A DNA stretch of 64,000 nucleotides, from positions 3,354 to 67,353 of the forward strand of contig JAVBUT010000008.1 of assembly GCA_031555055.1 (NCBI GenBank), given 5' to 3'. Of this stretch, positions 1 to 64,000 are shown piece by piece. Both the position numbers and the translations under genes were made by a program. The notes beneath the pieces were generated by a model. The model had not been told where the DNA came from. It made no database searches and saw only the letters and a list, made by a program, of their open reading frames with translations. Position 1 is the first letter of the stretch. The number at the start of each line of letters is the position of its first letter. The stretch is from Alphaproteobacteria bacterium. GTDB taxonomy: Bacteria > Pseudomonadota > Alphaproteobacteria > Rs-D84.

Positions 1-815
1 CCAAGGCGCTGGAAAAACTGTCCGCGTTCAATGCCAAAATCGGATATCCGGACAAATGGCGCGACTATTCCAAACTGGAAATACGCGATGATTCATTGCT
101 GGATAACATGATCCGTGTCGCAGAATTCGAAGACAGATTTTGGCTGGATAAAATCGGCCAGAAAAAGGACCCGACGATCTGGTATATGAACGCGCATACC
201 GTGAACGCATACTATGATCCGTCAACGAACGAAATCTGTTTCCCGGCCGGAATATTACAGTATCCATTCTTTGACATGAACGCGGATGATGCATTCAATT
301 ATGGCGCCATCGGCAGTGTGATCGGCCATGAAATGACGCATGGATTCGACGACCAGGGACGCAAGTTTGACAAGGACGGAAATCTGAAAGACTGGTGGAC
401 CGACGCCGACGGCCAGGCATTCGACACACGCGCCAGCGTCATGCGCAAATTCTTTGACAATATACTTGTCGCGCCCGGAACGCATGCGAATGGCGAATTC
501 ACGTTGGGTGAAAACCTGGCTGATTACGGCGGAATTACAATCGCATTTACCGCATACAAAAACTTTGGCAAATCGATCGCAGACAATGGCGAATTGTTAC
601 CAGATCAACGTTTTTTTCTGGCGTATGCGATGACCGAAGCGAAAAATATACGTGACGCTGAAATTTTACGTCTGACCAAAATGGACGAACATTCATTGGG
701 CCGTTGGCGCGTTAATGGAATCCTGCCGCACATTGACGCATGGTATGACGCATTCAGAATCACCGCCGGCGACACAATGTACATCGCCCCCAGCGAACGC
801 GTAAGAATCTGGTAA
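1..815 (+). CDS. pepO: M13-family zinc metallopeptidase (PepO/neprilysin-like), C-terminal part; 5' end outside window
   Basis: Frame is open from nt 3. HEMTHGFDDQG (HExxH), GENLADYGG and WRVNGILPHIDAWYDAF are typical M13 C-terminal motifs. TAA at 813-815. Confidence 0.85.
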   Translation, partial: KALEKLSAFNAKIGYPDKWRDYSKLEIRDDSLLDNMIRVAEFEDRFWLDKIGQKKDPTIWYMNAHTVNAYYDPSTNEICFPAGILQYPFFDMNADDAFNYGAIGSVIGHEMTHGFDDQGRKFDKDGNLKDWWTDADGQAFDTRASVMRKFFDNILVAPGTHANGEFTLGENLADYGGITIAFTAYKNFGKSIADNGELLPDQRFFLAYAMTEAKNIRDAEILRLTKMDEHSLGRWRVNGILPHIDAWYDAFRITAGDTMYIAPSERVRIW

Positions 816-818
816 CAC

Positions 819-842
819 AAAAGGGGCGCAAAAATGCGCCCC
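819..842 (-). terminator. GC hairpin GGGGCGCA-AAAA-TGCGCCCC, likely ihfA terminator (REP-like)
   Basis: 8-bp GC stem, followed by a T4 run on the minus strand. Lies downstream of the convergent ihfA gene. Confidence 0.5.
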
Positions 843-849
843 CCATAAG

Positions 850-873
850 AATCCCGCGATACGGGATTTTTTT
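850..873 (+). terminator. Intrinsic terminator after the M13 peptidase gene
   Basis: AATCCCG-CGATA-CGGGATT stem-loop followed by a T7 run. Confidence 0.7.
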
Positions 874-881
874 ATTTCGAT

Positions 882-1166
882 TTATTCAGAAACTTTCTTG
901 CGAAATTCGGTGGCTGGGCGGAATGTCGCGACACGACGTGCGGATATAACCGCTTCTTCGCCGGTCTTTGGATTACGGCCCATACGCTGTGGCTTGTTCA
1001 GAATCTTGAAACTGCCCAGGCCTGCGAACTTAACCTCTTCTCCGCGGATCAGTGATTCTTCGATTTCGCTGAATATCAGATCAACCAGCTTGTAAGAATC
1101 CGTAGTGGTCAGCCCGAATTTTTCACGCAGTTTATTTGCAAAGTCTATTCTTGTTACTGTTGCCAT
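882..1166 (-). CDS. ihfA: Integration host factor alpha / HU-family DNA-binding protein
   Basis: MATVTRIDFANKL... GRNPKTGEEAVISARRVATFRP. TVTR start and the arm motif resemble alphaproteobacterial IHF-alpha. Start taken at the internal ATG (1166), not the long ORF start (1223). Confidence 0.75.
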   Translation of the reverse strand: MATVTRIDFANKLREKFGLTTTDSYKLVDLIFSEIEESLIRGEEVKFAGLGSFKILNKPQRMGRNPKTGEEAVISARRVATFRPATEFRKKVSE

Positions 1167-1261
1167 TTTGTTTCCGTTTTGTTTTTTTTGAGTATAAGTT
1201 ATCGGGCGAATTGAAGCGTCCATATAAGCCCAAGTGTTCGCAAAAACACACTCTTTATAAC

Positions 1262-2200
1262 CTATACTCTAATAAGCGCAGCGCCCCATGTCAAGCCAGA
1301 ACCGAACGCAGGGTACATAATTAATTGTCCCTTTTTGATAATCCCGTTGTCAAACGCATGCGCCAACGCCAAAACCCCGGACGCACCGGAAGTATTGCCG
1401 TGCAAACCGACCGTCACAAGGATTTTTTCCATCGGAAAGCCCAGTCTTTCGGCCGCGCTTTGGATAATTCTGATATTTGCCTGGTGCGGGATGATCCAAT
1501 CGACAGATTCTGCAGTAATTCCAGCATGATCCATGATATATTCCGCCGCAGCCGGCATGCATGTCACGGCCTTTTTATAGGTTTCCGGGCCGTTCATTAT
1601 AATCTTGTGATCCGGCGATCCGTACAGAATGCCAAAACCGGCCCCGTCAGCCATAACGACAGTATCAATAATTCCGGAATAGCTGGATGTGGAGTGCTCA
1701 AAAATCAAGGCCCCCGCCCCGTCGCCGAACAATACGGCGGTATTTCGATCGTTCCAGTCGATGATATTCTGCATTCTTTCTGCGCCGATAACCATTATCC
1801 GCTGGTGCATGCCGGCGGTAAAGAACGCACGGGCACAATGCAATGCATAAATATATCCCGTACATGCGCCACGAACGTCAAATGCAGGCATAGTATTTGT
1901 TGCGCCCAATTTACCCTGGATCTGAACGGCGACTGACGGAAAATCCAGCTCTGCGGTGGTTGTTGCAACAACAATCATATCAATATCGTTTATCGTCAGG
2001 CCCGCATTGTCCAGCGCACGCTGTGCCGCGATTGTACCCATATCGGCAACCGTTTCGTTTTCTGCGGCGAAATGTCGCACTTTCATACCTGTGCGTGACG
2101 TTATCCATTCGTCAGATGTGTCCAATTTTTTCGACCAATCATCGTTTGTCATAACTTTTTCAGGCAAATAAGAACCATAGCCGACCAATCTGCTTCCCAT
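1262..2200 (-). CDS. fabH: 3-oxoacyl-ACP synthase III
   Basis: YLPEKVMTNDDWSKKLDTSDEWITSRTGMKVRHFA, active-site context ACTGYIYAL, C-terminal GSGLTWGAALIRV. TAG stop at the conserved C-terminus. Confidence 0.92.
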   Translation of the reverse strand: MGSRLVGYGSYLPEKVMTNDDWSKKLDTSDEWITSRTGMKVRHFAAENETVADMGTIAAQRALDNAGLTINDIDMIVVATTTAELDFPSVAVQIQGKLGATNTMPAFDVRGACTGYIYALHCARAFFTAGMHQRIMVIGAERMQNIIDWNDRNTAVLFGDGAGALIFEHSTSSYSGIIDTVVMADGAGFGILYGSPDHKIIMNGPETYKKAVTCMPAAAEYIMDHAGITAESVDWIIPHQANIRIIQSAAERLGFPMEKILVTVGLHGNTSGASGVLALAHAFDNGIIKKGQLIMYPAFGSGLTWGAALIRV

Positions 2201-2395
2201 AATATTTCTCCATTGTTCAGACGATTATACAAATAATAAATACACTTTCAATATTTTTATCACACTGATTGGATATAGTATTGTTTGATCTGTTTTCAAT
2301 CAATGAGAGAAAATTCTTTTTTTTATAACATACAATCATACTAATAAACATTTCTCCTTTACAGTATGACTTTTCCAATTTAAACTCTGTATCAC

Positions 2396-2471
2396 GTTCC
2401 CATAGTTCAACTGGATAGAATAAGGGTTTCCTAAACCTTTGATCCAGGTTCGATTCCTGGTGGGAACGCCA
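2396..2471 (+). tRNA. tRNA-Arg (anticodon CCT)
   Basis: Hand-folded cloverleaf: acceptor GTTCCCA/TGGGAAC, T-arm CCAGG-TTCGATT-CCTGG, anticodon loop TTCCTAA, encoded CCA. Confidence 0.9.
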
Positions 2472-2514
2472 CACTTTGCCAAGGCTTCGTATGGCAAGCC
2501 ACTAATAAACGACA

Positions 2515-2919
2515 ATGCAATTCGATCATGCGAAATTTGAACAGATGAAAAATATGGACCCGGCCAAATGGGAATCAATGTGCCGGCGTTGCGGACTTTG
2601 CTGTCTGGTGAAATACGCGACCGCTGACGGGATATATTATTCACGCGAAATATGCCACCTGTTTGATCACAAAACAAACGGATGTTCCGACTATGAAAAC
2701 CGCCTGTGCACCGCGTGCAGAAAGGTCACCCCGGAACTGGTCGCAGAAAAATTAATGCCGACGTCATGTGCATATTCCGAAATGCTGTTCGGGCCGTCTG
2801 AAATAAAGCCGAATATCGACATATCGCAAATCCCGCATGCAAAGCGCGATTATAAATCTGCGAAAAAAATCAACCAGCTTATCATCCCTGAATCAATTCT
2901 GTGGAATATTCCTGAATAA
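2515..2919 (+). CDS. YcgN/YkgJ-like CxxCxxCC Fe-S/zinc-cluster protein (UPF0260-like)
   Basis: WESMCRRCGLCCLVK and TSCAYSEML motifs match the UPF0260/YcgN pattern. Confidence 0.65.
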   Translation: MQFDHAKFEQMKNMDPAKWESMCRRCGLCCLVKYATADGIYYSREICHLFDHKTNGCSDYENRLCTACRKVTPELVAEKLMPTSCAYSEMLFGPSEIKPNIDISQIPHAKRDYKSAKKINQLIIPESILWNIPE

Positions 2920-3019
2920 ATATTTTTATTGCCATTTCTTGAAAATACTGTAAAATCACAGGAATAACATCCGTTACCATCCGGACATTTGCCGGGCTAA
3001 TATAACAACGGAGATTTGT

Positions 3020-4213
3020 ATGAAAAAATTATTGTTTGTTATTTTTTGTTTTTTGTCCCTTGGTCCAATCCAATTGCGTGCCGATGACGTGGCCGCCGTA
3101 AAAAAAACGGAAAAGCCGCATTATAAATCCTGGTCCGAGATTTCTTTTATCGATCCCGTCGACGGGTATTTTGACATGAGCGAGTTTATAATCAACGCCC
3201 ATGGTTTTGTCCCGATCCCGGTAATAATTACCGAGCCCGCAGTCGGCGGATTCGGAGGCGGAGTTGCGCCGGTGTTCATAGACCCTAAACCGCCTGTTGA
3301 AAAAGATGGCAAGATGTATCCGCAAAGTCCGGACATAACTTTGCTGGGTGGGATTTATACGCTTAACAACACATGGGCTTTGGCGGCGGGTCGCATCGGC
3401 ACGATCCAGGAATACGGACTGAAATACAAAGTGCTGGGCGCATATGCCGACGCGAATCTTGATTTTTACACCCCGCCTGAAAGCATTGTCCCGGACCATA
3501 AAATGGAATTCAATATCCAGGCAGTCCCGGTTTATCTGTATCTGGCCAAGCAACTGCACGATCCGCGTTTTTCAGTCGGTATGGACTATGTGTATTCTTG
3601 GATTGATCTGAAACCGAAATTCGCGGACCCGAATATTCCGGATTCATGGGAACATGACTTTAAACAAAACATGTCGCTGATCGGCGGTGTGTTCGAATTC
3701 GATAATCGCGATAATACATTCACACCCAACAGCGGTATAAAGATCGCTGTAAATGCGCGTTTTTCCGACACTCTGTGGGGTGGCGGTTCTGACTTTCAGA
3801 AAACCGAAGAATCCATGTACTGGTATCTGCCGGTGACAGATTCCTGGATCACCGCATTGCGTTTGGAAACCCAGCAGATGTTCGGTGACGCACCGTTTTA
3901 TCTAAAGCCTTTCATTGATATGCGCGGTGTTCCAATGGCGCGATATCAGGGTGATTACACCGCGCTGGCCGAGATCGAGGAAAGATACGATTTCGGAAAA
4001 TCAAAGCGTTGGTCCGTTGTCGCGTTCGGCGGCCTGGGCAAGGCCTTTGACGAATTCAACCAGTTCGATGACGCGAAAACAGTGTACAGCTATGGCGCAG
4101 GATTCAGATATCTGCTGGTCAGGAAACTGGGGATACGCGTCGGCATTGACGTTGCGAACGGCCGCGATGGTCCGGCATGGTATATCGTATTCGGCAGCAA
4201 CTGGGCCAGATAG
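3020..4213 (+). CDS. Omp85/surface-antigen-family outer-membrane beta-barrel without POTRA domains
   Basis: Signal peptide MKKLLFVIFCFLSLGPIQLRA. C-terminal GAGFRYLLVRKLGIRVGIDVANGRDGPAWYIVFGSNW resembles the Bac_surface_Ag barrel end. Confidence 0.6.
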   Translation: MKKLLFVIFCFLSLGPIQLRADDVAAVKKTEKPHYKSWSEISFIDPVDGYFDMSEFIINAHGFVPIPVIITEPAVGGFGGGVAPVFIDPKPPVEKDGKMYPQSPDITLLGGIYTLNNTWALAAGRIGTIQEYGLKYKVLGAYADANLDFYTPPESIVPDHKMEFNIQAVPVYLYLAKQLHDPRFSVGMDYVYSWIDLKPKFADPNIPDSWEHDFKQNMSLIGGVFEFDNRDNTFTPNSGIKIAVNARFSDTLWGGGSDFQKTEESMYWYLPVTDSWITALRLETQQMFGDAPFYLKPFIDMRGVPMARYQGDYTALAEIEERYDFGKSKRWSVVAFGGLGKAFDEFNQFDDAKTVYSYGAGFRYLLVRKLGIRVGIDVANGRDGPAWYIVFGSNWAR

Positions 4214-4238
4214 TGCAATACACAGGCATTTGTTCCTG

Positions 4239-4268
4239 TTGCCGTGCGATAAAAAACCGTGATATAAT
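4239..4268 (+). promoter_or_regulatory. Candidate sigma70 promoter with extended -10 (TTGCCG-N-TGATATAAT)
   Basis: TGATATAAT at 4260-4268, about 34 nt upstream of the small ORF start. Confidence 0.45.
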
Positions 4269-4301
4269 TTTTACACGCGAATAAAAAAGAGGGGGTCAGA
4301 A

Positions 4302-4475
4302 ATGCCACTAGTCAAAGGCTGCTCACGCAGGGCGATTTCGCAAAACATTCGAACCGAAGTGCACGAAGGCAAACCCCAAAAGCAAGCCGTCGCGATCGCA
4401 TTGTCAATCGCACGCAAGAACGCCGACAAATGCACGGTAAATCCACCGAAATTAAAACCTGTGAAAAAGAAATAA
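4302..4475 (+). CDS. Small basic protein (57 aa), below the ORF-track cutoff
   Basis: Strong RBS AGAGGGGG 6 nt upstream, its own promoter and terminator. MPLVKGCSRRAISQNIRTEVHEGKPQKQAVAIALSIARKN; the KQAVAIALS.ARK motif recalls a widespread family of small phage/bacterial proteins. Confidence 0.55.
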   Translation: MPLVKGCSRRAISQNIRTEVHEGKPQKQAVAIALSIARKNADKCTVNPPKLKPVKKK

Positions 4476-4496
4476 AATCCAACATCTTAAAAAAGC

Positions 4497-4527
4497 AAAA
4501 CGGAACCACGCGTTCCGTTTTTTTGTT
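4497..4527 (+). terminator. Intrinsic terminator
   Basis: AAAACGGAAC-CACGC-GTTCCGTTTT followed by a T-run. Confidence 0.75.
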
Positions 4528-4583
4528 TGCCCGATTTTGGCATATATGATATAATCAGTCTAATAAGGAAGGGAATCCCTGTG

Positions 4584-6869
4584 ATGAAAAGATTTGTTGC
4601 CGTGCTTGCCGGATTGCTGATTATGCCCGCATATGCGGAAATTGCGCCAATCGGATACTATGACGAAATCGTCGACGAATACGCCGACGAAGTGGCTGGC
4701 GACGTCGAAATCGAAGAGATAGAGGAAATCCCAGAAACAACAATACAAAAACCGATCGTGCCGGTCGCGCCTGCGTCATCATCTGCGCGCGTAACATCGA
4801 ACCGCACTGCATCGCGCGCAATGCCGGCCGGTAACGCAACCATTGCACCCGGACGCGGAACAACTACACGCGCCGTGGCATCACGCACAACAACGACAAT
4901 CCCCACGCGCAGTGCAATGCCGCAAAACGTCGTTTCACGCGCAGCAACATCGCAAACCCAACAACACGCAACACGGCGCAGCACACCGGCCAGGGCCGCC
5001 ACCGCTGCACGCGCCGCGACAACTGCTGGCTCTATAACCCAGACCGACACAGTATATTCACCACTGTACACCGGCCGCGTCAGTTCGCGTGGCGGCAATG
5101 CGATCACCGCCGGAACACGCGGCGCAACAACGCGCATCGCAACATCCAGCAACATCAGCGCCACACCAACGGTTGATGTCGCGTCATTGGATGAAATGGC
5201 CAAACTGACCGATTATTGCAAGGCACAATACACCCAGTGCATGGATAACTTTTGCGACGTTCTGGATGACAACCAGGGCCGCTGCAGCTGTTCTGCCAAT
5301 TTAAAAAATTACACCAAGACCGAAGAAGCGCTGAAAAAGATCACGGAAGAGCTTCAGGAAGTCGCACAAAAAATCCAATACATCGGTCTGACCAAGGATG
5401 AACTGACGTCTATGTTCACCCAGACCGAAGCCGAAGCCGCAATGCAGGGAAAAACCGACACAACCCAGCTGCGCAGCGATTTGGAAAAAATCAAAAATAT
5501 GATCGTCGATGTAAAAAATCCGTCGGCAACGACAAGCGATTCCGCATTCAGCCTGGATTTATCCAGCCTGTTGGATTTCAGCTTCTCCGACAGCGGATTT
5601 GACCTGAATTCCTTTTTTGGCACCAGCGCCAACACCAGTATCAGTAACCAGCGCGGCGAACAATTGTTCAAGACCGCCGTCGCGCGCTGCAAATCAGCTG
5701 TACTGGACAGCTGTTATGCCCAAGGCGTCGACACATCCGTCATAACCAATAGCTATGATCTGGAAATCGATAAACAATGCATTGTGTACGAACGCGATCT
5801 GATAGAGGCGAATACGCAAATGAACCGCACAGTTCGAAACGCCAAATCCGTTCTGCAAAAGGCGCGCCTGATCGTTGCCCAGAACAAGAACCAATACGAT
5901 CTGCGCGGATGCGTGAATGCGCTGGACACATGCATGCAGGATGAATTCGTATGCGGGTCGGACTATGAAAACTGTCTGGACGCAACCGGAAAATACATTG
6001 TGAACGGCGAAATCATAGTGGGCAGTCTGCCAGGCGTTGTCGGTGGAAATCTGTCGACCCAGGCGACCGGCACCGGCCTGTATTCGTCCTGGAATTACGG
6101 CAGCACGAACGCATGGAACGACGGTGGCGATATCGGGTCATTCATATCGACTTATATTTCTTCGGCGGACACGACAAATATGGTCGGATTTATGCAAAGC
6201 AGAATCGGATACAATCTGAACAGCCGCAATTACGGCATGTGCATATCCGTCCTGAACAAGTGCCAGGATGTGACATACACCAACGGGGTGTACAACAAGA
6301 ACAACAAAGTGGTTGAAAACTATCTGCAACGCACATTGGTCCAGATAAAATCGCAACAGGATGAAATACTGGCCAAATATGCGGAAAGCTGTATCAGCGA
6401 CGTGTCGTCATGCTTGTCGACGAACGGCTGGTCGACCACCGCAGACAGCTTTGTCCAGAACACGGCCCAGAACGCTTGCCGCGCGATCATCAGAACATGC
6501 GCCAGTGTCATAAACGCGGGCGTTAACGTGAACAGTTCCGCAGAACAGGAAATCATCGACGCGGCCACAAACAACAGCCACATGGCGTCGTCCGCTGTTT
6601 GCACAACAATCAGCGCAGTCGGCACGTTAAGCACGGATATTGTGAACGGTTGCCCGGTTTCCGGTTACCGCTGTCTGAACGGGTATAAGACCACAGCAGA
6701 CGGTCGCTGTGTGACCGCGTGTCCTGCGAATTCGAATTATGACGCGTCCAAGATTGCGACCAGCACCGGGTCTGCCACGGTACGTGGTGTCGTTGAAACT
6801 GATCCGGCCGGCGGGTTCTGCACCTGTGACAAGGTTGGCGACGCATCATCCGGCACATGCCCATTGTAA
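4584..6869 (+). CDS. Large secreted protein: signal peptide, acidic stretch, Arg/Thr/Ala/Ser-rich low-complexity region, long Cys-rich C-terminal region
   Basis: RBS AAGGAAGG. MKRFVAVLAGLLIMPAYA signal peptide, EIEEIEEI, then repeated ATR/TSR-type low complexity, then YCKAQYTQCMDNFCDVLDDNQGRCSCS and more than 30 further Cys. No family recognised. Confidence 0.75.
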   Translation: MKRFVAVLAGLLIMPAYAEIAPIGYYDEIVDEYADEVAGDVEIEEIEEIPETTIQKPIVPVAPASSSARVTSNRTASRAMPAGNATIAPGRGTTTRAVASRTTTTIPTRSAMPQNVVSRAATSQTQQHATRRSTPARAATAARAATTAGSITQTDTVYSPLYTGRVSSRGGNAITAGTRGATTRIATSSNISATPTVDVASLDEMAKLTDYCKAQYTQCMDNFCDVLDDNQGRCSCSANLKNYTKTEEALKKITEELQEVAQKIQYIGLTKDELTSMFTQTEAEAAMQGKTDTTQLRSDLEKIKNMIVDVKNPSATTSDSAFSLDLSSLLDFSFSDSGFDLNSFFGTSANTSISNQRGEQLFKTAVARCKSAVLDSCYAQGVDTSVITNSYDLEIDKQCIVYERDLIEANTQMNRTVRNAKSVLQKARLIVAQNKNQYDLRGCVNALDTCMQDEFVCGSDYENCLDATGKYIVNGEIIVGSLPGVVGGNLSTQATGTGLYSSWNYGSTNAWNDGGDIGSFISTYISSADTTNMVGFMQSRIGYNLNSRNYGMCISVLNKCQDVTYTNGVYNKNNKVVENYLQRTLVQIKSQQDEILAKYAESCISDVSSCLSTNGWSTTADSFVQNTAQNACRAIIRTCASVINAGVNVNSSAEQEIIDAATNNSHMASSAVCTTISAVGTLSTDIVNGCPVSGYRCLNGYKTTADGRCVTACPANSNYDASKIATSTGSATVRGVVETDPAGGFCTCDKVGDASSGTCPL

Positions 6870-6871
6870 AC

Positions 6872-6895
6872 AAACGCCCCGTCGGGGCGTTTTTA
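6872..6895 (+). terminator. Intrinsic terminator
   Basis: AAACGCCCC-GTC-GGGGCGTTT followed by a T-run, directly after TAA. Confidence 0.75.
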
Positions 6896-7000
6896 AATTC
6901 CCGCGTCCTGCCCCCCTACAAAACCTGCTGGATTTTGTGGGGTGGTCCAGGCTGGAATCCCTTGTATAAAAAAACCGGCCACTCGGCCGGTTTTTATACT

Positions 7001-7140
7001 GTAGGGGCGCATATTTGCGCCCAAGGTAGCGCAACTGCGTCCAACGGTTGCGAAAAGGACAAGGTCGCCCCACCTGGCTGAGATGGGCGTAGGGGCGGAT
7101 CGTATTCGCCCAAGTGGGGCGCGTTTCCACGCGCCCCTAT
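7001..7140. repeat. REP-like GC hairpins (TAGGGGCGC...GCGCCCCTA family), one single and one double unit
   Basis: GTAGGGGCGCATATTTGCGCCC at 7001-7022. GTAGGGGCGGATCGTATTCGCCCAAGTGGGGCGCGTTTCCACGCGCCCCTAT at 7089-7140. Confidence 0.85.
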
Positions 7141-7220
7141 AAATTCGGTTCACGGCTTACAAAAAACCGCCGGGGAATTGCTTCCCTGGCGGCTCTCCCT
7201 TCCTTCCGGATTTCCGGAAA

Positions 7221-7306
7221 CTTGGAAAAGAATCAGAAAATAGCGATCTGGAATCAGACTAAAAACAAACTTGAACTGATTCCTGATTCCTGATTCCTGA
7301 TTCCTT
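7221..7306. repeat. Periodic hairpin, TGATTCC 7-mer family (imperfect left arm, 4 perfect units on the right)
   Basis: Right arm is (TGATTCC)x4 at 7277-7304. Left arm GGAAAAGAATCAGAAAATAGCGATCTGGAATCAG. Confidence 0.8.
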
Positions 7307-7310
7307 TGAA

Positions 7311-7643
7311 CTATGCGGCGCGCGCAACTTTTTCTGTAACCGTCGTGGACGCGTCCATTGTCTTTTTCGCTTCGGCAAATACCATTTCTTTGACGCGCAA
7401 TGCCAACGCTTTTGTATCCAGACTTTCTGCGGCAACGTCAAAGTTGTCTGTGCGAATCTGCAACGAAACGTACGCACCGATCAAAGATGATCGTGGCAAA
7501 TCTTCCATTGATCTTGGCGTATTGTTATGACCAATGTGCAGTTCGTCCGACAGCGATATTATCTGGCGGTCTTCATTAACCCAAACCGTCGTGGTCAATA
7601 CTTGATTCAGCGCGACCATGATTTCTTTTATGTTCTTTTGCAT
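7311..7643 (-). CDS. Hypothetical protein (110 aa)
   Basis: Clean ORF with a TAG stop abutting the repeat. No motif recognised. Confidence 0.5.
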   Translation of the reverse strand: MQKNIKEIMVALNQVLTTTVWVNEDRQIISLSDELHIGHNNTPRSMEDLPRSSLIGAYVSLQIRTDNFDVAAESLDTKALALRVKEMVFAEAKKTMDASTTVTEKVARAA

Positions 7644-8027
7644 CCCCTGTTCCCCCTTGTTTTTATTAAAAATTAAAAACCGATAATAAAGAATTTGTAT
7701 TTACAACCGTATTTACAAATTCGTTATTTAAATTTTTAACCTGTTTTTGTTTTTATGCAGATTTCCGGTTTTTTGGCGGATTTCTGCGGTTTTTGAAACT
7801 CTTCGACTTGTCTATACACAGATCATAGAACAAAAACGAATCGGACGTCAAGCGCTTTTTATGTTTATTTTAATTTTATTTTCATTTTTATTGAAATTAC
7901 TTTAAAAACCATAAAATACCATAAACGGATTATAAATTGTCATTGACAACCAAAAATCAGCGTGCTAAATTTCATAGCGCAGAGAGAGAAGCAGGGACGA
8001 TTAAGTCCGAAAAGAAAGAGAATGTGA

Positions 8028-8477
8028 ATGTCATTATTTCTTTCATCTTATGAAAATCGCTTGGATACAAAGGGGCGCGTTTCCGTCCCGGCTTCTTTCC
8101 GTGCATCGATCGACGCTGAAAATTTCGCCGGGGTCGTTTTATACAGATCATTTACAAACAATTGCATCGAAGGCCTGTCGATGTCGCGCATGGAAAAAAT
8201 GGCCGCAGCAACAGACCAGATGGGTGTGTTTGACGGCACGCTGGACGATCTGTCCGCCATGTTGTTTGCGGACGCACGTCCATTGACATTTGATGTGACG
8301 GGCCGCGTGATTATCCCCGAAGATTTACTGGCGCACGCCGGCATTACGGACACCGCGGTATTCGTTGGCCGCGGCAACAGTTTTCAAATATGGAACCCGG
8401 ATGCATTCCGCGAAATGCAATCAAAGTCTTTAAGCAATCTGCGCAAATCCCGCCCGAATTTAAAGATCGGAAATTAA
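8028..8477 (+). CDS. mraZ: Transcriptional regulator MraZ
   Basis: YENRLDTKGRVSVPASFR and a second SpoVT/AbrB-like half DVTGRVIIPEDL. 149 aa. Confidence 0.9.
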   Translation: MSLFLSSYENRLDTKGRVSVPASFRASIDAENFAGVVLYRSFTNNCIEGLSMSRMEKMAAATDQMGVFDGTLDDLSAMLFADARPLTFDVTGRVIIPEDLLAHAGITDTAVFVGRGNSFQIWNPDAFREMQSKSLSNLRKSRPNLKIGN

Positions 8478-8514
8478 AAAAAATCTCACACATCATCGGT
8501 ATAGGGACGTTTTT

Positions 8515-8547
8515 TAATCATTAGTCAATAGTCATTAATCAATAGTA
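8515..8547. repeat. Single-arm tandem 7-mer array (GTCAATA/TCATTAG family)
   Basis: TAATCATTAGTCAATAGTCATTAATCAATAGTA. Confidence 0.75.
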
Positions 8548-8674
8548 TGGGGCGCATTCTTGCGCCCCTATGGTTTATATTCTTGGAAATAAATTAATCA
8601 AAAAACAAATCCGTCATTGCGAGCGAATGCGAAGCAATCCAGTCAAATATGAGAGCGCGTTTCGGACTGCGCCC
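8547..8674 (+). repeat. 128-bp composite repeat, copy 1 (REP hairpin + CATTGCGAG palindrome + REP-like end)
   Basis: 126/128 identical to 9323-9450. Ends GGGGCGCA...TGCGCCCC are inverted. Confidence 0.9.
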
Positions 8675-8745
8675 GTACGCATTCACATCATTATTTTTAT
8701 TGACAAAAAAATCATAAATGTGCACAATATAGAAAAAGACCAGAA

Positions 8746-9264
8746 ATGAAATTCAATATACCATACTCTATAGCAAAAAATATATGTGACCAGAACAAAG
8801 AAAAAATTGCTACTCCTGCTATCTTGTCTGATGCATATTTAACCGTATTCTATGACTATGATGCCAAGGGCAAGTGTACTGGTTATCATATTGATAAGGA
8901 TATATATTACGGTCAAAAGGTAGATAAAAAAGCCGATAATGATTATAGTGCCGCGCAAAAAACATTGGCTATATTTGGGTATAAATTAAAAGAAATCCGT
9001 TCGATGATTGCGTTAAATCGAACTAAAAAATTCAATATGGTTGGCAATCCAGAACCTGGGTTTGGCAAATATAATTGGTGCCAAATTGTTGTTGAAAAGG
9101 CTGGTAAAACATATACTTCCGCCTGGGTGTTTCGTTACATCTTTCATGTTCCCACGAATTACGCTTGCCTTGACCTGCTTTGCTGTGCGAATGATCTGGA
9201 CAACGAACCGGTTTTTCGGTCCGCATTGCTCCTCTCGCTTTGCCTTGGCGGCGAATCCAGATAA
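8746..9264 (+). CDS. Hypothetical protein (172 aa), low GC, bracketed by the 128-bp repeats
   Basis: ORF only. No signal peptide or motif recognised. Confidence 0.45.
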   Translation: MKFNIPYSIAKNICDQNKEKIATPAILSDAYLTVFYDYDAKGKCTGYHIDKDIYYGQKVDKKADNDYSAAQKTLAIFGYKLKEIRSMIALNRTKKFNMVGNPEPGFGKYNWCQIVVEKAGKTYTSAWVFRYIFHVPTNYACLDLLCCANDLDNEPVFRSALLLSLCLGGESR

Positions 9265-9298
9265 CGTTAAAACCGGCCAATCGGCCGGTTTTTTATTG

Positions 9299-9450
9299 CA
9301 GGGGCGGATTGTATCCGCCCAAATGGGGCGCATTCTTGCGCCCCTATGGTTTATATTCTTGGAAATAAATTAATCAAAAAACAAATCCGTCATTGCGAGC
9401 GAATGCGAAACAAGCCAGTCAAATATGAGAGCGCGTTTCGGACTGCGCCC
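9299..9450 (+). repeat. REP hairpin plus 128-bp composite repeat, copy 2 (9323-9450)
   Basis: CAGGGGCGGATTGTATCCGCCC followed by the copy of 8547-8674. Confidence 0.9.
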
Positions 9451-9702
9451 CTACAGATTTGGTTCACCGTCTTCCGATGGTGGAATGTATTTCATGAAAT
9501 CTTGGAAATTCGATCCTGTGGCTGACAAGACCTTGGCCAGGCTGTGCGTACTGGGCCAGCGTTGCTTGCCGTCGCGCGACCACCTTTTGCTTTTGTTAAA
9601 CGTTGTCGGGTCCAGCCCGCTGTTCTTGGCCAAACCGGAACAGGAAAAATTATGCGCGCCTGCGAAACATTCTATGGCTTTCCATATCGAATCATGTGTC
9701 AT
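9451..9702 (-). pseudogene. Truncated Cro/CI-type HTH regulator (N-terminal domain of an HTH-S24 peptidase-type repressor)
   Basis: MTHDSIWKAIECFAGAHNFSCSGLAKNSGLDPTTFNKSKRWSRDGKQRWPSTHSLAKVL matches the N-terminus of alphaproteobacterial HTH-S24 regulators of about 210-220 aa (length from memory). The ORF ends after 83 aa at a TAG that lies in the CTAC following the repeat copy. Confidence 0.55.
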
Positions 9703-9903
9703 ATCATCTCTCCATGTGACTGATAACATAAGGATATCAAACAATGCTTTCTAATTATGATTGAATTATGAAAATATTTCAATTTAAATTTAAAAGTAAG
9801 AATTCCTACCATATAAAACCAAAAATGCGTCATTACAATTCGCTTTTGAATTCTCTGTACATCGGAAAAATATATACTACAATTTTAATACAGGAGAATA
9901 TAA

Positions 9904-10377
9904 ATGAGAGCATTAAAAGCACTGGGCGCAGTTGCCCTGATAATAACCGTTGGGGCGTGTGACAATACGACCAGCCGGGATATAGAATTTTCAAAGCTTA
10001 ATAATTTTTTTGTACGAAATGATGTGGTGCTGACTTCGTTTGAAAACCAGTTCGTCATAAACGACAAAAATGAATTCGACAAAATGTTCGGTATGGCGCG
10101 CACGATGGGCAACACAATTACGCCAGTGGATTTTTCAAAGTACTTTGTTGCCGCGATCATAATGGATGAAACCGGCCGCGAAACCGAACTGAACATACAA
10201 TCCGTCCAAGAACAAAACAACGATCTGTATATCAAATATACGATAGAGCGCGGACCGGAACGTTCATACACATCCATTCCGTTTGACGCGGTAAAGATTG
10301 AGCGCGGAAATTATAAAAGCATAATGTTCTATGAAGTGAATACTTTAAAAAAAACAATTTCTTTGACTGACAACTAG
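9904..10377 (+). CDS. Lipoprotein (157 aa), function unknown
   Basis: RBS AGGAGA. MRALKALGAVALIITVGAC lipobox. Confidence 0.65.
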   Translation: MRALKALGAVALIITVGACDNTTSRDIEFSKLNNFFVRNDVVLTSFENQFVINDKNEFDKMFGMARTMGNTITPVDFSKYFVAAIIMDETGRETELNIQSVQEQNNDLYIKYTIERGPERSYTSIPFDAVKIERGNYKSIMFYEVNTLKKTISLTDN

Positions 10378-10395
10378 CCATTTGAAACCGGGCAG

Positions 10396-10427
10396 AAACC
10401 GCGCGACTTTATCCGGCGCGGTTTTTT
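10396..10427 (+). terminator. Intrinsic terminator
   Basis: AAACCGCGC-loop-GCGCGGTTT followed by a T-run. Confidence 0.7.
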
Positions 10428-10434
10428 ATATTTT

Positions 10435-10461
10435 AAAACGCCCGAACGGGCGTTTTTTTTT
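10435..10461. terminator. Bidirectional terminator (A-run, AACGCCC-GAA-CGGGCGTT, T-run)
   Basis: Lies between the convergent lipoprotein gene and plsX. Confidence 0.7.
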
Positions 10462-10463
10462 AA

Positions 10464-11531
10464 TTACTCTGTATCGCGCAGTTTTGCTTTGATCGCGGCG
10501 GTACTGTCGACCCAATCGCGTATTTGTTCTTTGAAGTTCGCGCCGGACAGATCGACCGCATATTTGATCGAATTCGCAAAGGCCAGCGCATCGCTGTTAC
10601 CATGCGTTTTTACCGCGAATCCGTTCAGCCCCAAAAACACGGCGCCCGCATATGAACGCGGATCGATTTTATGCTTTAATCTTTTGAATACATGGACCAG
10701 GAAAAACGCGCCGATAATCGCCAGAATGGATTTCTTTAAATTATCCACCAGAACACGTTTGATCAATCTGGCGGTGCCTTCGATCGTTTTCAGCACGATA
10801 TTGCCTGTAAAGCCGTCGGTTACGACAACGTGCACGTTTCCGCCACCGATATCGTTTCCTTCGACAAAGCCGATATAATCATACGGCAATTTGTCTTTAT
10901 GTTCCGTCAACAGCTTGTTCAATCTCTGCAGGGTTTCGTTACCCTTGGTTTCTTCTTCGCCAATATTTAAAATACCAACGCGCGGATGGTGCATTTTTCC
11001 GATAACGTCGGCATAAACCCCACCCAGCAAAGCGAAATCAAACAGCACTTCTTCGTCGCACTGGACATTCGCCCCCAGGTCCAAAATAACAACACGCTGG
11101 TCCCCGCCACCGGAAGGCATCATTGTTGTGATCGCCGGGCGTGATATTCCGTCGATTGTCTTCAGCGCCAGTTTCGACAGCGCCATCAGAACACCGGTGT
11201 TACCCGCGCTGACCACGGCGGAAGAATTTCCTTCGCGCACATCCTTGATCGCCATGTACATGGAAGTGTTTTGCGCATTGCGGATAACATCGCGGACTTT
11301 GTCGTTGCCACGGATAACGTCAGGCGCATGAATAACCTCGCAATTACGGGCGACGCGCGGATATTTTTTCATCAGCCCGCGCAGAATTTTTTCATTGCCA
11401 AAGACGCGGAAAAACACGCCGTTCTCGCCATTTTGAAACAAGAACTGGTTCATGCCGCCCAATACGGCCACAGGCGCCTTGTCGCCGCCCATCGCATCAA
11501 TAGAGATGATTTTTTTGTTGTCGTTTGACAT
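10464..11531 (-). CDS. plsX: Phosphate acyltransferase PlsX
   Basis: IISIDAMGGDKAPVAVLGG, NIGEEETKGNE, DGFTGNIVLKTIEG. Start taken at MSNDNKK. Confidence 0.92.
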   Translation of the reverse strand: MSNDNKKIISIDAMGGDKAPVAVLGGMNQFLFQNGENGVFFRVFGNEKILRGLMKKYPRVARNCEVIHAPDVIRGNDKVRDVIRNAQNTSMYMAIKDVREGNSSAVVSAGNTGVLMALSKLALKTIDGISRPAITTMMPSGGGDQRVVILDLGANVQCDEEVLFDFALLGGVYADVIGKMHHPRVGILNIGEEETKGNETLQRLNKLLTEHKDKLPYDYIGFVEGNDIGGGNVHVVVTDGFTGNIVLKTIEGTARLIKRVLVDNLKKSILAIIGAFFLVHVFKRLKHKIDPRSYAGAVFLGLNGFAVKTHGNSDALAFANSIKYAVDLSGANFKEQIRDWVDSTAAIKAKLRDTE

Positions 11532-11543
11532 TGTATAATAAAA

Positions 11544-11622
11544 ATAACAATTAACATTTAACAAATAACAATTACAAAAGCAAGCCCCGGTAATTGTTAA
11601 ATGTTATTTGTTAATTGTTAAT
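11544..11622. repeat. Periodic hairpin, TAACAAT 7-mer family
   Basis: Arm ATAACAATTAACATTTAACAAATAACAATTAC and arm GTAATTGTTAAATGTTATTTGTTAATTGTTAAT. Fills the rpmF/plsX gap. Confidence 0.9.
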
Positions 11623-11771
11623 TATTTCGTTCCGCAAGCGGCGCAAACGTGATGCGGACGCTTTTTTTCACCGCATTTTTTACACAACGACGACGGCATG
11701 ATTGCGATCGCGTCGTGTGCGCGGCGCTGTGCGCTGCGTGCTTTGCTTGTTTTCTTTTTTGGTACTGCCAT
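11622..11771 (-). CDS. rpmF: 50S ribosomal protein L32 (49 aa, below the ORF-track cutoff)
   Basis: Hand translation gives MAVPKKKTSKARSAQRRAHDAIAIMPSSLCKKCGEKKRPHHVCAACGTK. Canonical position upstream of plsX. Confidence 0.88.
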   Translation of the reverse strand: MAVPKKKTSKARSAQRRAHDAIAIMPSSLCKKCGEKKRPHHVCAACGTK

Positions 11772-11834
11772 TTTAGGTATCCTTTTATTACAGTGTGTTA
11801 TTTTATTAATTTATTGGATGTTTGCAAGACAAAT

Positions 11835-12299
11835 TTAATCCGACAGAACGTGCGCGGTAAATATCCCGTGGTTATGCAACAGTCCGGTGACGGCGCTGTG
11901 ATCGTCCAAGGCCAGATAGAATTTGTATCCTTGGGCTTCCAGCTCGCGCACTTTTGCGACTTTGAATTCCGCGGTTGTGCCCGGCCAGTCGTGCGTTTTG
12001 CAAAAAACTTTCTTTTTTACATTCGGCAGCAATCCGTCCAAGAAATTTTCAACTTTTTCCAATCCCATGGCCCATCGGCCGGTGATAAATACAATCGTAA
12101 AATCACGCCCAAATGTTTCCAAAACGCGCACGATGTTTTCATTAGGCGCGCCAAACCGGTCAAAGTTCGCGCCAACCGTATCTAAAACTTCCTTTGGTGT
12201 GTTGCGCGTATCCTTTGGATCATAGCCCGCGATCGTAACCCCAAATTTCTTGGTTACGACGCCGTCAATGTCACAGAAAATTGCAGGAATTTGATTCAT
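11835..12299 (-). CDS. HAD-superfamily phosphatase (small, capless type)
   Basis: CDIDGVV (DxDxV), VFITGR, ALDDH motifs. Confidence 0.6.
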   Translation of the reverse strand: MNQIPAIFCDIDGVVTKKFGVTIAGYDPKDTRNTPKEVLDTVGANFDRFGAPNENIVRVLETFGRDFTIVFITGRWAMGLEKVENFLDGLLPNVKKKVFCKTHDWPGTTAEFKVAKVRELEAQGYKFYLALDDHSAVTGLLHNHGIFTAHVLSD

Positions 12300-12300
12300 A

Positions 12301-12363
12301 TCAGTGTCAGTGTCAGTGCCAGTGGAAGTGTCAGAAAGACATTAATCCACTGACACTGACACT
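12301..12363. repeat. Periodic hairpin, CAGTGY 6-mer family
   Basis: TCAGTGTCAGTGTCAGTGCCAGTGGAAGTGTCAG ... CACTGACACTGACACT. Lies between the HAD gene start and the rpoC stop. Confidence 0.85.
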
Positions 12364-12368
12364 TTTCG

Positions 12369-16478
<4,110 letters not shown>

Positions 16479-16496
16479 TTATTTTACTCCTTGTTA

Positions 16497-16557
16497 ATCG
16501 TGATTCGTGAACCGTGATTCGTGACTCGAATTACGAATCACGAATTACGAATCACGA

Positions 16558-16558
<1 letters not shown>
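16497..16558. repeat. Periodic hairpin, GTGATTC 7-mer family
   Basis: ATCGTGATTCGTGAACCGTGATTCGTGACTCG / AATTACGAATCACGAATTACGAATCACGAC. Fills the rpoB/rpoC gap. Confidence 0.9.
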
Positions 16559-20694
<4,136 letters not shown>

Positions 20695-20833
20695 TTAAAC
20701 ACTCCGTGTTAGTTAGCAGCTAGCAGTTACAAGGCAGGTTTATCATCTCTGCACGATGCGACTTCTAATTTGCGATGTTCGAATTAATAACTCAAGAATT
20801 ATCAGAATAATTCCAAAGTCATCAAGAAACGTA

Positions 20834-20885
20834 TGTAGGGGCGGCTGGAAAGCCGCCCAAGGGCGCGTTTCCACGCGCCCCTACA
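20834..20885. repeat. Double REP hairpin (TAGGGGCGG..CCGCCC-AA-GGGCGCG..CGCGCCCCTA)
   Basis: TGTAGGGGCGGCTGGAAAGCCGCCCAAGGGCGCGTTTCCACGCGCCCCTACA in the rplL/rpoB gap. Confidence 0.85.
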
Positions 20886-20892
20886 TATTGAA

Positions 20893-21258
20893 CTATTTCA
20901 GTTCTACTTTGGCACCGGCGGCTTCCAATGTCGCTTTCAATTTTTCAGCTTCATCTTTTGCTACGCCTTCTTTTACTGCCTTTGGTGCAGATTCAACCAA
21001 GGCTTTTGCTTCGCCCAGGCCCAATCCTGTGATGTCTTTCACAGCTTTGATAACACCCAATTTGTTCGCACCGGCATCTGCCAATACTACGTTAAATTCG
21101 GTTTTTTCTTCTGCTGCTGCGGCGGCTGGACCGGCGGCTACTGCTACTGCAGCGGCTGCGGATACGCCCCACGCTTCTTCCAAGGCCTTGGACAGTTCAA
21201 CTGCTTCCAAAACGCTCAGTTTTGACAATTCTTCAACTAATTTTTTAATATCAGCCAT
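20893..21258 (-). CDS. rplL: 50S ribosomal protein L7/L12
   Basis: [36 protein letters not shown]...KVELK. Confidence 0.96.
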
Positions 21259-21274
21259 TTCATTTACCTTTTTT

Positions 21275-21340
21275 TAGTGACAGTGACAGTGACAGTGCCA
21301 GTATTTTGGGATTTCCCCACTGACACAGACACTGACACTA
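21275..21340. repeat. Periodic hairpin, GTGACA/CAGTGY 6-mer family
   Basis: TAGTGACAGTGACAGTGACAGTGCCAGT ... CCACTGACACAGACACTGACACTA. The right arm contains the rplJ TAG stop. Confidence 0.88.
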
Positions 21341-21820
21341 ATTATTTTTCTTTCCATATTCCGCAGAAACACGGGCCAAGCGTGATCCAGGTTCGACCAA
21401 GATACGCGCGATTGTGCCGCGAATTTCCAACAGTGATGGAAGCTTGGACAACTGCATAACGCCGTCTGCATTTAAAAGATCAGCATCCATTTTTCCGCCG
21501 ACGATCAACAGTTTCGGATTAGTTTCTGCAAACTTTGCCAAAACCTTGGTAACAGCCAACGCGTCTGTCGCGATTGCCACAGCCGTCGGACGTTTCATCA
21601 ATGCGGATACAGGTGCGAATTCGGTGTCATTTACCGCCAATTTAAACAAGCGGTTTTTAACGACCTTGAATACAGAAACGAACGGGCGCAATTCCTTGCG
21701 CAGTCCTTCGAACTGTTTCACTGTCAAACCGTCGTTTTCAATAACGAAAACACCGTTTGCATCTTTTAATGACGACTGTAACGTTGAAATCAAATCTGAT
21801 TTTTCTTCACGTCTCATCAT
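21338..21820 (-). CDS. rplJ: 50S ribosomal protein L10
   Basis: MMRREEKSDLISTLQSSLKDANGVFVIENDGLTVKQFEGLRKELR. Start at MM with RBS AGGTGA; the longer ORF start lies inside a repeat. Confidence 0.9.
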   Translation of the reverse strand: MMRREEKSDLISTLQSSLKDANGVFVIENDGLTVKQFEGLRKELRPFVSVFKVVKNRLFKLAVNDTEFAPVSALMKRPTAVAIATDALAVTKVLAKFAETNPKLLIVGGKMDADLLNADGVMQLSKLPSLLEIRGTIARILVEPGSRLARVSAEYGKKNN

Positions 21821-21835
21821 TTCACCTTTGGTGAA

Positions 21836-21927
21836 AATGTGCAATGTGCAATGTGCAATGTTCAATTGGTAAGTGCGCTGTGTGCGGTTTTATCTAATTG
21901 AACTTTGAACTTTGAACCTTGAACATT
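21836..21927. repeat. Periodic hairpin, TGTGCAA / TTCAAAG 7-mer family (imperfect)
   Basis: (TGTGCAA)x3-TGTTCAATTGG, a 27-nt loop, then AATTGAACTTTGAACTTTGAACCTTGAACATT. Confidence 0.8.
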
Positions 21928-22047
21928 CCTGTTAATTTTCCATCTTTCGATGGGGCTCTTTCGTGTCCCAAAAGAGCTTTTATCTCTTTTGTCTATGACG
22001 GAAATTAAAGTCTTGCGACCACCGTCAGTCTCGGACAGAAATTCTTT

Positions 22048-22108
22048 ACGTGACTCGTAATTCGTGATTCGTAATTCGAGTTACGATTCACGAGTCACGA
22101 ATTACGAC
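22048..22108. repeat. Periodic hairpin, GTGATTC 7-mer family
   Basis: ACGTGACTCGTAATTCGTGATTCGTAATTCG / AGTTACGATTCACGAGTCACGAATTACGAC. Abuts the rplA TAG stop. Confidence 0.9.
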
Positions 22109-22782
22109 TATTTTGCTTCTACCTTCAGGCCCGGTCCCTGTGTCGTGGATACGGCGCAAGAAATGATATACTGGCCTTTGGTCGAAGACGGTTTTACCTT
22201 TTTCAACTGTTCAATCAGCGCGGCGACGTTTTCCGCCAACTGCTCTGTCTTGAATGACATTTTGCCAACAGCGGCGTGAACGATACCGTTCTTTTCCGGA
22301 CGATATTCGATCTGGCCTGCTTTCGCAACCTTGACGGCATCAGCAATATTGTTTGTAACCGTGCCCAATTTCGGATTCGGCATCAGACCCTTGGGCCCCA
22401 ATACGCGTGCAACCTTGGACATTTTCGGCATCATATCCGGTGTCGCGATAACGCGATCGAATTCCATGAAACCGCCGGCGACCTTTTCAATCAGCTCGTC
22501 ACCGCCGACAACATCGGCGCCCGCTTTTTTAGCATCGTCCTGTTTGTCGTTTGTAAATACGGCGACGCGAACCTTTTTGCCCGTGCCATGCGGCAAGGAC
22601 AGCATTCCGCGAATATTCTGATCGGCCTTGGTCACATCAATGCCCAAGCGGACGGCAACTTCCAATGATTCGTCGAATTTCTTGGACGCAAAGCCGCGCA
22701 ACGTTTCGATTGCGTCATTAACGCTGTAAACTTTTTCAGCGTCCAGTTTTGACCAAGTCTGGTGTTTTTTTGTAATTTTCAT
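22108..22782 (-). CDS. rplA: 50S ribosomal protein L1
   Basis: FDESLEVAVRLGIDVTKADQNIRGMLSLPHGTGKKVRVAVF. Confidence 0.96.
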   Translation of the reverse strand: MKITKKHQTWSKLDAEKVYSVNDAIETLRGFASKKFDESLEVAVRLGIDVTKADQNIRGMLSLPHGTGKKVRVAVFTNDKQDDAKKAGADVVGGDELIEKVAGGFMEFDRVIATPDMMPKMSKVARVLGPKGLMPNPKLGTVTNNIADAVKVAKAGQIEYRPEKNGIVHAAVGKMSFKTEQLAENVAALIEQLKKVKPSSTKGQYIISCAVSTTQGPGLKVEAK

Positions 22783-22786
22783 GATC

Positions 22787-23218
22787 TTACTCCTCTACCT
22801 TTACGCCCATGGAACGGCATTGACCGGCGACGATGTTCATCGCAGATTCAATGGTAGAGCAATTCAAATCAGGCATTTTTCCTTCGGCAATTTTCTGGAT
22901 TGCGGCCTTGGAAATTGTGCCAACAAAATCACGGCCCGGTTTTTTGGACCCGGATTTCAGCTTCAGTTCCTTTTTGATAAAGTACGAAACCGGCGGCAGC
23001 TTCATGATAAATTCAAACGAACGGTCTGTATAAACCGTGATGACGCAAGGGATCGGCATACCCGGTTCCTTGTCGGATGTTTTATCATTAAATTGTTTGC
23101 AGAATTCGGCGATGTTAACACCCGCCGCACCCAATGCCGGCCCAATTGGCGGCGATGGATTTGCTTGTTTTGCAGGAACGACCAACTTGACCATCCCTTT
23201 GACTTCTTTTTTTGCCAT
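22787..23218 (-). CDS. rplK: 50S ribosomal protein L11
   Basis: [34 protein letters not shown]. Confidence 0.96.
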
Positions 23219-23232
23219 TTTAACACTCCGTG

Positions 23233-23378
23233 TTATTTCTGATTTATGATTTCTGATTTCTGATTTGAATCAGACCATAATCATCATCAGGATTAGAGTT
23301 TGTGGTGCGATGTTGGCACATCTTCCACGCTTTTTTCGATCTATGAAATCAGAAATCCGAAATCATAAATCAGAAATC
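23233..23378. repeat. Periodic hairpin, TCTGATT 7-mer family, about 34-nt arms with about 70-nt loop
   Basis: TTATTTCTGATTTATGATTTCTGATTTCTGATTT ... GAAATCAGAAATCCGAAATCATAAATCAGAAATC. Fills the nusG/rplK gap. Confidence 0.88.
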
Positions 23379-23379
23379 T

Positions 23380-23913
23380 TTAAACCTTTTCCACCTGGCT
23401 GAAATCCAACGATACGCTGGTTTCGCGGCCAAATACTAAAATAGTAACGGTCATTTTTTGCTTTACGTTATCAACTTCGGTGACAATTCCGTTGAATCCG
23501 TTGAACGGTCCGTCAATAGAGCGGACTTCCTGGCCGACTTCGTATATCGTTTCATCAGAAACGATGCTGCCTTCTTCGGTCTGTTTGATCAGACGGCGGG
23601 CCTCGGTTTCACTGACCGCGATCGGTTTGTTTTTCTGTCCCAGGAACATAACAACCTGGGGCATCAGTTTAACCAGGGAAAACGTTTCGTTTGTCATAAC
23701 CATCTGGACGATGATGTATCCCGGGAAAAATTTCTTTTCAGACTTTACGCGCTTGCCGGCCTTGATTTCGGTCACTTCGCGCGTCGGAACCAAGATTTCG
23801 CCGAACATCGCGTTCAGACGACGCTTGTCGATCTGTTCGCGCAAACCGCGTGCAACCTTGTCTTCACATCCGGTGTGAACGTTAACAACAAACCATTGCA
23901 TCGTGCCTTCCAT
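23380..23913 (-). CDS. nusG: Transcription termination/antitermination factor NusG
   Basis: MQWFVVNVHTGCEDKV, KKFFPGYIIVQM, and KOW-like GQEVRSIDGPFNGFNGIVTEV. An alternative start at 23901 is equally plausible. Confidence 0.93.
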   Translation of the reverse strand: MEGTMQWFVVNVHTGCEDKVARGLREQIDKRRLNAMFGEILVPTREVTEIKAGKRVKSEKKFFPGYIIVQMVMTNETFSLVKLMPQVVMFLGQKNKPIAVSETEARRLIKQTEEGSIVSDETIYEVGQEVRSIDGPFNGFNGIVTEVDNVKQKMTVTILVFGRETSVSLDFSQVEKV

Positions 23914-23934
23914 CTTTGTCCCTTTTGTGTTCCG

Positions 23935-24114
23935 TTAAAAAATCCATCCGACGATCGCGTTCAGAACGCTGTCGGTCAAAAAGAAAAACAGCGCCGCCAG
24001 TGCGGAAAATATCAGAATCATGATAGTCGTGCGAACAACCGTATCGCGCGTCGGCCAAACGATTTTGAACCATTCGCTGCGCACTGATTTGATATATTCA
24101 AGTATTTTCTTCAT
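23935..24114 (-). CDS. secE: Preprotein translocase subunit SecE (59 aa)
   Basis: MKKILEYIKSVRSEWFKIVWPTRDTVVRTTIMILIFSALAALFFFLTD. The longer ORF would overlap tRNA-Trp. Confidence 0.85.
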   Translation of the reverse strand: MKKILEYIKSVRSEWFKIVWPTRDTVVRTTIMILIFSALAALFFFLTDSVLNAIVGWIF

Positions 24115-24210
24115 GTTTATCTCGTATTTGGCCCGACCTTCGCCCTGGGGGCTTCGGTGGGCACTAAATTTTCTCAAACTCGCGCTTTTGCGCTCGCTAG
24201 CGAAAATTTG

Positions 24211-24284
24211 TGGCAGGGGCAGAAGGAATCGAACCCTCATCAGCGGTTTTGGAGACCGTTATTCTACCATTGAACCATGCCCCT
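24211..24284 (-). tRNA. tRNA-Trp (anticodon CCA)
   Basis: Reverse complement is AGGGGCATGGTTCAATGGTAGAATAACGGTCTCCAAAACCGCTGATGAGGGTTCGATTCCTTCTGCCCCTGCCA. Canonical position upstream of secE. Confidence 0.9.
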
Positions 24285-24459
24285 TCAAACGGCTTTCAGC
24301 GGCAAAAAACCAGCCAGAATCAATAAACTATTGTCTGTCGGATATCTGCCAAAACGCTGGATTTCTGACCCATCGCTCGCGCTAATTTATCACAGTTTTC
24401 AGAAAAATCAAGCGGAAAGTATTATAAAGCTTCCGTCTTTTCGACGCAAGTGGTTTTTT

Positions 24460-24620
24460 AGGGATCAGGAATCAGTCAAAAGGAATCAGGAATTAGTAGG
24501 GGCGCATATTTGCGCCCTCTTTATTTTTGACTGGATTGCCACGTCGCTGACGCTCCTCGCAAAGACGGATTTGTGCTTAATCGCTAATTCCTATCGACTA
24601 ATTCCTAATTCCTGATTCCT
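24460..24620. repeat. Composite: TGATTCC-family periodic hairpin with two other palindromic elements nested in its loop
   Basis: Arms at 24460-24496 and 24582-24620. REP TAGGGGCGCATATTTGCGCCC at 24495-24517. GACTGGATTGCC..CTCGCAAAGACGG element at 24529-24568. Confidence 0.85.
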
Positions 24621-24686
24621 AAAAAAAAGGCTTGCGCCGGCAATGGCTTTTTTTCTACAATCGGTTAACAGGAGAGATTTTGCAGT

Positions 24687-25352
24687 ATGGCAGATAGCGT
24701 AGAACCACCGGTTTTGCTGTCCAGATTGATGACATTTGTATTCGCGGCCGCGGCCGTGGTTGTTGTCGTATTGATTGTGACTTTGGCGAAAATGTATCCG
24801 CTGAACCGGACCCAGGTATTTTTTTTGACGACACAACCGCGCAACGATCTGGAAATAAAACTGTCTTCTTTTTCGCCCGACACCCAGAATCTGGAAACCT
24901 ATAAACAAGCCTTTGTCAAAGAATACATCAAGGCACGCAACGAAATCATTCCGAACGCCGGTGTAATGCAGAACAAATGGAACACTTCTGGAACTGTTTA
25001 CATGTGGTCCACGCCAGAAATATACGACGCATTCGCGCAAACCGCGATGTGGACGGCGTACATGAATGACATACCTGATTTCGAATTCAGATGCCCTGTG
25101 GAATTCACAGGTGTCACGTTGCGCACTGAAAACACATACGCCGTAAAATTCAAGTATTTTTGCACAAATAGTAATGGACAAGACGGTGGCGAAAATTCTA
25201 CAATCACTGTGAAAAAGGACTATACGATTGTTGTTCGGTTGCAAATCGAAGATACGATCAAATGGACAGACCGATTACAAAACCCACTGGGGCTGCGGGT
25301 TTCCGGATACACGATCGAATCCGGCGACGGCGATCCACTTGATTTCAAGTAA
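24687..25352 (+). CDS. virB8: Type IV secretion system protein VirB8 family
   Basis: Short N-terminus, one TM segment (FVFAAAAVVVVVLIVTLA), periplasmic domain ending in the family hallmark NPLGLRVSGYTIES. RBS AGGAGAG. Confidence 0.8.
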   Translation: MADSVEPPVLLSRLMTFVFAAAAVVVVVLIVTLAKMYPLNRTQVFFLTTQPRNDLEIKLSSFSPDTQNLETYKQAFVKEYIKARNEIIPNAGVMQNKWNTSGTVYMWSTPEIYDAFAQTAMWTAYMNDIPDFEFRCPVEFTGVTLRTENTYAVKFKYFCTNSNGQDGGENSTITVKKDYTIVVRLQIEDTIKWTDRLQNPLGLRVSGYTIESGDGDPLDFK

Positions 25353-25357
25353 AACTT

Positions 25358-25508
25358 GGGATCAAAATGAAAAATGAAAAATGAAGAATGAAAAATTAGA
25401 TTCATTTATCATGACATTTTTCTCAAGACAAGGAAACAGGTAAACAAAGATGAACAAACTAATTAAATCATTTTTCATTCTTCATTTTTCATTTTTCATT
25501 TTGATCCC
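25358..25508. repeat. Perfect 39-bp inverted repeat (AATGAAA 7-mer family) with a 73-nt loop holding the virB9 RBS and ATG
   Basis: GGGATCAAAATGAAAAATGAAAAATGAAGAATGAAAAAT (25358-25396) is the exact reverse complement of 25470-25508. Confidence 0.95.
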
Positions 25509-26925
25509 ATTTGTATGCAATGCAAATGGCGTGCAAGAGGCTTGGGATAACCCGAACGCCAACATGGCCGCTGGTTCTGTAAAACCCGGATATGCCCAGC
25601 TGACCTGGTCGACGGGCGCGGTTCTGCCTATCAAATTGCGCAACGGAATGGTCACCATGGTAAATCTGCCCAATGGCGAAGAGATCGTCGACGGCGTTGT
25701 CGGAAACCAGGATTTGTTCGACTTTGATCCGCAAAAAAACGGGCGCAGCATGTTCATAACCCCCGCCGGCAGCAATCAGGGTGCAGACACTAATCTGATC
25801 GTAACCGGAAAATCCGGAAACAAATATATTTTCTATCTGCGCAGCGAGCCCGCCAACAGCTCTGAGATCACATATTCCCAGGTTGATATCGTACTGGACG
25901 GAAACTCTACACTGCCCGGCACAACCGGCTCTAATGCACAGTACGCCGGCATGAATTCCATATTTAAAAAGGCTTCCACTGGCGCCGGCAGCATGGTTGG
26001 CGTTGACGGCGAAGATTACGGCTGGATAAAATCGATGAAAATCGATCCGTCGGAATTCCGTTTCGATCTGGACATATTCGTTCCAAATCCGGACGACTAT
26101 GTAATCGCACCGGAACGCGTGTGGCGTGATAGAATCTTTACATACATTGACTTTGGCGACAAGGTTATCGCAATGACCCAGCGTCCTGTTGTATCGCTGT
26201 TGGTCGAAGGCGGCGAATCCCCGGTCGGATTCCGCACAGACGGCCAAGACGGCAGACTGTTGATAGTAGAAGCCGTGGGCGACATGGTTCTGCGCAGTGG
26301 ACAACGTATCGTATGCATCAAGAAACGTGAAAAGCCGTTCCTGATCGCGGATACCAACAGCGTTATGGCCCTGGCCGAAGCGAACGTCGCACGCAGCATG
26401 ATGTCCAGCCAATCGCTGAACAATGTCGCATACGGCGATATGCAGATGACACAGACACTGGGCGTGCAACAAATGGGCTATGGATATGCCGCACCGATGA
26501 TGATGCCGACATCCGGAACATACGGTGGATCAACGACGGCCGGCCTGGTGATGATACCGACAGAAAGAAACACAGCCGGCGCATATCTGCCACAAACAAA
26601 CATTCCGCTGATCAGCAGCAACCAAGCCGGTGTCGCGGTTGAATTAAAATCCGACACATCAGTCAAGGCATTGAATGATTACTGGACAGGATTATTGGCA
26701 AAGTTCAGCGGCGATGACGGCAAAGGCGTTCTGACGCCATACAAGAACAGCGTGTTCTTTGCGGTTGATGAACAAGGCGTCGGCGATCTGGGCGACGCTG
26801 CGACATCTGCGCGCCTGTACCGTCTGCGTATCGGTCCGATGTCTGATATCGACAGCGCACAAAAACTGTGCGACCAACTGTTAAAGTTCAGCGGCGCCAG
26901 CTGTCACGTGGTGAGAATACAATAA
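25450..26925 (+). CDS. virB9: VirB9/CagX/TrbG-family T4SS protein with C-terminal SPOR domain
   Basis: Signal peptide MNKLIKSFFILHFSFFILIPFVCNA. VTMVNLPNGEEIVDGVVGNQDLFDFD...TNLIVTGKSGNKYIFYLRS (VirB9 N-domain). RIFTYIDFGDKV...PVVSLLVEGGESPVGFR (C-domain). Tail LYRLRIGPMSDIDSAQKLCDQLLKFSGASCHVV (SPOR-like). Confidence 0.85.
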   Translation: MNKLIKSFFILHFSFFILIPFVCNANGVQEAWDNPNANMAAGSVKPGYAQLTWSTGAVLPIKLRNGMVTMVNLPNGEEIVDGVVGNQDLFDFDPQKNGRSMFITPAGSNQGADTNLIVTGKSGNKYIFYLRSEPANSSEITYSQVDIVLDGNSTLPGTTGSNAQYAGMNSIFKKASTGAGSMVGVDGEDYGWIKSMKIDPSEFRFDLDIFVPNPDDYVIAPERVWRDRIFTYIDFGDKVIAMTQRPVVSLLVEGGESPVGFRTDGQDGRLLIVEAVGDMVLRSGQRIVCIKKREKPFLIADTNSVMALAEANVARSMMSSQSLNNVAYGDMQMTQTLGVQQMGYGYAAPMMMPTSGTYGGSTTAGLVMIPTERNTAGAYLPQTNIPLISSNQAGVAVELKSDTSVKALNDYWTGLLAKFSGDDGKGVLTPYKNSVFFAVDEQGVGDLGDAATSARLYRLRIGPMSDIDSAQKLCDQLLKFSGASCHVVRIQ

Positions 26926-26984
26926 ACGTGAAACGTGAATCGTGAATCGTAATTCGAATCACGAGTCACGAATCACGAATTACG
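26926..26984. repeat. Periodic hairpin, GTGATTC/GTGAATC 7-mer family
   Basis: ACGTGAAACGTGAATCGTGAATCGTAATTCG / AATCACGAGTCACGAATCACGAATTACG. Fills the virB9/virB10 gap. Confidence 0.9.
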
Positions 26985-26989
26985 AAAAA

Positions 26990-29269
26990 ATGAAAACATT
27001 AAAACAATCTTTCACTGAATTAAAGCAAAGCACTCCGAAACATGTGCAGTGGTTATTGCTGGCGGCGGCGTTTGTCGTGGTCTTGATTCTGCTGACACTG
27101 TTGTTGGGCGGCGATAAAAAAGATTCTGACAAAATCACAACAGGCACTGTTCAGCCCGTGCTGACCGTTGATCCACGTGAACTGGATTGGTCTGCCGTTA
27201 CTGTTGGCGAAACCGTTACGCAACGCTTTGTCGTGTCGGCAAATACCGCGATCAAGGTTGACGATGTCCGTCTGTCCAAGGGTATCGTCGGTCTGGCCAA
27301 GCCCAGAACCACATGCACAAACATCGGTCAAATAAACGAAAAGCTGTCATGCACGGTCAGTTTGGAATATGCACCGACAGCGGCGATGGAAACCAGCGCG
27401 CTGTCCATGTTCATTGACTGGCGCGGCGCGACCCAGCCAGAAAAAATGAAAACCACCGAAACCGTTACGATCGCAATCGGCGCTGTGCTGCCAAAGCCTG
27501 TGGTAGCACCACAGCCCGTGATCGAACCAGCACCGAAATCCCAGATGCAACAGGAAATAGAGGAACTCGTCCAGCCTGCACCATTCTTTGAAGCCCCACA
27601 GGAGGTAAAAAAACCGACTGCGCCTGTCACTGAAAATATCCCCAGCGAGGCATGCTCGGACTTTGCGTTCCCTGGATACGGCACATCCGGTCAGCAAATC
27701 GGTTGGATCAAGCCCAGCCGCGGTACATATAACTTTCACCCGTTTTCTGACAAGAACTGCGCCAGTCCGACCGGCACTTATAATCCTGACAATGGCATAA
27801 TCACCGACAGCGCTGGCAAAAAAATTGGCACCGACGCCGAGCATATCGGCTTTGGCATGAACAGCACCGTCGCAATGCCGCTGTTGTCGAACGCACCGTC
27901 GCCACGCATTGAAAACAAGGCACGCCAGGTAACATCAGCTGAACTGGCACCGGCCGGAAAATCCGCACGCGTATTCTCTGCGCCGACACCGGAAACACTG
28001 CTTAAATCCACTGGTTCGACCGTGACATCCACCGCGCCATACGACCGCACATTTATTCTGCGCCAGTACAAGCCTATTCCCGCAACTATCGTGTCCGAAA
28101 TTCGCGCGGACCAGCGCTTGTTGAATGCGGATCATAAATTGCCGGTCATCGCAACAGTGGATCGCAATGTTTATTCCGACAATGGCCGTACGATTATCAT
28201 CCCAACCGGAACAACACTGTACGGATATGTTACCGGCGACGTGCCCGGACCATACAAGGCGATCGGCAGAATGGAAATCCGCTGGTATCAGTTCGTTCGT
28301 CCGGACGGTGTAGAATTTAACTTTGATGGCAACAATATGGACCCGTTCAGCGCCGATGCCCAGGGACGCGCCGGCGTGCCGGGACGTGGCTCTACGGACT
28401 ATATCGAACAGTTCGTCATGCCAATGCTGACCGCGATTGTGCCTGCGGCGGTAAATATGATTGCGCCAATCTCGGACAGCTTTATCAACCAGATCGATCT
28501 GGATAACAATACCGTCACACAAAGTGGCCAGGTTCGCTCTTCGGAATTGGCCAAGAACGAAATAATAACCGCATGGAACAAGGTCGCCCAGAAATTATTG
28601 GTCGATATGATGGACAATACCGTACCGCCGTTCTCTATTGCCGCTGGCACACGCATAACGGTATTCTCGCCAATGGATTTACAGGTAACATGTGGTGCGG
28701 AAACCGGCAAGAAATGCTCTGTTGCGCCATACGGCAAAGATGTTCGCGCAAATCCAGGCGCAGCGGTCACAATGGGTCAAAGCCCTGAAAACGCTGGCAG
28801 TATGGTCGGCCAGGTACGCTCGTTCGACATAATAAAATACTGCGACGGCAAAGGCGGTGTAAAGTCCGGTATGGAAAAAGAAATCTACGAAGCCGGTATG
28901 GATTACCGCACAGTTTTATTCGCGTGCCAGTCATCGCAATACGTCGCGATCAATACCGCCAAACAGGAAGCTGTGTTCCAAAACCAACAGCAGACCACAT
29001 ATACCAGCCCCACAACCGGCGAAAAGATGCAGCCAGGCACCAAAGAATATAATGAACAGGTCCTGGACTTGAAATACAACAAGGACGGCACTATACAGAA
29101 TCCGTTCAATCCACCGGCACCGCCCGCCACGCCGACCATCACATGTGAAGACGGTATGGCGCCTGACGCAAACGGATGCTGTGCCGGCGAAACATACACC
29201 GACATGGGCGAACAAGGGTTCAACTGTTGTCCTGCCGGCGGCGGCGACTGTTTCCCGCCGATAATATAG
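26990..29269 (+). CDS. virB10: VirB10/TrbI-family T4SS protein with extra Ig-like N-terminal module and Cys-rich C-terminal tail
   Basis: TM segment WLLLAAAFVVVLILLTLLLGG. Pro-rich LPKPVVAPQPVIEPAP. Core IPATIVSEIRADQ...PVIATVDRNVYSDNGRTIIIPTGTTLYGY...RMEIRWYQFVRPDGVEF...DAQGRAGVPG. Start taken at MKTLKQ downstream of the repeat. Confidence 0.85.
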   Translation: MKTLKQSFTELKQSTPKHVQWLLLAAAFVVVLILLTLLLGGDKKDSDKITTGTVQPVLTVDPRELDWSAVTVGETVTQRFVVSANTAIKVDDVRLSKGIVGLAKPRTTCTNIGQINEKLSCTVSLEYAPTAAMETSALSMFIDWRGATQPEKMKTTETVTIAIGAVLPKPVVAPQPVIEPAPKSQMQQEIEELVQPAPFFEAPQEVKKPTAPVTENIPSEACSDFAFPGYGTSGQQIGWIKPSRGTYNFHPFSDKNCASPTGTYNPDNGIITDSAGKKIGTDAEHIGFGMNSTVAMPLLSNAPSPRIENKARQVTSAELAPAGKSARVFSAPTPETLLKSTGSTVTSTAPYDRTFILRQYKPIPATIVSEIRADQRLLNADHKLPVIATVDRNVYSDNGRTIIIPTGTTLYGYVTGDVPGPYKAIGRMEIRWYQFVRPDGVEFNFDGNNMDPFSADAQGRAGVPGRGSTDYIEQFVMPMLTAIVPAAVNMIAPISDSFINQIDLDNNTVTQSGQVRSSELAKNEIITAWNKVAQKLLVDMMDNTVPPFSIAAGTRITVFSPMDLQVTCGAETGKKCSVAPYGKDVRANPGAAVTMGQSPENAGSMVGQVRSFDIIKYCDGKGGVKSGMEKEIYEAGMDYRTVLFACQSSQYVAINTAKQEAVFQNQQQTTYTSPTTGEKMQPGTKEYNEQVLDLKYNKDGTIQNPFNPPAPPATPTITCEDGMAPDANGCCAGETYTDMGEQGFNCCPAGGGDCFPPII

Positions 29270-29349
29270 GCCTGCGTCAAAACAGGTTTATCTTGTTGGC
29301 GGAACGTATTGATCAAACCAGCCAATTTTAAAATCTGAAATTATTATTG

Positions 29350-29374
29350 ATCGCCACTTTGGCGATTGTTTTTT
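29350..29374 (+). terminator. Intrinsic terminator ending the virB8-10 operon
   Basis: ATCGCC-ACTTT-GGCGAT followed by TGTTTTTT. Confidence 0.65.
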
Positions 29375-29536
29375 ACGATTCGATTCCTAAATACAAAAAA
29401 CGCTTAACGAATCGGAAATCCGAATCAGATTTCAACCTTTGGTTGTAACATTTTACATATTCGCATTGATTATCTATAACAGCTTGTCGGTCAAGCCTGG
29501 CAAGCGAACACCATAACAAGATGGAGAGAGTAAAAC

Positions 29537-29887
29537 ATGAACAACACACACAAACAAAAACAAATCCCGACCGCAGAAAAATTCCACAGCGCTGAACAGA
29601 TGTGGTTTTGGTTTTTGTATTCCAGACAAATTCGCAATGGCTTTGCGACGGGCAAACCTGTCCCAGGCAAACGCATATGCGAGCCCCTGGATATCGAGAC
29701 ATTAATAACCAGATTGTATTTGTCCGGGACACTGGATAACGATCATCTGAATGTCATGAAAGAATTCGGTGATCGTCGCCGTCCGCCGCACCAGCATATA
29801 TGGTCTGAAAACCACGCGGCAGCGATCTGGCGCGATGCAATGCAGATACTGGAATCGGCGGCGGTAAAACGCGGCTGGATAGAGTAG
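29537..29887 (+). CDS. Hypothetical protein (116 aa)
   Basis: RBS GGAGAGAG. AEQMWFWFLYSRQIRNG... No family recognised. Confidence 0.55.
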   Translation: MNNTHKQKQIPTAEKFHSAEQMWFWFLYSRQIRNGFATGKPVPGKRICEPLDIETLITRLYLSGTLDNDHLNVMKEFGDRRRPPHQHIWSENHAAAIWRDAMQILESAAVKRGWIE

Positions 29888-29892
29888 GACAA

Positions 29893-29990
29893 AGTCAATA
29901 GTCACTAGTCAATAGTCAATAGTCATTAGTAATTTAACTATTAAGCACCGCTAACGACTATTGACTATTGACTAGTGACTATTGACTAAG
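29893..29990. repeat. Periodic hairpin, GTCAATA 7-mer family
   Basis: AGTCAATAGTCACTAGTCAATAGTCAATAGTCATTAGT ... ACTATTGACTATTGACTAGTGACTATTGACTAAG. Confidence 0.9.
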
Positions 29991-29998
29991 GACTGTAA

Positions 29999-30377
29999 AA
30001 TGCTTATCGGATTTACACACAAAACTTCAAAGATTCTGCCGCGGATTTTATGCCGGCGGTTCCGGCATTGCGCGGTTGTTATAAATAAAAAACGAAAAAT
30101 GAAAAATGAAAAATGTTTTGTTATGTACCAAGTTGGCAAAGGATCAATAAAACAAATCCCATTGTCTGCGCGCGATTTGAAAATCCTAGAGCAACACGGC
30201 TGGGTGTTTATAGATTATACAACCTTGTCCCCGTATTGCCTTGGCCCGGCCCTGTCCCGCCATTATACATGCGTTGGATTCGCCAAACATATTTTAGAAA
30301 TCCGCGATCCTTTTATAATCACCCCGGACCAGTTGTATAAAAAATTAGCACATGGTGCACAGCGATTAGAATATTGA
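29999..30377 (+). CDS. Hypothetical protein (125 aa) with an in-frame AATGAAA repeat
   Basis: MLIGFTHKTSKILPRILCRRFRHCAVV... The KKRKMKNEKC segment is encoded by CGAAAAATGAAAAATGAAAAATG (30091-30115). Confidence 0.5.
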
Positions 30378-30402
30378 TTTTTATAAAAATATCATTTATA
30401 AT
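30374..30402 (+). promoter_or_regulatory. Near-consensus sigma70 promoter TTGATT-17 nt-TATAAT
   Basis: TTGATT at 30374-30379 and TATAAT at 30397-30402. No ORF follows. Confidence 0.6.
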
Positions 30403-30408
30403 CCGCGT

Positions 30409-30597
30409 GCATCGGGTGACACCCGGCGCGGGATGTAGACTATCCCCTATAGTTGCATTAAATCAAATGCGGAAAATTTGCAATACTGAACAACCTTTTG
30501 GTTGGGAGGTTGCAAAATAAGGCTTTGGCCGAATATGCGCACTATCTATAGGTAGGTCTAACTCCCAACCGCCCTTCGTCACGGCGGTAATTTTTTT
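30409..30597 (+). ncRNA. Candidate small RNA (about 190 nt), class unknown
   Basis: Promoter upstream, and intrinsic terminator ACCGCC-CTTCGTCAC-GGCGGT plus T7 at the 3' end. No ORF. Internal pairings include GGTTGGGAG/CTCCCAACC and GCATT/AATGC. Confidence 0.5.
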
Positions 30598-30617
30598 ACA
30601 AAAAAAAGGGATAAAAG

Positions 30618-30827
30618 ATGAGCGAGAAAATCAACATAACAATAAAATCACAACATGTCGGCAAAGCGCTTCGCAAAGCAAGACAAGAAAGTTATACTGG
30701 CCGAACAAAACTAAGCGAATTGTTGAACGTATCACGAAGCGATATATTTAAATACGAACTGGGGATAATAAAAATCCCACGTGAAATTTTGATAAAATTG
30801 TTCCGTAATGGGATTCGAAATTTGTAA
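30618..30827 (+). CDS. XRE-family helix-turn-helix protein (69 aa)
   Basis: VGKALRKARQESYTGRTKLSELLNVSRSDIFKYELG. Confidence 0.65.
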   Translation: MSEKINITIKSQHVGKALRKARQESYTGRTKLSELLNVSRSDIFKYELGIIKIPREILIKLFRNGIRNL

Positions 30828-30834
30828 AAATTTT

Positions 30835-30884
30835 ACTGGATTGCTTCGTCATTTCATTCCTCGCAATGACGCGGCAATCCAGTC
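30835..30884. repeat. CTGGATTGC...GCAATCCAG palindromic element (CATTGCGAG family)
   Basis: ACTGGATTGCTTCGTCATTTCATTCCTCGCAATGACGCGGCAATCCAGTC. Related copies at 8610-8650, 9388-9420, 24529-24568 and 44585-44630. Confidence 0.8.
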
Positions 30885-30980
30885 GGAAAAAAGGGGCCTA
30901 TAAACACACGCCCAGCACATAGTGTTTAACGATTAGAATCTCATACAAGATATTATTCGCTAATCGCTATGCGCTATTTG

Positions 30981-32567
30981 TTATTTGCTAGTTTTTTTAA
31001 TCACGTACATCTGGCCGATTCCGAACAAGTTCGACACTGTCCAGTACAGAACCAATCCGGCCGGCATCCACGCGAACAAGACCGTGAACATTACCGGCAT
31101 CCATTTCATAATCTTTTGCGTCTGGGCCATCGGATCGTTCGCATTTGCGGACGGTGCGGCCGACTGCAGTTTCTGCTGCCACCACATTGTCGCACCCATG
31201 ATCAGCGGCAAGATAAAGTACGGATCCATCAGCGACAGGTCGGATATCCACAAGAACCCCGCACAACGCATAGGCACAGAAATCAGCAACGCCTTGTACA
31301 GCGCAAAGAATATCGGAATCTGCAACAGCATCGGCAGACATCCCGACATTGGCGACGTCTTGTGCGTCTGGTACAGTTTCATCATTTCCATTTGCTGGCG
31401 CGCTTTGTCGTTTGCGTACAGCTTTTGTATGCGGGCCATTTCCGGCTGCATCTTTTGCATGGCGGCCATTGACGTGTATGATTTGCGCGTCAGCGGCCAC
31501 ATCAGAATACGCAGACCAATGGTCAGCAATATGATTGCCAAGCCATAGTTCATCACAAAGCCGTTTATCGCATTCAGCGCCCACAGCATGGGCCGCGACA
31601 AGAACCAGAACCAACCGTAATCGATCGTCTGATTAATACCGTTTATTGACGCGGCGGCATCTTTCAGTATTGCCTGGTCGCGCGGACCTGCAAACATTTT
31701 TGTTTCAAACACAGCCGTCTGGCCGGCGGCGACATGAACCGGCGCCGCGGTAATATCCGCCTGGTATCGTGCATCTATTTTTTTCGTGCGGATTGTCTGA
31801 TCCGGCAAAGCCATGGAAACCACGGTTTCCCAATACTGGTCCGCGAATCCGGCGAATCCGTTTACCGTCGTATATGCGTATGATTTTTTATCCAGCTGTT
31901 TCCAGTTGTTATATTCAATGTCAGAATTTGCAAATGACACCGCGCCGGTTTCAACCGCGGTTGCCGCCGCGCCACCGTCGCGCACAATACGCGCGTATGG
32001 AACAAAAGACACGTCTTTTTTACCAGCGTTCCTGACGGTGTCCTTGATCGAAATTATGTAATCATCAACAACGACTGTGCGCGTAAATTCCACACCGTCG
32101 CCGTTGCGCCAAGAGTAAGAATCTTTCTTAGCATTCCAGACCGTCGACGATGTCGGCGCGGTCGTGCCACTGGCGATCAGGCCGACTTCGGCAAAATCCC
32201 CGGACGCCCCCAACAGCGCGATATTTTTATCGGCATTTTCCTTTTTATCCTGTTTGTAATCCTTCAGTTCAATTTTTGAAACGCGCAGACCCTGAACATC
32301 GGCAGTGATTTTATCAGAGTCGATTTTTGACGTCGGAACACGCGACAGGTCTTCGATCACGCCGGATTCTTGGGTGCTGACAACTGACTCTTTTTTATCT
32401 GGCCCAAACCATGCGGTAAACGCCCACCATGCGGCCAGAAATATCACCATCCACCACAAAAAATTAGAAAGTTTGAAACCTTTTTTTCCCGAATCCGGCT
32501 TTTTATTTTGATTTGCCATCCATTGGCTGAAACCGGATGATTTGTTATTATCTAAATACTTTACCAT
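30981..32567 (-). CDS. yidC: Membrane protein insertase YidC
   Basis: GWFWFLSRPM, MQKMQPEM..IQKLY, GCLPMLLQIPIFFALY, LVLYWTVSNLFGIGQ. Confidence 0.95.
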   Translation of the reverse strand: MVKYLDNNKSSGFSQWMANQNKKPDSGKKGFKLSNFLWWMVIFLAAWWAFTAWFGPDKKESVVSTQESGVIEDLSRVPTSKIDSDKITADVQGLRVSKIELKDYKQDKKENADKNIALLGASGDFAEVGLIASGTTAPTSSTVWNAKKDSYSWRNGDGVEFTRTVVVDDYIISIKDTVRNAGKKDVSFVPYARIVRDGGAAATAVETGAVSFANSDIEYNNWKQLDKKSYAYTTVNGFAGFADQYWETVVSMALPDQTIRTKKIDARYQADITAAPVHVAAGQTAVFETKMFAGPRDQAILKDAAASINGINQTIDYGWFWFLSRPMLWALNAINGFVMNYGLAIILLTIGLRILMWPLTRKSYTSMAAMQKMQPEMARIQKLYANDKARQQMEMMKLYQTHKTSPMSGCLPMLLQIPIFFALYKALLISVPMRCAGFLWISDLSLMDPYFILPLIMGATMWWQQKLQSAAPSANANDPMAQTQKIMKWMPVMFTVLFAWMPAGLVLYWTVSNLFGIGQMYVIKKTSK

Positions 32568-32574
32568 TTTTTTC

Positions 32575-32635
32575 CTCGTGATTCGTGATTCGTGATTCGT
32601 GACTCGAATTACGAATCACAAATTACGGTTCACGA
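32575..32635. repeat. Periodic hairpin, GTGATTC 7-mer family
   Basis: CTCGTGATTCGTGATTCGTGATTCGTGACTCG / AATTACGAATCACAAATTACGGTTCACGA. The right arm contains the lspA TGA stop. Confidence 0.9.
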
Positions 32636-33148
32636 TTTTTTTTTCTTTTTATTCATAAACCAGTTTAAAACATATAGTGCGACGCCGACCGCAATGCAAG
32701 TATCGGCGATATTAAACGCCGGCCAATGCCATGCGCCAATGTGAAAGTCCAAGAAATCCACAACCGCGCCAAAACGCAGACGATCGATCAGATTCCCCAG
32801 CGCGCCGCCCACAATCAGCGCCAGCGGCCATTTTTCAAACGACGCCGCGCGCATAAACAAATGGTACGCGATAAAGCCGATGATCGCGCCGGTGGCCACA
32901 ATCATGATCAGCGGGGCCGCTTCGCCCAGTGCGCGGAACAGCGAAAACGATGCGCCCGGATTCCATGTGAACACGATATTAAAAAAGTCGGTAACCTGGC
33001 CCATCATGTACGGCACCGGCACCAGTTCCCATGCGGGCGCGGCAAACGGCACGCGGCCGGTCAGCATGTATAACAATATCCCCTTGGATATTTGATCCAC
33101 CAGGATCGCGCCGAATATTATCGACAGAATTTTAATTGTGTTTTTCAT
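32630..33148 (-). CDS. lspA: Lipoprotein signal peptidase II
   Basis: DQISKG, FTWNPGASFS, GGALGNLIDR, VVDFLDFH, AFNIAD. Start at MKNTIK with RBS GGGGAA. Confidence 0.9.
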   Translation of the reverse strand: MKNTIKILSIIFGAILVDQISKGILLYMLTGRVPFAAPAWELVPVPYMMGQVTDFFNIVFTWNPGASFSLFRALGEAAPLIMIVATGAIIGFIAYHLFMRAASFEKWPLALIVGGALGNLIDRLRFGAVVDFLDFHIGAWHWPAFNIADTCIAVGVALYVLNWFMNKKKKKS

Positions 33149-33186
33149 ATTTTTCCCCATATCGGGAAATATAGCAGGCGCCCAGC

Positions 33187-33291
33187 CGATAGTCAATAGT
33201 CGATAGTCATTACCATGGGCGCAAATATGCGCCCTTATCAAATTCGATTTACGGTTTATGAAAAAAGGGCGCGTTTCCACGCGCCCCTACT
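33187..33291. repeat. Single-arm GTCAATA array followed by two REP hairpins
   Basis: CGATAGTCAATAGTCGATAGTCATTAC, then GGGCGCAAATATGCGCCC (33217-33234), then GGGCGCGTTTCCACGCGCCCCTAC (33267-33291). Confidence 0.85.
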
Positions 33292-33296
33292 ATTTG

Positions 33297-34991
33297 CTAA
33301 TGATTCGCTTCCAGTTCGGCATAGTGGTCGTTGCGCATATTGCCCAACAGCTTGGTTATTTTGCCCTGTGACACGCCGACATTCTCTAACACTTCCTGGC
33401 CCAGCATAAATGATGATTCAACCGTTTCCGGGAACGCTTCCATAACGCCTTCGCGTACCAGTATTTTGGATTCTTCCATATTACGCGCACGTGCGAATAT
33501 TTTGACACGCGGCGTGACTTCGCGTATTGCGCGAACAGTCCTTTTCGCAACTGCGGCGTTGTCCAGCGCGACCACAACCGCACGCACGCGGCGCGGCGCC
33601 AGTCCCATTTCGCGCAGTATCTGCGTATTGCTGGTATCGCCATAGAACACGTTAAATCCGCGCTCGCGACCCATTACGACAGAATCCGCGTTCAGGTCAA
33701 TTGCGACATACGGGATTTTTTCAGACTCTAACATTTTGGCGATGATCTGGCCGACGCGGCCGAATCCGCATATGATTACTTCTGGCTTTATCTGGATTTC
33801 GACGGTGTTTAATTTTTTGGAATGCATGCCCGGGAACAGCTTTCCGGACTTTTGCAAACGGTCATATATCGCCAGCAGTATCGGTGTCGTCATCAGCGAC
33901 AGCACGATTATCGCCGTCAGAATTTCTGCGTGCACGGACGGTATGGCTTCGATCCCGCTGGACTTCATAGTATGCAGCATCAACAGTCCGAATTCGCCGC
34001 CCTGGGCCAGTATCAGCGCCATCAGGAATGAATCATGCGGCTTTACATGACGCACACGCGCAACGACATAGATTGCGGCGAATTTTATGACGACCAGCGC
34101 AACCAGCCCCAGCGTGATCACCAACCAATTATCACCCAGCATGTTCAGATTAAAGCCCATCCCCAGCGCGATGAAAAAGAATGCTAAAAACATTGTCGCA
34201 TATGGTGATATTTCCACCTGGACCTGGTGTCTGTATATCGTTTCAGACAACAGCATACCGGCCAAAAAAGCCCCCAGTTCCGCCGGCAAACCCAACATAT
34301 CCAGAACCACCGACCAAACGATGATGTTCAGCATTATCGTCAACAGAAAGGCTTCTTTGGATTTCAGTCTTGTGACCGCCTTCATCAGCGGATTCAGCAA
34401 AAAGCGCCCCACAATCACAACCCCCAGAATCAGACCAATCGACATCACTGAAACATCGATTACCGTCGCGCCCAGATCGAATGATTTTCCCGCGAACACC
34501 GGCAACATCGCCAACAGCGGAATCGCCAGCAAGTTTTGAAACAACAGTATGGAAAAAGTCTGGCGCCCCATATCCGTCTGCAGTTCGTTGCGGTCGGCCA
34601 GAATCTGCAGGTCGGTCGACGTGCTGGACATTGCCAGAATCAGCGACACCATTATCGTACCCATGATCGACCATGTCGTCACCCCGAACAGTATCGGGAA
34701 CAGCATTACGACCACCATCAGAACCTGGGCCGCACCCAGACCGAATATATTGTGCTTCATCTGCCACAGACGTTTGATGTTTATTTCCAGCCCCAGCGTG
34801 AACCACAGGAACATTATGCCGATCTGGCCCAGGAATTTCCATATTTCGGTCAGTTCAAACAATCCCAAAACATAAGGGCCCGTCAAAATACCGGCCAGCA
34901 AAAACGCCAGCAATGTTCCAATTCGCGCCAAACGCAATGCAAACACCAACACCAGCGCGATCGCAAAAAATATTAATATCGATAGTGACAT
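33297..34991 (-). CDS. CPA2-family K+/H+ antiporter with C-terminal RCK/TrkA-N domain (KefB/KefC-like)
   Basis: Multi-TM Na_H_exchanger-like body. VIICGFGRVGQIIAKML Rossmann motif. Start at MSLSIL. Confidence 0.85.
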   Translation of the reverse strand: MSLSILIFFAIALVLVFALRLARIGTLLAFLLAGILTGPYVLGLFELTEIWKFLGQIGIMFLWFTLGLEINIKRLWQMKHNIFGLGAAQVLMVVVMLFPILFGVTTWSIMGTIMVSLILAMSSTSTDLQILADRNELQTDMGRQTFSILLFQNLLAIPLLAMLPVFAGKSFDLGATVIDVSVMSIGLILGVVIVGRFLLNPLMKAVTRLKSKEAFLLTIMLNIIVWSVVLDMLGLPAELGAFLAGMLLSETIYRHQVQVEISPYATMFLAFFFIALGMGFNLNMLGDNWLVITLGLVALVVIKFAAIYVVARVRHVKPHDSFLMALILAQGGEFGLLMLHTMKSSGIEAIPSVHAEILTAIIVLSLMTTPILLAIYDRLQKSGKLFPGMHSKKLNTVEIQIKPEVIICGFGRVGQIIAKMLESEKIPYVAIDLNADSVVMGRERGFNVFYGDTSNTQILREMGLAPRRVRAVVVALDNAAVAKRTVRAIREVTPRVKIFARARNMEESKILVREGVMEAFPETVESSFMLGQEVLENVGVSQGKITKLLGNMRNDHYAELEANH

Positions 34992-35152
34992 AGGGCTCTC
35001 TCTCTTCTCTCTGACTTTTCTATGCGACAATTATATCAAAATTGGGAAATAAAATTAACATGGATTTTTATCGTCACCCTTGTTAAAGGTGGACAAGCCA
35101 AGTTTTAAAACTTGCAAGACCAAATTATTTCTATGAAATTAAATATTCTTAT

Positions 35153-35989
35153 CTACAATTTTTCTGCAATTTCTGCGAACTTTTCCGGTGATAGCTCTTC
35201 GGCACGCTCACGTCCGCTCAGACCAAACTGTGACCAATCGACGCCGGGCATAATTCCGCGAATCATCTTGCGCCGCTGGCCGAACAGTTTCGCGGTCAAG
35301 GCTTCGATTTTTTCTAATTCCTGATTCCTGGCTGCTGATTCCTTGGGCACAATCTGCACAACAGCACTTTGCACCTTGGGCGCGGGAAAGAATGCGGTGT
35401 TCGGAACATTGAATAAAATCCGTGCGTCCGCGACCATTGCCGTCAAAACCGCCAAGCGACCGTAATGTTCGTCACCGACGCGCGCGACAATACGCATCGC
35501 CACTTCGCGTTGGAACATCAAGGTCAATGACGTGATTCGTGATTCGTGATTCGTGATTCGTTCTGCCATAATATGCAACCACCTTATCAACAGTTCCGTA
35601 CCAACATTGTACGGCAGATTGGAACAAACCGCCCAGTTCCCGGTTCCGAATTCCCAGTCCCCATTTTTCAACGCATCGCCAAAAATAATTTCCAAGCGAC
35701 CGTCGGCGGCCATGGCGATTTTTTCCAATATCGGCGCAGTGGCTTTATCCTTTTCAATCGCGATTACATGTTTTGCACCCGCCAATAATAAAGCGCGCGT
35801 CAAACCACCCGGGCCCGGCCCAACTTCGACCACGGTAATATTTTCAATATCCGGCACGGCGCGTGCGATCTTGCCCGTCAGATTCAAATCAAACAGGAAA
35901 TTCTGGCCGAATTGCTTTTTCGGTTCCAACCCCGCGTCACGCATCATTTCCGACACCGGCGGCAATGATTCTAATTGTTTATTTACCAT
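35153..35989 (-). CDS. rsmA: 16S rRNA (adenine1518/1519-N6)-dimethyltransferase
   Basis: KKQFGQNFLFD, VVEVGPGPGGLT, SNLPYNVGT, LMFQREVA, FFPAPKV. Carries two in-frame 7-mer repeat tracts. Confidence 0.9.
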   Translation of the reverse strand: MVNKQLESLPPVSEMMRDAGLEPKKQFGQNFLFDLNLTGKIARAVPDIENITVVEVGPGPGGLTRALLLAGAKHVIAIEKDKATAPILEKIAMAADGRLEIIFGDALKNGDWEFGTGNWAVCSNLPYNVGTELLIRWLHIMAERITNHESRITSLTLMFQREVAMRIVARVGDEHYGRLAVLTAMVADARILFNVPNTAFFPAPKVQSAVVQIVPKESAARNQELEKIEALTAKLFGQRRKMIRGIMPGVDWSQFGLSGRERAEELSPEKFAEIAEKL

Positions 35990-36684
35990 TTTTCCGCCTG
36001 ACGCTGACTCATTTGCATCTTTATTGCTATTTGGTCTTCAGCAACCTTGTACATTTTCTTGGATGCCATCTTAAATAATACGTTAAAATCAGCCAGCTGT
36101 ACTTTAGATAATGTTTTCAAAAAGTTCACATTATACGACGTCATATAAAAATTCATCAAACGATTTAACATTTGTGTATCTAGATTTTTTGAGAACACAC
36201 CAGCTGGTTTTTTATCTGATAAATATTCAATAAAGTGTGACATTACCTTGGAATATTGTTTAGATATATAATCTTGGGATTCCGCTTTTATAAAAGATTT
36301 TTTTATGGCCATGAAAATATTTGCGGAATCTATTTTTTTATCAAAAAGTTCATCCACAATATGTGCGGATAATTCATCCAAAAACATTAATAACGCAAAT
36401 TCATACGGATTATTAGCATAGGAAAAAGATAACATGTCCCGATTATGCAAATGATGCAGTTCATGCACCAATGTCTTTTGTCTTATATCGCCCAATCTTT
36501 TGGCTAAATCCAATGCATATGAACGATGTATGGGTGAAATTTTGTCAGATACATAAAAAGTATATAGCTCTATTTCTTTAGTTCCAATATTAATCTTGGC
36601 CGGTGCCAACGGAATGCCATTTTTAATATCTTCAATCAGTTTATCATCTATAAAAATATCTTTTTCAATTATTTTTGGTGTCAT
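35983..36684 (-). CDS. Low-GC hypothetical protein with HExxH motif (233 aa)
   Basis: LVHELHHLHNRD, with a downstream DELSAH. Overlaps the recR stop (ATGA) and the rsmA start (7 nt). GC is clearly lower than in its neighbours. Confidence 0.55.
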   Translation of the reverse strand: MTPKIIEKDIFIDDKLIEDIKNGIPLAPAKINIGTKEIELYTFYVSDKISPIHRSYALDLAKRLGDIRQKTLVHELHHLHNRDMLSFSYANNPYEFALLMFLDELSAHIVDELFDKKIDSANIFMAIKKSFIKAESQDYISKQYSKVMSHFIEYLSDKKPAGVFSKNLDTQMLNRLMNFYMTSYNVNFLKTLSKVQLADFNVLFKMASKKMYKVAEDQIAIKMQMSQRQAEKW

Positions 36685-37277
36685 ATTTGTTTCCTGCCCC
36701 CAAACGCCAGCGACAGCGTGCCGTCGTCGATATAGTCCAAGTCACCGCCCAACGGTACGCCGGATGCCAATTCCGAAAATGTAACATCTGCGTCACCGAT
36801 GACGGACATTACGTAATGCTGGGTTGTTTTGCCTTCGACCGTGTTGGGCAGCGCGAAAATAATTTCTGTTATGTTTTCATCCGCGATTCGTGCGCCCAGT
36901 GTCGCGATATTCAGATCATCCGGTGTCGTACCGGTCGCGCCGGACAGCTGTCCCCCCAAAACGTGATAGCGTCCATTAAACACGCCGGACTTTTCCAGCG
37001 TCCAAACATCGCCCAGATCACGCACAATGCATAACTGGCCATTTGCGCGCGTCATATCGCGACAGAATTCGCACGATCCGTTTTCAACATCCATCAACGC
37101 GCCGCATACCGGACAAGGCTTTACCGTATCCGCCGCATCCATCAGCGCCGCCGCCAGATTTATCGCACGACCGGTCTTGTCCTGCAACAATGCCAACACT
37201 ATACGCTGGGCCGCACGACCGCCGACCCGCGGCAGCTTTGCAAATTGTTTGATAAGCTTTTCAATTTTATTATTCAT
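36681..37277 (-). CDS. recR: Recombination protein RecR
   Basis: LPRVGGRAAQRIVLALL, C4 zinc finger CPVCGAL...CEFC, and a Toprim-like region. Confidence 0.95.
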   Translation of the reverse strand: MNNKIEKLIKQFAKLPRVGGRAAQRIVLALLQDKTGRAINLAAALMDAADTVKPCPVCGALMDVENGSCEFCRDMTRANGQLCIVRDLGDVWTLEKSGVFNGRYHVLGGQLSGATGTTPDDLNIATLGARIADENITEIIFALPNTVEGKTTQHYVMSVIGDADVTFSELASGVPLGGDLDYIDDGTLSLAFGGRKQI

Positions 37278-38399
37278 TTAATGAAACACATAGCTGTCAA
37301 TGCCGGTGGCGCTGGCATTATTTTTTAATTTTTGGGCCGATCCTTCGGACAATCCGTTTGCGCGCACGCGAAACATCCCATTGGGCGCCTGCTCTATCAT
37401 TGTGCTGACCCCCAGTGCATTTTTAACTTTATTCTGCTGGGCGGTGGCGGCCGATTTGGATGAAAATGCGCCGAACTGGACCCCGGAACCGCCGGATTGC
37501 ACCGTGACCGGCACGGGTGTCTTTTGCGGCGGTGGCGCAGAATAAGCTTCTTCATCAGTTTCGTCATCATAAGAATATTTCTGCAACGTCGGTGCGGCGC
37601 CAACCTTGACCAGTTCGAATCCCTTGTTCAGCATGCGGACAGACGCCGCCGCGCGAACATCCTTGGTGGACGCGCCCAGGACGACGGACATCAAGTGTTT
37701 GTTTCCGCGCCGCGCCGTCGCAACCAGCGAATATTTCGACTTGTTCGTGTATCCGGTTTTCATACCGTCACAGCCCGGATAAGTTTCCAGCAACCGATTT
37801 CCGTTATTGTATGTTTTGCCATTATACGTCCATGACTTGATTCCGAAATATTTCCAGTATTGCGGAAAATGTTTATACACTGCCATAGACAGCAACGCGA
37901 TATCGCGCGCCGTCGACAAATGATCATCGTCCGGCAGACCGGACGAATTCGCAAAGTTTGTCTTCGACAGTCCGATTTCGTTCGCGACATGCGTCATCAG
38001 CGACGCAAAGTTTCCTTCTTTGCCACCCTTTAAATTTTCGGCCAGCACGCGCGCAACGTCGTTCGCGCTGTGCACGGCAAGCGCCTTGATCGCGTCTTCG
38101 ACCTTGATCTTTGATCCCGCGGCCAGCCCCAGTTTAACCGGCGACGCATTCGCGGCGGATTGCGACACGATCAGATAATCATCCAAGTGCAAGCGTCCGT
38201 GTTCCAGCGCGTCGAACGTCAGATACAGCGTCATAATTTTGGTCAATGACGCCGGATAGTTCAGATCGCTGGCGTTTTCCTGGTACAGTACCTGGCCGGT
38301 ATCCATATCCGCGACCAAGGCCGCCCGATAATCCGCAGCATGCGCCACAGAAATGAAAAATGAAAAATGAAGAATGAAAAATGTAATTAGTTTTCTCAT
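37278..38399 (-). CDS. D-alanyl-D-alanine carboxypeptidase (S11, PBP5/6-like) with C-terminal SPOR domain
   Basis: SLTK, HSAN and KTGYT active-site motifs. Tail VQFGAFSSKSAATAQ...MFRVRANGLSEGSAQKL. Signal peptide MRKLITFFILHFSFFISVAHA. Confidence 0.88.
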   Translation of the reverse strand: MRKLITFFILHFSFFISVAHAADYRAALVADMDTGQVLYQENASDLNYPASLTKIMTLYLTFDALEHGRLHLDDYLIVSQSAANASPVKLGLAAGSKIKVEDAIKALAVHSANDVARVLAENLKGGKEGNFASLMTHVANEIGLSKTNFANSSGLPDDDHLSTARDIALLSMAVYKHFPQYWKYFGIKSWTYNGKTYNNGNRLLETYPGCDGMKTGYTNKSKYSLVATARRGNKHLMSVVLGASTKDVRAAASVRMLNKGFELVKVGAAPTLQKYSYDDETDEEAYSAPPPQKTPVPVTVQSGGSGVQFGAFSSKSAATAQQNKVKNALGVSTMIEQAPNGMFRVRANGLSEGSAQKLKNNASATGIDSYVFH

Positions 38400-38485
38400 G
38401 AACAAAATGATACAAAAAATTCGACACACGGGTCAATGGATAAAACAGTATTAATTTTTCATTCTTCATTTTTCATTTTTCATTT
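38351..38485. repeat. Perfect 32-bp inverted repeat (AATGAAA family) with a 71-nt loop holding the dac start codon
   Basis: AAATGAAAAATGAAAAATGAAGAATGAAAAAT (38351-38382) is the exact reverse complement of 38454-38485. Confidence 0.95.
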
Positions 38486-38486
38486 A

Positions 38487-38508
38487 AAAACGCCCCGTGG
38501 GGCGTTTT
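38487..38508 (-). terminator. Terminator downstream of pyk (bidirectional shape)
   Basis: AAAACGCCCC-GTG-GGGCGTTTT with A/T runs on both sides. Confidence 0.65.
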
Positions 38509-38613
38509 CGAAAATCAAAGAGAACGCTACAGATGTGCGGGTTTGATGCAGGGAGTGTATTGGACATACATGACCGGAATCAAACGCGTGCAGATGTACC
38601 GTTATATTTGATT

Positions 38614-39984
38614 TTAATCCAATGTTCGCAGTGAAATTTTATCCTCGTCCACAATAACCAGCTTGCCCCGGTTAATCTGGAATGCGCGTGCAGCGTTGAA
38701 TGCATCACGCTGGCCGTATAATTGCGTGTCACAGATCGGGAACACACCGCGCGACAGACACAGCTGGTTCGCGATGACTTCTTCATTGCAAACCGCAATA
38801 ATCGGCAAGTCCGGGCGACGGCATGAAATCTGGGTCGCAGAAACCGTATCGCGCGCGAATACGACAATTGCGGACGCCTTGTTCAGATACGCAATCGACG
38901 CGATCGAACGCGACCAATCGTTTTCCGGCAGATTTTCCGTACGCGACCATTCCGCCGCATTTGCCAATGCGTCTTCATCCGCATATTTTAAAATTTTCGC
39001 CATGGTTTCAACCACAGTAACCGGATGATCACCGATTGTTGTTTCTTCGGATGTCATGGTTGAATCAACGCGCAAATACGATGCCGACGCGATGTCTGAA
39101 ATTTCCGCACGCAGCGGGAATTCATTGTGCACCATTGACCCCAGCATCTGCGTCGCCATGATCACAGGTTTGTTTTTACGACGGCAATCGCGGATAATCT
39201 GGCGCGAAATCGCCGGCACGCGTTCAAACGGTAATTCAACCGCCAAATCCCCGCGCGCAATCATAATTCCATCGGTTGCATCAACAATTTCTTCCAGTCT
39301 TTCGATTGCCTGGGGACGTTCAACCTTTACAATAATCTTGACCGGATGGGCCGTACGTTCAGTGATAAATTCGCGCGTTTCGATGACGTCTGCGGCACTT
39401 TGCACAAAAGAAATCGCAACAAAGTCCGGATTTTTAGTCAGTGCATATTCCAGATCATGACGATCTTTGGATGTCAGCACAGATGTTTTTATTTCCGTAT
39501 CCGGCAGGTTAAAGCCGCGGCGCGACCATATTTCAGTACCGCGAACGACCGTTGTTTCGATTTTTGTGCCACTGATTTTTTCGACTTTTAGTTCAATCTT
39601 GCCGTCGTTCAATAAAACGCGATCGCCAACATTTATCGATTTGATAACATCCAAATCCGGCAACTGCACGCGCGTCGCGTCACCCGGCGTCGGATCGTTA
39701 TCCAGTATGAATTTATTTCCCGCCTGTAACGGATAAACATCTTCGGTTTTAAAATTTCCGATACGGTGTTTTGGGCCTTGCAAATCGGCGATGATCGCGA
39801 TTGGGCGCCCTGTGTCCCGGGATATTTTACGGATCGCGTCGATCTTTTTTCCTTGGGCTTCATCGGTATCGTGACTGAAATTCAGGCGGCATACGTTGAC
39901 ACCCGCGTCGATCATTTTTGCCAACATTTCCGGGCTTTCGCTGTTTGGGCCGATTGATGAAGTTATTTTTGTGAATCTGTTCAT
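38614..39984 (-). CDS. pyk: Pyruvate kinase
   Basis: KITSSIGPNSESPEML, NFSHD, MIARGDLAVELP, ATQMLGSM. Confidence 0.92.
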   Translation of the reverse strand: MNRFTKITSSIGPNSESPEMLAKMIDAGVNVCRLNFSHDTDEAQGKKIDAIRKISRDTGRPIAIIADLQGPKHRIGNFKTEDVYPLQAGNKFILDNDPTPGDATRVQLPDLDVIKSINVGDRVLLNDGKIELKVEKISGTKIETTVVRGTEIWSRRGFNLPDTEIKTSVLTSKDRHDLEYALTKNPDFVAISFVQSAADVIETREFITERTAHPVKIIVKVERPQAIERLEEIVDATDGIMIARGDLAVELPFERVPAISRQIIRDCRRKNKPVIMATQMLGSMVHNEFPLRAEISDIASASYLRVDSTMTSEETTIGDHPVTVVETMAKILKYADEDALANAAEWSRTENLPENDWSRSIASIAYLNKASAIVVFARDTVSATQISCRRPDLPIIAVCNEEVIANQLCLSRGVFPICDTQLYGQRDAFNAARAFQINRGKLVIVDEDKISLRTLD

Positions 39985-40100
39985 GATTTTTCTTCCATTT
40001 TTGTTTTAAACCCGACGCTTTGGGGTTTTGTTTTTGTTTTTCTTGCATTTTGCGATCATTAATATATCATATGGGCAGATAAAAACAAGGGGAAGATTAC

Positions 40101-40349
40101 ATGAAACAAGCAAACCACGGTGCTATTGATAACTCTCAATTAATCACGATTATTGAACGCATTGAAAAGCTGAACGAAGACACCGCAAACATCGCGGCTG
40201 ACATCAAGGAAATTTTTTCCGAAGCGAAATCCGCCGGATTCGATCCAAAATATATCCGCCAGATGATCAGACTGCGCAAGCTGGACCCGGACGAATTGGA
40301 CGAACAGGACGAACTGGTCCAGATGTACCGCAAGGCATTGGGGATTTAA
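40101..40349 (+). CDS. gapR: DUF2312/GapR-family nucleoid-associated protein
   Basis: QLITIIERIEKLNEDTANIAADIKEIFSEAKSAGFDPKYIRQMIRLRK matches the GapR pattern. Confidence 0.8.
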   Translation: MKQANHGAIDNSQLITIIERIEKLNEDTANIAADIKEIFSEAKSAGFDPKYIRQMIRLRKLDPDELDEQDELVQMYRKALGI

Positions 40350-40410
40350 TGTTCAAAGTGCAAAGTGCAAAGTTCAATTAATTGCACTTTGAACTTTGAA
40401 CATTGAACAT
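40350..40410. repeat. Periodic hairpin, TGCAAAG/TTCAAAG 7-mer family
   Basis: TGTTCAAAGTGCAAAGTGCAAAGTTCAATT / AATTGCACTTTGAACTTTGAACATTGAACA. Occupies the whole 63-nt spacer. Confidence 0.9.
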
Positions 40411-40412
40411 TT

Positions 40413-40727
40413 ATGAAATCATTCACAAAAAACATTGAAAACTTTACCTGTGCCCATTGTGGCGCGGATGTTGTCGGCACCGGATACACAAACCATTGCC
40501 CAAAGTGTCTGTGGTCGCGCGACGTTGACAATAATCCCGGCGACCGGGCGTCCGCGTGCGGCGGCATGATGAAGCCGATCGCGATCGAACCAGAACACGA
40601 TCATTTTATAATTACGCATAAATGCGAAAAGTGCGGCAAGACCCGGCGCCAGCGCACCAGCCCCGATGACGATATGAACACGATCATCGCACTGTCTGCA
40701 AATCCTGATTTTATTTTTGGGAAATAA
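40413..40727 (+). CDS. RNHCP-domain zinc-ribbon protein
   Basis: FTCAHCGADVVGTGYTNHCPKCLWSRDVD ... KCEKCGK. Confidence 0.7.
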   Translation: MKSFTKNIENFTCAHCGADVVGTGYTNHCPKCLWSRDVDNNPGDRASACGGMMKPIAIEPEHDHFIITHKCEKCGKTRRQRTSPDDDMNTIIALSANPDFIFGK

Positions 40728-40775
40728 TTCAGAAATTCATCATATTTTTAAAATTTAGAAACAAGTTTATATCTC

Positions 40776-40862
40776 GCCGTCACCCCGGCGAACGCCGGGC
40801 CCCAGAAGCATAAAACAACCAATCATAAACTACTGGATACCGACGTACGTCGGTATGACGAC
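40776..40862. repeat. Two short palindromes of the GTCA(C/T)(C/T)CCGGC...GCCGG family
   Basis: CCCCGGCGAACGCCGGG and ATACCGACGTACGTCGGTAT. A related GTCATTCCGGCCCAAGCCGGAATAATGA lies at about 55670-55700. Confidence 0.7.
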
Positions 40863-40872
40863 ATGTTTTTGA

Positions 40873-42348
40873 CTATTTCTCTTTCGCGGCGCAAATAAAT
40901 GCATTGAATAAAACGTGTCCTGTGTACGGGCTGCTGCTGTATTCAGGATGAAACAGTGTCGCGACAAAGAACGGATGATCGGATGCCTCTATGATTTCCG
41001 CAAAGTCATCCGACTGTGATCTGGCAGAAACCCACAGGCCGTCCTTGGCAAATTCCGCAGAGATACCACACCTGTGTTTATGACGTTCGCTGACCATGTT
41101 GTCGGCGTATATTTTCCGGGCCAGCGTGCCGTCGCACAGCTTGCACACGTGCGATCCGATACGGCGGTCGCATTTTTTTACAGAACCGGCATCCGCGATC
41201 GCGCGCATGCCCGCCCCAATCCCCAGGTATGGGATTTTGTTCGCGCGCGCGTATCCGGCCGCTGCGACCTGGGCGTTGTCTATGTCATCGTCGAAATCCC
41301 CCGGCATCAATATTCCGTCCAGACCCATCATCTGATCAGGCGAAAAATTTTTTACATCGATTTTTCTGATATTCACATGAACGCCGTTGACAATGCCTGC
41401 ATGCAACAACGCTTCATTCAGCGACTTGTACGAATCCGGCGTTGCAAAGTATTTGCCGACAACGCCGACTGTGACACTTGGCAAACCGTTGGACAAATAC
41501 TTTTCGATCCGTTCGAAACGCGACATATCGCCGGGCTTGTTATCCAGGCCAAAGTGTTCCGCCATTATGGCAAACACGTTTTGTTCTTCGTACACCATCG
41601 GGATTTGATAGATATTATCAACATCGATTCCGCTGATGACATTGCGCGCCGGCAAGTTGCAGAACATTCCTATTTTTTCCCGTTCCGCCATATCGAACAT
41701 CCGCGCCGCGCGCACGATCAGCATATCCGCCTGGATTCCGTTTTCCAACAGCGCGCGCGTTGACATCTGGGTCGGCTTGGTTTTCAGCTCTCCGCTTTTT
41801 TCCAAATACGGCGCCAGCGTCAAGTGCACGAACATGACATTGCGCCGACCGATGTCAAAGGCGAACTGACGCGCCGATTCCAAAAATATTTTCCCTTCGA
41901 TATCGCCGACCGTGCCGCCGATTTCACATATCACAAAGTCCGTCCCGGTCGGTGCGGATATGTATTCCTTGATCTTGTTTGAAACATGCGGGATCATCTG
42001 GACGGTTCCGCCGCCGTATTCGCCACGGCGCTCTGCGTTCAATACATCCCAGTAAATCCGCCCGCCAGACACGGAATCGTTGCGCGTTAATTTCACGCCC
42101 AGAAATCTTTCATAATATCCCAAATCCAAATCCGTTTCGTGCCCGTCGGTTGTGACATAGACCTCACCATGTTGCAGCGGGGACATGGCGCCCGGATCTA
42201 TATTTAAATACGGGTCGAATTTTCGCGCGTGTACCGTGTATCCGCGCGATTGTAAAAGGGCGCCCAACGATGCCGCTGCGACGCCCTTGCCCAGACTGGA
42301 TACCACACCGCCTGTTACGAAAATATATTTTGGGGATTTTTGCTCCAT
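40873..42348 (-). CDS. pyrG: CTP synthase with a shortened, apparently nucleophile-less glutaminase domain
   Basis: KYIFVTGGVVSSLGKG, DPYLNIDPGAMSPLQHGEVYVTTDGHETDLDLGYYERF. The GATase region reads PYLGIGAGMR where LGICLGMQ is expected. 491 aa. Confidence 0.88.
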   Translation of the reverse strand: MEQKSPKYIFVTGGVVSSLGKGVAAASLGALLQSRGYTVHARKFDPYLNIDPGAMSPLQHGEVYVTTDGHETDLDLGYYERFLGVKLTRNDSVSGGRIYWDVLNAERRGEYGGGTVQMIPHVSNKIKEYISAPTGTDFVICEIGGTVGDIEGKIFLESARQFAFDIGRRNVMFVHLTLAPYLEKSGELKTKPTQMSTRALLENGIQADMLIVRAARMFDMAEREKIGMFCNLPARNVISGIDVDNIYQIPMVYEEQNVFAIMAEHFGLDNKPGDMSRFERIEKYLSNGLPSVTVGVVGKYFATPDSYKSLNEALLHAGIVNGVHVNIRKIDVKNFSPDQMMGLDGILMPGDFDDDIDNAQVAAAGYARANKIPYLGIGAGMRAIADAGSVKKCDRRIGSHVCKLCDGTLARKIYADNMVSERHKHRCGISAEFAKDGLWVSARSQSDDFAEIIEASDHPFFVATLFHPEYSSSPYTGHVLFNAFICAAKEK

Positions 42349-42370
42349 AAGTGACTCCTTATGGACTTTT

Positions 42371-42400
42371 ATTATAAGATTTTTTTGACATTTGTGTCAA
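42371..42400 (-). promoter_or_regulatory. Candidate pyrG promoter TTGACA-18 nt-TATAAT, with the -35 inside the palindrome TTGACA-TTTG-TGTCAA
   Basis: Read on the minus strand: TTGACACAAATGTCAAAAAAATCTTATAAT, then AAGGAG RBS 7 nt before the ATG. Confidence 0.55.
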
Positions 42401-42615
42401 GGGTATATAGGTAACCAAACCTTTCTACTTGATTGTCTTAAAAATTATATGTATCTTGTGTATGTGATATTGTTAGGTATAGGAATTAGAACTCCTTAAA
42501 ACACACAGTGATCTAATCATATCCTGGCTACGGTCGGGATGCTGTCGGTTATACTCAAAGCCGACGGGGGTTCTGTGTGAACTTTGTTCTAACTCCCGAC
42601 CATTCCTCTGTCGAA

Positions 42616-44568
42616 ATGAGAGAATGGTTAAACGCACAATTTCAAAACATATTCCTGTGGTCGCCATTTTTAATGGCCGCGGCCAGTGCGCTTTATTTCA
42701 CGTTGTCTTTTGAACCAAATATAATCTATCCCATTGTCGCGTTTTTAATCGCGATTTTATTTTTACTCTTTCGGCAGACGCGGATCGCCGGATTATTTAT
42801 CGCATTGTTCGTCGGCGGTTTTCTGTACGCGGATATTTATACGCGGATGGTGAACACACCACAGATAACGCACGATATGCGTAATACCGAAATCACCGGC
42901 ACCGTTGCGAACATTGACTATACGGATACTAAATCCAGGATGTTTATAAAAATTCCGTCAAACCAGATAAACAAGGATTTATCCGCAAACAAAACGGCCA
43001 TGATCCGCGTATCGTTCGACCAATCGCTGGTCACGCCGAAAATAGGCGACGCGATCAGCGCGCGCGTGACATTGTATCGACCGGACGGCCCGGTCGCACC
43101 CGGTGCGTTCGATTATGCGCGCTGGGCGTACTTTAACGGGATCAGCGCGACAGGATACGTAACAGAATTAAAAATAAAAAACATAAATCGGCAATCCGTA
43201 AACATAAATTCCCTGCGCGATACGATTCATAATCATACGAATTCTTTTCTGTCCGACACGCTGGTTTTGGGATATAAAAATGCTGTGCCACGCGATGACG
43301 TTCCGGTATGGACGGCATCCGGTGTCGGGCACGTATGGTCGATCAGTGGGTTTCACATGACATTGGTCGGCGGATGGTTGGCAATATTATTCTATGCGGT
43401 GTTCCGGCTGATCGCACCGATCACGCGACGTATTCCGGCGCGATATCCGGCACTGGTATGTGCATGGTTCGGATTGCTGTTTTATTTATTTCTGTCGGGG
43501 ATCGATGTCGCGACCATTCGCGCATTTTTAATGACAACACTGATATTCGCAGCGTTCCTGTTCGGTCGCGTTTCATTATCGCTACGCAATGTGTGCATGG
43601 TATTTTTCGCGATATATTTACTGAACCCGCATTATGTTATACAGCCCGGATTTCAATTATCTTTCGCGGCGATATTCGGACTGGTATGGTGGTTCGGCGA
43701 CATGGAATATAAAAAGCGAAATCTGGTCGGAAAATTTATTAACATTACAAAAATCACAGCCCAGACATCAATCATCGCGACGATTTTCACGGCGCCGTTT
43801 GTCGCACATCATTTTTATTTTGTGCCACTGTATGGACTGATCGGGAATCTGATTTTATTACCAGTGTTTTCAATCGCAATAATGCCACTGGTGATAATCG
43901 GAACGATAACCGCGTTGTTTGGCTGGACCGGCCCGCTGATTTTATCGGACAGAATTTATTATTTCTTGCTGGGCATTGCGAACCATATCGCCAGTCTGCC
44001 CGGGGCCCAGTTGCAGATTCCGCATATCTCTGGCACGGCGCTGGGGCTGGTGACGATCGGATTTTTATGCCTGATGTTTATTAACAATATTGGAAAGTTA
44101 AAAATAAATTACGTTCTGTGCGGCACGTTTATGACGGCCGGCGTTTTGGTTGTCTTGCTGACACCGCGTCCGATTTTTTATTCGACCGATGATAATAAAT
44201 TAATCGGTGTTGTTAAATCCGGCACATTGGAATTCAATCAAGCCCGCGCATCAGACCATTACTTTGCATTCGAATCATGGAAGAAATTAAACTTTGAAAA
44301 TCCGACGACCGATAACAAAAGATTCAAGTGCGATCATGGCGTTTGTCGGATTAAAACAAAAAATTGGAATCTGGTCTATGTACAGAAATACATGCCATTG
44401 GCGCGGAATATTGTTGACGTATGTCGCGATGATAATGTGGATTTTATAGTGTCTTATTTCCACGTTACGGCGCCAAAGTGTCGCGCAAAAATCATGCGCG
44501 GTGGGTTTGTGATTTATGAACCAGGTCGGATTAAATACACCCCGTCGGGACGGTGGTGGAATCACTGA
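42616..44568 (+). CDS. comEC: ComEC/Rec2-family competence membrane protein
   Basis: Multi-TM protein. WTASGVGHVWSISGFHMTLVGG is a typical Competence-domain motif. Start taken at MREWLNAQ. Confidence 0.8.
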   Translation: MREWLNAQFQNIFLWSPFLMAAASALYFTLSFEPNIIYPIVAFLIAILFLLFRQTRIAGLFIALFVGGFLYADIYTRMVNTPQITHDMRNTEITGTVANIDYTDTKSRMFIKIPSNQINKDLSANKTAMIRVSFDQSLVTPKIGDAISARVTLYRPDGPVAPGAFDYARWAYFNGISATGYVTELKIKNINRQSVNINSLRDTIHNHTNSFLSDTLVLGYKNAVPRDDVPVWTASGVGHVWSISGFHMTLVGGWLAILFYAVFRLIAPITRRIPARYPALVCAWFGLLFYLFLSGIDVATIRAFLMTTLIFAAFLFGRVSLSLRNVCMVFFAIYLLNPHYVIQPGFQLSFAAIFGLVWWFGDMEYKKRNLVGKFINITKITAQTSIIATIFTAPFVAHHFYFVPLYGLIGNLILLPVFSIAIMPLVIIGTITALFGWTGPLILSDRIYYFLLGIANHIASLPGAQLQIPHISGTALGLVTIGFLCLMFINNIGKLKINYVLCGTFMTAGVLVVLLTPRPIFYSTDDNKLIGVVKSGTLEFNQARASDHYFAFESWKKLNFENPTTDNKRFKCDHGVCRIKTKNWNLVYVQKYMPLARNIVDVCRDDNVDFIVSYFHVTAPKCRAKIMRGGFVIYEPGRIKYTPSGRWWNH

Positions 44569-44584
44569 TAGTTAATGATAAAGC

Positions 44585-44660
44585 AAAATTCCGTCTTTGC
44601 GAGGAGCACAGCGACGCGGCAATCCAGTTAAATAAAGAGGGCGCAAATATGCGCCCCTAC
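44585..44660. repeat. CATTGCGAG-family palindrome followed by a REP hairpin
   Basis: CCGTCTTTGCGAGGAGCACAGCGACGCGGCAATCCAGT, then GAGGGCGCAAATATGCGCCCCTAC. The truA TAG stop lies in the CCCCTAC tail. Confidence 0.8.
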
Positions 44661-45454
44661 AAATACTCTGCTGATACAAAATACAATCCGCTGGCAGGTG
44701 CGGTCGGACCGGCGGCGCTGCGATTTTTGGCCGCAATTATTTCATCAATATCTAATTGCTTGCCATGACCAATTTCAACCAAGGTTCCAACCATATTGCG
44801 GACCATATGGTGCAAGAATGATTTCGCAGACACGTTTATGATTATATACTGACCGACCATATCGGTTGCACCACACATCATATTGCATGTTTCTATATCG
44901 ATCTTATCAATTGTCTTGATCGGGGACGCTGCCTGGCATTCGGACGCGCGGAAAGATGTAAAGTCATGATTGCCGATTAATTTTTCGGCGGCATTTTTCA
45001 TCGCAATAATATCCAGTTCGCGCGGTACCCACCATACCATATTCTTATCCAAAACCACCGGTGCGCGCCGGTTTAGAATAATATATCTGTAATTACGTTT
45101 TGTGCATGAAAATCGCGCATGAAAATCATCGGACACGGATTCACAATTAATCACCGCAACCGGACCGCCATTCATATAAAAATTAATCGCCCGCATTACG
45201 GTTTCGGGCGCAAACCCCTCCCCAAGGGATGGGTTAAAAAGATCAAAATGACAAACCATCCCCAGTGCGTGCACGCCGGCGTCGGTGCGACCGGCGGCGA
45301 CAACGGTGGCGGTTTGACCCGAAAATTTAAATATCGCGTCCGTCAACAATGACTGAACAGACGGACCATCTGCATTGGCCTGCCACCCGATCAGATCGGT
45401 TCCGTTGTATTCAAGAGTTAATTTGTAGCGTGTCAAATTACTTATTCTTAGCAT
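44657..45454 (-). CDS. truA: tRNA pseudouridine(38-40) synthase
   Basis: YKLTLEYNGTDLIGWQ, AAGRTDAGVHALGMV, SFLHHMVRNMVGTL. Confidence 0.92.
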   Translation of the reverse strand: MLRISNLTRYKLTLEYNGTDLIGWQANADGPSVQSLLTDAIFKFSGQTATVVAAGRTDAGVHALGMVCHFDLFNPSLGEGFAPETVMRAINFYMNGGPVAVINCESVSDDFHARFSCTKRNYRYIILNRRAPVVLDKNMVWWVPRELDIIAMKNAAEKLIGNHDFTSFRASECQAASPIKTIDKIDIETCNMMCGATDMVGQYIIINVSAKSFLHHMVRNMVGTLVEIGHGKQLDIDEIIAAKNRSAAGPTAPASGLYFVSAEYL

Positions 45455-45863
45455 TATTTGCAGAACGATAATTTTTTATCATTTTTGCAATAGTATCAAA
45501 CTGCATACCTTTAAATGTTATTCTTTTGAAAACATCCGGATTCAAAGAGCCGTTCTTAATGCTACCATTTTCGTACATGACCACTATTTCTTTTAATTTT
45601 AAATTCTTTGACACATCCAAATAATCAACTGTTACATTGTGTGACTGCACAACTTCTAAATCCGCAAACACAGATAAATCCAAATGTTTTATGTTTGTCT
45701 TACCAGGCATTACAAATTGACCTTTGGAATCAAAAGCTGTCAGTATTAAATGAGTTTTTTTAGAGTCATTATCCTTCTTAGAATCAAAATTTGTTATCGC
45801 CTCTTCAATACTGTACCCTTCTCCCTGGCCCATATTTATGTTAAATTTGATTTTATTTACCAT
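45438..45863 (-). CDS. Low-GC hypothetical protein (141 aa)
   Basis: ORF overlaps the truA start by 17 nt. No motif recognised beyond weak LRR-like periodicity. Confidence 0.45.
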   Translation of the reverse strand: MVNKIKFNINMGQGEGYSIEEAITNFDSKKDNDSKKTHLILTAFDSKGQFVMPGKTNIKHLDLSVFADLEVVQSHNVTVDYLDVSKNLKLKEIVVMYENGSIKNGSLNPDVFKRITFKGMQFDTIAKMIKNYRSANNAKNK

Positions 45864-45895
45864 TGCTGTTTCCTTTTTAGTTATTTCTCTCTACC

Positions 45896-46753
45896 TTACT
45901 CCCCAATTTTTATTTCTGTGCCACGCAAACCATTTACAAACGATTTCCAGTCCATCGGTTTTTTCCCAGCGGGCTGGATACGTATGATTTCAAGGCTTGG
46001 GCACCCCCCCCCGCAAGGAGGGAGTTTATCCGCATAACTTAATTTTGTCTCAAGAATCTTTACATCAATCCCGTTGATTTTTGTTCGGCCACCGATTGAA
46101 CGGACCTGGTTATGAATTTGCTGCGGTGATTTTGACCAGTCGATTATCGTATCTTCTTTGGAAAATTTATGCGTGTATGTCGGCGTGCCGATTTGTTCGA
46201 TTGTCGAATATATTTTCGGATTCTGTAAAAAACCGGACAGCATTTCAGTAGACACAGATGCAACATTTTTTTCCAAATCGACAATCGTATCGTTTTCACC
46301 GATTTTAATTTTCCGGCACATATAGATCGGGCCCGCGTCAACGTCACGTGTTAATTTCATCAGGCATACACCCGTGTCACTATCGCCGTTTAATATCGCA
46401 GACAGCATAGGCGCCGGCCCGCGATACTTTGGCAACAAAGACGGGTGAATATTTATCGTCGGCGCCGCGTTTAGCACATCATCTTTTAATATAACACCGT
46501 ATGACGCCACAACGATATAGTCAATGGATTTATGATTTATGATTTCTGATTTATGATTTAAATCAGAAATTTTTGTATAAACCGGAATGTTTCTAGATTC
46601 GGCCCAGATGTGCACAGGTGATTTTTGCAGTTCCATTTTACGGCCGGCGGGCTTTGGCGCGCGCGTAAAGACCGCCACAATATTGTGTTCGTTTGCCGCA
46701 CGATCAAAAATCGGCACAACCCAATCGTTCGTGCCCATTAGAATTAATTTCAT
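45896..46753 (-). CDS. fmt: Methionyl-tRNA formyltransferase
   Basis: MKLILMGTNDWVVPIF, INIHPSLLPKYRGPAPM, and a C-terminal domain. Start taken downstream of the repeat-encoded extension. Confidence 0.9.
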   Translation of the reverse strand: MKLILMGTNDWVVPIFDRAANEHNIVAVFTRAPKPAGRKMELQKSPVHIWAESRNIPVYTKISDLNHKSEIINHKSIDYIVVASYGVILKDDVLNAAPTINIHPSLLPKYRGPAPMLSAILNGDSDTGVCLMKLTRDVDAGPIYMCRKIKIGENDTIVDLEKNVASVSTEMLSGFLQNPKIYSTIEQIGTPTYTHKFSKEDTIIDWSKSPQQIHNQVRSIGGRTKINGIDVKILETKLSYADKLPPCGGGCPSLEIIRIQPAGKKPMDWKSFVNGLRGTEIKIGE

Positions 46754-46754
46754 T

Positions 46755-46837
46755 ATCGTGACTCGTGACTCGTGACTCGTGACTCGTAAAACGAAAATAT
46801 TATCTTTCGAATCACGATTCACGAATTACGAATCACG
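46755..46837. repeat. Periodic hairpin, GTGACTC/GTGATTC 7-mer family
   Basis: ATC(GTGACTC)x4GTAAAACG ... CGAATCACGATTCACGAATTACGAATCACG. The right arm contains the def TGA stop. Confidence 0.9.
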
Positions 46838-47345
46838 TCCTCTTTTTCTTTACCTTGCGCATTAACATTTCGCGTTTGACCGGCGACAGATAGTCAATAA
46901 ACAATATGCCGTCAAGATGATCAACTTCGTGCTGGGCAATTCGGGCCGCAATACCGGACATTTTCGCACGCATGCCGCGCCCTTCTTCGTCAAACCATTC
47001 GATTTCAATCGATTCAGGCCGTTCGACATGCGAATAAACCGGCAGACCGTCGTTCCCCAAGACAGACAGACAACCTTCTTCCATTTTAACAATTTTATCC
47101 GACCGCCAAGTGATGACCGGGTTTATCATTTTGAAAACTTCGTGTGTATCGGGATTTTGCATCACCAGAAAACGTTGCAAGATTCCGACCTGGGGGGCGG
47201 CCATACCGACGCCGTGCTGGTCCTCCATCATTTGGGCCATTTCATTCATGGCGCGCGCAACCGCCGGTGTGACCTCAGCCACCGCCTCGCACTTTTCGCG
47301 CAACACCAAATCCCCGCAAAGTTTCATTTGTAATTTATCTGTCAT
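46833..47345 (-). CDS. def: Peptide deformylase
   Basis: GVGMAAPQVG, EGCLSV, QHEVDHLDG. Confidence 0.95.
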   Translation of the reverse strand: MTDKLQMKLCGDLVLREKCEAVAEVTPAVARAMNEMAQMMEDQHGVGMAAPQVGILQRFLVMQNPDTHEVFKMINPVITWRSDKIVKMEEGCLSVLGNDGLPVYSHVERPESIEIEWFDEEGRGMRAKMSGIAARIAQHEVDHLDGILFIDYLSPVKREMLMRKVKKKRT

Positions 47346-47375
47346 AGCCCTATAATCTTAGCAAAGGAATTTCTA

Positions 47376-48257
47376 ATGACAACTTATATTTTATTGGCTG
47401 TATCGCTGTTAATACTGGCATTATTGCTGGTCTTGGTGTTTCGCAAACCGACCGACCAGTCGTCGCAATTCGCGTCCTTGCGCGAAGACAATGCGCGTCT
47501 GCGCGAACGTTTGGCGGAACGCCTGGGGGTTTTGGCCCAGAACGCCGCAGAATTAAAGGCGATCAGCGGTGACATCTCGAACTTTAAAAACATCCTGATG
47601 GGCAACAAGCAGGCCCGCGGAAGCTTTGGCGAACGCCAGCTGGAAGACCTGGTCGCGGATGTAATGCCGCCGGAAACATATGCTTTCCAGTTCGTCATGG
47701 AAAACGGCGTGCGGCCGGACTGTGTAATCCGCCTGCCTTATCCGCCAGGCGACATGGTGATCGACAGCAAGTTCCCGCTGGAATCCTTTACACGCATGGC
47801 GAACGACGAAGGTATGAGGAAACAATTCGAATTGGACGTGCGCAAGCATATCGACGCAATCGGTGAAAAATACATAATTCCCGGAAAAACAGCCGACACA
47901 GCGATGATGTTCATTGCATCAGAATCCATATTCGAAACACTGCACCGCGAATTCCCGGCAACGATAGACTATGCCGCGCGGAAAAAGGTCTTTATCGTGT
48001 CGCCGGCGACATTGTGGGCGGTACTGAACACGATCCGGTCCGTGCTGTCGGATATAAAAATAAAGCGCGTCGCGGTCCAGATAAAAAAAGAATTGGATAT
48101 GCTGTTGACGGACCTGACACGTCTGGCGGATCGCGCCGGCAATCTGCAACGTCATTTCGCCCAGACCCAATCTGACGTGGACCAGCTGCAGACATCAATC
48201 GCCAAGATCACCCCGCGCGCAGAAAAATTAAAAGAATTGGAATTCGGCGAAGAATAA
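47376..48257 (+). CDS. rmuC: DNA recombination protein RmuC (short form)
   Basis: N-terminal TM segment, coiled coil, RGSFGERQLEDLV, PDCVIRLP..MVIDSKFPL. Confidence 0.85.
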   Translation: MTTYILLAVSLLILALLLVLVFRKPTDQSSQFASLREDNARLRERLAERLGVLAQNAAELKAISGDISNFKNILMGNKQARGSFGERQLEDLVADVMPPETYAFQFVMENGVRPDCVIRLPYPPGDMVIDSKFPLESFTRMANDEGMRKQFELDVRKHIDAIGEKYIIPGKTADTAMMFIASESIFETLHREFPATIDYAARKKVFIVSPATLWAVLNTIRSVLSDIKIKRVAVQIKKELDMLLTDLTRLADRAGNLQRHFAQTQSDVDQLQTSIAKITPRAEKLKELEFGEE

Positions 48258-48266
48258 TTACCATAC

Positions 48267-48872
48267 TTAACAGGGAGTTGTGCGACACCCGGTTTTTGGG
48301 TCGATCCATACTTCTTCGGCGGCGGCGCGCATGATCGGCAGGTCGGTCTTGCTGTCGGAATATGCGCGAACCAGATTCGGAGTCAGTTTGTTTTTACGCG
48401 CCCATTCATCTAATGCCGTGACTTTGTTTTCGCCCCAACGGAATGATTTGTATTTCCAAGGATTCGCCGGTTCCATTTCAGAACATATAACAGCGTCGAA
48501 TTTCATATCGTCGATCATATGCGGAATCAGATAGTCCGGCCCGGCGGAAATCATCACGACCCGGCGTCCCGCCGCGCGTTCGGCGGCCACTTGGTCTGCG
48601 GCCCATCCGAACCGCTCTATACGATGTTGTTTTATAAATCCCGGGGCCAATTCGCGCACCATGTCCGCGGTCAGGAATCTGCGCATTGCCTGGCGCCACC
48701 AGATTCCACCATGGTTAAAAGTTTTGGCCACAAACGCTGCGCCGATCAATGGCAAAAAGCCCCAAGGCCGCCACGAATGCCGAAAACAATATTTCCCGAA
48801 TTCGAAATTCGCGTCGCGCGCGGACAAGGTTCCGTCAAAATCAAACATTACAACATCGACTTTTTTTAACAT
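48267..48872 (-). CDS. HAD-IB family hydrolase
   Basis: VMFDFDGTLS, MISAGPDYL, YSDSKTDLPIM. Confidence 0.7.
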   Translation of the reverse strand: MLKKVDVVMFDFDGTLSARDANFEFGKYCFRHSWRPWGFLPLIGAAFVAKTFNHGGIWWRQAMRRFLTADMVRELAPGFIKQHRIERFGWAADQVAAERAAGRRVVMISAGPDYLIPHMIDDMKFDAVICSEMEPANPWKYKSFRWGENKVTALDEWARKNKLTPNLVRAYSDSKTDLPIMRAAAEEVWIDPKTGCRTTPC

Positions 48873-48962
48873 GATATTCCTTTATTTTCCCAAGATTATA
48901 TCAAGTTTCGCTTGCACCGCAAATCATATTATTGCTAGCATGGTCTGTATAGGAATGTAATC

Positions 48963-49541
48963 GTGAATAAAATACTAAAATTTTCCTTGATCATTTTTAC
49001 ATCGTTTTTTATCACGCATGGCGCCAGCGCCAACATGTGCGCAGAGATTTCCTGTGAACCAATACACTATATGCCGGCGGGTTGTTCATTGATGAGCTGT
49101 TATGGCGGCGGACCTATGGACATCTCGTGCACGGTATGCCAATCCGGTTACACGCGCATTCATTCCGGACGCAACGCGGCATTTTCAGGCTGCGAATTCG
49201 AAGCCCATTATTGCCAGCAAAACTGCGTCGGGTGCCCCGATTGCACCAGCGACGCCAGCTGGTCCGCGCATTCCGCCGGGTACGAGAAAAAAGTCAACAG
49301 AACCTGTTCTTGTAACACCTGTAATTCAACAACTGTGTACCGCTGTGCGGCCGGCTATTATGGCACATCGTCGAACGGTTCATCCGGATGTACAAAATGT
49401 CCGAACTATATGGGTGGCGGCAATGCACAATCGTCCGCCGGAACAACGCAGATCAACGGGTGTTACGCCCCAGCCGGCGCTGGCGGTTCGGATACTACTG
49501 GCAACCGGGCATTTGACACAGACTGTTATTATTCGATATGA
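48963..49541 (+). CDS. Secreted Cys-rich protein, paralog 1 (192 aa, GTG start)
   Basis: RBS AGGAA 7 nt upstream. Signal peptide MNKILKFSLIIFTSFFITHGASA. CAAGYYGTSSNGSSGCTKCP...CYAPAG...FDTDCYYSI. Confidence 0.65.
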   Translation: MNKILKFSLIIFTSFFITHGASANMCAEISCEPIHYMPAGCSLMSCYGGGPMDISCTVCQSGYTRIHSGRNAAFSGCEFEAHYCQQNCVGCPDCTSDASWSAHSAGYEKKVNRTCSCNTCNSTTVYRCAAGYYGTSSNGSSGCTKCPNYMGGGNAQSSAGTTQINGCYAPAGAGGSDTTGNRAFDTDCYYSI

Positions 49542-50014
49542 AAAAAATTACGATCGCGAGCATCTTGTCAATTATTTATCCCGGCATAGGGCTTGTACAT
49601 GCCGACCCAGTCGACCTAGAAATGTGCGCGCCACCATGCGGGACATATGGCGCGATTACATCCGGATGTAATGTCGCGTGCCTGGAATGCATGGACACCA
49701 ACGAAACACAGGTGAACGGTGTAATTACCAGAGAAACCGGGGTATTAGACTGGATATGTCCCGGATGGGAAGGTGACCGGACCGACTGCTCTTGCCGTTT
49801 CAACGAAACTTATTTATGTGCGGCTGGATATTTTGGCACACCGACAGATTATGATACCGGATGCATCTCATGCGAATTAGCGACCGGGCGCGCCGGCGTG
49901 ACTTCGAATCAAGGCGCCCGATCAATTACCGAATGTTATTTGCCGGCGGGAACAACTTTCAACAATGCATTTGGCAGTGCCGAATTCGAAACCAAATGTA
50001 ATTATTCTTTATAA
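49538..50014 (+). CDS. Secreted Cys-rich protein, paralog 2 (158 aa)
   Basis: ATGA overlap with paralog 1. Signal peptide MKKITIASILSIIYPGIGLVHA. CAAGYFGTPTDYDTGCISC...CYLPAG...FETKCNYSL. Confidence 0.65.
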   Translation: MKKITIASILSIIYPGIGLVHADPVDLEMCAPPCGTYGAITSGCNVACLECMDTNETQVNGVITRETGVLDWICPGWEGDRTDCSCRFNETYLCAAGYFGTPTDYDTGCISCELATGRAGVTSNQGARSITECYLPAGTTFNNAFGSAEFETKCNYSL

Positions 50015-50038
50015 AAAACCGGGATTATCCCGGTTTTT
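50015..50038. terminator. Bidirectional terminator
   Basis: AAAACCGGG-ATTAT-CCCGGTTTT between convergent genes. Confidence 0.7.
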
Positions 50039-50048
50039 AAAAATAAAT

Positions 50049-53000
50049 TTATTTTTTCTTTTTATTTCCGATGCGTTCCATCAGCGTAAATACCGCCGGC
50101 GTCAAAAAGAACGTCCAGAACAGCGACGCCAATATACCGCCGATGATAACGGCGCCCATGGCGACCTTGGTGTCGTCCGGCGCCCACAGCTGGGGCAGCA
50201 ATCCCGCAACAACCGCAACCGTCGCCATGACCAGCATGCGCTTTTTATCAATGAACTGTTCCCACAACGCTTCGCGTGCCGGTTTACCGGCTTTCATTTC
50301 TTCCAGCGTCGGTTCCAGAATCAGAATGTTCGTGCTGACCGCCAGACCCACCAGCATAACCAGCGACATCATCGCCGCGATATTGATCGTACCACCAACC
50401 AGAAACAGCAGAATGAACACACCCGCAAAGCTGGTCAAAATCGAAGTCACAATCGTGAATGGGTGACGCAAGGAATTCATGATCGCCGCCAGCGCCATAA
50501 ACGTCAGTATCGTCGCCAACAGGAATGCGTTTCCGATTTCGCCTGTCGATTCCGCCTGCATTTCGGACATGCCGCCGAACGACGCATAGTATCCTTGTTC
50601 CCAGTCGATCTTTTTCAATTCACTTTGTATTTTCGCCTGGACCGGACCGATCGTGGATTTGCCGATATTAATGTCGATTTCGGTTATGCGATTCTTGTCA
50701 ATTCTGCGGATTGTCGGACTGGCGGTTGTCGGTTTCAGTTCGCCCAGTTCCGACAACGCGACCAAGCCCTTGGCCGTGCCGACATAAACGGAATCAAACA
50801 TCTCGTAGTTTTTATATTCCGGCGCCAGTTCCAAGACGATTGGATATTCGTCGCCATTTTCCTTGTACTTGTACGTATCGTTTCCGTACAGCGCGGTGCG
50901 CAGCGCGCTGGCCGCAGTGGCGTTGCGTACACCCCACAATTTCATTTTTTCATCGCTTGGGACAAATTTTAATTCACGGCCCGGTTTTTGCGACGCCGGC
51001 ACTGCGGTTTGGATTTCCGGAATATTGTTCAGCATGTCCAGAACCTGTGTGGCATACGCTTCGCGTTTTGCGTCGTCTTCACCGTTTATGTTCATGATCA
51101 GATCGTTTGATACTGCGCCGGACATGCCCGCGCCGGCGCGAACCTGGGTTTCGACACCGGGTATGTCGGCGATTGCCGGCACGATTTCGCGCGCGATCTG
51201 CTTGTCTGATTTACTGCGATCGGACCGATCGACCAGACCGACTTTGATGTTAATGTTCTGGACGCCACGATCGCCGATCTTGACCGACACGAAATCAATG
51301 CCGTCGATTTTGGACAAACGGTTTTCAATATCAGCCGCAATAGATTCGGATTTTTTAAACGTTGATCCGGCATCGCCACGCGCGAATATGTTTATTTCGT
51401 TCACGTCTGTTGATCCGGCGAATTCGTTCCCGACCCAGCGCATAGGAATCAATGACAAGACCAGCACTGCGGCGGCCACGCCGACCGCCTGCCACGGCTT
51501 GTTTATTTGCCAGTCATAAAACTTTCGGAACCATGATAATGAATCGGTTTTTTTATCTTTCTTTTTGACTGATTCCTGATTTTTTGTTCCTGGTTTTTTG
51601 CCTTTTAAAATCTTTGCGATCATCATCGGTGTCAATGTAAAGCTGAACATGGATGAAATCAAAACCAGATACACAACCGACAGACCGAACTGTTTCATAA
51701 ACTGGCCCGCGATTCCGCCCATAAACGCCAGCGGCAAGAACACGACAACGTGCGTCGCGATCGTCGCGAATATTCGAACCGCGACTTTTTTGGTACCGGT
51801 CACCGCCGCGTCTTCGGGGGTGTAACCCTGCTCTATCAGACCCAATGCCGATTCGATCAGTACGATCGCGTCCGTAATCAGCGTCCCCAGCGCCGTCGCA
51901 ATCGCCAACAGCGTCATCGCGTTGATTGTAAATCCGGACGCGTCCATCCAGAAAAATCCCGCAACCAGCGACGCCGGAATCATGACACCCGCAATGATTG
52001 TCGTGCGCCAGTTGCGCGTAAACACGATCAATGTCAAAACCGTCAGCGCCAACCCCAGAATAATGTCACGCACAGTCGTATTTGTTTCATGCTGGATCGC
52101 GATGGACGAATCAGAAATTATCTGCATGGCGACCGGATTTTCTGTTCCGGTTTTTGCAAAATGATTCTGCATTTCTTTTTCGAATGCCGGCATTTTCTGA
52201 CGCAGTTCTTTGGAAATTTTTATCGCGTTTCCGTCCGACGCCTTGACAACCGAAGTTATCACAACCGGCTGGCCGTTCAAACGCGCGCCTGTGGTTTTGT
52301 CCAGCGCGGAATCTTCGATACGCGCAATATCGCGCAGACGCAGCACGGCGCCTTCGGGTGTTGTCATCTGCAAATTTTTAATATCGTTTACGGAATTGAA
52401 TTCGCCGACAAACCGGACGACGTTCGAACTGTCCCCCAGTTCCAGTTTGCCACCAGGCACGTTCAAATTATGCGCGGCGATTGCGGCCACGACTTCATTG
52501 ATCGCCAGTCCGCGCGCCGCCATTTGTTCCGGATTCAGATACACGCGTATCGCGCGTTTGTCCCCGCCGTACACAGACACGCTGGCCACGCCGTTGATCC
52601 CTGTGATCTGGCGCGACAAAACGTCATCGACATAATGTTCCAGTGTCCGGACATCCGCACCCGACAGCACGATGTCCATAACCGATTCCTGTAACGGATT
52701 CAGCTTTTCGACAACCGGTTTTTTCAGATCGTCCGGGAATTCGCCTTCGATTGATTCCAACTTTGCCTTGATTTCCGACGCCTTGTCGTTGACATTGACC
52801 CCCAGGTTGAATTCGGCCATTACATATCCGCCGTTTTCATACGCCTGGGATGTGATTTTTTTAATACCGGAAACTTCGGACATTACGTTTTCAGTCTTTT
52901 TGATCACCTGGGATTCGACTTCGTCCGGACTGGCGCCGGGATAGATAAAGCTGGCCGTGACCATGGGAAAATCAATCGCCGGCGTGCGTTCTATATTCAT

Positions 53001-53087
53001 TTTCGGATACGCTACAATCCCCAGCACCACCCACAGCAGCACGAACATAACCGTTGTAATTGGATTTTTTACGAAAAATTTTATCAT
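50049..53087 (-). CDS. RND efflux transporter permease (AcrB/AcrD/AcrF family)
   Basis: 1012 aa. MIKFFVKNPITTVMFVLLWVVLGIVAY..., with the 12-TM and two-large-loop layout. Confidence 0.92.
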   Translation of the reverse strand: MIKFFVKNPITTVMFVLLWVVLGIVAYPKMNIERTPAIDFPMVTASFIYPGASPDEVESQVIKKTENVMSEVSGIKKITSQAYENGGYVMAEFNLGVNVNDKASEIKAKLESIEGEFPDDLKKPVVEKLNPLQESVMDIVLSGADVRTLEHYVDDVLSRQITGINGVASVSVYGGDKRAIRVYLNPEQMAARGLAINEVVAAIAAHNLNVPGGKLELGDSSNVVRFVGEFNSVNDIKNLQMTTPEGAVLRLRDIARIEDSALDKTTGARLNGQPVVITSVVKASDGNAIKISKELRQKMPAFEKEMQNHFAKTGTENPVAMQIISDSSIAIQHETNTTVRDIILGLALTVLTLIVFTRNWRTTIIAGVMIPASLVAGFFWMDASGFTINAMTLLAIATALGTLITDAIVLIESALGLIEQGYTPEDAAVTGTKKVAVRIFATIATHVVVFLPLAFMGGIAGQFMKQFGLSVVYLVLISSMFSFTLTPMMIAKILKGKKPGTKNQESVKKKDKKTDSLSWFRKFYDWQINKPWQAVGVAAAVLVLSLIPMRWVGNEFAGSTDVNEINIFARGDAGSTFKKSESIAADIENRLSKIDGIDFVSVKIGDRGVQNINIKVGLVDRSDRSKSDKQIAREIVPAIADIPGVETQVRAGAGMSGAVSNDLIMNINGEDDAKREAYATQVLDMLNNIPEIQTAVPASQKPGRELKFVPSDEKMKLWGVRNATAASALRTALYGNDTYKYKENGDEYPIVLELAPEYKNYEMFDSVYVGTAKGLVALSELGELKPTTASPTIRRIDKNRITEIDINIGKSTIGPVQAKIQSELKKIDWEQGYYASFGGMSEMQAESTGEIGNAFLLATILTFMALAAIMNSLRHPFTIVTSILTSFAGVFILLFLVGGTINIAAMMSLVMLVGLAVSTNILILEPTLEEMKAGKPAREALWEQFIDKKRMLVMATVAVVAGLLPQLWAPDDTKVAMGAVIIGGILASLFWTFFLTPAVFTLMERIGNKKKK

Positions 53088-53662
53088 TATCTTACCTTTG
53101 CGCCTTCATCAATTTGTGAAATTATTACGACATCGCCGTCGGACAGACCGCCGGATACAACAGCATTCTCGGAATCGTCGGACACAACCGTGACATTGCG
53201 AAACGACGACGTACCATTATCATCAACCATGACACGATTGTCGACAACCGCATATACCGGAACAAAATATCCGATGTATTTGCTTTCGACGAATACAGGC
53301 CCGTCCGACACACCGGATGTTTTGACAATGCACATGCCAGAATCCAGGTCTATGCGGTCGGACACTGATATGATTTTTCCGCCACGCTGGCCGTTTACAA
53401 CTTCTTGGCCGACGCGGAATTTTCCAATACGCGCACAGGACACGAATGCGCGGTTATTCTTGACCGCCATCGGTTCGCGCAGAACACCGGTCTTTTTATT
53501 GACCGTGATTTTTTCCACCGCCGCGCCACGCGCATCGGAATCGCGCACAGGATTGTATACAACGCGCGCGCTTTCGCTTGCGATCACGACGATGCGGAAA
53601 ACGACCCAGCCAATCGCCACAGCCGCCAGCACCGCCCACATTAATTTGCTTTTTTTATTCAT
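53087..53662 (-). CDS. Short periplasmic adaptor-like protein (191 aa)
   Basis: N-terminal TM anchor. Sits between the tolC-like and RND genes with a TAATG overlap. About half the usual adaptor length. Confidence 0.5.
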   Translation of the reverse strand: MNKKSKLMWAVLAAVAIGWVVFRIVVIASESARVVYNPVRDSDARGAAVEKITVNKKTGVLREPMAVKNNRAFVSCARIGKFRVGQEVVNGQRGGKIISVSDRIDLDSGMCIVKTSGVSDGPVFVESKYIGYFVPVYAVVDNRVMVDDNGTSSFRNVTVVSDDSENAVVSGGLSDGDVVIISQIDEGAKVR

Positions 53663-53668
53663 GATTTT

Positions 53669-54997
53669 TTACTCGCCCAGTTTTTTTACAGATTCCGCAG
53701 ACATTAAGATATTGTACTTTGCATTCATCAGCGCCATGTCCAGTTGTGACAGTGCGGATGAAACTTCGGACAGTTCAACGGCGGACGTCTGGCCGGCCGC
53801 AAATCGGTCCGACGATATGTTGTATGCCTTTTGCGCCAATGCCCGTGCGTTTTCCAACGCCGCCAGGTTACCGCGCAAATGTTCATACTTTTTTACCGCA
53901 GTGTTATATTCTTCGGTTTTGATTTTTTTGGATTTGTCCAGGTCCTGGCGCGTCGCTTCGGCATTCATGGCTTCTATCGTGCCTTGGGCGCGATTCATTC
54001 CGCCGTCAAAGATCGGAACTGTCATGGCCAGACCCCAGTATGCAGACTGTGATCCGGATGTGTCGAACATATGTCCAATATCGTCACCCATCGAAACAAA
54101 GTTATACGACGCCATCGCGGCCAGCGTCGGATAGTTTCCCGCACGTTTAGATCGGGCGTTTGATTCGTACATCTTTACCTGCATGTCCAGCATATCCCAT
54201 TCCGGATTTTTGGTCAACCGGCCCGCGGTGATCGAATCGAATTTTTCCGGCAGTTCGTCGGTCAAATTCAGCTCTTCATCAGTTTCGATTCCCGCCATGA
54301 TTTTCAGCATGCGGTGCGCGGTGTCGCGATTGAACTGCGCATCCGACAAATTGATTTCCTTGGTCGCGATATCGGATTCCAGCTTTATCAAATTGCTGCG
54401 GTTTGCGCGCCCGGCCGATGTCAGCTTTTTACGCGCGGAAACAGCATCCTGTAACGATTTTTCTTGGATTGCAACCAGACCGTCTGTCATTTTCGCCGTC
54501 CAGTACAGATTTGCCGCGGCATAGCGGACTTCGCGCTTTGTGATGTCGGCGCCTTTTTCAGACATCTTTACAGCGCTGCGCATTCCGTCAACTGCGTTTC
54601 CGATTTTTCCGAATGTGTAAATCGGCTGGGTGATTGTGGCACCCGCCATAAAGATATTGTTCGGGATCGTTATGTTGTTGATGTTCACCTGGCCCTGGGT
54701 CGCGTCAATGATCAGGCCACCCAGCGCCGGGGGCAGATCGACACCCATCGGATCACCGGGTTTTTCAACGTTCACCAGATTCATGTACTGGGCACTGCCT
54801 TCGATTTTAAACCAGCGGTTCGCATTTGCGGAATCCAATCCGGCTTGTGCTTTTTTCAGATTCGCGTCCGCTTTTTTAATATCATGGGATTCCTTGGCGA
54901 TCTTGTCAACCGCCGCATTGAACGTCAGGTCCATCGCATTTACTGCACCGATGGCCGACACTGACACTAACACTGGCACTAACACTAATTTACGCAT
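53669..54997 (-). CDS. TolC-family outer-membrane efflux protein
   Basis: Two OEP-type repeats (LKKAQAGLDSANANRW..., LQDAVSARKKLTSAGRANRSNL...). Signal peptide MRKLVLVPVLVSVSAIGAVNA. Confidence 0.85.
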   Translation of the reverse strand: MRKLVLVPVLVSVSAIGAVNAMDLTFNAAVDKIAKESHDIKKADANLKKAQAGLDSANANRWFKIEGSAQYMNLVNVEKPGDPMGVDLPPALGGLIIDATQGQVNINNITIPNNIFMAGATITQPIYTFGKIGNAVDGMRSAVKMSEKGADITKREVRYAAANLYWTAKMTDGLVAIQEKSLQDAVSARKKLTSAGRANRSNLIKLESDIATKEINLSDAQFNRDTAHRMLKIMAGIETDEELNLTDELPEKFDSITAGRLTKNPEWDMLDMQVKMYESNARSKRAGNYPTLAAMASYNFVSMGDDIGHMFDTSGSQSAYWGLAMTVPIFDGGMNRAQGTIEAMNAEATRQDLDKSKKIKTEEYNTAVKKYEHLRGNLAALENARALAQKAYNISSDRFAAGQTSAVELSEVSSALSQLDMALMNAKYNILMSAESVKKLGE

Positions 54998-55478
54998 TTA
55001 CGATCTCCATTTTTTTTAATATTTCATTCATTGTTTGAACCGCCTGGGTCAACCTGGATTCATCCGCGACGCTGATGTCCGAAAACAGCGTCGCAATACC
55101 TTTGCGGAATTTTTCCAGTACACGTCCCACTTCGCGACTGCCGGCCGGCGTCACGGAATACCAAGTATTGCGGCGGTCATCCTGGTCAACGACACGCGCG
55201 ACCATTCCGTCACGTTCCAGCTTTTTGAACATCGCGCACAACGCCGGCGCAGTTATGCATTCGCGGCTGGCGATATCTTTCAACTTGGCGCGTCCGCCGA
55301 CATGCAGACGAACCAGCGCGGCCATTTGTAATTTGGTATATTTGGAAAATTTCGAAGGATCAACTTTTAACCGATCGGCCAAACGCCCCAGGATAAAGAC
55401 ATTTTCTTCGATCAGATGTATGAAATCTTTTTGAACCATTTCGTCATCCTTTGATTTATTGTTTCGACCATTAATCAT
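54990..55478 (-). CDS. MarR-family transcriptional regulator
   Basis: LQMAALVRLHVGGRAKLKDIASRECITAPALCAMFKKLERDGMVARVVDQDDRR. Confidence 0.85.
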   Translation of the reverse strand: MINGRNNKSKDDEMVQKDFIHLIEENVFILGRLADRLKVDPSKFSKYTKLQMAALVRLHVGGRAKLKDIASRECITAPALCAMFKKLERDGMVARVVDQDDRRNTWYSVTPAGSREVGRVLEKFRKGIATLFSDISVADESRLTQAVQTMNEILKKMEIVNA

Positions 55479-55553
55479 TAAAAACTTTAACGATTATATA
55501 TTTTAATAAAATCAAACGCAAGGAAAAGATTCATAAAACAAGAATGAAAATTT

Positions 55554-55628
55554 TGGCAGTCCCAACGGGAATCGAACCCGTATTACCAGAATGAGAATCT
55601 GGTGTCCTAACCGTTAGACGATGGGACC
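55554..55628 (-). tRNA. tRNA-Glu (anticodon CTC)
   Basis: Reverse complement is GGTCCCATCGTCTAACGGTTAGGACACCAGATTCTCATTCTGGTAATACGGGTTCGATTCCCGTTGGGACTGCCA. Glu-type D-arm. The 1-72 pair is G-U as folded by hand. Confidence 0.8.
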
Positions 55629-55740
55629 AAAACTTGAAACAGTACTTTTTTACACGCGCCCAGGCCTTTGTCATTCCGGCCCAAGCCGGAATAATGAAAG
55701 CAAATACAAAAAAACGGCACATTATGCCGATTCAAAAGAC

Positions 55741-55814
55741 TGGTTGGGCCACACGGATTCGAACCGCGATAAAGGGAACCAAAATCCCTTGTCCTACCGT
55801 TAGACGATGGCCCA
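55741..55814 (-). tRNA. tRNA-Gln (anticodon TTG)
   Basis: Reverse complement is TGGGCCATCGTCTAACGGTAGGACAAGGGATTTTGGTTCCCTTTATCGCGGTTCGAATCCGTGTGGCCCAACCA. The U1-A72 pair is typical of tRNA-Gln. Confidence 0.85.
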
Positions 55815-55967
55815 GCAGACCCGCCGATTATAAATAACTTTAATAAATTTGCAATAATAAAAAACAACCCATTGAAATATGTTTTTTAGTAACTATTTCT
55901 TGTTTACAAAAAGGCCCACATATTGTGCGGGCTTTTTTTATTCCCCACCGTGGGTGGGTTATTTTTA

Positions 55968-55990
55968 TGTAGGGGCGCATATTTGCGCCC
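55968..55990. repeat. REP hairpin
   Basis: TGTAGGGGCGCATATTTGCGCCC. Confidence 0.85.
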
Positions 55991-56065
55991 TTTTATACAG
56001 AGCAGATAATATCTACCCCTACAACCTGTCCCGCCCACGGCGGGGAAGTGAATGGAAAAATCAAA

Positions 56066-56584
56066 ATGAGCAGACAAATACAAATCCGCCGCGGCACAGC
56101 GGCACAACACCAATCATTCATCGGGGCGATTGGTGAAGTAACAATGGACATCGATACCAAGACACTGCATGTGCACGACGGCGTGACGCCGGGCGGAATC
56201 CCATTGGCACGGCGCGACGAAATCCCGGAAAACACCGGCGGCGGCACAACCGAAATTCCAAACAACTATGACTTTGTCATCGAATCCGCGTCCGGTTTAA
56301 CTGGTACTGGATACACAAACGGATGGTATCGGAAATACAAATCCGGATGGACCGAACAAGGTGCATCCATATTACTCCAGGTCGGCGCCGACAGCACACA
56401 CGCCTTGCCGATTGCGATGTTGGATACAAACTATCAGGCATTGGTTGTTCCCGGGAACACCAGTGCGTCGAACATCCCCCAGGGCTGGGTTCGTCAAAGA
56501 AACACAGGATCAATAGTCGCCAGAGGCGCAACAAACGGCAGTAACCTGGCCAGCTTTTTGGTAATCGGAATACATGCTAATTAA
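56066..56584 (+). CDS. Phage tail-fibre-like protein (isolated)
   Basis: MSRQIQIRRGTAAQHQSFIGAIGEVTMDIDTKTLHVHDGVTPGGIPLA (tail-fibre/Mtd-type N-terminal motif). GWYRKYKSGWTEQG (tail-fibre C-terminal-type motif). Confidence 0.65.
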   Translation: MSRQIQIRRGTAAQHQSFIGAIGEVTMDIDTKTLHVHDGVTPGGIPLARRDEIPENTGGGTTEIPNNYDFVIESASGLTGTGYTNGWYRKYKSGWTEQGASILLQVGADSTHALPIAMLDTNYQALVVPGNTSASNIPQGWVRQRNTGSIVARGATNGSNLASFLVIGIHAN

Positions 56585-56602
56585 TTAAGGCACAAAAAAT
56601 AC

Positions 56603-56627
56603 CCCGCCATTTCGGCGGGATGTTTTT
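56603..56627. terminator. Bidirectional terminator
   Basis: CCCGCC-ATTTC-GGCGGG followed by ATGTTTTT. Lies between convergent genes. Confidence 0.65.
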
Positions 56628-57228
56628 AATCTTTGTATGCGCGCATCCCAAGGTTTATCCAACCATGATCATGCCCGAGAATTTCAGAATGTGGCAATTC
56701 TTCAACATTGGCAAATCCTGCTTTTAACAATTTTTCTTTTAAAAGACGTGGACTGAATGCGGTTGAATGGAATTGAAAATGTCCAGGTGTCCCAAACCCA
56801 TCGCCATATGAAAATATTCGACCATTAAACCAAATTGACGGATCATGTTCAGGATTGAATTTGTACCAACCATCGTTCTCAAAATCGCGCGATCCGCGTT
56901 CTTCGGCATCAACAAACGCCTTGGCAATCTTCAATGCATTCGGCACCCATATATCCACATGACCGCCTGGCTTTACAATTCTGAAAAGATCAGACATAAT
57001 TTCATCCTGTTTGTACCAAACAAGATGTTCGAAAATATGTGACGCATAAACAACAGCAAAGCTATTGTCTGGGAATGGAAATCCATGCGATATGTTTGCG
57101 ATATAATCTGTAATCGGGGATTTTTCTATATTAATGGTACAAAAACCCGGTATCCGTTCTGTCCCGGGCCCTATTTCTAATTTATCGCATTTTGGTTTAT
57201 ATATTTTCTTTTTGAATTTTAAAAACAT
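56626..57228 (-). CDS. Class I SAM-dependent methyltransferase, paralog A
   Basis: KPKCDKLEIGPGTERIPGF, VYASHIFEHL, VKPGGHVDIWVPN. RBS GGAGAG. Confidence 0.75.
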   Translation of the reverse strand: MFLKFKKKIYKPKCDKLEIGPGTERIPGFCTINIEKSPITDYIANISHGFPFPDNSFAVVYASHIFEHLVWYKQDEIMSDLFRIVKPGGHVDIWVPNALKIAKAFVDAEERGSRDFENDGWYKFNPEHDPSIWFNGRIFSYGDGFGTPGHFQFHSTAFSPRLLKEKLLKAGFANVEELPHSEILGHDHGWINLGMRAYKD

Positions 57229-57229
57229 T

Positions 57230-57835
57230 TTACTCTCCGTTTTTATACGCACGCACGCCCAGATTAATCCAACCGTGGGTGTTTTTTGCTTCGCTTAACG
57301 GTAATTCTTGCACGTTAATAAATCCGTGTTTTTCCAGCAACTGTTTCAAGTGTTTAAATGTATATAGTGATTTGTGCCAGCTGGGGTATTCCGGATTTGC
57401 GCCCCAGAACATGCGACCCGCCGCCCATATAAATGGATTGTTATCCCGGTTACGCCAAGTTTTCCAATCATCCGGGGATTTGGTCAATTCTCCGGATTCC
57501 GCGGCGATAATTGTTTTCGCAACCTTCAGCGCATCCGGCACCCATATTTCTACATATCCGCCAGGTTTTAGAACCCGGTACATTTCTGACAAAATTCTGT
57601 CGGTATTAAACCATTCTATGTGTTCCAAGAAATGACTGCTGTATACAATGCTAAAAACATTATCCGTAAATGGCAAATTATTTTTACCGCAATCACATAT
57701 ATAATCTGTAACCGGACTGCGCACAGCATTAACAGTACAAAAACCCAGAATTCGTTTATCTCCCGGACCGATTTCCAATTTGTCGCATTTTGGCTTGTAT
57801 ATTTTTCTTTTGAATATTTTCTTTAATAATTTCAT
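57230..57835 (-). CDS. Class I SAM-dependent methyltransferase, paralog B
   Basis: KPKCDKLEIGPGDKRILGF, VYSSHFLEHI, LKPGGYVEIWVPD. ATGA overlap with the upstream gene. Confidence 0.75.
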   Translation of the reverse strand: MKLLKKIFKRKIYKPKCDKLEIGPGDKRILGFCTVNAVRSPVTDYICDCGKNNLPFTDNVFSIVYSSHFLEHIEWFNTDRILSEMYRVLKPGGYVEIWVPDALKVAKTIIAAESGELTKSPDDWKTWRNRDNNPFIWAAGRMFWGANPEYPSWHKSLYTFKHLKQLLEKHGFINVQELPLSEAKNTHGWINLGVRAYKNGE

Positions 57836-58785
57836 CCGCGGAATCTCCGGCGCAGTTTTGGAAACGGGATCAATACCGCGATTATTCTGCGTATCGGCTT
57901 TTTGCGTTTTGCGGTATGCGTTGTAATTTCGCCACCAAAGAATAATTCGTCTGTCGTTGTGCAAAAGCACGGCTTGCCCGATAATTTTGAAATTTCGATC
58001 GCCTGCTGACGTTCGCTTTCATAGAAAAATTCTGCGCCGTGCATTGATTTAAAAATCTTTGCCTTGAATGGCGCATGCAACCCAAGGCGGCGACGCTCTT
58101 CTGCGGTGGCAACATTCAGCATGTACAATTTCTTATATTTCACGCCATGTTTTGCCAACCATTCTTCGGTCTGCGATCTATATTTTTCCAAACGCGATGT
58201 CACCAGTGCCATGATTTCAAACTTTGGTATCATCAGCGGACGCGCTGTGCGCAAAAATTCTTCGTAATTCGGACCGTCATCATTTTGATCCGATGTCGGG
58301 TCCAGACACAGCAATCCGTCAATATCCCAGCATGATTTTTCCAAATACCATATGTTCAGATAATTCCACTGGAACATACGTGGCGTTGGGCATACCGTCA
58401 TGCAAAAATCAACCGACGGCGTATCCCAGCTGCAACCATACACGGCGCAGTATGTTATATTGAATTTCTTGTCCAGCCCCAGATCGGAAATTTGCGCCCG
58501 GATTGCATCAACGGATTTCCCGGTACATATTGAATCATCAATAACTAGGACATTTCGCACGGCTTTGCCACTGAATATTTTGCGATCTGTTGATGCTGTC
58601 GAATGCGTCTTGCCATCCATAAAACAGTCCAGCGACGTGCACGGGATATTTGTATTTTCAGACAGTATAACCGCAGACAACATCCCGCTGCGCGGGATTC
58701 CCACGATCAAATCTGTATCGGCTGGAACCTTGGCGATATTTTTCTTTATATCAATCGCCATATCGTTGTATGTCTTATAGTTCAC
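57832..58785 (-). CDS. Phosphoribosyltransferase-like domain fused to a HAD-like (DxDG) domain
   Basis: GIPRSGMLSA, VLVIDDSICTGKS (PRTase), then CWDIDGLLC. GTG start with RBS AGGAGA. Confidence 0.6.
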   Translation of the reverse strand: MNYKTYNDMAIDIKKNIAKVPADTDLIVGIPRSGMLSAVILSENTNIPCTSLDCFMDGKTHSTASTDRKIFSGKAVRNVLVIDDSICTGKSVDAIRAQISDLGLDKKFNITYCAVYGCSWDTPSVDFCMTVCPTPRMFQWNYLNIWYLEKSCWDIDGLLCLDPTSDQNDDGPNYEEFLRTARPLMIPKFEIMALVTSRLEKYRSQTEEWLAKHGVKYKKLYMLNVATAEERRRLGLHAPFKAKIFKSMHGAEFFYESERQQAIEISKLSGKPCFCTTTDELFFGGEITTHTAKRKKPIRRIIAVLIPFPKLRRRFRG

Positions 58786-58787
58786 AA

Positions 58788-59885
58788 TTATCTCCTGATA
58801 AATTTAAACAACGGGATAAACTTAAACACGTAAAGCCAGTTGTCGCGTGTCCGGAACAGCGGCACATACAGTACGTAAATATTGACCGCGCCCGCCGCGC
58901 GTTTTACGCGCCACAACGATATTTTGCCAAACAATTTGAAATTAAATTCATTGTTCGCGACCAGACCCATGCGTTTGCAAGCCTTGTAAAAACCGTCCAA
59001 ATCTTCACACGCCAAATACGGGTACAGCGCATGGTGTTCACGAGCAAAATCCGACTTGTACTTGCATTTTGCGTAAATCTTTATATATTCCGCACAGATT
59101 ATTTTATGTGCATCCGCGGATGTTGTTTTATTAAATATCCATTTGATATCATGAAACACACGATTGAATATGTGCATATAGTCTTTACGTGGCATTTTGT
59201 TTGAATTAATAAAATCAACGAACATTTCGCGTACTTTCAGCTGGCTGATTGTCTTGTAACGCGGTGAAAATTCAGAATCCAGGGAATCCGGACGACGTAC
59301 CCAGTAATAGTGCGCATCGTCAATTGTTTTTACGCGATTGGCGTAATACACGCATTTTAGCTGAAATATTAAATCTTGGCCGGTCGGTATATCCGCGGGA
59401 AAACTGATATTATTTTCCATGACAATTTTATGACTGTATATTGCAGCCTGCCATTGCGCGTAAAATATATATTTGTTTTCTTCAATCCATTTGTGCAGAT
59501 ATATCTTTTTTTGATCATTTATCACAATTGCGCTTTTTACAATATCTGCGCCGGATTCGATTGCGGCATTGTACAGCTTTTCAAAAAAATCCAGATCGAC
59601 ATAATCGTCCGAATCGACAAAGCCCAAAAATTCGCCGGCCGCAATGGCCAGTGCCGCATTGCGCGCCGACGCTGCACCGCAATTTTCAGTCATTGCGATA
59701 ACCCGGACACGCGGATCGTGGCGTTCATATTCGCGTGCGATTTCCAACGACGCGTCGGTAGAACAATCGTCGACCAGAATTATTTCAATATCGCGTAAAG
59801 TCTGATTTACCAGCGAATCCAAACACTTGCGGAAATATGGGGATTCATTGTTAAAAAACGGTGTTATAATTGATACTTTTGGCAT
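58788..59885 (-). CDS. Family 2 glycosyltransferase
   Basis: VSIITPFFNNESPYFRKCLDSLVNQTLRDIEIILVDDCSTD, GFVDSDDYV. Confidence 0.85.
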   Translation of the reverse strand: MPKVSIITPFFNNESPYFRKCLDSLVNQTLRDIEIILVDDCSTDASLEIAREYERHDPRVRVIAMTENCGAASARNAALAIAAGEFLGFVDSDDYVDLDFFEKLYNAAIESGADIVKSAIVINDQKKIYLHKWIEENKYIFYAQWQAAIYSHKIVMENNISFPADIPTGQDLIFQLKCVYYANRVKTIDDAHYYWVRRPDSLDSEFSPRYKTISQLKVREMFVDFINSNKMPRKDYMHIFNRVFHDIKWIFNKTTSADAHKIICAEYIKIYAKCKYKSDFAREHHALYPYLACEDLDGFYKACKRMGLVANNEFNFKLFGKISLWRVKRAAGAVNIYVLYVPLFRTRDNWLYVFKFIPLFKFIRR

Positions 59886-60009
59886 TTGATAATATTTTTA
59901 ACCAAACGCCCCGCCCGCACTTTTGCAAGCAGTTATTTTATATATTCCAGGCGTTTGAAAACCTTTTATCAAAAGACTAGGACATATTATGTAAAAGTTC
60001 AAGAAAAAA

Positions 60010-60033
60010 CTGGCCCGCTTTCGGCCAGTTTTT
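60010..60033 (-). terminator. Terminator downstream of the merR-like gene
   Basis: CTGGCC-CGCTTTC-GGCCAG flanked by A6/T5 runs. Confidence 0.65.
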
Positions 60034-60053
60034 ATTCCCAGTTATAAAAGCGC

Positions 60054-60479
60054 CTAGGCCAGCAATGCCCGCGCAGCTTCCAGCAATTTGATCGCGTCAT
60101 CAATTTCGGATTTATGTGTCGGTTCCCCTCTGGATAAAGGGAGTGCCCGCGAGTCGCGTGATGTGGACAAACTTTGGGGATTTGATAACGACACCTCGGG
60201 CTTTGCCCACCCCTCTGCCAGAGGGGAACTAACGTTTTCCAGATTACCATCTTTGATAATCTTTTTGACACCCATGATCGTCATGCCGCGATTGTACAAC
60301 AGGTCTTTGATAATTTCCAGCGCGCCGACTGTTTCAGGCCGATAGTATCGGCGTCCGCCGTTTCCGGTTGTGGGCCGTATCACGGTCGGGAATTGCTTTT
60401 CCCAATAACGCAAAGTATGCGCCGGAATATCCAGCCGTGTCGACACATCGTTAATCGATGAAAAATACTCTTTGTTCAT
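60054..60479 (-). CDS. MerR-family transcriptional regulator
   Basis: FSSINDVSTRLDIPAHTLRYWEKQFPTVIRPTTGNGGRRYYRPETV. Start at MNKEYF downstream of the REP. Confidence 0.85.
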   Translation of the reverse strand: MNKEYFSSINDVSTRLDIPAHTLRYWEKQFPTVIRPTTGNGGRRYYRPETVGALEIIKDLLYNRGMTIMGVKKIIKDGNLENVSSPLAEGWAKPEVSLSNPQSLSTSRDSRALPLSRGEPTHKSEIDDAIKLLEAARALLA

Positions 60480-60494
60480 TTTGTTTTTCCTTTT

Positions 60495-60522
60495 GTAGGG
60501 GCGGTTCACGAACCGCCCCTAC
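60495..60522. repeat. REP hairpin
   Basis: GTAGGGGCGGTTCACGAACCGCCCCTAC. Confidence 0.85.
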
Positions 60523-60533
60523 CAGCCGTCACA

Positions 60534-60848
60534 TTATTTACCGCACTTGTACATATAGACCTTGTGGCCGATGTAATCATTGCTGCCCAGTACCATGCCG
60601 CCATAGCTATAGTTGACTTCCTTGGATATGCGCAATGTGTCGCCACCCTCACCCGCCGTGCGATTGCGGACATAGTTCAATGATTCTTCGCGATTCATAT
60701 TATATCCGGTTGTATCCAGATCATCCAACAGTTCGCACCCCGACGGTTTTGAATCAACGATTTTCACCGCCATGCCGGCCGGCGTTTGTGCTGTGGTCGT
60801 ACATGCCGCCAGTGCCAGTGTCAGTGACAGTGTCAGTACGGTTTTCAT
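60534..60848 (-). CDS. Small lipoprotein (DUF4156-like)
   Basis: MKTVLTLSLTLALAAC lipobox. CELLDDLD...NYVRNRTAGEGGDTL. ATGA overlap with the upstream gene. Confidence 0.65.
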   Translation of the reverse strand: MKTVLTLSLTLALAACTTTAQTPAGMAVKIVDSKPSGCELLDDLDTTGYNMNREESLNYVRNRTAGEGGDTLRISKEVNYSYGGMVLGSNDYIGHKVYMYKCGK

Positions 60849-61291
60849 TTTGATCCCCAAGTATTGCTGTTAAATGCTTGATTCATTAATGCCGTAAAGC
60901 TGCCAATAATCGCCTTGGCATTTTTAATGACTTGCTCTTCTGATACTTCGTCCAAATGCATGGGCATCGGATAAAATTCAACCACATGCAATCTGTTTGA
61001 TTCATTCGTATAAAACAAACCGTTTTCCGTCCAACAATTCACGCGACCCTGGACCTTGCACACTTCATGCCATATCGGATTGGTCGCGCGAATCTTTTCG
61101 GCATCATTTTTTGTTTTACAAATCCAAACCGTACTGGCAACCGGCCACCATTGTTCGCCAACTTTGGGTTGACCACGCCCCGACCACAACATATAGCCTG
61201 TCAGTTTTTTACGATCTTTATCGCCAACCTTTTTACCGTACAATACGTCCAGAACATTATCTGTTCTGTCCAGCAATTCACTGTTTGTCAT
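60845..61291 (-). CDS. Hypothetical protein (148 aa)
   Basis: ORF between gyrA and the lipoprotein gene. No motif recognised. Confidence 0.5.
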   Translation of the reverse strand: MTNSELLDRTDNVLDVLYGKKVGDKDRKKLTGYMLWSGRGQPKVGEQWWPVASTVWICKTKNDAEKIRATNPIWHEVCKVQGRVNCWTENGLFYTNESNRLHVVEFYPMPMHLDEVSEEQVIKNAKAIIGSFTALMNQAFNSNTWGSK

Positions 61292-61295
61292 AGCT

Positions 61296-64000: not shown

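Follow-up and report, generated by a model that had tools for sequence, protein, structure and literature searches.

Signal peptides are the textbook example of a sequence on which physical chemistry, and not the identity of the residues, sets the limits. The locus described here raises the question of what can write such a sequence: in a tolC-like gene, the first ten residues of the hydrophobic core are encoded by five tandem copies of a DNA hexamer. Is this repeat a device for varying the signal peptide, an accident of composition, or a by-product of what happens to the DNA itself? Our data base comprises one 64-kb stretch of DNA, which we call the window, and about 90 kb of relatives. The DNA comes from an uncultured alphaproteobacterium of the gut, a relative of Candidatus Enterousia, the latter a genus that a published paper assigns to order Rs-D84. 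The features of the locus are:

53669-54997, minus strand: tolC-like outer-membrane efflux gene, 442 aa, assigned from Pfam PF02321 (OEP) and synteny
54935-54997, minus strand: TolC signal peptide of 21 codons, with n-region MRK, h-region LVLVPVLVSVSAIGAV, c-region VNA and cleavage before MDLTF
54957-54988, minus strand: solo hexamer array, codons 4-13, encoding LVLVPVLVSV, the first ten h-region residues
54990-55478, minus strand: marR-family regulator gene, whose stop codon overlaps the tolC ATG (ATGCGTAA)

On the minus strand, positions 54988-54959 read TTAGTG TTAGTG CCAGTG TTAGTG TCAGTG and correspond to tolC codons 4-13. These are exactly the letters that an earlier note on this DNA had reported, and Tandem Repeats Finder agrees, placing an array at 54958-54988 (period 6, 5.2 copies; period 12, 2.4 copies). 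The units match at 80%, and at most two adjacent units of the five are identical. Read from the start codon (minus strand, 54997-54935), the sequence runs through ATG CGT AAA, the five hexamers and TCG GCC ATC GGT GCA GTA AAT GCG to the cleavage site, after which ATG GAC follows; the N-terminus encoded there is MRKLVLVPVLVSVSAIGAVNA, then cleavage, then MD.

The gene product carries two OEP repeats (PF02321 matches in two stretches, E=3.3e-39), and genes for a membrane-fusion protein (MFP) and an RND pump are its neighbours. The operon order is marR-tolC-MFP (53087-53662)-RND (50049-53087), a synteny repeated in L081-L086. We placed the tolC start at 54997 because 80 homologous loci align at this N-terminus, a GGAGA ribosome-binding site precedes the ATG, and the ATG overlaps the marR stop codon, 2 nt past which the array starts. 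Most of the 80 loci begin with M(R/K)K, with cleavage between A and (M/L)DLS(L/F). The array therefore lies inside the true signal peptide, as had been claimed, and not upstream of a later start. The leader has the properties of a Sec-type signal (signal peptidase I): a charged n-region, M-R-K, directly after the start; an uninterrupted h-region of 16 aa, LVLVPVLVSVSAIGAV, with one Pro midway and a V-L repeat whose mean Kyte-Doolittle hydropathy is 4.0; and a small-x-small cleavage motif, V-N-A before M-D-L-T-F, with the mature N-terminus kept across the 80 loci.

The hexamer is not confined to tolC. Searching with CAGTGNCAGTGNCAGTG and allowing up to two mismatches gave 15 matches in the window compared to 0.06 expected, and none of 100 shuffles reached 15. 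All 15 fall in only four loci (12302-12364, 21275-21340, 54959-54987 and 60810-60838), which are two intergenic hairpins and two signal peptides. Apart from tolC, these are:

12298-12363, no strand assigned: intergenic hairpin just 3' of rpoC, made of inverted CAGTGN hexamer arrays (RNA fold -38.4 kcal/mol, z -6.95)
21272-21341, no strand assigned: hairpin between rplJ and rplL, made of inverted CAGTGN hexamer arrays (RNA fold -30.9 kcal/mol, z -5.7)
60807-60837, minus strand: solo CAGTGN array in a lipoprotein signal peptide, opposite-strand reading CTG-NCA, encoding MKTVLTLSLTLALAAC

The tolC array thus belongs to the same family as the arms at 12301-12363 and 21275-21340, and these two sites are real hairpins, both as the earlier note had stated. 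The ATG of the lipoprotein gene overlaps the stop codon of the gene upstream (ATGA). Neither the TolC nor the lipoprotein array has an inverted partner within 400 nt, and RNA folding gave no fold for either (z +1.1 and +0.1, respectively), so we dropped a hairpin structure for both. They have the motif in common with the hairpins, not the structure, and lack the two inverted arms of a dispersed palindromic element that the intergenic members of the family possess.

In the window, GTG accounts for 25% of Val codons and TTA for 10% of Leu codons, and the probability of the observed codons given LVLVPVLVSV is 2.7e-8; therefore, the DNA repeat dictates the TolC peptide. Every second residue of the array is Val because it is read in the GTG frame. 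T stands in place of C in three of the five TolC units, whereas it does so in 2 of 22 elsewhere (Fisher p=0.03). In these three, the change replaces TCA or CCA (Ser or Pro) with TTA (Leu), a codon that is otherwise rare; it resembles a tuning step toward hydrophobicity that came later than the array itself.

Could the array be a coincidence, a hydrophobic dipeptide repeat that only seems periodic, or an assembly error? Hydrophobic leaders have a biased composition, among the window's five signal-peptide hits one (3029-3056, listed below) may be no more than a T-rich tract, and CAGTGN microsatellites are common in unrelated metagenomes: we found at least 120 stretches with four units, and rejected them as relatives since the 80 examined spanned a GC content of 0.24-0.73 and had almost no heptamer arrays. 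However, neither the codon probability nor the restriction of the motif to four loci fits coincidence. An assembly error is contradicted by the tolC reading frame, which is intact and full-length compared with 1131 homologues, and by the independent Logan assembly of run SRR23967709 (L081, 8823 nt), which is 100% identical to the window across the array, an identity that, like that of L208 and L209 (100% over 21 kb), probably reflects the same underlying data and is uninformative on copy number. We regard coincidence and artefact as effectively refuted.

The TolC array is one of many. The window holds 7 period-6 and 25 period-7 arrays (32 in total) compared to none in shuffles, with periods 4-5 and 8-12 at background level. 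Of these, 25 lie in non-coding DNA (2.2/kb), five in the opening 75 nt of a set of nine signal-peptide genes, chosen by eye and by family and not with SignalP (7.4/kb), and two in the other 52 kb of coding DNA (0.04/kb). The difference between signal-peptide and other coding DNA (binomial p=7e-9; 4e-7 without the weak T-rich tract) upholds, at the scale of the window, the suggestion that periodic DNA is enriched in signal-peptide regions, and about half of the window's signal peptides are repeat-encoded. Four such signal peptides had been proposed; those other than TolC were confirmed at 60807-60837, 25466-25505 and 38347-38387, and an objective scan gave five. The heptamer arrays that bear on coding sequence are:

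25361-25505, plus strand: heptamer hairpin around the virB9 start (stem of ~40 bp, -54.2 kcal/mol, z -9.3)
38347-38489, minus strand: heptamer hairpin with the same arms as at virB9, around the start of a gene for a DacC-like D-Ala-D-Ala carboxypeptidase; arm 38347-38387 encodes FFILHFSFFIS
35527-35567, minus strand: CGTGATT-family array in rsmA/ksgA, encoding ERITNHESRIT in a variable segment
46524-46562, minus strand: GATTTAT/GATTTCT array in fmt, a gain of 8 aa (NHKSEIINHKS) over L084 and L086
3029-3056, plus strand: weak T-rich period-7 tract in an Omp85-family signal peptide (MKKLLFVIFCFLSL), borderline

At virB9, an AAAATGA arm (25361-25400) lies after the virB8 stop codon, ribosome-binding site and start codon (ATG) sit in the loop, and the signal-peptide core FFILHFSFFIL is read from the TCATTTT arm (25466-25505). 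The two arms match those at dacC exactly, down to the same variant unit, and ATGxxxAAACTAATTA is also common to the two, whereas the loops differ. The two genes are non-homologous, and what they share is at the DNA level. The six CGTGATT loci have the arrays alone in common, with unrelated flanks and no target-site duplication seen. At the fmt site, relatives encode N-H-K (AAT CAC AAG), a partial match to the unit; for TolC, a search of the L082 sequence for a local seed of in-situ expansion turned up none that was convincing. The tract at 3029-3056 may owe its period to base composition and not be a true array.

Which arrays occur in coding DNA follows a simple rule. Of the six frames of CAGTGN, GTG-NCA and NCA-CTG alone stay open and hydrophobic whichever of the tested unit variants is used, and TolC and the lipoprotein each read one of these two, not the same one. 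Among the seven heptamer families tested (the weak tract at 3029-3056 set aside), TCATTTT is the sole one to combine, on a strand, an open frame with clear hydrophobicity, and it is the family present in the VirB9 and DacC signal peptides. AATGTGC is open with near-neutral hydropathy. CGTGATT and ATTTCTG each have one strand that is open yet hydrophilic, the orientation used in the variable segments of RsmA and Fmt, and AGTCAAT and TAACAAT, which have stops on both strands, gave no coding arrays in the window census. Each repeat family enters coding DNA solely in open frames that fit the local protein segment.

Similar arrays recur with other units in related gut Alphaproteobacteria, which are relatives of Candidatus Enterousia. 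The nearest TolC (L082, 83% identity) comes from the same sequencing run, and its h-region is unrelated but about equally long; the TolC of L083 (72%) has an NTGGTG hexamer array in its h-region, and in that of L006 (69%) the array consists of GCCTTAT heptamers. Codon-level comparison of four TolC relatives gave signal peptides of 19-21 aa with or without an array. Four genomes encode the DacC signal peptide with heptamers (units TTCATTT, TTTTTCA, ATTCTTT and ATTGTTC). For VirB9, heptamers in the DNA encode the signal peptide in the window, in L211 and in L212, and three or more additional orthologues have signal peptides with a 7-aa period at the protein level. A hairpin that uses the signal-peptide array as one arm and encloses the ribosome-binding site and ATG was found in three genomes for DacC and in three for VirB9.

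We favor, with a probability of roughly 0.6, a system of DNA repeats that extends through the genome and is filtered by selection, in which the TolC peptide is a by-product and not a device to vary the signal peptide. The genome would carry pervasive 6- and 7-nt tandem arrays, mostly as inverted pairs forming long hairpins at gene junctions. A few unit families recur at distant loci and would therefore have been spread or homogenized as DNA, not as protein. Arrays overlapping coding sequence would persist only where a strand and frame without stops is available and the residues are tolerated locally, and h-regions would be among the most permissive coding segments because hydrophobicity suffices. 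The TolC array is a solo five-unit NYAGTG copy, left without intergenic space because marR and tolC overlap, and selection for a working Sec signal would have filtered and polished the repeat-derived peptide. The array, its family, the start of the gene, the bias in codons, the enrichment, the rule on frames and the recurrence in relatives are direct observations; we infer that the array came first and the tuning later, and that the arrangement is effectively neutral. The arrays may have spread by slippage together with either template switching or gene conversion, or by a mobilizing enzyme.

One result runs counter to filtering: arrays are denser in signal-peptide DNA than in non-coding DNA (7.4/kb compared to 2.2/kb, p=0.02), which pure tolerance does not predict. 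This excess is a hint that something actively favors arrays close to where exported genes start, and the conserved hairpin architecture around the dacC and virB9 starts could be functional. It is possible, if doubtful, that the arrays of this clade are an inherited and actively homogenized system, in which positions are kept while units are replaced in concert, the arms downstream of starts do double duty, as a hydrophobic core and as either a factor-binding repeat or one half of a functional hairpin, and signal peptides are repeatedly 'born' from repeat DNA by a copying mechanism. The positions kept in such a system would be operon junctions, the surroundings of the virB9 and dacC starts, and the interior of rsmA.

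The units might also act primarily as nucleic acid, as hairpins for processing or stability, as structures presenting the start or as factor sites, with the TolC array a single-stranded copy after the start and its coding role secondary. The window and L211 have hairpins with different units at the same operon junctions (rpoB-rpoC, rplJ-rplL, rplK-nusG, virB8-virB9, virB9-virB10 and lspA-yidC), several species have stems that bracket the start codon (ATG) and ribosome-binding site of virB9 and of dacC, and in Beggiatoaceae, heptamer direct repeats just upstream of starts have been proposed as regulator sites (PMC4679880). Yet the eight junctions that carry arrays in both the window and syntenic L211 are not a significant number (p=0.08), given that most junctions carry arrays in either genome, and we did not count positional conservation as evidence. 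The sense strand forms the more stable RNA in 7 of 14 hairpins, with no G-U asymmetry toward selection on the transcript, Rfam matched four tRNAs and nothing else in the window, and the TolC and lipoprotein arrays have neither partner nor fold. We consider a primary function of this kind unlikely.

Repeats in the leader codons of envelope proteins also recall Neisseria opa, where CTCTT repeats in leader-peptide codons undergo slipped-strand phase variation (PMC3960869); there, as in TolC, the codons for the hydrophobic part of an outer-membrane protein's signal peptide contain a short DNA repeat in tandem. By analogy, slipped-strand mispairing could alter unit number here, with hexamers varying h-region length and thereby the efficiency of export and the heptamers of VirB9 and DacC, whose period is not divisible by three, switching on and off by frameshift. 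The higher density of arrays in signal peptides than in intergenic DNA is consistent with this, and the unit composition differs among orthologous arrays, which therefore turn over. However, opa has a 5-nt unit in a perfect, hypervariable tract (~1e-3 per generation) that sets the frame on or off, whereas TolC has five imperfect copies of a frame-neutral 6-nt unit whose family forms hairpins elsewhere in the genome, and the two assemblies of SRR23967709, the only ones compared, are identical (L208 and L209, identical over 21 kb, carry no strain information). This organism is present in a single sample, and the protein cluster consists of one member. The arrays in general are 4-5 units long and imperfect, unlike the long perfect tracts of contingency loci. 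All orthologous signal-peptide arrays seen are in frame at a normal length of 19-23 aa, and the same families lie inside the housekeeping genes rsmA and fmt, where frequent frameshifts would probably be harmful. The earlier note's proposal that gain or loss of units tunes h-region length holds insofar as 6 nt keep the frame, but with an array this short and imperfect, and with relatives constant at 19-21 aa, tuning of length finds little footing. A contingency locus seems quite unlikely.

Returning to a repeat system filtered by selection, the TolC array appears akin not only to the Opa leader repeats but also to simple sequence repeats and to Rickettsia palindromic elements. Long simple sequence repeats with 5-11-nt units are known in prokaryotes (Mrazek et al. 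2007, as summarized in PMC4679880), among them TAACTGA heptamer repeats in Beggiatoaceae, Cyanobacteria and Bacteroidetes (PMC4679880). The window resembles them in that its arrays are longer and commoner than composition predicts, in a genome-specific excess of heptamers or hexamers that is mostly intergenic near gene starts, and in coding cases that sit at protein margins and favor units that are multiples of three (PMC4679880). In contrast to Beggiatoa, which has a single unit in 169 direct-repeat sets and just one indirect repeat (PMC4679880), the window has several unit families per genome, mostly in inverted pairs with stems of up to ~40 bp. Rickettsia palindromic elements are likewise dispersed palindromes of a reduced alphaproteobacterial genome, inserted in frame in unrelated genes at positions compatible with function (PMC10969869). 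They are, however, unique-sequence elements of ~150 bp encoding a conserved peptide (PMC10969869), whereas the window elements consist of tandem 6-7-nt units, flanks and loops are not conserved, target-site duplications were not seen, and protein length is largely kept (RsmA, 277-292 aa in four genomes).

The window also shares species-specific, hairpin-forming short repeats with REP/REPIN systems, but its repeats are tandem units, and Pfam scans of 20 window proteins gave no transposase or RAYT-like gene. REP/REPIN elements are hairpin doublets mobilized by RAYT transposases; they are species-specific, occupy many intergenic sites, are long-lived and evolve in concert. We know of no tandem substructure in REPINs, nor of REPINs as a source of signal-peptide codons.

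The freedom of signal peptides is seemingly exploited here at genome scale, with about half of the window's export signals written by dispersed repeats. Related uncultured gut bacteria with very small genomes show the same pattern with other repeat units, which makes TolC one case of a lineage-wide habit of placing short tandem repeats in a few tolerant coding segments. Selfish or structural DNA repeats can rewrite coding sequence while protein length is unchanged. The repeat-written signals are also a natural experiment on the minimal information needed by an h-region. In the searchable literature, we found no description of repeats in Rs-D84 or Enterousia, of heptamer-repeat signal peptides or, for the order Rs-D84, of long tandem-unit hairpins at most gene junctions. 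The arrays also break assemblies and can mislead the calling of start codons in such metagenome-assembled genomes. Contig L081 ends in one such array.

The tolC gene of the window stands in an operon ordered marR-tolC-MFP-RND. Read on the minus strand from 54997, its codons 1-8 are ATG, CGT, AAA, TTA, GTG, TTA, GTG, CCA, codons 9-16 are GTG, TTA, GTG, TCA, GTG, TCG, GCC, ATC, and codons 17-23 are GGT, GCA, GTA, AAT, GCG and, past the cleavage point, ATG, GAC; the translation is MRKLVLVPVLVSVSAIGAVNA followed, after cleavage, by MD. Tandem Repeats Finder resolves 54958-54988 as 5.2 copies at period 6, or as 2.4 copies at period 12 with 94% matches. The earlier note's structural reading, that a hexamer array encodes the TolC signal peptide, is right and the finding is real: the array lies inside the true tolC reading frame, and the start is not downstream of it. 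Homologues at 80 loci of species-representative genomes begin with an equivalent M(R/K)K, followed by 19-26 residues and then a conserved junction between A and (M/L)DLS(L/F). The ATG has a GGAGA ribosome-binding site 6 nt on its 5' side. It overlaps the marR stop codon (ATGCGTAA), as it does in the relatives L082 and L083. We did not accept a downstream start because initiation at Met22 would strip this outer-membrane protein of its signal peptide. The array starts 2 nt past the marR stop, the first position without dual coding. In the same operon, the MFP gene (53087-53662, minus strand) encodes only 191 aa, much shorter than typical AcrA-type adaptors, with no Pfam match in our scan and a weak precomputed match to the C-terminal RND-MFP domain; the short form is kept in relatives (187-196 aa).

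Searching the window for CAGTGNCAGTGNCAGTG with at most 2 mismatches returned 15 matches at only four loci, compared to 0.06 expected, which bears out the proposal that the TolC array belongs to the same hexamer family as both intergenic hairpins.

The tolC gene and the four loci of its hexamer family
53669-54997, minus strand: tolC, 442-aa TolC/OEP protein (Pfam PF02321, E=3.3e-39, two stretches)
12298-12363: hexamer hairpin 3' of rpoC; fold -38.4 kcal/mol, z -6.95
21272-21341: hexamer hairpin between rplJ and rplL; fold -30.9 kcal/mol, z -5.7
54958-54988, minus strand: hexamer array in the TolC leader; z +1.1
60807-60837: hexamer array in the lipoprotein leader, MKTVLTLSLTLALAAC; z +0.1

For neither leader array was an inverted partner found within 400 nt, and neither folds; the TolC array therefore carries the repeat unit of the hairpins without being a hairpin itself. 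Both hexamer-leader genes have start codons overlapping the upstream gene's stop (60845-60848, ATGA; 54990-54997, ATGCGTAA) and thus have no intergenic spacer to hold a repeat. Hexamer matches in metagenomes, considered as possible relatives, were unrelated microsatellites among the matches listed.

Outside N-termini, Val is written GTG in 25% of cases, Leu TTA in 10%, and Ser TCA and Pro CCA in 17% each; for the peptide LVLVPVLVSV, the codons actually found have a probability of 2.7e-8. The periodicity of the TolC leader belongs to the DNA, and the peptide is its consequence. T replaces the family's C in 3/5 TolC units compared to 2/22 units elsewhere (p=0.03), giving TTA (Leu) rather than TCA or CCA (Ser or Pro) in three units; this excess is consistent with later tuning towards hydrophobicity.

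Scanning the whole window for arrays (at least 4 copies, at least 80% matches, low-complexity tracts excluded) gave 7 of period 6 and 25 of period 7, with 0 in shuffles; periods 4-5 and 8-12 were at background level. Most are inverted pairs at gene junctions, among them rpoB-rpoC, rplJ-rplL, rplA-rplJ, rplK-nusG, virB8-virB9, virB9-virB10, lspA-yidC and def-fmt.

Array density by class of DNA in the window
Non-coding DNA: 25 arrays, 2.2/kb
First 75 nt of nine signal-peptide genes: 5 arrays, 7.4/kb
Other coding DNA (51.8 kb): 2 arrays (rsmA, fmt), 0.04/kb

The choice of the nine signal peptides (TolC, VirB9, DacC, Omp85, two lipoproteins, others) was made on inspection and on protein family rather than with a predictor. 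Their enrichment over other coding DNA is strong (p=7e-9; p=4e-7 without a weak T-rich tract at 3029-3056), and the count of four repeat-encoded leaders put forward earlier is correct.

Translating every unit family in six frames gave a simple rule. CAGTGN has two frames that are open and hydrophobic in all unit variants tested, GTG-NCA (Val-x), used by the TolC leader, and the opposite-strand NCA-CTG (x-Leu), used by the lipoprotein leader. Among seven heptamer families tested, TCATTTT has the sole stop-free, clearly hydrophobic strand, and the leaders of VirB9 and DacC belong to this family; AATGTGC has no stops on either strand but is near-neutral. CGTGATT and ATTTCTG/GATTTAT have one open but hydrophilic strand, and in that orientation they encode, respectively, ERITNHESRIT in a variable part of RsmA and NHKSEIINHKS, which adds 8 aa compared to relatives, in one of Fmt. 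AGTCAAT and TAACAAT, with stops on both strands, have zero coding arrays in the window census. Such a pattern is expected if DNA-level repeats pass through a selective filter.

The virB9 (25361-25505) and DacC-like carboxypeptidase (38347-38489) leaders are parts of hairpins with ~40-bp stems (-54 and -44 kcal/mol), in which the loop holds the ribosome-binding site and ATG and the downstream arm encodes the signal-peptide core. The two hairpins match exactly in the heptamer arrays of both arms, down to a shared variant unit, and also have ATGxxxAAACTAATTA in common, while the loops differ. Arm identity with unlike loops shows what appears to be DNA-level exchange between non-homologous genes. 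The DacC leader is heptamer-encoded in four genomes, with TTCATTT in the window, TTTTTCA in L210, ATTCTTT in L208 and L209 (identical to each other) and ATTGTTC in L207; in 3/4 of these genomes the leader array forms the downstream arm of a hairpin, and the upstream arm comes after the pyk stop codon. VirB9 leaders have the same hairpin architecture at the DNA level in the window, L211 and L212, and several other orthologues have leaders that are 7-aa periodic at the protein level. Arrays could serve at the level of the nucleic acid itself. Two observations speak for this at virB9 and dacC, neither with a clear bearing on TolC: the start-codon hairpin recurs in several species, and leaders are denser in arrays than intergenic DNA (p=0.02). 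However, hairpin stability favours the two strands equally (7 vs 7), with no sign of RNA-level selection, and we consider such a function unlikely. In two relatives, L208 (15921-15958) and L207 (9234-9261), heptamers also encode the N-terminal membrane segment of lspA (signal peptidase II), the L208 unit being ATTCTTT, as in its DacC leader.

Relatives of the organism include Candidatus Enterousia and 'Rickettsiales bacterium' MAGs, the best species-representative TolC being 69% identical; a cited paper places Enterousia in the order Rs-D84, in which genomes measure ~1 Mb or less. Within the protein collection, the nearest TolC is that of L082, from the same run (SRR23967709) and 83% identical; its leader, MRKFGMVSLLSMALMTPAFS, is free of repeats and about as long as that of the window. 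Because this leader is unrelated and of similar length, the TolC array is recent and replaced sequence rather than adding it. Two other relatives carry arrays of different units in this leader, ATGGTA ATGGTG TTGGTG TTTGTG ATGGCG in L083 and GCCTTAT x3.7 in L006. The earlier suggestion that unit gain or loss tunes leader length is unproven, a filtered by-product being likelier, and a contingency-locus role for leader arrays seems distinctly improbable; the organism was found in one sample only, and its two assemblies are identical.

Four genomes have an array at one protein position of rsmA/ksgA, flanked by WLHxx and S(L/M)TLMFQREVA, each with a different unit (window 35527-35567; L207 8698-8837; L208 13463-13600; L211 20487-20514; protein 277-292 aa). 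A second inverted array ~35 codons upstream forms a hairpin within the coding sequence in L207 and L208. The array-encoded 8-aa insertion in fmt (46524-46562), seen against L084 and L086, falls where relatives have N-H-K codons that partly match the unit. An 80-nt hairpin lies at the def-fmt junction (46752-46837), and in relatives these genes overlap or lie 27 nt apart. The 21.5-kb L211 (Rickettsiales bacterium Gx481_bin12), syntenic with ~12-36 kb of the window, carries arrays or hairpins at eight shared junctions, including rpoB-rpoC, rplJ-rplL, rplK-nusG, virB8-virB9, virB9-virB10, lspA-yidC and lspA-kefB. This sharing is not significant (p=0.08) because arrays stand at most junctions in both genomes. 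Units are mostly unlike: at rplJ-rplL, the window has a hexamer hairpin and L211 an AAGAATT heptamer hairpin.

We favour, at a probability of about 0.6, a DNA-level repeat system filtered by strand, frame and protein constraint. A genome-wide system would act on DNA, and inside genes an array would survive only if its strand, its frame and the limits set by the protein at that point permit, signal-peptide h-regions being among the most permissive places. The TolC leader would be a recent, solo, frame-compatible array, probably tuned by C-to-T changes. No mobilising enzyme was found among 20 window proteins scanned with Pfam. Similar to the window leaders, Neisseria opa has tandem repeats within leader-peptide codons (PMC3960869). 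Genome-specific heptamer excess near gene starts, another likeness, is known in Beggiatoaceae and cyanobacteria (PMC4679880) and from simple-sequence-repeat surveys, as far as these are summarised there. Rickettsia palindromic repeats likewise place repeat DNA in frame inside genes (PMC10969869). What is new is the combination of three features: most gene junctions occupied by long inverted tandem arrays from several unit families, array-encoding of about half of the window's export signals, and reuse of the same coding sites across species with differing units. In the literature on Rs-D84 or Enterousia, we found no account of such an array system.

Array hairpins of the window reach their greatest stability (-53 to -64 kcal/mol) at rplK-nusG (23231-23379), beside tRNA-Trp upstream of virB8 (24460-24622) and downstream of virB10 (29890-29994). 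L081, a Logan contig from an independent assembly of the same run, ends inside the def-fmt heptamer hairpin (window ~46760), and arrays probably fragment assemblies in this clade. Adjoining tRNA-Gln and tRNA-Glu, a 178-aa ORF (56048-56584, plus strand) has an N-terminal Mtd_N domain (Pfam PF18454, E=2.6e-16), that of the major tropism determinant of the Bordetella phage diversity-generating retroelement.
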